Shown here one piece after another: positions 1 through 40,185 of a DNA stretch of 40,185 bases. The stretch is from contig DATFLS010000364.1 of assembly GCA_035267465.1 (NCBI GenBank), positions 1 through 40,185 on the forward strand, written 5' to 3'. Source of the stretch: a bacterium. GTDB taxonomy: Bacteria; Fidelibacterota; JAANXI01. The notes under the pieces are model-generated. The model was not told the origin of the DNA and made no database searches. It worked only from the letters and a program-made list of their open reading frames with translations. The first letter of the stretch is position 1; every line of letters starts with the position of its first letter. Made by a program: the position numbers and the translations under genes.

Positions 1-172
1 TACTGAATAAATGGAGACATCATCCTCCCGACCGCTCCGGTGGATCCGTTTTTGGTCGGGTCAGCGCAATCGGTTACCACAGCGGATTGACCTTATATAT
101 CGTTCGACATGGCAGGCATCAAGGAAGAAAGGCATAGAGGAATAGACGCAAAGTTCAAACAAGAAAGGAACG

Positions 173-1402
173 GTGACTGTCATGAATCAATTTACCAGGC
201 GGGAGTTTCTGAGGCGCGTCACATTGGCCGGCGCTACGGCCTATCTCATAGGCGGCGCCTCGCTGCGTTCCATATTCGGGGCGAACGACCCCTCGCCAGT
301 ATTTCAAATCACTGATATACCCAGGCATGACGGCGCACTTCGCCATGAAGGCATGGACGTTCTCCTGGATCTCCTGGCGCATCGTGGATTGCCGCTCTAT
401 CAATCCGAAGCAGACGCCCGGTGGAGCGGTGCAAATGGCTTGATTCACAAAGATGATGTGGTGCTCATCAAAGTGAATGCCCAGTGGAAGTGCCGCGGAG
501 CGACCAACACTGATGTGGTGCGCGGCCTGATTCATCGTATTCTGCAACATCCGGACGGGTTTGACGGAGAAGTGGTCATCTTTGAGAACGGCCAGGGCCA
601 GGGTGGGTTCAATGGGGATCCACGGGCCTGGGGCCGCTATGAAGATCACCCGGAGGTCGCCGGGGTGGTTGTCAATTCGGAACATCAGCAGCTGACCGTG
701 GATAAGTTAGTGCACTCGGTCTTTGCGGATGCTCCGGTCAGTTCCTATCTCCTGGATCCCATCCGCGAAACCTTCATCGCGGGGGATAATCATAAGCGGG
801 ATGGTTATCGCAAACGAAACACTCAGCGGGTGTCCTATCCCTGCTTCACGACTGCAGGGGGTCATCGAATCGAGCTGCGGGAAGGAATTTGGAACGGGTC
901 CGGATATGGGCAAAATCTGAAACTCATAAATATTCCCGTGCTGAAGACCCACGATGGCACAGGAATCACCGGAGTATTAAAACACTCCTACGGCATCCTC
1001 TCCATGGCTGATGGCTGGGGTGGAAATGTCCGCCATTATAAAGAAGCCGGAACCCAGTGCGGGAAAATGTACAGCATCGTGCGGCCACCCGCCCTGAACA
1101 TTGTCGATTGTATCTGGGTTACCTACGATCACCATCATATGGGTTACCCCCCGGGTTCCACCGAGCGCATGAATATGCTGCTGGCAGGTCCGGATCCGGT
1201 AGCACTGGATTACCACGGGAGCAAGCATATCCTCTATCCGCTGGGCGGTGAGCAGGATCAATGGCACGATCCGGATAATTATGCGGGACTCATCAATCAC
1301 CTCACCGGAGCCCAGCAATTACTGAATGACCAGGGCGGCATTCGTGGAACTCCGACAAAACAAGGGGATGAGCACCTTCAGGTGTTCTCCGGCACAGGCT
1401 GA
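173..1402 (+). CDS. Tat-signal secreted protein, DUF362-like
   Basis: 409-aa ORF. The N-terminus MNQFTRREFLRRVTLAGATAYL is a twin-arginine signal (RREFL). The motifs VVLIKVNAQW and NIPVLKTHDGTGITG match my recollection of DUF362 (PF04015) family proteins. The start is either GTG 173 or ATG 182. Confidence 0.6.
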   Translation: MTVMNQFTRREFLRRVTLAGATAYLIGGASLRSIFGANDPSPVFQITDIPRHDGALRHEGMDVLLDLLAHRGLPLYQSEADARWSGANGLIHKDDVVLIKVNAQWKCRGATNTDVVRGLIHRILQHPDGFDGEVVIFENGQGQGGFNGDPRAWGRYEDHPEVAGVVVNSEHQQLTVDKLVHSVFADAPVSSYLLDPIRETFIAGDNHKRDGYRKRNTQRVSYPCFTTAGGHRIELREGIWNGSGYGQNLKLINIPVLKTHDGTGITGVLKHSYGILSMADGWGGNVRHYKEAGTQCGKMYSIVRPPALNIVDCIWVTYDHHHMGYPPGSTERMNMLLAGPDPVALDYHGSKHILYPLGGEQDQWHDPDNYAGLINHLTGAQQLLNDQGGIRGTPTKQGDEHLQVFSGTG

Positions 1403-1861
1403 ACCGGCCCATCAGGCACACCTTTTGAAACTGACTGAGGGAGGCGATGATCTCCTGGGTGGTGATATCCGGTGACATATTGTGGATAATCGACCCGTCG
1501 CTCTCGTATCCCAGCGTGGAATTGAATGGCAAATACCGGTAACCAGAGGCAAATTTTACCCTATAATAGCCTGTGATAGGTAAAATATTCCGCCTCCTGG
1601 CATTGTATGATTTTTTATGCGAAATTTTAGCAAAAATTGTCAATACTGAACAGTCGGAGAGCGGGAGTGAGTTCGGTGGTTTGTTCCTTTGACACCCATG
1701 ATTGTTCGAGTCTGAGAGAAATCGTGACTATTAAAGCTTATTTACCTGTGGTCGATAATAGAGGCGCACGAGAAAATCCAGAATTCGTTTAACTGGTTAT
1801 CACGGTTCCGGGGCGAACATAATCTCACAAGAATCCATAGATCAGGGAGTGCAGGGACACC

Positions 1862-3244
1862 ATGGTGGTTATTCATATTATAGAGGATGATCCTCAGGTC
1901 CGGGGCCTCTTAAGCCAGGTGCTCAAATCCGGAGATCGGCAAATTTACACCTATCAAGACGGGGAAGAATTCCTCGACCGGTTTCCTTCCTTGCTCATCG
2001 ATATCGCTATTCTTGATTATAATCTTCCGGGGAAAAATGGTCTCCAACTCATGCGTATTATCAAAGATCAATTCCCTGATGTGGAAGCGATCATGATGAC
2101 CGGAGTCGGGGACGATCAGGTTGCCACGAGAGCCATGGAACTGGGGGCGTATGATTATCTGAACAAACCGTTGAATCCCCAGGAGATCCGTTTTGTGGTG
2201 GATCGGGCCATCAAATCGAAACTGGATGGAGACACCCTCTCTTACCTGTTTGATCAGCAGCGAAAATTATTAGGGTTCGGCGGACTCATTGGCAATTCGT
2301 CCGGAATGAAAAAGGTGTTCGAATCCATCAAAATGGTGAGCGAATCGACGATTACGCCAGTTGTGATTCGGGGAGAAACCGGGACGGGGAAGGGAATGGT
2401 AGCCCGCGTAATCCATACCAACAGCCAGAAGGGCGAGGTGCCGTTTGTGGAAGTCAACTGCGCGGCTATTCAGCCCACGTTGTTGGAATCCGAATTGTTT
2501 GGTTATGAGCAGGGCGCTTTCACGGATGCACGCCAACCTAAACGCGGATTGATGGAGGTCGCCAATGGCGGGACGTTCTTTCTGGATGAGATCGGCGATA
2601 TGGATCATGCGCTCCAGGCCAAGCTGCTCAATGCCATTGAAGAACGAAAAATTCGGCGTGTAGGTGGCATTGAGGATATCCCGATTAATCTGCGGGTCAT
2701 TTCCGCAACCAGCCGCCATCTGGAAGATCTGGTGGAACAGGGGAAGTTTCGCGAAGACCTGTATTACCGGCTCAACGTGGTTACCATCGACCTGCCGCCC
2801 CTGCGGGAGCGCGGTGATGACATCAGGCTCCTGGTAGATCACTTCCTGTCCCAGTTCAACAATGAATTTAACTTTGACGTCGCCGGATTCACAGGAGAGG
2901 CCATGTCAATTATCATGAACCATCGGTGGCCCGGGAATGTTCGGGAACTTCGGAATGTGATTGAACGGGCGGTGTTGTTGAAAAAAACCGGGACGATTGA
3001 TAAACATCACCTTGCACTCACTCCCGGGCAGGTAAACGGAGGGACGCCAGGGAGCCCGTCATCTAATAGTAAACAGCTCATCCCGCCGCAGGGCATCGAT
3101 TTCGAGCTGCTGGAACAACAGTATCTTTCCGAAGCGCTCAGAGTTGCCAAGGGGAACAAAGCCAAAGCGGCCGAGCTGCTCGGTATGACCCGGAGTACTT
3201 TTCGCTACCGGTTGAAAAAATACGGAGACCTGGTCGCAACCTGA
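1862..3244 (+). CDS. Sigma54-dependent response regulator (NtrC/Fis family enhancer-binding protein)
   Basis: It has an N-terminal receiver domain (EDD acidic pocket, phospho-acceptor context DIAILDYNLPGKNG, and K in NKPL). The AAA+ domain has Walker A GETGTGKG, Walker B FFLDEIGD, a GAFTDA loop (canonical GAFTGA) and the WPGNVRELRN signature. A C-terminal Fis-type HTH is present (AAELLGMTRSTFRYRLKKYG). Confidence 0.92.
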   Translation: MVVIHIIEDDPQVRGLLSQVLKSGDRQIYTYQDGEEFLDRFPSLLIDIAILDYNLPGKNGLQLMRIIKDQFPDVEAIMMTGVGDDQVATRAMELGAYDYLNKPLNPQEIRFVVDRAIKSKLDGDTLSYLFDQQRKLLGFGGLIGNSSGMKKVFESIKMVSESTITPVVIRGETGTGKGMVARVIHTNSQKGEVPFVEVNCAAIQPTLLESELFGYEQGAFTDARQPKRGLMEVANGGTFFLDEIGDMDHALQAKLLNAIEERKIRRVGGIEDIPINLRVISATSRHLEDLVEQGKFREDLYYRLNVVTIDLPPLRERGDDIRLLVDHFLSQFNNEFNFDVAGFTGEAMSIIMNHRWPGNVRELRNVIERAVLLKKTGTIDKHHLALTPGQVNGGTPGSPSSNSKQLIPPQGIDFELLEQQYLSEALRVAKGNKAKAAELLGMTRSTFRYRLKKYGDLVAT

Positions 3245-3482
3245 CTCACCGGAAAAATTGATCATATCGCTCGGCCTGAGTGAAGTACCTTAATCACTTC
3301 ACTATGCCCTTCCGGCACTCGCCAAAGCGAAATAATCTACGTTAAGCATTTGATAATCCACCATTTACTGCTAACAACTCCATTCCCCAGTTACACCCGT
3401 CCTGTTGTAATAACTCAGGCATAAAATTTGCGATACTTATCCGTTCAGGGATCTCTAATTCATTTAATTTAGGCAGTACCAT

Positions 3483-3981
3483 ATGAGTAAGGAGGGTGTC
3501 ATAAAACATGTAAACTGGATGATTGTTATCGTGATGGCACTCGGGTTCGGTGTACTTTCCAGTTGTTAAAACGCCTTCGGAACCCATCACCGTTACTGTT
3601 CAGCGGTTACCGGCCTCACGAATGGCCATCGGGCTGGCCCGGGCAAAGGACAACGGGGTGATTCTGCACGGGAGGCAGATAAATGCGCAGACCAGGGGCC
3701 GGGTCGGCGGTGAGCAAACCGGGGGGAGCTACATTGAAATTCCACCTCGTACCCTGAAGGCAGACATACCACTGACCTTTGCTATTTATGTGAGCGCGGA
3801 TGATGTTGTGATCTTTGGCTTCAGTCAGGGTAAACAAGATGACTTTGAATTCAAACCACACTCTGAGCACATTGAGTTTCAGGAGGGGAATACCCCAACG
3901 TTAGCGATTGGCAAAGATTTGGTGAGCGGCAGTGCGAATGCCGTCGTCAATTACGATGATCCGGACAAACACTACACCTAA
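3483..3981 (+). pseudogene. Small lipoprotein gene apparently interrupted by a 1-nt frameshift
   Basis: 3483-3569 encodes MSKEGVIKHVNWMIVIVMALGFGVLSSC followed by TAA. This is a complete lipoprotein signal peptide with lipobox L-S-S-C ending exactly at the stop. The 143-aa ORF 3550-3981 continues in the +1 frame with KTPSEPITVTVQ... directly after the Cys codon (junction AGT TGT T AAA ACG). The downstream ORF has no convincing SD or ATG of its own. Confidence 0.4.
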
Positions 3982-4463
3982 ATCATACACGATGGCGGTT
4001 ACTGGAATTAGATCATCAGGTTATCGAATTTCTCCCGCCATGGCTGGTGCTGGATGGAATAAAGTTGAGTTCGGTATGATCGTTTGGTGTGCGGTGCCCA
4101 CACTCCAGTTGATTCATATTACCTACTGCAACGATGGAAACCTCTTGAGAGAAACTCGGGCGCTCACAGCTTCCGGTTTTGCACTGGAACAGGTTTCATG
4201 CAGGTCATATATTTTATCCGAGTCACTTGAAACCAAGGACCTTCGATGGCAGTAAATTCAATGGATCGTAACTTCTCCGGACACCGGATTGCACACCGGC
4301 GATCGGCTCATGGTACATCCGGGAACGGCTCCACCCTGGTTGAGCCAGTTCACAATCCGGGGTGCACGGGAGAAGATCCATCAATAGGGTGAATGGCTGA
4401 AGAAGTGGGGGGCAATGACTTAACAGCTCGATTCAAAGATTTCAGGGATGATAGTGGATTGGT

Positions 4464-5732
4464 ATGAATCAATTACAAACGTTTCCCGCCAGCAAAGAAA
4501 AATCTGTCGCCCCGTTCTTTGAGGATTTGTTTGATATCATTCTCGAATACGGCAGTCAACAAATCATCGAGAAATTCATTTATGTCAAGAAACACCAGGA
4601 AAACTACTTAAAGGTCCACTGGGAGAATACCTCCGAGCATATCGAGCTCAATATTTTTCGGGAGATCGATTATGCGTATTTGCTCTCGCTATTCCGTTCT
4701 CAGCTGTCCACATCAGGTCAACTGCTTTTTGAATCGCATTACCAGATTGTCAATCTTTGTCTCCAACATGGTGAATTTCAAAAAGCCCGGGCCGCCCTGT
4801 CGTACTTAAGCAGTATCATACCGGAAATGGATCTCTCCAAACAAGCGGATTTATTGATGCTGAAAGCAAGACTGGCTTTTTTAGCCAATGAATGGGAGAC
4901 CAGCCGGGTTCATACCCTCAAAGCTTTACCTTATTATAAACAACTGAACCATCGAATCGGACTGCTGAATGCGTATAATAATCTTGGCATCCTTGCTTTC
5001 GAACAATGGGAAACGGCGAAAGGAAAACGGTACTTTACCCGGGCGAAATACCTCATTAAATCCCTGCGTGAAGACTTATCAAATTCAACTGCCGGGAATC
5101 TCAGTATTGAGTCGAACTTAGGCGTCATAGAGGATATCCAGGGAAACTCAGAACAAGCGTTGACAATATTTAATGATATCCTTGTACAATTTTCGGATGC
5201 TCAGTCGCATATCAAAGTGAACACCCTTATTAGTAAAGGAATCACCCTGCGCAACCTGCACAGATTTCCAGAGACGAAACAGGTTCTCGAAGAGGCTAAG
5301 CAGCTGGCGATGGCGCACAGTTTTCACCGGTTGCTCGGACTGATTCATTTGGCCCTGGCTGACGTGGAGGTTCGGAATGGGGCATTCGAGAAAGCTCACG
5401 CTGATGCCATAAAAGCCTTTGCAATCTTCGCGAAATTACAGGATTCTGTCAGCCTTGCCGATACCTATAGAGTGTTTGGCATGTTGTACAGAGAGCAGCT
5501 ACAGTATGACCTGGCGGAATCGCAGTTTCAGCTTAGCTTAATGCTCAATAAGCGATACGATAATTTGTTGAACCTTTCAGAAACCTATTACGAACTGAGT
5601 CGTCTGGCCAAGAATCAATTGGAACCACGCCTCCAGAGAGAGTATCTCCAGGAGGCAATCAAGTACTCACAGGCGATGGATGCGGATCAGCGCACGAAGA
5701 GGCTCCAGAATGAATTAACAATGTTGGCTTGA
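4464..5732 (+). CDS. Cytoplasmic tetratricopeptide-repeat (TPR) protein
   Basis: 422-aa ORF with no signal peptide or TM segment. It contains repeated 34-residue-type helical motifs such as NAYNNLGILAFEQWETAKGKRYFTRA, LISKGITLRNLHRFPETKQVLEEA, ADTYRVFGMLYREQLQYDLAESQF and SETYYELSRLAKNQ. Confidence 0.75.
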   Translation: MNQLQTFPASKEKSVAPFFEDLFDIILEYGSQQIIEKFIYVKKHQENYLKVHWENTSEHIELNIFREIDYAYLLSLFRSQLSTSGQLLFESHYQIVNLCLQHGEFQKARAALSYLSSIIPEMDLSKQADLLMLKARLAFLANEWETSRVHTLKALPYYKQLNHRIGLLNAYNNLGILAFEQWETAKGKRYFTRAKYLIKSLREDLSNSTAGNLSIESNLGVIEDIQGNSEQALTIFNDILVQFSDAQSHIKVNTLISKGITLRNLHRFPETKQVLEEAKQLAMAHSFHRLLGLIHLALADVEVRNGAFEKAHADAIKAFAIFAKLQDSVSLADTYRVFGMLYREQLQYDLAESQFQLSLMLNKRYDNLLNLSETYYELSRLAKNQLEPRLQREYLQEAIKYSQAMDADQRTKRLQNELTMLA

Positions 5733-5979
5733 ATTTTTAGTACACGAGCCTGGTTATTTTAATTAACTTTGCCTCTGTTGCGCTTACTCAGTTTTATGGA
5801 GTTTACCAAATTACTGCATACACTCTGATGGGCGAACCCATATAGTCTGCTTTCTGAAAATGGGAGTGAAAACAGGAAACGGTCAGGAACCTGAATGTTT
5901 TTTCAGCCACGAAGTTGAGTTCATCGCCATCATTCAAATGTGTTGCGATGGGGATTTCGTATCGGGTTAATTATAGAGT

Positions 5980-7368
5980 ATGCTTTCATCAAAAATTACT
6001 GTCAATAGAGCTGACGGAACTATAGTGGAGATGGATCAGACTTTCCAGGAATGGATTGTCGACGGTTCCACAGAACACAACTCTATTAACAAGTATTTCA
6101 CTGTCCCTCACAATAGTTCTCTCCTGGAGATAATAAGAGACCAATCCCGGAAGAATCGTTTAATCCACCTGACGGCCAGTCCACAGTTCAATACCACACA
6201 ATTCGACGAAGTTATTATTTACGCCTATCTTTCGTCCCAACCGCAAGACCAGGAACTTTCATTATCCTTATATCCAGTAAAATCCGAATCCGTCCGGGAG
6301 CTGGCAACACTGGATATTCCGGATCAGGTCTTTGACGCCATTCCGGACTTTATGATTATCTGTTCACCTGACTATACAATTCAACGGGTTAACGCAGCGG
6401 CTATGTGGGTTTTTGGAGCCGGTATAAGTCTCGAGGGCAATAAGTGTTACAGAATTTTACGCGGAAAGGAATCGCCCTGCGATGATTGTCCTCTCCCGGC
6501 GACCCTCCAGAATAATGAGGTAATTCCCCTGGAATACTATGATACCGAGCGGGGAGAGTTCTTTGAACTTCGCACCTATCCCTACAAAGATGACGATGAA
6601 TTGCTGCAGGGATTTACGATTATTGACCGCCTGATCTCTTCACGGCAAAAAGAGGAAATGGAATTAACCAGAGATAAGAAATTACAAGCGCTGGGTCGCA
6701 TGGCATCGGGTATAGTGCATGATTTCAACAATATGTTGAGCATTGTTCTTGGCAAGGTCCAGTTACTGGGTCAGAAAATACAGGACAAGGCCTTCTCAGG
6801 GGAATTACAGACCATTGAGAAGGCAGTCGAGGCTTCCATAGATACCATCCGGCGATTGCAGGATTTTACCCGGGATCGCGAAGAGGTGACTAACAAAACC
6901 TTCCAGCCCGTAGAATTAAACGGCATAATCGAGGAGGTGATCGATTATTCTAAAACCAAGTCCGACCGGGTGAAACAGAAGCATGGTTACCAGATTATCT
7001 TTGAAGAACGGCTGAATGAGGTGCCCGCTATCTCGGGAGATAAAGTCGCACTGAGAAATGCTCTGGTGAACATTGTGTTCAATTCCATCGACTCACTCGA
7101 AGTGGGCGGGGTGATCTCCATATGGACTGATCAGGTTCGGAATCAGATTGAAGTCGGGATATCCGATACCGGCATCGGGATGACCAAAGAAGTCATGGAG
7201 AAAATCTTCGACCCATTTTTCACTACGAAAAAACAGAAGGGAACCGGGCTCGGGCTGTCGGAAGTCTATGGTATCGTGAATCATCATAACGGGAAAATCG
7301 AAGTGGACAGCACCCCGGGTGAAGGCACAACAATCACCCTCTATTTTCCGTTAACCGTGAGCCAATAA
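5980..7368 (+). CDS. Soluble PAS-domain sensor histidine kinase
   Basis: 462 aa with no TM segments. A PAS-like region spans about aa 112-215 (FDAIPDFMIICSPDYTIQRVN...). The HisKA H-box is GIVHDFNNMLSIV. HATPase_c motifs are the N box LVNIVFNSIDS, the G1 box ISDTGIGM and the G2 box GTGLGLS. Confidence 0.9.
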   Translation: MLSSKITVNRADGTIVEMDQTFQEWIVDGSTEHNSINKYFTVPHNSSLLEIIRDQSRKNRLIHLTASPQFNTTQFDEVIIYAYLSSQPQDQELSLSLYPVKSESVRELATLDIPDQVFDAIPDFMIICSPDYTIQRVNAAAMWVFGAGISLEGNKCYRILRGKESPCDDCPLPATLQNNEVIPLEYYDTERGEFFELRTYPYKDDDELLQGFTIIDRLISSRQKEEMELTRDKKLQALGRMASGIVHDFNNMLSIVLGKVQLLGQKIQDKAFSGELQTIEKAVEASIDTIRRLQDFTRDREEVTNKTFQPVELNGIIEEVIDYSKTKSDRVKQKHGYQIIFEERLNEVPAISGDKVALRNALVNIVFNSIDSLEVGGVISIWTDQVRNQIEVGISDTGIGMTKEVMEKIFDPFFTTKKQKGTGLGLSEVYGIVNHHNGKIEVDSTPGEGTTITLYFPLTVSQ

Positions 7369-7461
7369 ACCCGCTAATTGTACCCAATCTGCGGTCCTGC
7401 AGAACTTTCCGGGTGAAAGATTAATCGTCATTATCAGGGTCTCGTCGGACTACGGGCTGGG

Positions 7462-7965
7462 TTAATCTCCCAGATATTCATCGACGGTCAGTGAAAATTT
7501 TATCTCTGCATTCAGTTCGGTATCTTTGGTGAAGCCCGCTTGCTTGAACACATGGATAGACCGCTGATTCATCTTATGTATTTTTGCGATCACCCGGTTT
7601 TTTCGCCAATCAAGAAAGGCCAGGTGCAATCCCTTCCGGATTGCCGCGGAACCATAGCCCTCCCCCCACTGAGAGCGATCACCGATCACGATTACTATTT
7701 CGGCCCCCTCCGCCTTCGGCACCAGTCGCAGAAACCCGATCGGACCATACTCCGGACGTGTGAGTAAATAAAATCTACCGTTCCGGTTGAACTGATGGGA
7801 AAATACTGGCAAACTGGATTGTCGGAGGGTTCGCCTGAGTGTATCAGCGACATTTTGTTCTTCATTCAGATATTCCACTACTTCGTCGTCATCCATCCAT
7901 TCGGTCATCTGTTCGACATCATCGCGGTAAATTTCTTGCCTGAGTTGTAACTCCTCTTGCATCAT
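7462..7965 (-). CDS. GNAT family N-acetyltransferase
   Basis: 167-aa ORF with an acetyl-CoA binding motif A-like segment, IGDRSQWGEGYGSAAIRKGLHLAF, and the typical C-terminal N..S..VF.K.GF (NQRSIHVFKQAGF). Confidence 0.8.
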   Translation of the reverse strand: MMQEELQLRQEIYRDDVEQMTEWMDDDEVVEYLNEEQNVADTLRRTLRQSSLPVFSHQFNRNGRFYLLTRPEYGPIGFLRLVPKAEGAEIVIVIGDRSQWGEGYGSAAIRKGLHLAFLDWRKNRVIAKIHKMNQRSIHVFKQAGFTKDTELNAEIKFSLTVDEYLGD

Positions 7966-8065
7966 ATTTATTGCTTGTCTGAATCGTTTATTGTGCTGGT
8001 TTTAATAAAGTAAGCTACTCTACTATAAACATCAAAGAACCGAATGGCGGGAACAGTTCAGGCTG

Positions 8066-8869
8066 CTAGCCGGCGACATCCTCACCGCCATCTACTCCGA
8101 TGATATTTCCTGTCATCCAGGTATTTCCGCCGTCACTTAAATCAGCAATCACCCTGGCAATGTCTTCCGGGCGTGTTAATCGTCCGCCCGGATTTTTCTG
8201 TGCGGCACGGGCCAGCATGTCGTCGTGTCCAGGTATTTTTCGTAATGCCGGAGTATCCGTAACACCCGCCCGAATAGCATTCACAGAAATCTCAAAACGC
8301 CCCAGTTCAAAGGCCAGCTGTCTCACATGGGATTCCAGCGCTGCCTTTGCCGCAGAAACCGCCCCATACGTTCGCCACACTTCATGCCCTCCCGAACTCG
8401 TCATCCCAAAAACGTGCGTGCCGGCGCTGATCAGATCACGTGTAAACATGTCCTGCACCCAATATACCAGACTATTGGCCATCACATCGAGGGTCATATC
8501 CAGGTGTTTTTTGTTGATAATCTCACTGGGATCGTCTGAAATAAAGGGCCGCAGGGTCCCGAAGGCGAGACTATGCAACACAACCATAACCCGGGAGGGG
8601 ACCTCATCATCCGAAATGTGTTCTCCCAACTCGTCCAGGGTTTTCGCCCGCAATTTCTCATCCGCGGCATTCCTGTTAAAAAAGAGTGCCTCAACCCCGT
8701 TCCCGGTAATTTCCTCGATAATTGCGTCTACCTGCGGTTGCATTGCTTTGCGATCAAAATGGATACCGCAGATATGGTACCCGCGCCTGCTCAACTCCAG
8801 CGCCGTTGCCTTCCCAAAACCACTGGACGCCCCCAATATGAGTGCCCATTTTTTTGCAATGTCTGACAT
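8066..8869 (-). CDS. SDR family oxidoreductase, enoyl-ACP reductase (FabL/FabI)-like
   Basis: 267 aa with an N-terminal dinucleotide fold, ALILGASSGFGKATALEL. The active-site spacing is Y-x6-K (YGAVSAAKAALES), as in FabI/FabL, rather than the classical SDR YxxxK. A strong SD (AGGAGGAG) lies 9 nt upstream of ATG 8869. Confidence 0.75.
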   Translation of the reverse strand: MSDIAKKWALILGASSGFGKATALELSRRGYHICGIHFDRKAMQPQVDAIIEEITGNGVEALFFNRNAADEKLRAKTLDELGEHISDDEVPSRVMVVLHSLAFGTLRPFISDDPSEIINKKHLDMTLDVMANSLVYWVQDMFTRDLISAGTHVFGMTSSGGHEVWRTYGAVSAAKAALESHVRQLAFELGRFEISVNAIRAGVTDTPALRKIPGHDDMLARAAQKNPGGRLTRPEDIARVIADLSDGGNTWMTGNIIGVDGGEDVAG

Positions 8870-9187
8870 ATATTGTCGCTCCTCCTGTTCATTCCCATGA
8901 ATTAATTCAGGGAAGCTAGGTTTCTTCCACGTTAATTACAAGCGGAAAGTCTGCAATCGACCCCGTCCGATCAGTCTGATACCGGCCTTGCGCAATTGTT
9001 ACCGAACCAACTGTTCGATACGGAACGCGCTGCCTGTTTACTGGGACACATCGGGGACAATTCTGTGATTTTATGATCCAGATCAAGTGAACGACCCATA
9101 AATCATTTCTGCATTAAGAAATCCAGATTCCTCGTCGATATTAGTCTCACGACAACAAACAAATTCCTATGGCGAGGAGAAAAAAGC

Positions 9188-11659
9188 ATGCGAAAATTAC
9201 TGATTCTGCTAAGCGGTGCGGCTCTTCTGTGGATCGGTGCCTGCTATATTGACAATCCCACCCAGACGAACTTTCCCATGTGGCCGGTGCAGCTGGATGT
9301 CCCTCTGTACAAACAACATATGGGCTTTTCAGATATTCTGGATGATTCCCTTATTACGCAAGTAGTTGATACCGATGGCGACTCGCTTTATGCCATTCAA
9401 AAAGATATCCAGATTGATACCACCCGCCTTGATAACCAACTGGCATTTGACAATCTTACTCAATCGTTCACACAATCGATCGATGCTGTCACTATTGAAT
9501 CCACCCCCAAATCAGCCCATGCAGAAATCGGGAAAGTCGCGCTGGCCGATATCGGTCCCATCACCACCACCGAATTCATATTTGAGCAAATTATGCCGGC
9601 TGCCCTCGTAGATCCCCTCAGAACGGCCATCCAAATCAACGGAGGAACGGCCACAGTTGACAGCATTCCCAGTACGGACTTGGAACCGGTTACCAAGGCA
9701 TTCTCATTTGGTGATTTTGAGGGCGCAACGTTCGAATCCGGCACCATTGAAGTGACCGTGTACAATAACATGGTGATTCCATTCGGAAAGCCGTTCACCC
9801 TGAGTCTTATGGATACCATCGCCAATTCAGTTCAAGAGACAGTCTCCTTCTCAGAGTACATTCCGGAAAACTCCAGCGCGACCGAAACCATCGATCTGGC
9901 CGGGAAAACCCTCTCCAATATTAATGGCGTGCGAGTGAACGGAGAATCCGACGGCTCACAGGAACAGCCGGTTACCCTAACCGATGCCGATCTGCAGAGC
10001 GGATTCTCCCTGGAAGCCAATGTACGAAATATGGTTGTCTCCGCGGCGACGGCGAAAATTCCTTCCCAGATGATCGCAAACACCGATACGGTCGCGCTGC
10101 AGAATTCCGACGCCAAGATCGAGTCAGCCGAAATTTCCACAGGAAGCCTCGATATTGATGTCCAGAATACCATCGATCTGAACTCGGAAGTCACGCTTTC
10201 AATTCCATCTCTGGTTGATAACCAGAATAATCCGCTGGAAACAACGATTCAGCTGACTGCGCAAACAGACAATCAGACCAGTATCGACCTGTCCCCCTAT
10301 ACCCTGAACATGGATACGGCCGCACAACAGCTGGAATATAGTTATGAAATTCTCACGGCGGCCACCGATCCCAATCTCGCCACTATCCAGGAAAACGATA
10401 GCATCGATGTGCAAATTAACCTGCAGAACATCACTTTTTCTTCGATTACCGGATACTTTACTTCCAATGCGATAGTGGAAACCGACTCCATCGCACTCCA
10501 AACCGGTCATCAAATTCAGGAGGCGCTGCTTGATTCAGGGCAATTGGCCATCACCATTACTAATAACATGGGTGTGATGGCGGATGTATTTCTCTCGATC
10601 GATGAATTATATGAACCCGATCAATCCAGCTTCGCGGAAACCATTTCACTGCCGCCGCTGGGAGCCCAGCAATCTTCCGTGTTCAATCTCCGCAACCATA
10701 CCATCGAGATTGACGGCCAACAGCAGTCGTTGCATTACGAATCGCGTATCAACCTGGATCCCGAACAGCGGATGACTATTAATTTCGATGACTCTCTCGG
10801 AATTGACCTCGGACTGACCGATATAAATTTTGCCCATATCACCGGGATCGTTGAGCCAATCACAATTAAGATCGATACCGTTGAACAGGAAATCTCGACC
10901 CTGCCGGAGGAGCTGGATGGTATCGATCTCCAGGATGTCGATATGAGCCTGAATTTCGAAACGAATCTCCAGATCCCGGTATTTCTTGACCTGTCTATTT
11001 CCGCCTACAACAATCAGGGCGAATCCGATTCTATCGTCGTGAATGACTGGGATATCACACAACAGTCCACGCTGGTGATCGATCAGGCGGAAGATTTAAT
11101 TAATCTGCATCCGACAAAGTTTGTGGCCGCCGGTGCTGCCCGCATTGGTGACGGCGTCCAGTCGGCGACCGTGTCGAAAGGCGAATATGCTGCAGGGACC
11201 CTGAATATTCTCGCACCGCTTTCTTTCCAAATCAGTGAGGACATCAGCCAGGAAATTGATCCCCAGGAAGTCAGCGCAGACATCCCTGAGCAAGTCGAAG
11301 AGTTTATACTGTACACTGATATTGTGAACCAATTCTTGTTCGGTGCCACCGTGGAAGTGGTTGCTGCCCCTGATACCAATACCTTCCACAGCGGATCATC
11401 CATTAAACCAGATACCCTGGTCATCCTACGAATTGATCCCGGTGATCCTGACAACGCAGTATCGAAGGTGGATTCCGTCGTACTGAATGATTCGAAGATT
11501 GCCCTGTTCCAGGAACCGATCTATCTCAAGACCAATGTCAGTGTGATCGGGCAATCCAATGGATTGGCGACTAAAGTACGCTCCACGGATTCGCTCTTTA
11601 TCTCACTCTCCGGATCAGTGAAGTATCTCAACGACCATCTGGCATCCGAAAATGAATAG
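9188..11659 (+). CDS. Large acidic multi-module lipoprotein, unknown family (cassette 1)
   Basis: 823 aa. The signal peptide has lipobox LLWIGAC (Cys19), which is the only Cys in the protein. An SD (AGGAG) lies 8 nt upstream. The protein is very D/E/T/S/Q/N-rich. A motif G-x-L-x-I-x-V-x-N-N/T recurs about every 133 aa: GTIEVTVYNN at 185, GSLDIDVQNT at 319, GQLAITITNN at 451 and VDMSLNFETN at 584. It is collinear with the paralog at 13586-15625. Confidence 0.85.
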   Translation: MRKLLILLSGAALLWIGACYIDNPTQTNFPMWPVQLDVPLYKQHMGFSDILDDSLITQVVDTDGDSLYAIQKDIQIDTTRLDNQLAFDNLTQSFTQSIDAVTIESTPKSAHAEIGKVALADIGPITTTEFIFEQIMPAALVDPLRTAIQINGGTATVDSIPSTDLEPVTKAFSFGDFEGATFESGTIEVTVYNNMVIPFGKPFTLSLMDTIANSVQETVSFSEYIPENSSATETIDLAGKTLSNINGVRVNGESDGSQEQPVTLTDADLQSGFSLEANVRNMVVSAATAKIPSQMIANTDTVALQNSDAKIESAEISTGSLDIDVQNTIDLNSEVTLSIPSLVDNQNNPLETTIQLTAQTDNQTSIDLSPYTLNMDTAAQQLEYSYEILTAATDPNLATIQENDSIDVQINLQNITFSSITGYFTSNAIVETDSIALQTGHQIQEALLDSGQLAITITNNMGVMADVFLSIDELYEPDQSSFAETISLPPLGAQQSSVFNLRNHTIEIDGQQQSLHYESRINLDPEQRMTINFDDSLGIDLGLTDINFAHITGIVEPITIKIDTVEQEISTLPEELDGIDLQDVDMSLNFETNLQIPVFLDLSISAYNNQGESDSIVVNDWDITQQSTLVIDQAEDLINLHPTKFVAAGAARIGDGVQSATVSKGEYAAGTLNILAPLSFQISEDISQEIDPQEVSADIPEQVEEFILYTDIVNQFLFGATVEVVAAPDTNTFHSGSSIKPDTLVILRIDPGDPDNAVSKVDSVVLNDSKIALFQEPIYLKTNVSVIGQSNGLATKVRSTDSLFISLSGSVKYLNDHLASENE

Positions 11660-11670
11660 GAGAAACCATT

Positions 11671-12957
11671 ATGAAATTGCGACACATATTAGCCGTCATT
11701 TTATCACTGCTCATTGCAGACACTGGGTATAGCCAGACCTATTTGAGCCCGCGCAGTATTGGTTACGCACAAACGTATGCCACTCAATCGCGCGGAGCGG
11801 ATGCTATCGGATGGAATCCTGCGAACCTCGGCTATGAAGACAATCCCGGATTTTCACTGAGTTTCGGCGTTTTACCCTTTATCCCGTTCCCATCGGTTTA
11901 TCTGGGAAACACCTCCGTCTCAGCCTCCTGGTACGATAACAATTTCCGCCAGGGTGGTATGCTGGATGAGGCAGCGAAAGAGGAGATACTTTCCGTGTTC
12001 CCGGAGGACGGCTGGCGCCTTGATCCCCAGATATATCTTCGTCTGCTGGGTATGTCCATAGGCCGAACGGCCATCGCCCTGGATACCCAGGTGCTCAACT
12101 CTGTGGTCCTGCCAAAATCCATTCCGGAATTGCTGTTAGAGGGGATACAGTTCGATGATGTGGTGTCCCTCAATGAATTTCATGTGGAAAGCCTCTCATC
12201 TGCAACGTTCTCGGTGGCTCATGGATTTCCCATCCATCTCCCGTACGTTCCGGAATTTTCTCTGGGAGTGGGCGTGAAAGCCATTGCCGGATTGGCATAT
12301 GCCGCCACAGACAGCTTTTCCGGAGGATTGACCACCTACCGGGATCGCATCGTTGCCGATGGAAATGCCATAGCCAGGTATACCCTGGGTGGATACGGCT
12401 ATGCTTTCGATCTGGGGATTTCTTCCCGATTAACAGACCGCATTACCGGAAGCCTGGCCCTGAATAATCTTATGGGATCAATCACATGGACAGATGATTA
12501 TACCCAAACGCATCATTATGCCTTTAACCTGTCCACAGAGGTGCAGGATCTCTACGATTCCAATCTTGATTCGCTGATGACAAACGCCCTCACTGCGGAC
12601 ACCTCCTATGCCTCCAGCGGCTTCACTACACCTTACCCATCTTATCTTGTTGCCGGTGTGCAGTACGATCTGCTCTCACGAGTTCGCCTCTTTGTCAATT
12701 ACAAACTGGGTCTGTCCGATTTACTGATCTCGCCGACTCAACCGAGGATATCCTTTGCCGGCGAACTCAGACCGCTCAAATGGTTCCCCATTCGGTTCGG
12801 TATTACCAACGGGAACCTGAATAAATTTGAATGGGGGGCCGGATTCGGTTTGGAATTCTCACACTACTCTCTCCTGTTCGGATTTTCGCAGACCGGCGGC
12901 TTTTTCAATAGCGCCACCGGATTTTCGCTCGCCGTCGGACAGGAATTAGTATTCTAA
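11671..12957 (+). CDS. Outer-membrane beta-barrel protein, FadL/PorV-like (cassette 1)
   Basis: 428 aa, starting 11 nt after the lipoprotein stop with its own SD (AGGAG). It has a signal peptide (cleavage around YSQ/TY). The N-terminal plug-like segment GYAQTYATQSRGADAIGWNPANLG carries an NPA motif like the FadL-family hatch. Amphipathic beta-strand patterning runs throughout and the protein ends in an aromatic residue (GQELVF). No Cys. Confidence 0.8.
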   Translation: MKLRHILAVILSLLIADTGYSQTYLSPRSIGYAQTYATQSRGADAIGWNPANLGYEDNPGFSLSFGVLPFIPFPSVYLGNTSVSASWYDNNFRQGGMLDEAAKEEILSVFPEDGWRLDPQIYLRLLGMSIGRTAIALDTQVLNSVVLPKSIPELLLEGIQFDDVVSLNEFHVESLSSATFSVAHGFPIHLPYVPEFSLGVGVKAIAGLAYAATDSFSGGLTTYRDRIVADGNAIARYTLGGYGYAFDLGISSRLTDRITGSLALNNLMGSITWTDDYTQTHHYAFNLSTEVQDLYDSNLDSLMTNALTADTSYASSGFTTPYPSYLVAGVQYDLLSRVRLFVNYKLGLSDLLISPTQPRISFAGELRPLKWFPIRFGITNGNLNKFEWGAGFGLEFSHYSLLFGFSQTGGFFNSATGFSLAVGQELVF

Positions 12958-12991
12958 GTTCTGAATCCGGCTGTATCGTTACCAGTTTGCA

Positions 12992-13030
12992 GGGAGGTCT
13001 GCAACATCTGCAGACCTCCTCTCTTTCATT
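12992..13030 (+). terminator. Rho-independent terminator after cassette 1
   Basis: A perfect 11-bp stem pairs GGAGGTCTGCA (12993-13003) with TGCAGACCTCC (13009-13019) around a 5-nt loop. It is followed by the T-rich tract TCTCTTTCATT and lies 36 nt after the barrel stop codon. Confidence 0.65.
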
Positions 13031-13195
13031 ATCACGCCGAATTTTCTGATTCATAATACACCAGGAAGACAGACACCATAACACCGGCGATTCATTCTAC
13101 GAATCCGGAATCTTATATGATAATATAACTCCTAATAAATTCAATGATGTAGTGCAAGAATCACCATCTGAATCCAAATATTTTTTAATTTTTTA

Positions 13196-13223
13196 TTGTA
13201 TATAAGCAACTTATTCTTATAAC
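13196..13223 (+). promoter_or_regulatory. Candidate sigma70-type promoter for cassette 2
   Basis: TTGTAT (13196-13201), a 16-nt spacer, then TATAAC (13218-13223), preceded by an A/T-rich UP-like tract (AAATATTTTTTAATTTTTTAT). The -10 overlaps the first 11-bp direct repeat. The match is weak and the call rests on position only. Confidence 0.3.
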
Positions 13224-13241
13224 TTACAGGTAACTTACAGG
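13220..13241. repeat. Perfect tandem direct repeat, 2 x 11 bp (TAACTTACAGG)
   Basis: TAACTTACAGG occurs at 13220-13230 and again at 13231-13241, with a partial third copy (AACTTA) at 13208-13213. It lies in the AT-rich spacer 345 nt upstream of the cassette-2 start codon. Confidence 0.9.
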
Positions 13242-13585
13242 ATGATCGACATTACAAAAATATTGGAGTGTCGCACGTTTCTGGAGGGTAATCGAATCAA
13301 GTCACTGATTTCTGTGATGAAAATCATACAAACTTTCCAAATAGATCCTAACTTCAGTAACACCAGAGGATAACTGCTGATTCTTCCCCCGGATGTCATA
13401 TCCGTCGGAGAAGACGAACCGGAAGTGAACGACAGTGATCAGCTGAAACCTGCCGGGGAGGTGAATCCGCACAGGTATAGGGAAACGGATCGCATTTCCG
13501 GTCAGGTTCCGAATACATAAGTGCTCTTTCAAAACAGAGCTATTTTCACTTCAACCGAAAGCATTACAAGTGTGAGGATGGTATT

Positions 13586-15625
13586 ATGCACAAAAAAATC
13601 ACTATCATAGTCGTACTGGCGCTGGCTATTCTTGCGGGCTGCTATATTGAGAATCCCACCCAGTTGAACTTTCCGACCTGGTCCGTTAATCTGGAGGTGC
13701 CCCTGCTGAAGCAGACCATCTACTTCGATGATATACTGAGTGATACGGTGTTAACTACTACCGCACTCGAAGAGGGCTCTTCGGACTCGGTTTTTGCCTT
13801 TCAAAAGGCATTCGACATCGATTCGGTAATTATTGACGAGCAGCTGGACTACAATGAGGTTCAAAAATCCAGATCGAAAGCCATCGACACGATCTCTCTG
13901 GCCCCCCCGGCTCCCTTTGAAACCGAGAGCTTCGCGTTCCGGGACATCATGCCCAGCTCGATTATCGATCCTATCGAAACCGCCCTGAGTTCCCAGGACA
14001 CCGTTACCACCATTATTGTTGAGAAGGATCTTCAGACCCAGACGAAGTCAATCAGCTTCAATTCATTCCGGAGAGCCGTTATCAGCGACGGCTTCCTCGA
14101 CATCACCGTTCATAATAATATGTTCATACCGCTTGGAGCCCCCATCACGGTGATATTGGAGAACAGTGAAGGGAGCATCATTGACTCGGTGGAATTTACC
14201 AACCGCATCCCAACCAACGGAGACGAGACACAGAGCCTCGATATCTCTGGAAAAGTATTCACCGGCGATATAACGGTATCGGTCACCGGTCATAGTGAGG
14301 GTTCGGATGGGCCTGTCGATATCACACAGAAAGAGCTTGCCAGCGGCTTTTCTATTACCGCGGAGATCCATAACCAGGGGGATAATTTGAAAGTCACCTC
14401 CGCCACCGCCCAAATACCAGGCCAGACCATTCAGGATGCGGACACCGTTGCTCTTCAGGCGGACACGAAAGTTGAACAGGCTGTTCTGAATACGGGAATG
14501 CTTACATTGGACATTGCCAACAACCTTGAGTTAAACGCGGATCTTCACCTGACCGTGCATTCCCTGGTAGATGAGTTCGGGACTCCTTTTCAACTCAATC
14601 TGGATGTTCCGGCAAGTTCTCAGGTGAACCGGCAATCCGATCTCTCTGCATATACTTTGCAAATGCCAATCTCCCAACAGGAGATACCATACAGTTATAC
14701 AGTAAACACAGAAGATACCGGAGAAAATTTTGCCACCGTTGCATCCGATGACAGCGTGGAACTGGATATTCAGATGGGTAACCTCACCTTCGAAGAACTC
14801 ACCGGAACTATCGCTCCCCAAACCGTCGATTTCGAAAGTGTTGAGCAAGAGCTGACGGAGTTACCGGAGGACCTGAGAGGTATCGAACTGCAAAACGTCG
14901 ATATGATTCTCGATGTGGACACCGATGTCGATATTCCGGTGTTTCTGGATATGAAACTGATCTCTGTGAACAGTGCGGGCGAGTCAGACTCTCTGGAGGT
15001 GACCAACCACAATATCACAGAGAATCCCCAGGTGATCTTCGAGAATGCAGCGCCTCTGCTCAATTTATTTCCTGAGAAAATATTTGCCGTCGGAACCGCC
15101 ACCATAGGGGAGGAAGGTCATATCGGAACGGTCACCAGAGGACAGTATGTCACCGGCGAATTGAATATCACCGCGCCGTTCCAGTTCAACATCGCTGAAA
15201 ATCCCCGGGTCGAACTGGATCCGGAGCTGGTGGATGAAGAGCTGCCCGAACAGGTAGAAGGCATGCAGTTGTTCGCTCTGATGGAGAATGCCTTTGAAAT
15301 TGGCGCCAGTGTGGAAATTTATGCCGCCAAAGATACGACCTCGTTCGAAGACGATTCCCCGGACTCTTCCCTGGGGATTTTCACCATCGCTGCTGATAGC
15401 GCCTCGCTGGATTCACTCGTGCTTGACCAATCTGACGTCAGCTTGTTTCAGAAACCAGTTTACATCAAAACGATTGTGAACATGATGGGGAAAAACGGAA
15501 GTGAAACCTCACAAATTCTTTCGACTGATTCCCTGCAAATTACCCTCTACGGAAAAGCACAATATCTGAATGACCAATTACATAATCTGAATGATGATTC
15601 AACCGATATGGCCGAACAGGAGTAA
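13586..15625 (+). CDS. Large acidic multi-module lipoprotein, paralog (cassette 2)
   Basis: 679 aa with lipobox LAILAGC, its only Cys, and an SD (GAGGA) 7 nt upstream. The mature N-terminus CYIENPTQLNFPTWSVNLEVPLLKQ aligns with CYIDNPTQTNFPMWPVQLDVPLYKQ of the first copy. The two are collinear to the C-terminus (STDSLQITLYGKAQYLND vs STDSLFISLSGSVKYLND). It has three rather than four copies of the roughly 133-aa module. Confidence 0.85.
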   Translation: MHKKITIIVVLALAILAGCYIENPTQLNFPTWSVNLEVPLLKQTIYFDDILSDTVLTTTALEEGSSDSVFAFQKAFDIDSVIIDEQLDYNEVQKSRSKAIDTISLAPPAPFETESFAFRDIMPSSIIDPIETALSSQDTVTTIIVEKDLQTQTKSISFNSFRRAVISDGFLDITVHNNMFIPLGAPITVILENSEGSIIDSVEFTNRIPTNGDETQSLDISGKVFTGDITVSVTGHSEGSDGPVDITQKELASGFSITAEIHNQGDNLKVTSATAQIPGQTIQDADTVALQADTKVEQAVLNTGMLTLDIANNLELNADLHLTVHSLVDEFGTPFQLNLDVPASSQVNRQSDLSAYTLQMPISQQEIPYSYTVNTEDTGENFATVASDDSVELDIQMGNLTFEELTGTIAPQTVDFESVEQELTELPEDLRGIELQNVDMILDVDTDVDIPVFLDMKLISVNSAGESDSLEVTNHNITENPQVIFENAAPLLNLFPEKIFAVGTATIGEEGHIGTVTRGQYVTGELNITAPFQFNIAENPRVELDPELVDEELPEQVEGMQLFALMENAFEIGASVEIYAAKDTTSFEDDSPDSSLGIFTIAADSASLDSLVLDQSDVSLFQKPVYIKTIVNMMGKNGSETSQILSTDSLQITLYGKAQYLNDQLHNLNDDSTDMAEQE

Positions 15626-15630
15626 ATAGA

Positions 15631-16923
15631 ATGAAATTTTACTGGCAATATATGCGAATCTTGTTGATAGGTGTCATCATCACCGGAACTGCGCGAAGTC
15701 AGCCATACATTAGTCCCCGCAGTATGGCATTCTCGGGCGCTTATGCCACGCAGGCCCGCGGAGTGGAAGTCCTTGGCTGGAATCCGGCGAATCTCGGATA
15801 CGCAGATAATCCGGGCTTTATGTTAAGTTTCGGTGTGCTGCCACTGGTACCGTTTCCCTCTATATCCCTTGCAAACAACACTATAACTCCCTCGTTATAT
15901 AATACGTATTTTCATCAGGGGGACCATCTGGATGACATGAAAAAACAAGCCTTGCTGGCAAATTTTCCCGAGAAAGGTACCGAGGTGTATCCCCAGGTAT
16001 CTATGCGATTGTTCGGGATATCGTTCGGCCGCACCGCTCTGGCTCTGGATGTCCAGGCGCTGGGTGCGGGAACCATTCCCAAGTCCGTACCGAATCTCGC
16101 ATTCCTGGGAAATGAATTCGATGCGCCGATATCTCTGGAAAATATCAATGTTGAGACACTCGGAGTGACTAGCCTGTCAATCGCCCATGCGTTTTCTCTC
16201 ACCATTCCGTATTTCCAGGAGACCTACCTCGGCGTTGGCGTCAAGGCGCTTGGCGGCGGGGGGTATGCTCACACCGAAGAAGTCTCCGGTGAACTGACTC
16301 TATCCCGGGACCGCATTATCGCACAGGGAGACGCCACCGCCAAATATAGTCTGGTGGGATACGGATATGCATTCGATCTTGGTGCGGCAGCAAAGATCAA
16401 TGAGAGAATGACGGCTAATCTGGCCCTGAACAATCTTCTGGGCAGAATTAACTGGACAGACGAAAATACCGAACTCTACGAATATAGTTTCGATTTTGAA
16501 CTCAACTCCCGGGATATCCCCGATCTTAACGCCGATTCACTGATGGAAGCCTCTGTGAACACTGATACGGCATATGCCGCACCCGGATTTAACACCGCCT
16601 ACCCAACCTATCTCGTCGCCGGCTTCCAGTACGATCCAATCTCGCCCCTCAGTGTCTTTGTGAATTATCGGATGGGGTTTTCAAATCAGCTCATGAGCAC
16701 CACCAAACCGCGACTGTCAGTCGCAGGGGAATACATGCTGGCTCGCTGGTTTCCTGTGCGGTTCGGTCTGCACGTCGGAGGGCTCCACAATTTCGGATGG
16801 GGTACCGGACTGGGATTGGAGTTCAACCACTACCGCCTTGTCTTTGGCTTCTCGCAGACCGGGGGATTCTTTAATAACGCCAAAGGATTCTCGCTGGCAT
16901 TGGGTCAGGAGCTGGTCTTTTGA
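15631..16923 (+). CDS. Outer-membrane beta-barrel protein, FadL/PorV-like, paralog (cassette 2)
   Basis: 430 aa, starting 5 nt after the lipoprotein stop with an SD (AGGAG). A hand alignment of about 115 N-terminal residues gives roughly 55% identity to the 11671-12957 product. Shared segments include GWNPANLGY.DNPGF.LSFGVLP, GYGYAFDLG and the C-terminus GFSQTGGFFN.A.GFSLA.GQELVF. Confidence 0.8.
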   Translation: MKFYWQYMRILLIGVIITGTARSQPYISPRSMAFSGAYATQARGVEVLGWNPANLGYADNPGFMLSFGVLPLVPFPSISLANNTITPSLYNTYFHQGDHLDDMKKQALLANFPEKGTEVYPQVSMRLFGISFGRTALALDVQALGAGTIPKSVPNLAFLGNEFDAPISLENINVETLGVTSLSIAHAFSLTIPYFQETYLGVGVKALGGGGYAHTEEVSGELTLSRDRIIAQGDATAKYSLVGYGYAFDLGAAAKINERMTANLALNNLLGRINWTDENTELYEYSFDFELNSRDIPDLNADSLMEASVNTDTAYAAPGFNTAYPTYLVAGFQYDPISPLSVFVNYRMGFSNQLMSTTKPRLSVAGEYMLARWFPVRFGLHVGGLHNFGWGTGLGLEFNHYRLVFGFSQTGGFFNNAKGFSLALGQELVF

Positions 16924-17118
16924 TCACTACAACCTCGGGGTAATGATACGGAGTTGCATCCATTGAAATACTGAGGGGAAGACAGGTAATACCGAAAGAT
17001 GAAAATTCCCTGGCAGGCGGGGTGAGTGACGAGTTGAGATGTTTAGTGAACCCTTTGTGTGAAATGATTTGTTTTCGAAGCTTACACAACCTGGGAAACC
17101 TGCGAACCCGGCAATCAT

Positions 17119-17145
17119 GTCATTCTGAACGAAGTGAAGAATCTC
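17119..17145. repeat. Single copy of a short dispersed-repeat-like motif (GTCATTCTGAACGAAGTGAAGAATCTC)
   Basis: This intergenic 27-mer translates as VILNEVKNL / HSERSEES on the plus strand and EILHFVQND on the minus strand. These peptide strings resemble the VILSEAKNL / HSERSEES / EILRFAQND strings I recall from many spurious small ORFs across bacterial phyla. That link is from memory, not a search. Confidence 0.35.
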
Positions 17146-17221
17146 CTTCGATGGGGAGCAGCTCGCTGATGGGGATTCCCTATGCGGATGTGACAACTCT
17201 CTGTTCCACTGGAATAGACGG

Positions 17222-17243
17222 CTTGTTCACTGATAGGAACAAG
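17222..17243 (+). terminator. Weak hairpin between convergent genes
   Basis: A 7-bp stem pairs CTTGTTC (17222-17228) with GAACAAG (17237-17243) around an 8-nt loop, followed by GTTGTATTT. It lies between the cassette-2 barrel (+) and the S9 peptidase (-). Confidence 0.3.
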
Positions 17244-17263
17244 GTTGTATTTCGCGATCAACT

Positions 17264-19441
17264 TTATTTCAGATGGGTATCAAAAAAGTCAGTTATCTTC
17301 TGATACAGATGAATCCGATCCTCCACTGACTGGATCCCGTGTTTCTGCTGCGGGTAAATCATTAAGTCGAATGGTTTCCCGGCGTCGATTAAGGCATCCA
17401 CCATCTGAACCGCGTTCTGGAAATGAACGTTATCATCGCCGGTCCCGTGCACCAGCAGCAGGTAACCGGATAAGTTTTCTGCGGCAGTTACCGGGGAACT
17501 CTGTGAGTATCCCTCCGTGTTCTCCTGCGGAAGCCCCATATAGCGTTCGGTATAAATGGTGTCATAATTCCGCCAATCCGTGACCGGAGCAACAGACACA
17601 CCCGCCCGAAATTCCTCGGAATGAGTCAGCGCATATAATGTCATATATCCGCCGTAGCTCCAGCCCCAAATCCCGATCCGGTTCGGATCCACATAGGGGA
17701 GTGATTTCAAATAGCGTACCCCCCGGAGCTGATCAGAAAGCTCTGTTTCTCCCATATGCTGATAGATGACCTGCTCCCAGCGATGTCCCCGTGCGAAGGA
17801 TCCCCGGTTATCCATGGAAAACACCAGATAGCCTTGCTGCGCCATCATGTGGTGCCACAATGCACGGGATTCCCCGTACGAACGCCGCACCACCTGGACA
17901 TGCGGCCCTCCGTAGACGTAAATGAGCACCGGATATTTTTTATCCGGATTAAAATTCGGCGGTTTTAAGAGTGACGCATAAAACGTAACACCGTTCTCGT
18001 CCCGGAATGTAAAGATCTCCGGTTCCTGCAGATTATACTTCTCTATCGGTTGGGGATTCTGTTCGATATATCGTACGCGATCACCATGGTGGTCCTCCAG
18101 AATCAACTGTTCTGGCTGTAATAAGTCCGAGTAGGAATTAATAAAATAGGAGCCACTCCGGGAGAAATCGGCTGAGTTGGAGCCGACCGCATTCGTCAAC
18201 CGGGTGAGTTGACTGCCGTCAGTCTTCATTCGATAGAGGTGTCGTTCGGTGACGCTTTGTTTGGTGGCCGTGAAGTAAATATACTTCCTCGCCTCATCCA
18301 CTTTTTCAAGGTCCTCCACTATCCAGTTTCCCCGGGTGAGCTGATCAATCAACTCTCCTTCGTTTCCATAGAGATACAGATGCCGGTATCCGTCCCGCTC
18401 GGAGCCCCACACAAACCGATCAGCGTCCCGGAAGAAATAGACCTGATCTTCGATATTTATCCAGTAGGGATCACTCTCTTCCAGCAGCAGCTCGCTTTCA
18501 CCGGTTGCGATATTCGCGAGGAAGAAGTTCAGATGCTGTTGAAGGCGGTCTACCCGCATGAACGCCAATTGCTCGCCACCCGGCAGCCAGTAGACTCTGG
18601 GAATGTAGTATTCTTTCTCCCGGCCGATATCTATCCAGGTGGTATGTGGGTTTTGTTGCACCGGCACTACTCCGAGTCTGACCACGGGATTCGGATCACC
18701 GGCTTTGGGGTAACGCATCATTTCGAGATCCGGATGATAGGGGATCCAATCAACCAGGGGGTACTCCGGGACCGGAGATTCATCGAACTGCAGGTAACTG
18801 ATGTGTCTGGAGTCCGGAGCCCACCAGTATCCCTGGAAAATACCGCGTCCAATCAGTTCCTCCTGATACACCCAGTCCAGCTTCCCGTTTAACAGGTTCA
18901 GGGCTCCATCTGTGGTTAGCTGTATCTCTCTTTTACTCGAAAGATCGTATACGAACAGATTGTTATCACGACCGTAGGAAACAAATCTCCCGTCAGGGGA
19001 AATCCGCACCACTTCTTCTTCAGCAGGAGTATGAGTTAATCGACGTAATTCTCTGGTATTCAGCGAATACAACCACACTTCATCCGACCCGGTGAACACC
19101 AAACCGTCCTCATGCGGCAGCCACTGGTAGGTGGTGATCGAGGGGCCTTCCTCAGGATGCGCCATGCTGTCAAGGGCAGCCGATGTAATCACAACCTCTT
19201 TTTCACCCGATTCGGCTTCGACGCTGTACAGCTCGCATGTCCCCGGTTGGGCTGTTGAGACGTAAGAGTATCTGTCGGTCTGTGGCAGCCAGACGAGTTC
19301 ATCCGGAAGCTGTTCCTGGCTGTCAAATTCCCGGTAGATCGCTTCAACGGTAAGCTGCTGATTTGTGGCGGATTGTCCCCGGACCGAGGAGCATACGATG
19401 ACCAGAGACAGAAGGAGACTACAAACGCGAAGATGGTTCAT
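17264..19441 (-). CDS. S9B family dipeptidyl-peptidase IV-like serine peptidase (secreted)
   Basis: 725 aa with an N-terminal signal peptide (LLLSLVIVCSSVRGQ). A long beta-propeller-like N-terminal region is followed by a C-terminal alpha/beta hydrolase domain. That domain has the nucleophile motif GIWGWSYGGYMT and the Asp/His context VHGTGDDNVHFQN. Confidence 0.9.
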   Translation of the reverse strand: MNHLRVCSLLLSLVIVCSSVRGQSATNQQLTVEAIYREFDSQEQLPDELVWLPQTDRYSYVSTAQPGTCELYSVEAESGEKEVVITSAALDSMAHPEEGPSITTYQWLPHEDGLVFTGSDEVWLYSLNTRELRRLTHTPAEEEVVRISPDGRFVSYGRDNNLFVYDLSSKREIQLTTDGALNLLNGKLDWVYQEELIGRGIFQGYWWAPDSRHISYLQFDESPVPEYPLVDWIPYHPDLEMMRYPKAGDPNPVVRLGVVPVQQNPHTTWIDIGREKEYYIPRVYWLPGGEQLAFMRVDRLQQHLNFFLANIATGESELLLEESDPYWINIEDQVYFFRDADRFVWGSERDGYRHLYLYGNEGELIDQLTRGNWIVEDLEKVDEARKYIYFTATKQSVTERHLYRMKTDGSQLTRLTNAVGSNSADFSRSGSYFINSYSDLLQPEQLILEDHHGDRVRYIEQNPQPIEKYNLQEPEIFTFRDENGVTFYASLLKPPNFNPDKKYPVLIYVYGGPHVQVVRRSYGESRALWHHMMAQQGYLVFSMDNRGSFARGHRWEQVIYQHMGETELSDQLRGVRYLKSLPYVDPNRIGIWGWSYGGYMTLYALTHSEEFRAGVSVAPVTDWRNYDTIYTERYMGLPQENTEGYSQSSPVTAAENLSGYLLLVHGTGDDNVHFQNAVQMVDALIDAGKPFDLMIYPQQKHGIQSVEDRIHLYQKITDFFDTHLK

Positions 19442-19572
19442 TGGACAAATCCTTATCTCTCACCGATGGATTCGAAGAGGTCAAATTGATAGCAATTGAT
19501 AAGTGATTAGAGCCATACGTTATCCCGAGTGGGACCACAAGACGGGTAACGGCGCAAAATACTCAGCCGTCA

Positions 19573-20946
19573 TTACACATGACGGGGAATCTCCTCATAT
19601 AAATATGCAATGGTTTCCATTCCCAGATAGAAGTTTTCCAGGTCGAGCCATTCGTTTGGTGCGTGGGCATTTTCGCCGGGTAACCCGAACCCGAGAAGAA
19701 TGGCCGGGCACTGCAGGGAGTCGGTGATTGTGCGCACAAATGGAATAGAACCGCCTTCCCGGATAAACGCCGTTTCCTGATTAAAAGCCCTCTCAACCGC
19801 ACTGCCGGCTGCGGCGAAAATGGGATCTTCAATATCAGCCAGATAAGGGTGTCCGCCGTGCATCCTGGTTATTTTTACCTGCACGGTCGGTGGAGCAATA
19901 CGTTGAATAAAATCTTCGAACAAGTCCCCGATACGTTCCGGGTCCTGCTCCGGAACCAAACGCATACTCACTTTTCCCATTGCGGTGGCCGGGATCACGG
20001 TCTTGGCGCCCTTTCCGGTGAATCCAGCCTGTATTCCATTGATGTCCAGGGTGGGTCGACACCAGAGTTGTTCCAGGACAGAGAATTCGTCATCTTTTAC
20101 CAAACCCGGAGCCTGGACACTCTCTTTACGAAATTGATCCTCGTCAAAGGGAAGTTTCGCAAAGTTTTCCCGTTCACTGTCCGTTAGATCCTTCACATTA
20201 TCATAAAAACCCGGAATTGCGACGCGTCCCCGGTCATCCTTCAGCCGGGACAGCATTCTGACCAGCACATTGGCCGGGTTATCAACCGGGCCGCCGTAGG
20301 AACCGGAATGGAGATCGCTTCCCGGACCGCCCACGTCAATCTGGAAATATGTTAATCCCCGCAAACCATAGGTAATAGAAGGCACTCCTTTAGCAAACAT
20401 TCCGGTATCAGACACCACAACCACATCCGCAGTCAGGCGTTCTTTATTCCGGTGTAAAAAATCGTTCAGGTGGGCGCTGCCGATCTCCTCTTCGCCTTCG
20501 AAGATCACCTTGACGTTCACCGGCAGAGAACCGCCCCGATGTAACCAGCTGTCAAGTGCAGCCAGATGAATGTATAGTTGGCCTTTATCATCGATGACAC
20601 CACGACCATACAGGCGGCCGTCTCGCTGGGTGGCTTCAAATGGCGGAGACTCCCAGAGATCCACCGGATCTTCCGGCTGCACGTCATAATGCCCATAGAT
20701 AAGAATGGTCGGCGCATCCGCAGCATGCAACCAGTCACCATACACGACCGGATTCCCCCCGGTCTCCATTAATTGAACGTTCTCCAGACCTGCTTGCTGC
20801 ATATCCTGCTTCAGATGATTCGCACAGCGAGTCATTTCTCCCTGGCGATCAGGGTCACTGCTGACACTGGGAATTGCTACCAGTGCCGTAACCTGTTCCA
20901 CATACATATTATGATGTTCCCTGAGATGGGCAATAATTTCATCCAT
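19573..20946 (-). CDS. M20 family dipeptidase/peptidase
   Basis: 457 aa. It carries metal-ligand motifs typical of M20 (ILIYGHYDVQP, GRGVIDDKGQL, EGEEEIGS) and the C-terminal GENAHAPNEW. Confidence 0.85.
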   Translation of the reverse strand: MDEIIAHLREHHNMYVEQVTALVAIPSVSSDPDRQGEMTRCANHLKQDMQQAGLENVQLMETGGNPVVYGDWLHAADAPTILIYGHYDVQPEDPVDLWESPPFEATQRDGRLYGRGVIDDKGQLYIHLAALDSWLHRGGSLPVNVKVIFEGEEEIGSAHLNDFLHRNKERLTADVVVVSDTGMFAKGVPSITYGLRGLTYFQIDVGGPGSDLHSGSYGGPVDNPANVLVRMLSRLKDDRGRVAIPGFYDNVKDLTDSERENFAKLPFDEDQFRKESVQAPGLVKDDEFSVLEQLWCRPTLDINGIQAGFTGKGAKTVIPATAMGKVSMRLVPEQDPERIGDLFEDFIQRIAPPTVQVKITRMHGGHPYLADIEDPIFAAAGSAVERAFNQETAFIREGGSIPFVRTITDSLQCPAILLGFGLPGENAHAPNEWLDLENFYLGMETIAYLYEEIPRHV

Positions 20947-21063
20947 GAGTTCACTCGTCCAATGCTAGAGCGATTGACCAATCATCACGAAAAACGAAGA
21001 ATTAATAGGGGAGGGATAGTGTTCCCGCTACGCCTGCCAAGTTCGCGTCAATACACTTTGCTG

Positions 21064-21717
21064 CTATGTCACCGCTTCCTTTTGTCGCTCGTACTCCTCC
21101 ATCAGCTTTGCAAATTCACCCGGACTCTCCGCCTGCAGGAATTCGTTCGTTGCTTTCTGTTCGCCGATTGTACTGACCGGCTCCTCACCATAATTATGTC
21201 CCGGATAGATTTTCGTATCATCAGGCAGCGTTAACAGTTTATCATTGATGCTGTGGTAGAGTGCTTCCACATCACTTTTCGGACTCCGGGTTCTCCCCGG
21301 TCTTCCGATAAACAGAGTGTCGCCGGTGAAGACTGCGCCATCGGCCACGACACAAACACTGTCCGGAAAATGACCCGGCGTATGATAGAAGGTGAGCGGA
21401 ATACTCCCCAGATAAATCTCCTCACCATCCTCCACGTCAATATGCTCTTTTTCGCCGATATTCATAATCGTATCGCCATACGTGATAAGGGTCAAATCCC
21501 GCAATTTTTTAAGTAACGCTTCGGCCCACGCATAGTGATCATGATGGCTGTGAGTGATAATCAAGTACTGGATTTCCAGATTTGCTTCATTCGCCGATTT
21601 GATCAGCGTTTCTGCACCGATCGCTGCATCGATGATAGCCCCTTTACGACTTTTTTCGCAACCAATGATATACGAGAAATTTTTATCATATCCCCCTTCA
21701 ATACTTCTAACTATCAT
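21064..21717 (-). CDS. MBL-fold metallo-hydrolase
   Basis: It has the metallo-beta-lactamase signature ITHSHHDH plus the downstream motifs TPGHFPDS and IYPGHNYG. I place the start at ATG 21717, which has an AGGAG SD 6 nt upstream, rather than at the ORF-track start 21732. Confidence 0.85.
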   Translation of the reverse strand: MIVRSIEGGYDKNFSYIIGCEKSRKGAIIDAAIGAETLIKSANEANLEIQYLIITHSHHDHYAWAEALLKKLRDLTLITYGDTIMNIGEKEHIDVEDGEEIYLGSIPLTFYHTPGHFPDSVCVVADGAVFTGDTLFIGRPGRTRSPKSDVEALYHSINDKLLTLPDDTKIYPGHNYGEEPVSTIGEQKATNEFLQAESPGEFAKLMEEYERQKEAVT

Positions 21718-22002
21718 TCCTATCTCCTGCAAAATCTTCTGTTTAATTCAGGTCAATCAGAATCATTACAGTAAAAATTCTTCAATCCTTTGTCTATGCA
21801 TACTTCCCACTCAGCCAGGAACAATCCCAAAAAAATGATACAATACAAAACGAACTGTTTCAAGCAAAACCGGCCGAATTCAACCCGCATCATTTTCCCC
21901 TCATATTCTGTGAGAAATATCACACACACCGTATATCACAGTCATATTCATTTGTCCGGAGAATGGACTAAATCTGCATTGGGAATTCCTCTCAGGAAAA
22001 TA

Positions 22003-23262
22003 TCAGCTCCTCCCGGGTAGTTCTGCTGGCAGGTTCTCCCTTTCCGGTGTGGTCATTTCGAACACCGCTGCCAGCATTTCTCGATATGTTGCGGAGGTCT
22101 CAACCCCTCGCCGGAGCTGCACAATTTCTGCTGTGGTGAGCATTTTATCCAGGTGATACAGTTCCCACTGCTCCACGCCTCCCCACGTAAAAGAGGGCAC
22201 GAATTTCGGGGGAAATCCTTTGCCGAATACATTGCACCCCACCCCATAGACTGACCCGGTGTTGATTGAGGTGCCAATGGACGTCTTCGTATGATCCCCG
22301 ATAACACATCCTACAAATTGCAGGCCAGTGTTCACCATATTTCCATTTATCGGCATAGAGATGGTAGAATAATTATTTTTTAAATCGCTGTTGGTGGTAC
22401 CGGCACCGAGATTAACCCATTCCCCAAGATACGCGCCTCCCAAAAATCCATCGTGCTTTTTATTGGTATACCCCTGGATGACGGTTTCTCCCACTTCACC
22501 CCCAATTTTACAGACCGGTCCGATGGAGCATTGACCTGTTATATTCGCACCCGCACTGATTACTGACCGGGGCCCAATATAACATGGCCCTATGACCGTG
22601 GCGTTGTGCCCGATGATTACTTCATCATCAAGGACGATAATTCCCGGTTCCGCATCCAGGACAACGCCGGGTTTGATCCGCACATTCTCTCCCACATACA
22701 CCTTTTCCTCACCGAGTACATGCATCCCGGGAAAGTTCCGTGGATTGAGCGTATTGGCCAGAGCAAGCCGGTTCGCATCAGTCTCGATTTCGGCAGGCAT
22801 AGATTGAATATATTCCCAGGGATACCGTAACACTTTCCACTCAACATCATGACGCTTTCGGAACGGAACATCCTGAAACATGAGGGTCCCATTTTCTTCG
22901 GTCGTGAGATGTCGAATAAACCCGGCAGGAATGGCGGCGGCCAGTACTCTCTCATCCCGTGTATAGCACACCGGTTGATTCCCGTGGCTTTCCGGCGTAT
23001 AGAATTCATTCATCAGTACACGGCCGTTAATGAACAGGGTATCTTCTTCGGGGAGTTGATTAATCAGTGCATCCGGGAACTGCTCCTGCAATAGCAGTGA
23101 TAGATGATCCCGGCAAAAGTAGATGATTTGATGCCCTGTGAATTGGGTTAAAATTTTTTTGCGTAGTGTGAGGATTCCACAGGTCAGCTCAAACACAGGA
23201 CGCGTAAGGGTTAGAGGAGCAGTATCGACAACCAGGTCATCTTCAAAGATGCAGAGATTCAT
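22003..23262 (-). CDS. GlmU-like putative sugar nucleotidyltransferase/acyltransferase with left-handed beta-helix
   Basis: 419 aa. The C-terminal half shows hexapeptide-repeat character (VIIGHNATVIGPCYIGPRSVISAGANITGQCSIGPVCKIGGEV...). The overall architecture resembles the alternative bacterial GlmU-like family (about 390-420 aa) that I recall from FCB genomes. Confidence 0.65.
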   Translation of the reverse strand: MNLCIFEDDLVVDTAPLTLTRPVFELTCGILTLRKKILTQFTGHQIIYFCRDHLSLLLQEQFPDALINQLPEEDTLFINGRVLMNEFYTPESHGNQPVCYTRDERVLAAAIPAGFIRHLTTEENGTLMFQDVPFRKRHDVEWKVLRYPWEYIQSMPAEIETDANRLALANTLNPRNFPGMHVLGEEKVYVGENVRIKPGVVLDAEPGIIVLDDEVIIGHNATVIGPCYIGPRSVISAGANITGQCSIGPVCKIGGEVGETVIQGYTNKKHDGFLGGAYLGEWVNLGAGTTNSDLKNNYSTISMPINGNMVNTGLQFVGCVIGDHTKTSIGTSINTGSVYGVGCNVFGKGFPPKFVPSFTWGGVEQWELYHLDKMLTTAEIVQLRRGVETSATYREMLAAVFEMTTPERENLPAELPGRS

Positions 23263-23315
23263 GAGGGGAAGTTTGAATTATCTGGGTTCAGGGGCTACCG
23301 TCTGTCGACATTCTG

Positions 23316-23864
23316 TTACTTTCCTTCGATTGCCAGAGTTTTTTGGATCCCTCTGTAGGCATTTTCGAGCGGAAATTCCCCGCCCTCCTGTGCAAATTCA
23401 ATGTTAAAAAAGAGATGCGAGTAGGGAGATTCCAGCCCGATTCGCAGCGGCGCTCCGGACCTCCAGCACAACATGGAAGTGCCCAAATCAAACGTGTGGC
23501 TGAAATCGGCAGCCACATGGAAATCATTCCTAGTTATCTGCCGTTCGAATGCTTCGGAAAAAAGCCCTGCCCGGGTGCGGCTTGTACCATTTGCGCGAAC
23601 GACAGTGTCCTGGGGACGAGTAGGAATCGGACTGTTAAAGCCATTGGGAACAATATAGGTGATATGATGCTTTTGATCATCCTGAGAGATATATTTCAAA
23701 ACATACCGTGCAACTAAAAATTCGGTAAAATCCCAGGGAAGACAGATAAGGATGTTTTTCGCATCCGAGAGTGCCTGGGTGAAAGAAATAATATCTGAAG
23801 CACTTTGTCTGTGCTCCCATTGAAACCTGCGGAGTGTTATCCAATATAATAGCTTATTCCACAT
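23316..23864 (-). CDS. Hypothetical protein; resembles the N-terminal half of GT9 (heptosyltransferase-type) glycosyltransferases
   Basis: 182-aa ORF 53 nt upstream of the GlmU-like gene on the same strand. NILICLPWDFTEFLVARYVLKYI and FDLGTSMLCWRSGAPLRIGL echo the GT9 N-domain pattern (ILIIR...GD..., then YD..IDL....S..L...SGA..RIG). The resemblance is tentative. Confidence 0.4.
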   Translation of the reverse strand: MWNKLLYWITLRRFQWEHRQSASDIISFTQALSDAKNILICLPWDFTEFLVARYVLKYISQDDQKHHITYIVPNGFNSPIPTRPQDTVVRANGTSRTRAGLFSEAFERQITRNDFHVAADFSHTFDLGTSMLCWRSGAPLRIGLESPYSHLFFNIEFAQEGGEFPLENAYRGIQKTLAIEGK

Positions 23865-24099
23865 AAAACTCTTCTGTCCTAAAAATTCACATCGGAAAAT
23901 TTACCTAAATTACAAGCGTAGTCAATAGTAAACCACCAAAAATACGTTTGTTAGACAGATTGAACCCCCTCGATTAGCCTAGATAGAGCTTGCATTTTTT
24001 ACCTGTTACCCACAAATTTGCCCCAAATCAGCCACCAGAATGTGTCCTGCTAATACGCTCGAAGGAACCAAATCATGTCTCATTTAAGGGAGGCCGTGC

Positions 24100-24435
24100 A
24101 TGTATAAGTGGAAAGGTGGAATGCTATCGTGGATTCTGCATCGGGTCAGCGGCATCGGGCTGGTCATTTTTTTGATTCTCCATATTGAAGGGATGTTTAG
24201 TATAGCGAAAGGGCCGGAGGCATTCAATAAGGTCATTGCCACCTACAATACCCCCCTGTTTAAGGTCCTTGAAATCTTTCTTTTCGCAGCGATCATGTTC
24301 CATGCTATAAACGGATTGCGGGTAATTTTACTGGATTTTGCCAGCGGGTCAAGATATCCGAAACCCCTGCTCTATTCCACCTATATAGTCACAGGAATTG
24401 TATTTCTCATCGGTGCATATTTTCTTCTGATTTGA
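24100..24435 (+). CDS. sdhC: Succinate dehydrogenase cytochrome b subunit
   Basis: 111 aa with three predicted TM helices and a conserved His context (SWILHRVSGIGLVIFLILHI). An SD (AAGGGAGG) lies 7 nt upstream. It is the first gene of the sdhCDAB array. Confidence 0.8.
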   Translation: MYKWKGGMLSWILHRVSGIGLVIFLILHIEGMFSIAKGPEAFNKVIATYNTPLFKVLEIFLFAAIMFHAINGLRVILLDFASGSRYPKPLLYSTYIVTGIVFLIGAYFLLI

Positions 24436-24448
24436 GAGGAGCAACAGC

Positions 24449-24820
24449 ATGAGTTATCAGGGAACCACAAGTGATTCAGGTGCGGTCAGCTGGTATTTAC
24501 AGCGCATCACCGGGGCCATTCTCTTTTTCCAGGTCCTCTTTCATTTCGGGGTCTATCATTTCGTCGAGGGCGTGGCAAATATTAGCTATGATCTGGCGAT
24601 TGCCCGCCTGGCCAATCCCTGGTGGAAAACCTTTGAATTTTCGTTTTTAATTTTCGCTCTCTATCACGGCATGAACGGCATCAAGATGATTATTGATGAC
24701 TATGTGATCGTTCCGGGCTGGCGCATTGCTGCGCTTACGGTACTGTATACCGGCATCTTTGCGATTTTCATGTTGGGAGCAGTGGCAATAATTGTGATTC
24801 ATAAACCTGTGGAATATTAA
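24449..24820 (+). CDS. sdhD: Succinate dehydrogenase hydrophobic membrane anchor subunit
   Basis: 123 aa with three TM helices and the N-terminal [12 protein letters not shown] typical of SdhD. An SD (GAGGAG) is present. It sits between sdhC and sdhA. Confidence 0.8.
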
Positions 24821-24825
24821 TTACG

Positions 24826-26553
24826 ATGGTACACAAATTTGACGTAGTAATTGTTGGTGCTGGCGGGGCCGGACTTCGGGCAGCGCTGGAAGCTTCTGAA
24901 TCTGCAAATGTCGCTGTAATCAGTAAACTCTATCCCGTGCGATCCCATACCGGCGCAGCCCAGGGCGGGATCGGTGCCGCATTGGGGAATCATGAACAAG
25001 ATCGCTGGGAATGGCATATGTACGACACGGTGAAGGGCAGTGATTACCTGGGCGACCAGGATGCCATCGAAATCCTCTGCAAGGAGGCGGTGGATGCTAT
25101 TCTTGAGATGGAGCACTTCGGATTGCCCTTCAGTCGCACCGAGGACGGTAAAATCGCTCAACGACAGTTTGGCGGGCATACCAGCAATTATGGAGGTAAG
25201 GCCGTCCGGCGTGCGTGCTATTCGGCCGACCGTACCGGCCATATGATTCTGCACACCCTGTACGAGAAGTGCATGGAACGGCATGTCCGGTTCTACAATG
25301 AATTCCACGTAGCGGATGTTATCATTGAAGATAACGTCTGTCGAGGCGTCGCCGCACTAGAGATCAAGACCGGCGAAATTCATATTTTTCAAGCGAAGGC
25401 AGTCCTGTTCGCCACCGGCGGCTATGGCCGGGCCTTCAAAATCACCTCCAATGCCCATGCCTATACGGGGGATGGAATGGCGATTGTCTTTCGGCGCGGT
25501 ATCCCTCTGGAAGACATGGAATTCGTCCAGTTCCATCCTACCGGATTGTGGCGTTTAGGGATATTAATCACCGAAGGGGCCCGTGGAGAAGGCGGGATCC
25601 TCCGGAATAAGGACGGCGAGCGCTTCATGGAACGATATGCTCCGTCCATTAAGGATCTGGCGCCCAGAGATCTCGTTTCGCGCGCCATCTATGATGAACT
25701 GCAGGCCGGTCGGGGCATTGACGGGAAGGATTATGTGCATCTCGATTTAACCCATCTTGACCCGGGACAGCTGGAGGAGAAGCTCCCGGATGTCCTGTTC
25801 TTTGCCAGGACATACCTGGCCGTGGATCCGCTGGCAGAACCTATTCCCGTGCAACCGACTTGCCATTACGCTATGGGCGGTATTCCGACGAACGTCGATG
25901 GCCAGGTGGTTGCCGATTTCCGGAATACGCCGGTGGATGGCCTGTATGCCGCGGGTGAAGTTGCCTGCGTCTCCGTGCATGGCGCAAATCGGCTGGGCAC
26001 GAACTCCCTGCTGGATCTTGTGGTCTTCGGCCGTCGTGCCGGAAACCATATGGCCCGCTTTGCCAACTCAACGGATTTCGCACGGTTGCCCGAGACACCT
26101 GTACAATCCCTCCGGGAACGTATCCGGCAAATCAAAGAATCCACCGGGAATGAAAATCCGCTGGACATCAGAACAGAATTACGGAACAATATGATGGATC
26201 TTGTCTCGGTCTATCGGTCCGGGGAAACCCTGACCAAAATGAAAGACATCCTCACTGATTTAAAAGACAGATACCAGAATATCTCGATTATGGACAAAGG
26301 TAACATTTTCAATACAGACGTGTTAGACGCCATCGAATTGGGCTATTTGCTGGATTTTTCTTCGGCTATCGTGGATTCTGCACTTGCCAGAGAAGAAAGC
26401 AGAGGCGCCCATTTTCGGGATGATTTTCAGAATCGGGATGATGAGAACTGGCTGAAACATACCCTGGCTTATCTGAGAGATGACGGCACTGTTGAACTGG
26501 ACTACAAACCGGTCTCGATCACCCAATTCGAACCGAAAGAACGGAAGTACTAA
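24826..26553 (+). CDS. sdhA: Succinate dehydrogenase (or fumarate reductase) flavoprotein subunit
   Basis: 575 aa with the FAD fold [15 protein letters not shown] and the covalent-FAD histidine context [10 protein letters not shown]. It also has HPTG, the active-site [10 protein letters not shown], and the C-terminal [12 protein letters not shown]. Confidence 0.95.
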
Positions 26554-26588
26554 CCGACAGCTCCACCAGACGCGGAAGGACAGGATAG

Positions 26589-27290
26589 ATGGACGTTACA
26601 TTCAAGATTAAGCGGTTCAATCCGGAAACAGACGACGCTGAGCACTGGGAGTCATACCCACTGGAAGTTGATCCCAAAGACCGTGTCCTGGATTCGCTTT
26701 TAAAGATTAAACGCACTCTGGACGGCACCCTGACCTTCCGGTATTCGTGCGCGCATGGCGTGTGCGGATCCGATGGTATGATGATCAATGGAATCAATCA
26801 GCTGGCGTGTCAGGTGTTGAACCAAGATCTGAAGTCGGATACTATTAAAATTGAGCCCATGAAGGGCTACACTGTCCTCAAGGATTTGGTGGTCGATTTC
26901 GATCCATTTTTCGAAAGCCTGGAGAAGGTGAAACCGTATCTGATTAATGACGAGCTGCCACCTTCCCGCGAACGGCTGCAATCCATTGAAGAACGGGCAC
27001 GATTCGATGATACCACCAAATGTATTTTATGTGGTATCTGTACCACCTCCTGTCCTTCGTTCTGGGCGAATGGGCAATATCTGGGACCAGCGGCGATCGT
27101 TAATGCCCATCGTTTCATCTTTGACAGTCGGGACAGAGGGGCACAGGAACGCCTGGAAATTCTGAATGACCGGGACGGAGTCTGGCGGTGCCATACCATA
27201 TTTAACTGCACGGACGCTTGTCCCCGTGAAATCAACGTCACTCAGGCGATCGCGGAAGTTAAAAACGCCATCACCTTTCATAAGGTTTAA
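26589..27290 (+). CDS. sdhB: Succinate dehydrogenase iron-sulfur subunit
   Basis: 233 aa. The 2Fe-2S motif is CAHGVCGSDGMMINGINQLAC (E. coli-type, with Asp at the third ligand position). The 4Fe-4S motif is CILCGICTTSCP and the 3Fe-4S motif is CHTIFNCTDACP. Confidence 0.95.
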   Translation: MDVTFKIKRFNPETDDAEHWESYPLEVDPKDRVLDSLLKIKRTLDGTLTFRYSCAHGVCGSDGMMINGINQLACQVLNQDLKSDTIKIEPMKGYTVLKDLVVDFDPFFESLEKVKPYLINDELPPSRERLQSIEERARFDDTTKCILCGICTTSCPSFWANGQYLGPAAIVNAHRFIFDSRDRGAQERLEILNDRDGVWRCHTIFNCTDACPREINVTQAIAEVKNAITFHKV

Positions 27291-27517
27291 CTCTGTTATT
27301 CATTCTCTGACTATAGATCCGCCTCGAATCGGTGCAACCGCTTACTCAGGTTTAACCTTTCCTCTGTGATCATCCCGGGCACATATTCAGAATCGTTGCA
27401 TATGCATATGGTTGAACGTCCCGGCGCTCTTATCCATGTCTCCAAAGACATTTCATCATGCTGCCCATGCTGTAATAAGTAAAAGTGCAGTCGCTCGGAT
27501 CAGCAACGGAAGGTGCA

Positions 27518-27559
27518 ATAAAAAACGATGGCGAGACCCGTATATAGATCTCGCCATCG
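27518..27559 (-). terminator. Rho-independent terminator of the exbB-exbD-exbD-tonB unit
   Basis: A perfect 11-bp stem pairs 27526-27536 (CGATGGCGAGA) with 27549-27559 (TCTCGCCATCG) around a 12-nt loop. Read on the minus strand it is followed by a T6 run (plus-strand A run 27520-25). It lies 84 nt downstream of the tonB stop. Confidence 0.7.
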
Positions 27560-27642
27560 CTGAACATCTGTTCTCAGCTAACACAATCAGGCTGCTCGTA
27601 ATCCTGCTACTCAACCACTCGTATTAAACAGGCCGGGATTGT

Positions 27643-28296
27643 CTAACCCGCGTTCTTCAGGCGAAAGACAATCGGGATGGAATACCAGACGCCGACCGCC
27701 CGATCGCGCTGTTTTGCCGGTTTCCACTTGGTTCTTTGCACGGCTTCAATGGCCGCCTCGTTCAGGCCGGTTTTCGGCACGCCCTTCACAATCACTACTT
27801 CTTCCACACTTCCTTCTTGGTTAATGAACGCCTGAACGATCACCGTTCCTTCCACCCCGGCTTCTTTGGCGATTTCCGGATACTTGATTGCCCGTTGCAG
27901 CGCCTGCATACCCCCAATCAATTCAGGGGGTTCATCATAGGGAATGAACTTAACCTTGGGGCCTTCTTCCGGAGCGGGCGGGGGAGCTTCCGAGGCTTCG
28001 AATTCCTGAAATGTGGTCTCTTCAATGGTGACATCTTCTGCGATATCTTCGTTCTCGGATGCCACCGGAACTGTGGGCCTTGAAGGTGCCGGCGGTCTCT
28101 CATACTGCTGGGTTTCCGGAATCTCTACGTTCTCAATCTGAACGTTGGGCTGTTCAATTTCGGTCTCCTTCTGCTCCATCCGCGGAACGGCGACCAACAC
28201 CGCAGTAAGCAGCAGGAGCGAGAGAATCAGCGAGATCCGGATCACCTTCCCATACTTCGCCTTGAGTGATACTTCTGGTTTTGTACGTGTAATCAT
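27643..28296 (-). CDS. tonB: Energy transducer TonB
   Basis: 217 aa with an N-terminal TM anchor (ISLILSLLLLTAVLVAV). A Pro/Glu-rich spacer (PPAPSRPTVPV, EAPPPAPEEGPK) precedes a C-terminal TonB domain (YPEIAKEAGVEGTVIVQAFINQEGSV...VGVWYSIPIVFRLK). Confidence 0.9.
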   Translation of the reverse strand: MITRTKPEVSLKAKYGKVIRISLILSLLLLTAVLVAVPRMEQKETEIEQPNVQIENVEIPETQQYERPPAPSRPTVPVASENEDIAEDVTIEETTFQEFEASEAPPPAPEEGPKVKFIPYDEPPELIGGMQALQRAIKYPEIAKEAGVEGTVIVQAFINQEGSVEEVVIVKGVPKTGLNEAAIEAVQRTKWKPAKQRDRAVGVWYSIPIVFRLKNAG

Positions 28297-28298
28297 AG

Positions 28299-28706
28299 CT
28301 AGGCTTCTGTTCTTGATGAGTAGTTTATCTTCAATGCATCTGCCTCGCGCAATTCCTGATGAAAATCAGTAATCAGGCCCATATTGGAGCCCTTATCGGC
28401 GCGAAGCGAGACCGTAATCTGTGGATCGTTTACTCTCTTCTCATACATGATATGCCGGACATTATCCATCTCCATCAGTTTATCATCAATGGATACTGTC
28501 CCATCTTTGGCAATCCATACGTACGTGACATGCCGCTTCGTTTCCAGCTTCTCAATCTTCTCCGCCTCAGGAAGAATAACGCTCAGACCCTGATATTCTT
28601 TCAGCACTGTAGACACCATAAAGAATATTAGCAGCATGAAAATAATATCCGGAAGTGAAGAAGTCGGGATGTCACCGCTTGATTCTTCTTTTCGTTTGAA
28701 TTTCAT
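28299..28706 (-). CDS. exbD: Biopolymer transporter ExbD/TolR family
   Basis: 135 aa with a single N-terminal TM (LPDIIFMLLIFFMVST) and a periplasmic domain. The gene ends 2 nt before the tonB start. Confidence 0.88.
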   Translation of the reverse strand: MKFKRKEESSGDIPTSSLPDIIFMLLIFFMVSTVLKEYQGLSVILPEAEKIEKLETKRHVTYVWIAKDGTVSIDDKLMEMDNVRHIMYEKRVNDPQITVSLRADKGSNMGLITDFHQELREADALKINYSSRTEA

Positions 28707-28730
28707 GGTATTCTGTCTTTTGGCTTAGTA

Positions 28731-29135
28731 TTATTCCGGGTTCGCGATTGAAATACGATTGGCATTCGCCTGCTTCAGCTCATCCAACACATCCACATAT
28801 CGCTGGTACGTGGTTCGTCTGTCCGTTTTCACAGAGATGATCAGGTTCGGGTTCTCCGCCATCTTCTGCCGGACAAGGGGCTCGACGTCCCGAAGTGCCA
28901 CCTGATCTTCATCCAGCAAAATCTGACCACGAGCATTGATCAACAGATTGCTGATGTTTTTCTTGGAGACTTCGGTTTGCTCGCCTTTCGCCGGGAGTAC
29001 GATTCCCAATCCTTTGTCCATATCGATGGTTGTCGTTACCAGAAAGAAGATAAGCAGCAAGAAAGCGATATCGGCCAGTGATGCCATCGGTATTTCGACG
29101 TTTCGTTCTCTTCGTCCTTCTGTGAGTTTTGGCAT
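28731..29135 (-). CDS. exbD: Biopolymer transporter ExbD/TolR family
   Basis: 134 aa with the typical N-terminus IPMASLADIAFLLLIFFLVTT. It is the second exbD paralog in the operon. Confidence 0.88.
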   Translation of the reverse strand: MPKLTEGRRERNVEIPMASLADIAFLLLIFFLVTTTIDMDKGLGIVLPAKGEQTEVSKKNISNLLINARGQILLDEDQVALRDVEPLVRQKMAENPNLIISVKTDRRTTYQRYVDVLDELKQANANRISIANPE

Positions 29136-29198
29136 TTACTTATACCTCATTGCTAATGTCTGAGACAACTGTGGCGCCCTGATCTGGCTTCGAATCAA

Positions 29199-29858
29199 TT
29201 ATGATCCGGAAGCTGCGGCAGGCGTTGCGCCCCTCTCCAGCTGTCCTTTTTCATCCATGTCCACCAAGGTATCTACCAATTTCACTGATCCTTCTTCCAT
29301 ATCAATGATGATCTTATCGATACGGGAGACGAATAAATTATGAAAGAACTGAATTATAATTGCCACAATCAGCCCGAAGAGCGTTGTCAGCAATGCCACC
29401 GAGATACCACCAGCCACAATGGACGGCGAAATATCATTGGCTTTTTCGATATCCTGGAACGCCATAATCATCCCCCACACCGTTCCGGTAAATCCGAGCA
29501 TGGGAGCAATCGCAATGACCGTTGAAAGCCAGGTAAGCCCGCGTTCCAGAAATGACATTTCTATGCTCCCGGCATTTTCGATGGCTTTCTCCACTTCATC
29601 AATACCACGATGCACTCTGGACAATCCGGCATGGAAAATTTCGGCAACGGGACCAGGCGTATTTTCACATACTTCCAGTGCTCCGGGCACTCCGTCCTCT
29701 TCAAGAGCAGATTGCACATTATTCAATAGCTTCCGCGTACTGATCGACGCTCTGGCGAGAGTATAAAATCGCTCTAAACAAATCATCAATCCAATGATAA
29801 GTAATGCGAGAATCGGATACATAAATCCGCCACCTTGATGGAATAGCTCAATTAACAT
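29199..29858 (-). CDS. exbB: MotA/TolQ/ExbB proton-channel protein
   Basis: 219 aa with three TM segments and the conserved segment APMLGFTGTVWGMIMAF. An SD (AGGAGAAAGG) lies upstream. It is the first gene of the exbB-exbD-exbD-tonB unit. Confidence 0.9.
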   Translation of the reverse strand: MLIELFHQGGGFMYPILALLIIGLMICLERFYTLARASISTRKLLNNVQSALEEDGVPGALEVCENTPGPVAEIFHAGLSRVHRGIDEVEKAIENAGSIEMSFLERGLTWLSTVIAIAPMLGFTGTVWGMIMAFQDIEKANDISPSIVAGGISVALLTTLFGLIVAIIIQFFHNLFVSRIDKIIIDMEEGSVKLVDTLVDMDEKGQLERGATPAAASGS

Positions 29859-29931
29859 AAGTTCTTACCTTTCTCCTGTTACACACTTTAATCGTTCAAA
29901 GATTCTCTTGATTTAGGCCCCTGCATTTTTG

Positions 29932-29961
29932 AATATAATCTAATTTTTGCGCAAATGTCAA
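29932..29961 (-). promoter_or_regulatory. Candidate sigma70 promoter for exbB operon
   Basis: On the minus strand there is TTGACA (plus coordinates 29956-29961), an 18-nt spacer, then TATATT (29932-29937). It lies about 75 nt upstream of the exbB ATG. Confidence 0.5.
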
Positions 29962-30010
29962 GCATTTAACCGGTGATACCCTGCGCTGCCTTTCGGCCAA
30001 TTCACCGGCG

Positions 30011-31630
30011 TCACCGTTCACTATATTCTGCTATAGCAAGTTCTTTCGCCTGGGGTAAATACTCCAGAGCTTTCTGTACCTGGTTGTCCATCTGGAGCCG
30101 GATGGCGTATTGCTGATCTTTCCCCCAGAGATTTGAGGCGATTTCCGATTTAACCAAATTCTTGATATAGGGTAAGTCTTCAGAGAATTCCTCTTCATCA
30201 AATTCATGATCCCGGGAACGGATAAACGCCTTCAGCTGGGATATTGCTGTCTGGTCGAGATCGAAATTGGCTGCAAATGCCTGGAAATTTTGACCGTTTA
30301 ACTCCGGATGATCGGCCACGTACTGTGAGGCATATTCGAAGAACATCCGTGCCGCATTTAATTGCAGAGTCGTCTGGGTCGGACTGTACTCTCTGGGAAT
30401 GGGAATATCCGGCGTGATACCGCCGCCTCCGTAGACGGTCCGGCCACCTCTGGTATGATATTCGGGGCGTTCTGTGGTATCCGCTCTCGCCACCGAATCG
30501 GCCGCCATTTCTTCTTCCTGAGAGCGCTCGTAGATCGCGCGGTAGTATTCCTCCGCACCATTTTCATACGGACGCTGAATCAATCGGCCGCTGGGTGTAT
30601 AGTACCGGGCGACGGTTACCCGGATGGCCGATCCGTCCCGCATCTGCCACTGCCGCTGTACCAGGCCCTTGCCAAAGCTGGTTTCACCAACGATCAGGGC
30701 GCGATCCAGATCCTGTAATGCTCCCGAGACAATTTCACTGGCGCTTGCCGACCCGCGATTGATCAGAACCACGACCGGAAACCGGTGATGAGTTGCCCGA
30801 TCCGTTGAGAAGAATTCTTCATTGGCCGAGGGAATACGTCCTTTGGTGTATACGATCTTCTGGCCTCCAGCAACAAATTTATCAACAAGCTTGATGGCCT
30901 GATCCATGTATCCGCCGGCATTATTCCGAAGATCGATCACCAGATGCTCCATCCCCTGGGATTCCAACTTGTCTAACGCTTCCTCAAATTCTCCGGAGGT
31001 GTTCCGTGCAAACCGGTTCAATCGAATATAGCCGGTCGCGTGGTGGCCGGGTATGAGAACAGCAGCTAGCACGCTGGCAATAGGAATATCATCTCTGGTG
31101 ATAGTGAAATCCAGGCTGTCTGACTGGCCCGGTCGAATCACGGTGACATCGACCTGAGTGCCCTTGGGGCCTCTGAGCTTATCGAACACACCCTGCTGGG
31201 TAATACCCTGCGCCGATTCGCCTTCGATGACCACTATTTTATCTCCGGCCTGAATGCCAACCTGATCTGCGGGAGCGCCGGGGATCGGGGAAATCACCGT
31301 GATATATCCCTCGATAATATCAAATTCAATCCCAATCCCCTGAAATTCACCCTCAAACTGCTCGTTGATATCATCCACCCGTTTCTTGGGAATATAGACC
31401 GAATGGGGATCTAACTGTTCCAGCAGGCCATTATAGGCACCGGACATCACCTCATTCCATTCCACATCCTCGACATAGTTATCATTAATAATACTGACCA
31501 TGTCAGAGAAGACGTTCAGCTTCTGGTATAGGTCATTGGCCGAGGCAATGATGTGTTGCCCGGGAGGGCTGACCAGAAAAAGACTTGTAATAACAAGGAC
31601 AATTAGTGATCCGGTAAGGTATTTCTTCAT
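30011..31630 (-). CDS. S41 family carboxyl-terminal processing protease (Ctp/Prc-like)
   Basis: 539 aa with an N-terminal signal/anchor and a PDZ-like region (GIGIEFDIIEGYITVISPIPGAPADQVGIQAGDKIVVIEG). The catalytic Ser context is LINRGSASASEIVSGALQD and the Lys context is GETSFGKGLVQ. Confidence 0.9.
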   Translation of the reverse strand: MKKYLTGSLIVLVITSLFLVSPPGQHIIASANDLYQKLNVFSDMVSIINDNYVEDVEWNEVMSGAYNGLLEQLDPHSVYIPKKRVDDINEQFEGEFQGIGIEFDIIEGYITVISPIPGAPADQVGIQAGDKIVVIEGESAQGITQQGVFDKLRGPKGTQVDVTVIRPGQSDSLDFTITRDDIPIASVLAAVLIPGHHATGYIRLNRFARNTSGEFEEALDKLESQGMEHLVIDLRNNAGGYMDQAIKLVDKFVAGGQKIVYTKGRIPSANEEFFSTDRATHHRFPVVVLINRGSASASEIVSGALQDLDRALIVGETSFGKGLVQRQWQMRDGSAIRVTVARYYTPSGRLIQRPYENGAEEYYRAIYERSQEEEMAADSVARADTTERPEYHTRGGRTVYGGGGITPDIPIPREYSPTQTTLQLNAARMFFEYASQYVADHPELNGQNFQAFAANFDLDQTAISQLKAFIRSRDHEFDEEEFSEDLPYIKNLVKSEIASNLWGKDQQYAIRLQMDNQVQKALEYLPQAKELAIAEYSER

Positions 31631-31833
31631 ATATGTATCTTCCTGTCCGCTATATCAATTTAGTTGTATATGATGTTAAATTCAGCGATGTTCCCTCTCC
31701 TCAGCAGATTCCCGCAACTAGTCTGATCGATTTCGCCATCACGAATCCCAGATCACCAACCGTCTGTCCACCAGAGTTTCGCAGAATCATTATAAATTAA
31801 CGCAGGAACACTTTTAAAATAGAAAATTACGCA

Positions 31834-31875
31834 GGGACAAACAAATACAATTTCCGCTTGTCCCCGGTATTTTTT
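31834..31875 (-). terminator. Possible terminator hairpin downstream of lpxK
   Basis: A 7-bp stem pairs GGGACAA (31834-40) with TTGTCCC (31858-64) around a 17-nt loop. T-rich tracts flank it on both strands (plus T6 at 31870-75; minus TAATTTTCTATTTT). It begins 22 nt after the lpxK stop. Confidence 0.35.
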
Positions 31876-31896
31876 CGTTCCGCAGGCTCCGTATCG

Positions 31897-32955
31897 CTAG
31901 GAAAAACGCACATCTCGTTTAATCGCCTCGATCAAGGGCGGGGAGAACTGAAAATCCGGGGTCACGAAGAAGATATTTTGGTGCGCGACCATTGCCGGTT
32001 CCCATTTGACGAAATCCTTGGCAGTCATGAGAAGATACCGGGCGTCACTGGCAGCGAACTGTTCCAGAATTCGTCGTTGTTCCTGCCCGGGAAAGGCAAA
32101 ATGATCGGGATATGATTGAAACCGGGTAATCTGCACCGGCAACCTGGTTAGAGCGCTGCGAAAGGACCGCTGATCTCCGATCCCCGTCACTACGAAGATT
32201 TTCGGGGGTTCCCGGAAGTCCCTCAGATCGATGTGTGTCTGTTGAACCGGATTTCGTAAAACCGGTGTGGTGTATTTTACGCCCCGGAATATCCGGGCGC
32301 TGGTAAATTTGCGAATCAGATGCTCCCCGGCTTTCCAATCCACCTCGTCGTTTGGTGCGACAATTACCGGATGCGTTGCACGTTTCAGGGCGGCCAGCGG
32401 CTCCCGGAGCCGGCCGGCCGGCAGCAGCCGCTCGTTACCTGTGAGATCATCGAGTGGCAAAAGGACAATGTCACTGTCCCGCTGGAGCGCCCGGTGCTGA
32501 AATCCATCGTCCATAATAATTACATCACAGCCATATTGTGTTCGGGCAATTCGGGCCGCATCCACCCGGTTTTCATCAACGACTACAATGGCGGCAGGCA
32601 GCACGGTACTCAACATAAATGGTTCATCACCCGCCATTTCGACGGTCACCACCGGGCCGTCCCCTTCACTGACGACGACCTGACCTGAAGAGCTCCGTCG
32701 GTACCCACGGCTGATAATGGCCGGTCGGAACCCGGCCCGGATCAAGGCCTCCGCCACATATCTCACGCACGGAGTTTTACCGCTGCCGCCTACCCGCAGA
32801 TTCCCCACACTGATGACCGGGATGTCTATGCGGGTCGATTGGCACCACTGGCGATCATAACACACATTTCTGAACGATACCCCCAGGCGATACAACCAGC
32901 TCAGCGGCAGTAATAACGCTGACAGCTCACTGTCGAAAATATTGATCTGCTTCAT
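31897..32955 (-). CDS. lpxK: Tetraacyldisaccharide 4'-kinase
   Basis: 352 aa with the P-loop in the characteristic LpxK context PVISVGNLRVGGSGKTP. It overlaps the 3' end of the upstream DUF374 gene by 29 nt. Confidence 0.9.
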   Translation of the reverse strand: MKQINIFDSELSALLLPLSWLYRLGVSFRNVCYDRQWCQSTRIDIPVISVGNLRVGGSGKTPCVRYVAEALIRAGFRPAIISRGYRRSSSGQVVVSEGDGPVVTVEMAGDEPFMLSTVLPAAIVVVDENRVDAARIARTQYGCDVIIMDDGFQHRALQRDSDIVLLPLDDLTGNERLLPAGRLREPLAALKRATHPVIVAPNDEVDWKAGEHLIRKFTSARIFRGVKYTTPVLRNPVQQTHIDLRDFREPPKIFVVTGIGDQRSFRSALTRLPVQITRFQSYPDHFAFPGQEQRRILEQFAASDARYLLMTAKDFVKWEPAMVAHQNIFFVTPDFQFSPPLIEAIKRDVRFS

Positions 32956-33616
32956 CCTGCAATTGACTCAAGGACACTTGAATTTTTTGGAGAGTTGCCG
33001 GGAGTACGTCCTTCCTGTTGCCTGAAATCTGTTCGGGATAAACGGGTTCACCGAACATGACTATGTTGTGTGCGAATGGTAGAGGGAGGTAAAACCGATC
33101 CCAGCTGTTCGTGATTATTTTCTTCCGGCTGGAATTCGAGGCCAGTGGGAGTACCACCGCTTGCGTTTCCTGAGAGATCCTGGCCGTACCCGGCTTGCAT
33201 TTCCGATAAGGTCCTATGGGCCCGTCCGTCGTGATGGCAATGGTATTGGTAGAATCCGTGGCAAGCTCCAATCCCTTTTCCAGGGCTTCTATTCCGCGAT
33301 CCCGGCTCGATCCCCGAATCATAAAATATCCCAGCCGTTTCAACATTCGTGCAATCATCTCCGCATCCCGATGGTAGCCGACCATGGTGTGAATCCCCTG
33401 ATTGCGCATCATATATATTGGCGCCAGCATCTGTCCGTGCCAGAGTGCCAGGATAACACTCCTTCCGGAATCACGCAGCTGCAGATATCGTTCGTGATGG
33501 ATAAATTCATTTCTCGAGAAGATGAATAACGAGCGCAAAAAGTAAGGCCCCGTCAATGCCCCCAGGGAAAATTTGAATCGTTTCCACCAATATTTGCGCT
33601 TCCGGGCAGCAGGCAT
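32927..33616 (-). CDS. DUF374 lysophospholipid-acyltransferase-like protein
   Basis: 229 aa. The LWHGQMLAP motif, and a position between lpxB and lpxK, are typical of the DUF374 family often linked to waaA/lpxK. Its ATG overlaps the lpxB TGA (ATGA at 33614-33618). Confidence 0.7.
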   Translation of the reverse strand: MPAARKRKYWWKRFKFSLGALTGPYFLRSLFIFSRNEFIHHERYLQLRDSGRSVILALWHGQMLAPIYMMRNQGIHTMVGYHRDAEMIARMLKRLGYFMIRGSSRDRGIEALEKGLELATDSTNTIAITTDGPIGPYRKCKPGTARISQETQAVVLPLASNSSRKKIITNSWDRFYLPLPFAHNIVMFGEPVYPEQISGNRKDVLPATLQKIQVSLSQLQDEADQYFRQ

Positions 33617-34764
33617 CAGATCTCTCTTCCGGAGTTTTGAAGTTCATGAGCTATCGAAACCGCAACGCGTTTTCCGGCACCCGGCTCTCCCAGTTTCTCT
33701 CTGATTTCCGACAATGCGTTCTGGACTGAGTGATAATGCTCAGGGTCTTCCAGGTATCTCACTACCGCCGGTGCGATATTCTTGCTGATCGCCTGATCCT
33801 GCAGGAATTCCGGCACCACCTTTTTTCCTGCCACGATATTTGCCAACCCGATATAGTCCATCCTGACCAGCAAATGTCCGAGCCACCAGGTGAGGGGATT
33901 CATCCGATAAATAATCACCATCGGCGTACCAAAATAGGCGGTTTCCAGAGTCGCACTGCCGGAGGCGACAATCACGACCTGACTGTATTTCATCACCTCG
34001 TAAGTGTATCCCTGCACAACCTGAATATCACCGGGAGGGAGATGACCATCGAGATCCGCCAGGGATAAATCCGGCGCCAGGGCCAGAAGGAACTGCAGTG
34101 GCCGGGAAACAGCGGACTGCAATTCTTTCACCGATTGGAACATGACCGTCAGGTGCCGGTCAATTTCCTGCTTCCGGCTCCCGGGGAGCAATCCGATGGT
34201 GGTGGCCTGTGGATCTCCTCCCGTGTTTCGGAAAAATTCTTCTCTGGACTGAACATCCTGTACTTCTTCGGCCAGCGGATGTCCCACGAATTCCACGGGA
34301 ATTTGATGATCTTTGTATAACTGCTCCTCGAACGGAAAAATCACGAATATCTTGTGCACCAAGCGTTGCATTTTTCGCAGCCGCCTTTGACCCCATGCCC
34401 ATACCTGGGGAGATATATAGTAGTACACGGGGATCTCAAATTTCCTCATCCGCCGGGCAAATCGTAAATTGAAGCCCGGATAATCTATCAGGATCACTGC
34501 ATCGGGCTTGTGCTCCTGTGCCCACCTGACCATGCTGTCCATGACCCCCTTGATGAACGGAAGATGCTTCACCACCTCGGCAAACCCCATGAGCGACATC
34601 TCTTTGATGTGGTAGAGGAGGTGCATACCGGCATCCGCCATTTTGTTCCCCCCGATCCCCACAATCCGGACATCAGGGAGCAGGAGCCGGAGATGCGACA
34701 CCAGGGCTGCACCATGAGTGTCACCGGAGGTTTCGCCAGCAATGATAAGTATTTTTTTCCTCAT
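33616..34764 (-). CDS. lpxB: Lipid-A-disaccharide synthase
   Basis: The N-terminus MRKKILIIAGETSGDTHGAALV matches the LpxB signature (AGE.SGD..GA.L). I use ATG 34764, because the ORF-track start 34854 adds 30 non-conserved residues and would overlap the upstream gene. Confidence 0.9.
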   Translation of the reverse strand: MRKKILIIAGETSGDTHGAALVSHLRLLLPDVRIVGIGGNKMADAGMHLLYHIKEMSLMGFAEVVKHLPFIKGVMDSMVRWAQEHKPDAVILIDYPGFNLRFARRMRKFEIPVYYYISPQVWAWGQRRLRKMQRLVHKIFVIFPFEEQLYKDHQIPVEFVGHPLAEEVQDVQSREEFFRNTGGDPQATTIGLLPGSRKQEIDRHLTVMFQSVKELQSAVSRPLQFLLALAPDLSLADLDGHLPPGDIQVVQGYTYEVMKYSQVVIVASGSATLETAYFGTPMVIIYRMNPLTWWLGHLLVRMDYIGLANIVAGKKVVPEFLQDQAISKNIAPAVVRYLEDPEHYHSVQNALSEIREKLGEPGAGKRVAVSIAHELQNSGREI

Positions 34765-34825
34765 GATATTCGGGTAAAATAGAGTGAGGGGTTCCTCGAA
34801 ATCGTGAATCTGAGCACCCGGTCCA

Positions 34826-35413
34826 CTACAGGTGAAGGTACAGCCATTTTCCACCCAGTAGAATGAGTACCATCGCCATATTCATCAGAGTACTTTTTTC
34901 TGGCTTCAGTGTTTCCCGGATTGAAAAATGTTCCCGGGAGGGCCGGACTGTATTTCCCCAGGGACGTAAACCCGGAATAAATCTGCCGACATGTTTTCGG
35001 TAGCTCTCATAATGTTCGCCGAACATCTCCTCCAGGGTTGTCTCTTCCAGCGAAATAATCAACAAGTATTGGATGGTGAAGAAGATGATGGCGATGAGGA
35101 ATAGTTCCCACATCCAGGGACCGGAGGCAATAAAGACGATTCCTGCATAGATGAACATGTTCCCGAGATACAAGGGATTTCGGACATATCCGTACGGTCC
35201 GGACGTAACAAGTGACGGCGCTCCCACCTCACGGGTTCTGGTGGCGCCACCGGCGTGACGTACAGCCCAGAACCGTATCGCCTCCCCCAGGAACAGCAGC
35301 CCGAATCCGGGTACGATCCAGGGCAATCCGGGATGCGCCTGATACAGGAGCAGCAGAACGAGTGGGATAGGGGTATAGCTCCGATACTTGAAAAAGCAGT
35401 GGGCTATCTTCAT
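34826..35413 (-). CDS. ICMT/PEMT-family membrane methyltransferase (LmtA-like candidate)
   Basis: 195 aa, polytopic membrane protein. It has the C-terminal signature LVTSGPYGYVRNPLYLGNMFIYAG of isoprenylcysteine carboxyl / phospholipid methyltransferase families. Its ATG overlaps the TGA of the upstream Gfo/Idh/MocA gene (ATGA at 35410-35413). Confidence 0.75.
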   Translation of the reverse strand: MKIAHCFFKYRSYTPIPLVLLLLYQAHPGLPWIVPGFGLLFLGEAIRFWAVRHAGGATRTREVGAPSLVTSGPYGYVRNPLYLGNMFIYAGIVFIASGPWMWELFLIAIIFFTIQYLLIISLEETTLEEMFGEHYESYRKHVGRFIPGLRPWGNTVRPSREHFSIRETLKPEKSTLMNMAMVLILLGGKWLYLHL

Positions 35414-36399
35414 TCCGTGGAGACCGAGGATTCCTGAATCTTTTGCTGGATTAACTGTGCCACTTCGAGTGCCCGCAAGCCCTCGGATCCGGATACTGCC
35501 GGACTTTGCTGCTTGTTTACAGCCTGACCAAAGGCTCTGAGCTCCTCCTGAAGCGCATTGATTTCCGGTACCGGCAGCTGCTCATAAATGATGTGCTTCT
35601 TTTCATTCTGGTACTGCATATCACCCAGTATCACCGGGATGGCTCCCTCATTGTGCTGTCCCGGTTCCCGTAACTGGTAGATTTCTGTGGTATTATTATG
35701 AAAGTCCACCGAGATATACGCCGCCTGCTGAAATATGCGCAATTTTCGCATTGATTTCTGGGAGATTCTGCTCGCCGTAATATTGGCCACACAGCCGTTC
35801 TCGAAAGTCAGCCGGGCATTGGCAATGTCGATTGAGTCGGTCACAACGGCAACACCTGAGGCAGCCACCTCACTGACCGGACTTTTCACCAGCGACTGGA
35901 TGATATCAATATCGTGGATCATCAGATCCAGCACCACGGCCACATCGGTTCCCCGGGGTTGGAATTGCGAGAGCCGGTGGGATTCTATAAATCTTGGGTC
36001 CAGCGGGAAATCCTTGAGCGCAAGGATGGCCGGATTAAATCGTTCAATATGCCCGACCTGGACAATCAACTCCCTGTCAGCGGCGAGTTCGACGATGTCC
36101 CTGGCCTCATCGAGCGTACGGGCAATCGGCTTCTCCACAAAGATAGGTTTCCCCGCCTGCAGGGACTGGAGAGCCAATGAATGGTGATCCTTCGTGGGGA
36201 CCACAATATCTATGGCATCCACATCTCCCAGCATCTCCTGAAACGTTTGATACACCACAACCCCCTTCTCACGTTCCCGTTCCTGCACCCCCGGATCGAT
36301 GTCGAAGCATCCTGCGAACTCCAGTTCCGGGAGGTCCTGCAATATCCGGAGATGGTGTTTCCCCAGATGGCCAACTCCTGCTAATCCGATGCGAAACAT
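35410..36399 (-). CDS. Gfo/Idh/MocA family NAD-dependent oxidoreductase (GnnA-like candidate)
   Basis: It has the N-terminal Rossmann motif MFRIGLAGVGHLGKHH and the EKP motif (IFVEKPIA) typical of the Gfo/Idh/MocA family. I place the start at ATG 36399, because the ORF-track start 36423 is a TTG. Confidence 0.8.
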   Translation of the reverse strand: MFRIGLAGVGHLGKHHLRILQDLPELEFAGCFDIDPGVQEREREKGVVVYQTFQEMLGDVDAIDIVVPTKDHHSLALQSLQAGKPIFVEKPIARTLDEARDIVELAADRELIVQVGHIERFNPAILALKDFPLDPRFIESHRLSQFQPRGTDVAVVLDLMIHDIDIIQSLVKSPVSEVAASGVAVVTDSIDIANARLTFENGCVANITASRISQKSMRKLRIFQQAAYISVDFHNNTTEIYQLREPGQHNEGAIPVILGDMQYQNEKKHIIYEQLPVPEINALQEELRAFGQAVNKQQSPAVSGSEGLRALEVAQLIQQKIQESSVSTE

Positions 36400-36660
36400 A
36401 CGACAAGATAAGCAGGAAGACAATTCTCTCCAATGGTTTTATCGCACCCAAAAACTGCTTTCCCGAAGGAGAACAATTCCGCATTTTCGGGATAACCTGT
36501 CCCAGGGAAGTGGGGACCCCGCGTCATCGGAGAAACAGATTGTTCCGGGATATTCAACAAATACTTGCATTCAAGATGTCAGAAAATAATATTACCAGAT
36601 GATATTCACGAGATTGCATATCACCTTCCCCTCAACAGTTCGCAGAAAGCTCGGTCCTCA

Positions 36661-37395
36661 ATGACATCGAAAATTCAAGTGCGCACTCTCTCGGTCCGCG
36701 ATGAAATTACTCCTGATCTGATCTGGAGTAAATACTCCGTCATACAACAGCTTGTGTTCTGGATTCTCGCGATTGCTGCCTGGCATTTACTGCAGTGGTT
36801 GGGCGGCACCTACCCGCAGTTCACCATTCCCATCTGGCGGTACACCATACGGGTGCGATCGTACTTCTACACGGGTGATTTTGCCGGGATGGTTTTGCTC
36901 GGACTTCTCGCCGGGGCAGGAATTTTGGCAGTGATACTGGTCGGTGATTATCTGGTGGCAAAAATCAGAAATGAGCCGCCCCTCAAACACATCCTGCGCA
37001 ACCGTCATATTCTTCCCCGGACCAGTAAGCAACAACATCTCGCACTCCTCATCGGGGTAAATGCGGGTGTATTCGAAGAAATTTTTTTTAGAGGCGGCAT
37101 ATTTGCGTTTCTCCTGTTTGTCTTTCAATCCACAGAATTGGCTATTCTGGTCACTTCGGTGATTTTTGCTCTGCTGCACGCACCGCTTCAGGGCTGGTAC
37201 AGCAGTGTGTTAATTTTTCTGGTGGGGGTCTTCCTGAACCTTCTGATGCTCTACACGGGATCCTATTATGCGCCGATATTTTGCCACATCCTGGTGAACA
37301 TCGGGAATCTGTTCATCATTCCCGCCTTTTTCGAACAGAAACTCCGGGACCCGGTGAACCGGTCCACCTTCATGGAAAAACATCCCGAATCCTGA
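36661..37395 (+). CDS. CPBP family intramembrane glutamic endopeptidase (CAAX protease-like)
   Basis: Multi-TM protein with the CPBP motifs EEIFFRG, FALLHAP and FCHILVN. The first in-frame ATG is at 36661; the ORF-track start 36565 is a TTG. Confidence 0.8.
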   Translation: MTSKIQVRTLSVRDEITPDLIWSKYSVIQQLVFWILAIAAWHLLQWLGGTYPQFTIPIWRYTIRVRSYFYTGDFAGMVLLGLLAGAGILAVILVGDYLVAKIRNEPPLKHILRNRHILPRTSKQQHLALLIGVNAGVFEEIFFRGGIFAFLLFVFQSTELAILVTSVIFALLHAPLQGWYSSVLIFLVGVFLNLLMLYTGSYYAPIFCHILVNIGNLFIIPAFFEQKLRDPVNRSTFMEKHPES

Positions 37396-37519
37396 CAAGA
37401 AACAGTATGAGTACTTGAGCCGGAGAATTCAAGTGTTCAGGGCCAACTCCTCCCCTGTGGCAGAAGCTGGCCCCGTCGCATTGATAATGTCCGGATGAAT
37501 CTCCTATATTTTAACAACC

Positions 37520-38602
37520 ATGTATTCGTCATCACCATTAGATAACACCCCTCGCTGGCAGGAATTCTCACACGGATATGAATCCTGGACCCTCATCCTC
37601 AACGATAGCCAGTCCCAATTCGGCTGGTGGATTGAATTTTCGATCATCCGGACGATGGATTCACCTCCACTGGGAGCGGTGAAGTTCGTCTACTTTAACC
37701 GCTACCAGCCTGAAAAAGAGAACCGGTTTTTTTGCCAGACATTCCCGGCGGACCAGTGTCGTGTGAATACGACAGACGGCAATGCCTTCGAATGCAAATT
37801 CGGAGACAATCATCTCCAAGAGCACCGGAGCAATGGCTGCATTTCCCGGCCGGCCGAAACCGTAACCTGGGATGTACGCTGGGTTCCGGAACCGGAAAGA
37901 AACTTTGTCCCCTTTCCATCCAAAGCGCTCTATCGATGGAAGCACCCCAGGTCCAAATTGGTCACGCCGAATCCGCTGATACACATCGATGGGACTGTTA
38001 CCATCGGATCCCTGTCACTCGATATCGAAGGAGGAGCCGGAAGCCAACACCATCTCTGGAGTACACAACTTCCTTCCCACCTGGCCTGGTTCCATTGCAG
38101 TGCATTCGAAGAAACCGATTTTGCCTGGATCCAGGGGTTGACCACCCGGGGAAAGTTCTTCAACCTGTGCCATCCTCGAGTATCACTTTTGCACTTTAAT
38201 ATGTACGACATCGGATATCCGTTTAACCGGATCCCGGATATGGCGCGTACCAGCTCGGATTACACGCTCCACCGATGGGTGCTTGCCGCCGAACGCCAGA
38301 CACACAGAACGCAGATAGAGATTCAGAATGCCCCGGTCAATATGGTCCGGGAAGAAATGGCGCTCACCGCTGACAGACAAACCTACCGGCACTTCACTAC
38401 GCTTGCCAGTGCGCAGGTGATATTTTCGGAGCGACAGGCGGGAACCTGGAACATTCTCCACAAACTCACCTGCCGGAACGCCGCGACATTGCTCGTGTTT
38501 CGATCTGAACCGGATCCGCGAGTTCCACTGCTCCGCCAGCCGGAGGGATCGAGTGATGAAGCGAATAATCCTGCACCTGGAACGAGAAACCCGAATATGT
38601 AA
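37520..38602 (+). CDS. Hypothetical cytoplasmic protein, unknown family
   Basis: 360-aa ORF with no signal peptide or TM segment, rich in Trp/His/Arg. The motif GGAGSQHHLWS...LAWFHC vaguely recalls the G.aW.DH.W core of AttH/CrtC/tocopherol-cyclase-type lipocalin-like enzymes. The resemblance is very tentative. Confidence 0.5.
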   Translation: MYSSSPLDNTPRWQEFSHGYESWTLILNDSQSQFGWWIEFSIIRTMDSPPLGAVKFVYFNRYQPEKENRFFCQTFPADQCRVNTTDGNAFECKFGDNHLQEHRSNGCISRPAETVTWDVRWVPEPERNFVPFPSKALYRWKHPRSKLVTPNPLIHIDGTVTIGSLSLDIEGGAGSQHHLWSTQLPSHLAWFHCSAFEETDFAWIQGLTTRGKFFNLCHPRVSLLHFNMYDIGYPFNRIPDMARTSSDYTLHRWVLAAERQTHRTQIEIQNAPVNMVREEMALTADRQTYRHFTTLASAQVIFSERQAGTWNILHKLTCRNAATLLVFRSEPDPRVPLLRQPEGSSDEANNPAPGTRNPNM

Positions 38603-38645
38603 AAGTACCCAGCATGATCATCAAGTGTAAATCAGGAGAAACATA

Positions 38646-40185
38646 ATGTCTACTCCAAGAGATACCAGGTCAGCCCGGGATGTCGAAGGGCGTTCCAGGC
38701 AAATTGCGGAAGAATCCCGGGAGACGACATGGGAGAAACCCAGCTTCCTGCGCGAACTCTTTCTGGGTGATCTCCGGTTGGATTTGATACACCCGTTTCC
38801 GGATTCCCAGGGATCCGACCGGGAGGTCTATACCGAATTTTACAACAAAATGCGGGCATTCTTGCGGGATGAAGTGGACTCGGACGCCATCGATCGCACG
38901 GGGAAAATCCCGGACGAATATATTGATCGCCTGAAGGAAATGGGCGCCTTCGGAATGAAGATAGACCTGGAGTATGGCGGACTTGGTTTAACACAGTATG
39001 AATACAATGAGATCATGAAAATGCTCTCCGGCCAGGACGGCAGTATAACCGCCTTGCTCTCCGCCCACCAATCGATTGGAGTGCCGCAACCGCTCAAATT
39101 GTTCGGAACCAGGGAGCAGAAGGAGCAATATCTTCCCAGGATCGCCCGGGGAGCGATCTCTGCATTTGCGCTGACAGAACCGGAAGTCGGCTCTGATCCG
39201 GCCAGCATTAAAACGTCTGTCCGGGAATCGCAGGATGGAAATGCGTATATGCTCAACGGAGAAAAACTGTGGTGCACGAACGGGACAATCGCAGAGATCA
39301 TCGTCGTCATGGCACGCCATGAAAGCGATGGAAAAATCTCGGCTTTTATTGTGGAGTCGGACTGGTCCGGGGTGAGCGTCGAACATAAATGCTCGTTTAT
39401 GGGCCTCAAGGGCATCGAAAACGGGGTGCTTGCGTTCAAGGAAGTCCGCGTTCCCAAAGTAAATTTACTCTGGGAACGGGGCAAAGGATTGAAACTGGCT
39501 TTGACCACGCTGAACACCGGCCGGCTGACGCTCCCGGCTTCCTCCGTGGGTGCCGCAAAACAATGCCTGGAAATCAGCCGGCGCTGGGCGAAAGAACGCA
39601 AACAATGGGGACAGGTGATCGGCAAACATGAGGCGATCGGACACAAACTCGCAGATATGACTGCCGAGATCTTTGCCATGGAATCGGTGGGAGATCTGGC
39701 GTCCTGCCTGGCCGATCAGGACGTGGACATCCGGCTGGAGGCGGCGGTGGCGAAACTCTTCAATACCGAAGCCGGGTGGCGTATCGCCGACGAGACTCTC
39801 CAGATTAGGAGCGGCCGCGGATATGAAACCGCTGCTTCCCTCCGTGCCCGGGGGGAAGCGCCCATTCCGGTCGAACGGATTTTCAGGGACACCCGGATTA
39901 ACCTCATCTTTGAAGGATCCAGCGAAATCATGCGGCTGTTCATCGCCCGGGAAGCGGTGGATAAACATCTGAAAGTCGCTGGCGACTTAATTGATCCGAA
40001 AGTATCTTTGCGCAAAAAGCTGGCGAAGATCCCCCGGATCCTCGGATTTTACGCAGTCTGGTATCCGTCTCAATGCCTGGGATGGACGCACTGGCCGAGG
40101 TTTGGGGACTTCGGCGCCCTGGCGAAACACATGCGGTTCGTTGCGCGGCACTCCCGGCGACTGGCCCGCAATATGGTACACGGCA
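38646..40185 (+). CDS. Acyl-CoA dehydrogenase, long form (3'-truncated by window end)
   Basis: This open frame is not listed in the ORF track because no stop is reached. My translation from ATG 38646 gives [15 protein letters not shown]...[17 protein letters not shown]...LWCTNG...GRGYE...[27 protein letters not shown], which are classic ACAD motifs. The minus-strand ORFs 38840-39679 and 39465-39968 are shadows of it. Confidence 0.88.

Follow-up and report, generated by a model that had tools for sequence, protein, structure and literature searches.

Tandem cassettes of an acidic modular lipoprotein and a FadL-fold barrel in a Fidelibacterota contig: a possible counterpart of BamG-BamH

In the Bacteroidota BAM complex, the FadL-fold barrel BamG grips a surface lipoprotein, BamH, through the conserved N-terminus of the latter (PMC12611786, PMC12578637; both 2025). 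Structures of the pair have been solved for F. johnsoniae (9N2D), B. thetaiotaomicron (9HJ3/9HIV) and P. gingivalis (9HJM). The BamH N-terminus is wedged into BamG, where it touches BamG's conserved N-terminus, and BamH carries O-glycosylation (PMC12578637). The bamG and bamH genes adjoin in Ignavibacterium, Caldithrix, Gemmatimonas, Fibrobacter and Salinibacter, while the paralogue pairs BT_1785/1786 and Fjoh_1686/1685 are also adjacent (PMC12611786 Supplementary Table 1). Among the BamG/BamH entries given for such organisms are Cabys_4206/4207, IALB_1455/1454 and GAU_1453/1452. The channels FadL, TodX and TbuX have the same type of fold but act alone, without a dedicated lipoprotein. FadL requires an NPA hatch motif for both structure and transport, and the barrels of FadL and BamG have 14 strands. 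Two further FadL-like barrels from the same superphylum, in PorV-PorU and PorQ-PorZ, retain surface proteins at the outer membrane by binding the C-terminal signal domain of non-lipoprotein cargo. In SusC/SusD, RagAB and BtuB-BtuG, a surface lipoprotein and a barrel are encoded by neighbouring genes, but these barrels are 22-stranded, TonB-dependent and located in nutrient-utilisation loci.

The window, a stretch of 40,185 nt, contained two tandem cassettes on the forward strand, each a lipoprotein gene followed by a barrel gene. The first-pass annotation had described two such units, and all four ORFs were recovered at the sizes it gave: lipoprotein A (823 aa; 9188–11659), barrel A (428 aa, with a signal peptide; 11671–12957), lipoprotein B (679 aa; 13586–15625) and barrel B (430 aa; 15631–16923). 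Inspection identified a Shine-Dalgarno-like GAGGAG (9174–9179) upstream of lipoprotein A. Each barrel also had a Shine-Dalgarno-like sequence of its own, as previously proposed; the stop codon of lipoprotein A and the start of barrel A were separated by 11 nt, with GGAG preceding the start, while the corresponding gap in the second cassette was 5 nt and its AGGAG overlapped the lipoprotein B stop codon. Between the cassettes was a spacer of 628 nt (12958–13585) in which the only ORFs were of 31–76 aa, none of them convincing, and in which an Rfam scan matched no RNA family. A highly stable hairpin with a perfect 12-bp stem (12992–13020, forward strand) began 35 nt beyond barrel A (dG = -22.5 kcal/mol, z = -4.3); none of 200 shuffled sequences folded equally well. 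The strength of this hairpin agrees with the terminator proposed at first pass, but because the T-tail (CTCTTTCATT) is weak, that identity is plausible rather than proven.

Both lipoproteins had a signal peptide extending to a lipobox Cys19, the sole cysteine in each, and the mature N-termini were CYIDNPTQTNFPMWPVQLDVPLYKQ in A and CYIENPTQLNFPTWSVNLEVPLLKQ in B. Family alignment placed the lipid-anchor Cys and conserved N-terminal motif at 9242–9316 in A and 13640–13714 in B (both forward strand). The motif took the form C-x10-P-x-W-x-V-x-L-x-V-P-L in lipoprotein A and C-x7-10-P-x-W-x-V-x-L-x-V-P-L across the family, where it was found in 53 members from several phyla and fell within the top three conserved 15-residue windows; an alignment of 22 diverse members showed no variation at its C, W and P. 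Both proteins had a pI of 4.05, with net charges of -90 (A) and -84 (B) and K+R contents of 3.6% and 4.1% respectively. The single cysteine, conserved N-terminus and acidic, K/R-poor composition reported at first pass were therefore all upheld. So was its failure to place these proteins in a known family, since Pfam and NCBIfam scans of A and B matched none. Lipoprotein A did match the profile built for the present family (E = 0), which comprised 2690 clusters at 50% identity.

The two lipoproteins were 34–37% identical, and A contained one additional internal module. Pairwise and profile alignment located a module of approximately 138 residues, present as two tandem copies in A (10055–10885, forward strand) and one in B; residues 311–823 of A aligned again to residues 161–670 of B, and family profile positions 267–404 were matched twice within A. 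The AlphaFold2 model of lipoprotein B (pLDDT 80.8) was almost entirely beta, and as modelled the lipoprotein is a chain of beta-sandwich modules. Lipoprotein B represents the basal architecture of ~650 aa, a length class common to members from Calditrichota, KSB1 and Ignavibacteriota. Across the family, length ranged from 350 to about 1140 aa (~650–1140 aa in most relatives); this variation was confined to the middle modules, while the N-terminal anchor and C-terminal region were fixed. The Bacteroidota O-glycosylation sequon, D[ST][AILVMT], was enriched about threefold in A and B. By the surface-export criterion of Bacteroidota, i.e., at least two acidic residues among the six positions after Cys, 14 of 59 family members qualified; A and B have one such residue each.

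The pairing of the two genes proved to be general. When genomes were searched with the barrel, a lipoprotein homologue lay immediately 5' on the same strand at 63 of 66 loci. Two loci had no upstream DNA, and all of the 64 informative loci had the lipoprotein, including one from Gemmatimonadota (L066) that encoded a 393-aa protein with the same motif (E = 7.8e-9 with filters off). The reverse search, beginning with the lipoprotein, found a barrel immediately 3' in 48 of 49 testable metagenome loci, and the same order occurred on five additional contigs. The pairing was thereby repeated at more than 110 independent loci, in phyla that include Marinimicrobia/Fidelibacterota, Calditrichota, KSB1, Ignavibacteriota and Gemmatimonadota. 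Barrel clades tracked the length classes of the lipoproteins (~350, 650, 805 and 950–970 aa), and pairwise identities of the two proteins were correlated (r = 0.91); long-type and short-type pairs occurred together in one MAG. This is pairing beyond chance, and the dedicated one-to-one partner system suggested at first pass, together with its expectation of conserved adjacency across genomes, was borne out. No catabolic, regulatory or TonB-type partners were seen near the pair in the genomic contexts inspected, and surroundings differed between genomes; combined with the very large lipoprotein family, this variability is housekeeping-like. T9SS cargo genes were present in related genomes.

Barrels A and B were 52% identical over 425 residues without gaps, close to the local value of about 55% given at first pass, and shared the C-terminal block FGFSQTGGFFN...GQELVF. 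Both matched Pfam PF18990, i.e., DUF5723 (E = 8e-20 for A, 1.7e-19 for B); with their relatives they scored 71–126 bits against a curated cut-off of 26.8, as family members alongside BT_3413, P. gingivalis Q7MT24 and Brachyspira BP951000_RS09655. The Pfam search recommended at first pass therefore returned a named family, but to our knowledge DUF5723 has no known function and no described lipoprotein partner. The hatch motif was RGADAIGWNPANLG, containing NPA, in barrel A (11791–11832) and RGVEVLGWNPANLG in barrel B (15757–15798), both on the forward strand. It formed the top conservation window of the barrel family, with N51, P52, A53 and N54 of barrel B invariant across 36–47 homologues, and in barrel A it aligned with the part of TbuX and PorV that contains NPA. 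The AlphaFold2 model of barrel B (pLDDT 86.3, pTM 0.79) matched PgBamG, TbuX and FadL in Foldseek with probability 1.0, in keeping with the FadL-like barrel and NPA hatch first proposed, and this model places the fold in the FadL superfamily. The best PDB match was P. gingivalis BamG (9hjm_F, E = 6.9e-9); BamG from F. johnsoniae and B. thetaiotaomicron was likewise matched with probability 1.0, and FadL and TbuX scored about level with BamG, although TM-scores for these structural matches were only ~0.5. DSSP assigned about 16 strands to the model; the window barrel probably has 16 strands rather than 14. A borderline SPOR (peptidoglycan-binding) domain was observed in the barrels of one subfamily.

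Among known systems, the window pair appears most similar to the BamG-BamH module, a precedent missing from the first-pass interpretation, while membership of a BAM complex is unproven. In both cases a FadL-fold barrel is matched one-to-one with a lipoprotein, the N-terminal stretch of the lipoprotein that follows the lipid Cys is conserved, and the genes are adjacent, as they are in the BamG/H paralogue pairs and, outside Bacteroidota, in other FCB phyla. The phyla found here overlap in part with those reported for bamG/bamH, namely Ignavibacteriota, Calditrichota and Gemmatimonadota. Second paralogous pairs also occur in both (the BamG2-BamH2 operon, BT_1785-1786), and the glycosylation sequons of the window lipoproteins parallel modified BamH. 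However, the window barrel belongs to DUF5723 and not Toluene_X, under whose curated cut-off it scored, and the lipoprotein is not DUF4270, the Pfam family of BtBamH (0 of 12 lipoproteins scanned). The best score of barrel profiles against BamG chains was 0.33, and two broader profiles missed BamG altogether; five lipoprotein profiles found no match among BamH chains, and no such chain was among the 50 best structural matches to the lipoprotein model. The lipoproteins of the window family are longer and modular, whereas the alignment of BtBamH2 spans 385 residues and BtBamH is longer by ~100. The N-terminal extension of Bacteroidota BamG is absent from the window barrels, in which the mature end is 27 residues ahead of NPA and, when aligned with TbuX, falls ~5 residues short of it; the C-terminal extension is also absent, the chain closing with the last strand, at its terminal Phe. 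In pull-downs, the B. thetaiotaomicron DUF5723 protein BT_3413 was not enriched alongside BamA.

This last result, and the absence of a sequence link to BamG or BamH, would suit a display system unrelated to BAM, in which the barrel merely anchors a structural or adhesive surface protein (an S-layer-like coat, spacer or adhesin) and module number is matched to how thick the cell-surface layer is. Variation of the middle modules alone, between fixed ends, is as expected of such a protein, as are its extreme acidity and abundant glycosylation-like sequons, and the SPOR domain would link wall, outer membrane and surface protein. Yet BamG is the top structural match of the barrel, bamH-bamG operons are reported from several of the same phyla (PMC12611786), two different operons of a lipoprotein and a FadL-like barrel per genome would be less economical, and low copy number with broad conservation suits core envelope machinery more than a variable coat; we regard display alone as rather unlikely.

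Lower still in probability is a lateral-diffusion channel of FadL type for a hydrophobic or amphipathic nutrient, with the lipoprotein as surface capture partner after the manner of SusD/SusC, one of two functions offered at first pass. The hydrocarbon channels TbuX and TodX are nearest to the barrels by sequence (barrel profiles against PDB chains: TbuX 5.5e-6, PorV 3.9e-5, TodX 1e-3), the NPA hatch is invariant and BamG-type extensions are missing. But PorV also retains NPA and is no nutrient channel, hydrophobic substrates would be odd ligands for a strongly acidic array of beta-sandwiches that varies in length, and the cited literature describes no FadL channel that has a capture lipoprotein; the variable context, devoid of catabolic, regulatory or TonB-type neighbours, gives capture no positive support. 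The other function offered, a barrel that exports or anchors its cognate lipoprotein, fits best with respect to anchoring. Its PorV-cargo version, with the neighbour bound or shuttled as cargo by a T9SS-related PorV/PorQ-like barrel, fared poorly, and together with Slam-like export or flipping of the lipoprotein is considered highly improbable. Besides the PorV chain, the hatch region gave weak N-terminal matches to the PorV/PorQ families NF033709 (E = 4e-4) and, in one relative, PF19572; T9SS cargo genes are known from related genomes, and a P. gingivalis DUF5723 gene apparently adjoins one, judging from consecutive UniProt accessions. However, NF033709 scores of 15–20 bits fall well below its cut-off of 90, PorV chains rank beneath FadL and BamG structurally, and the partners are lipoproteins lacking the T9SS C-terminal domain, not Sec-only cargo. 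A plugged barrel of ~400 residues would, moreover, be too small for a folded protein of 70–90 kDa.

The favoured explanation, with a probability of roughly 0.45, is that an obligate FadL-fold barrel and its docked surface lipoprotein form a non-Bacteroidota FCB counterpart or paralogue of BamG-BamH, probably as a BAM-type accessory. Strict pairing, co-diversification, the BamG-like fold and the conserved contact candidates (hatch and lipoprotein N-terminus) were counted in favour of the BamG-BamH reading, as were the literature distribution of bamG/bamH, the housekeeping-like behaviour and the glycosylation sequons. Counted against it were the missing sequence link, missing extensions, ~16 strands and TM of ~0.5, as well as BT_3413, the absence of BamH from the first 50 structural hits and the few acidic residues after Cys. 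Under the BamG-BamH reading, the lipoprotein would be exported, receive its lipid at Cys19 and then be sorted to the outer membrane, while the barrel would be made from the mRNA that also encodes the lipoprotein, a few bases further 3'. The conserved N-terminus of the lipoprotein would dock on or in the barrel, and the remainder, made up of acidic beta-sandwich modules in varying number and a C-terminal region that is fixed, would point outward; the barrel would therefore be chiefly a membrane dock and not a free-standing channel. The pair may then act as an extracellular canopy beside BamA, aiding the assembly of outer-membrane proteins with large external parts, and the two cassettes may provide alternative modules, as with BamG/H and BamG2/H2.

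All four open reading frames described by the first-pass annotation were present on the forward strand, arranged as two consecutive cassettes: lipoprotein A (9188–11659, 823 aa) with barrel A (11671–12957, 428 aa), and lipoprotein B (13586–15625, 679 aa) with barrel B (15631–16923, 430 aa). The barrel start codon followed the lipoprotein stop codon by 11 nt in cassette A and 5 nt in cassette B, and was preceded by GGAG or AGGAG in each case. The two cassettes are real and far beyond chance expectation; among the loci scanned, tandem duplication of the whole cassette was seen only here and in a 78% identical relative (L004). The spacer between them was 628 nt long and had no convincing open reading frame; a hairpin with a perfect 12-bp stem (dG = -22.5 kcal/mol, z = -4.3) and a weak T-tail was located 35 nt 3' of barrel A. 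Hidden RNA genes in the spacer were rejected after Rfam and tRNA scans returned no match. The promoter of the second cassette may lie in an AT-rich tract within the spacer (13100–13260); consensus promoter matches in this tract did not exceed the frequency seen after shuffling.

The association between lipoprotein and barrel was essentially absolute. A scan beginning from the barrel, with one genome per species, produced 66 loci from Neomarinimicrobiota, Fidelibacterota, Calditrichota, KSB1, Ignavibacteriota, Gemmatimonadota, Delongbacteria and unclassified MAGs; the window itself is a MAG contig, and its relatives were from Marinimicrobia (Neomarinimicrobiota) and Fidelibacterota. Using profiles built in this analysis, a lipoprotein homologue was identified immediately upstream and on the same strand at 63 of these loci. 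Two of the other three had no upstream DNA, while the third, a Gemmatimonadota locus (L066), had a 393-aa lipoprotein upstream, starting ...AACDFTEPQWEVDLILPF, which was detected with filters off (E = 7.8e-9). Beginning from the lipoprotein, a barrel was found immediately downstream at 48 of 49 testable metagenome loci, the exception leaving only 576 nt, and five more contigs showed the same order. Adjacency was kept at every informative locus, and the earlier proposal of a dedicated partner system was right. Barrel clades tracked the length classes of the lipoproteins, and barrel and lipoprotein identities were correlated (r = 0.91), in part through phylogeny.

This correspondence extended to barrels of about 550 aa, which were paired without exception with lipoproteins of 951–954 aa. 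These barrels, from Fidelibacterota/Marinimicrobia (L001, 10907–12559; L002, 9860–11512; L003, 10898–12565; L065, 6007–7662; and many of L073–L125), had approximately 120 additional residues at the N-terminus. The single example scanned against Pfam gave a borderline match to the peptidoglycan-binding SPOR domain at residues 75–149 (22 bits, cut-off 21), and the additional segment may, on this sequence match, be a peptidoglycan tether attached to a FadL-fold barrel. Some genomes contained two unlinked and differing pairs, as in the MAGs JAUWFQ01 (L020 and L039) and DAOTJS01 (L012 and L013); in JAUWFQ01 the lipoprotein was about 970 aa in one pair and about 350 aa in the other. Two further loci, L070 (2900–6410) and L071 (2863–6458), contained a pair whose N-terminal motif had diverged (C[AT]VE[AT]P...), and shared a context in which a PEP-utilising enzyme and metK preceded the pair and a DUF5610 gene followed it; in L070 a small gene of the Omp85 family lay about 2.5 kb downstream.

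Barrels A and B were 52% identical over their full length, without gaps. Both matched Pfam DUF5723 (PF18990; E about 1e-19), scoring 72.3 and 71.2 bits against a cut-off of 26.8 bits; related barrels scored 33–126 bits, and one Gemmatimonadota relative had no match. Pfam Toluene_X (PF03349) did not match the window barrels at E <= 1, and its scores among relatives (16–21 bits) were below the curated cut-off of 29.7 bits. The AlphaFold2 model of barrel B (pLDDT 86.3, pTM 0.79) matched FadL-fold barrels in Foldseek with a probability of 1.0 (E between 1e-8 and 1e-6 for FadL, TbuX, TodX and CymD; TM about 0.5). The best match was BamG of the P. gingivalis BAM complex (chain F; E = 6.9e-9), closely followed by TbuX, FadL, TodX, CymD and the BamG proteins of F. 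johnsoniae and B. thetaiotaomicron, with PorV lower. DSSP analysis of the same model suggested approximately 16 strand segments after the hatch, where FadL has 14; a DUF5723 protein from Brachyspira has likewise been modelled with 16 strands.

The hatch, RG..GWNPANLG, was the most conserved segment of the barrel family. Its N-P-A-N was invariant, with no variation at N51, P52 or A53 in 36 and 47 homologues, and the NPA aligned with that of TbuX, CymD and PorV. Family profiles searched against the PDB retrieved TbuX (E = 5.5e-6), PorV (E = 3.9e-5) and TodX (E = 1e-3). The mature N-terminus was at Q24, 27 residues ahead of the NPA and about five residues shorter than TbuX in alignment, while both barrels stopped at ...GQELVF, on the final strand (residues 419–429 of 430). 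As modelled for barrel B, the fold is FadL-like with an N-terminal hatch.

The lipoproteins resisted classification, as the first-pass annotation had found: neither A nor B matched any family in Pfam or NCBIfam, and ten further lipoproteins from other lineages had no Pfam match at E <= 1; it was the barrels that the same family searches placed, in DUF5723. In both window lipoproteins the signal peptide ended at a lipobox cysteine (Cys19), the sole cysteine of the protein, and the mature N-termini were near-identical (CYI[DE]NPTQ.NFP.W.V.L[DE]VPL.KQ). Both had a pI of 4.05, net charges of -90 (A) and -84 (B) and a K+R content of about 4%; their identity was 34–37%, and a module of about 138 residues occurred once more in A than in B. 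All full-length members of the family had an N-terminal motif in common, consisting of the cysteine, 7–10 variable and often acidic residues, and P-x-W-x-[VT]-x-L-x-[VFI]-P-[LF]. The family core combined this N-terminal region with some 270 residues at the C-terminus, and the short 350-aa forms contained nothing else; addition or duplication of middle modules accounted for the forms of about 650, 805 and 950–1140 aa. An exhaustive HMMER profile search recovered 2690 clusters at 50% identity (E <= 1e-3), 866 of them at E <= 1e-30; lengths among the best 150 of the 2690 were mostly 650–705 aa. In cluster look-ups the few named members, which came from Calditrichota and candidate division GN15, were annotated 'hypothetical protein'. 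A cross-phylum profile search for named proteins such as Cabys_4207 and IALB_1454 returned just 17 metagenomic proteins, and tblastn against plasmids gave no match.

Lipoprotein B was modelled (pLDDT 80.8) as an all-beta string of beta-sandwich modules. Its structural matches were generic arrays of the jelly-roll or CBM-like kind, and 4H3W, a Parabacteroides protein that is uncharacterised, gave the best match locally. In both window lipoproteins the sequon for O-glycosylation in Bacteroidota, D[ST][AILVMT], was enriched approximately threefold, occurring 15 times in A (5.8 +/- 2.2 expected from shuffling) and 14 times in B (4.4 +/- 2.0), values reached in 0 of 2000 shuffles; the DTV (D53) and DSV (D67) sequons of lipoprotein B fell on Asp residues that are invariant across the family. 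Under the surface-export rule, which is defined in Bacteroidota only, at least two of the six residues after the cysteine are acidic. This pattern was present in 14 of 59 family lipoproteins and in neither window protein, each of which had one such residue (CYIDNPT, CYIENPT).

The genes flanking the pair were ordinary housekeeping genes that changed from locus to locus. In the window they comprised a two-component system, peptidases, succinate dehydrogenase, tonB-exbB and lpxK/lpxB. The tonB...exbB (27643–29858, minus strand) and lpxK - DUF374 - lpxB (lipid A synthesis; 31897–34854, minus strand) groups were 11–18 kb downstream of the cassettes, and were not kept beside the pair in other genomes. 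A 266-aa open reading frame at 8100–8900 (plus strand) was discounted as a non-gene, being the antisense shadow of an enoyl-ACP reductase/SDR gene (8066–8869, minus strand).

SusC/SusD-type pairs combine a TonB-dependent 22-strand barrel containing a plug with a SusD-like TPR lipoprotein. By comparison, the barrel described here has about 400 residues and a FadL fold and its lipoprotein is modelled as all-beta; Pfam TonB_dep_Rec, Plug and SusD did not match the proteins of the pair in the window. Both SusCD-type and Slam-type pairs were rejected as involving the wrong barrel class.

A closer comparison is offered by the Bacteroidota BAM complex, solved in two papers from 2025, in which BamG, a FadL-family barrel, sits at the back of BamA, and the conserved N-terminus of the surface lipoprotein BamH is wedged in BamG, with its lipid anchor at the BamA-BamG interface and its body forming an extracellular canopy or dome (PMC12611786, PMC12578637). 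BamG proved essential in the two organisms studied; for F. johnsoniae BamH is essential too, while in B. thetaiotaomicron it is dispensable yet important; paralogous BamG2/H2 pairs are operon-encoded (PMC12611786, PMC12578637). According to Liu et al., conservation of BamG and BamH extends to six further FCB phyla, and the accession table of that study has bamG and bamH adjacent in Ignavibacterium, Salinibacter, Fibrobacter, Gemmatimonas and Caldithrix. The present barrel genes likewise adjoin their lipoprotein genes, as in those phyla and in the G2/H2 paralogues, and three phyla of the table are among the loci recovered here, with exactly the same gene arrangement. The two unlinked pairs in JAUWFQ01 and DAOTJS01 recall BamG/H and BamG2/H2 paralogy. 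In BamH a conserved segment after the lipid cysteine binds the barrel; the lipoproteins described here have a lipobox and a conserved motif after the cysteine, a candidate for such a segment. Marinimicrobia are missing from the table of Liu et al., and a literature search found no paper on them; a search of the literature for the published FCB locus tags was likewise negative.

Despite these likenesses, the DUF5723 barrels and their lipoproteins failed every sequence test of BamG/BamH membership that was run, and differ in architecture. Among three barrel profiles compared with the solved BamG chains, the best value was E = 0.33 (9hiv_F, profile A2), and profiles A8 and A9 did not return these chains. 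No BamH chain was found in the PDB with a single lipoprotein sequence or with five profiles (full-length Marinimicrobia; cross-phylum; N-terminal 90 residues; 107 diverse members; short-form core), nor among the best 50 Foldseek matches of the lipoprotein B model. BtBamH is assigned to Pfam DUF4270, which matched none of 12 family lipoproteins scanned (E <= 1). Bacteroidota BamG is set apart from FadL by an N-terminal extension of about 12 residues, which threads the lateral opening, and a C-terminal extension that contacts BamD; the window barrels have neither. The P. gingivalis DUF5723 protein appears separate from BamG of that species, and BT_3413, a DUF5723 protein of B. thetaiotaomicron, was not enriched in BamA pull-downs.

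The interpretation that best accommodates these observations is that the barrel would act as a membrane dock for its own cognate surface lipoprotein, engaging the conserved N-terminus of the latter. The bare statement that barrel and lipoprotein form an obligate complex is very probably correct. The more specific reading, in which the docking pair is a counterpart of BamG-BamH outside Bacteroidota, or a paralogue, is held tentatively, with a probability of roughly 0.45. The concept of a barrel docking a surface lipoprotein is already known from BamG-BamH; a doubtful but possible variant is that the DUF5723 barrel and the lipoprotein family constitute a previously unrecognised, FCB-wide outer-membrane heterodimer separate from BamG-BamH, in which a 16-strand FadL derivative would capture its own surface lipoprotein by the lipidated N-terminus and, in some lineages, would be tethered to peptidoglycan by a SPOR domain. 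Such a heterodimer could be a dedicated machine for surface-lipoprotein insertion or anchoring, or an envelope-spanning scaffold, and would provide a first function for DUF5723.

Among the options raised by the first-pass annotation, anchoring by the barrel fitted best, while uptake, PorV-cargo and Slam-like roles were disfavoured. A system that stands alone as a surface anchor or coat is unlikely. A functional FadL-type uptake channel supplied by a capture lipoprotein is improbable, because the pair lacks associated catabolic or regulatory genes and its context is variable and housekeeping-like. A PorV-like or Slam-like role is very improbable: the window barrels scored 14.9 and 20 bits against NCBIfam NF033709 (PorV/PorQ), where the cut-off is 90 bits, and the lack of a C-terminal signal domain in the partner, a lipoprotein, counts against a T9SS role, Pfam and NCBIfam having detected no Por_Secre_tail in lipoproteins A and B. 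The lipoproteins were rejected as T9SS cargo on the same grounds.

If the docking pair is a BamG-BamH counterpart, the recently discovered extracellular arm of BAM would extend to Marinimicrobia/Fidelibacterota and neighbouring candidate phyla, where its ancestral operon form would be on show, together with an unexpected plasticity that includes lipoproteins from 350 to over 1100 aa, SPOR-fused barrels and tandem paralogues. Otherwise there would be a second, very widespread system of surface lipoprotein and FadL-like barrel, and a first functional handle for DUF5723. In both cases, a lipoprotein family of about 2700 clusters (50% identity), so far annotated only as 'hypothetical', acquires a partner, an architecture and a mechanism that can be tested.
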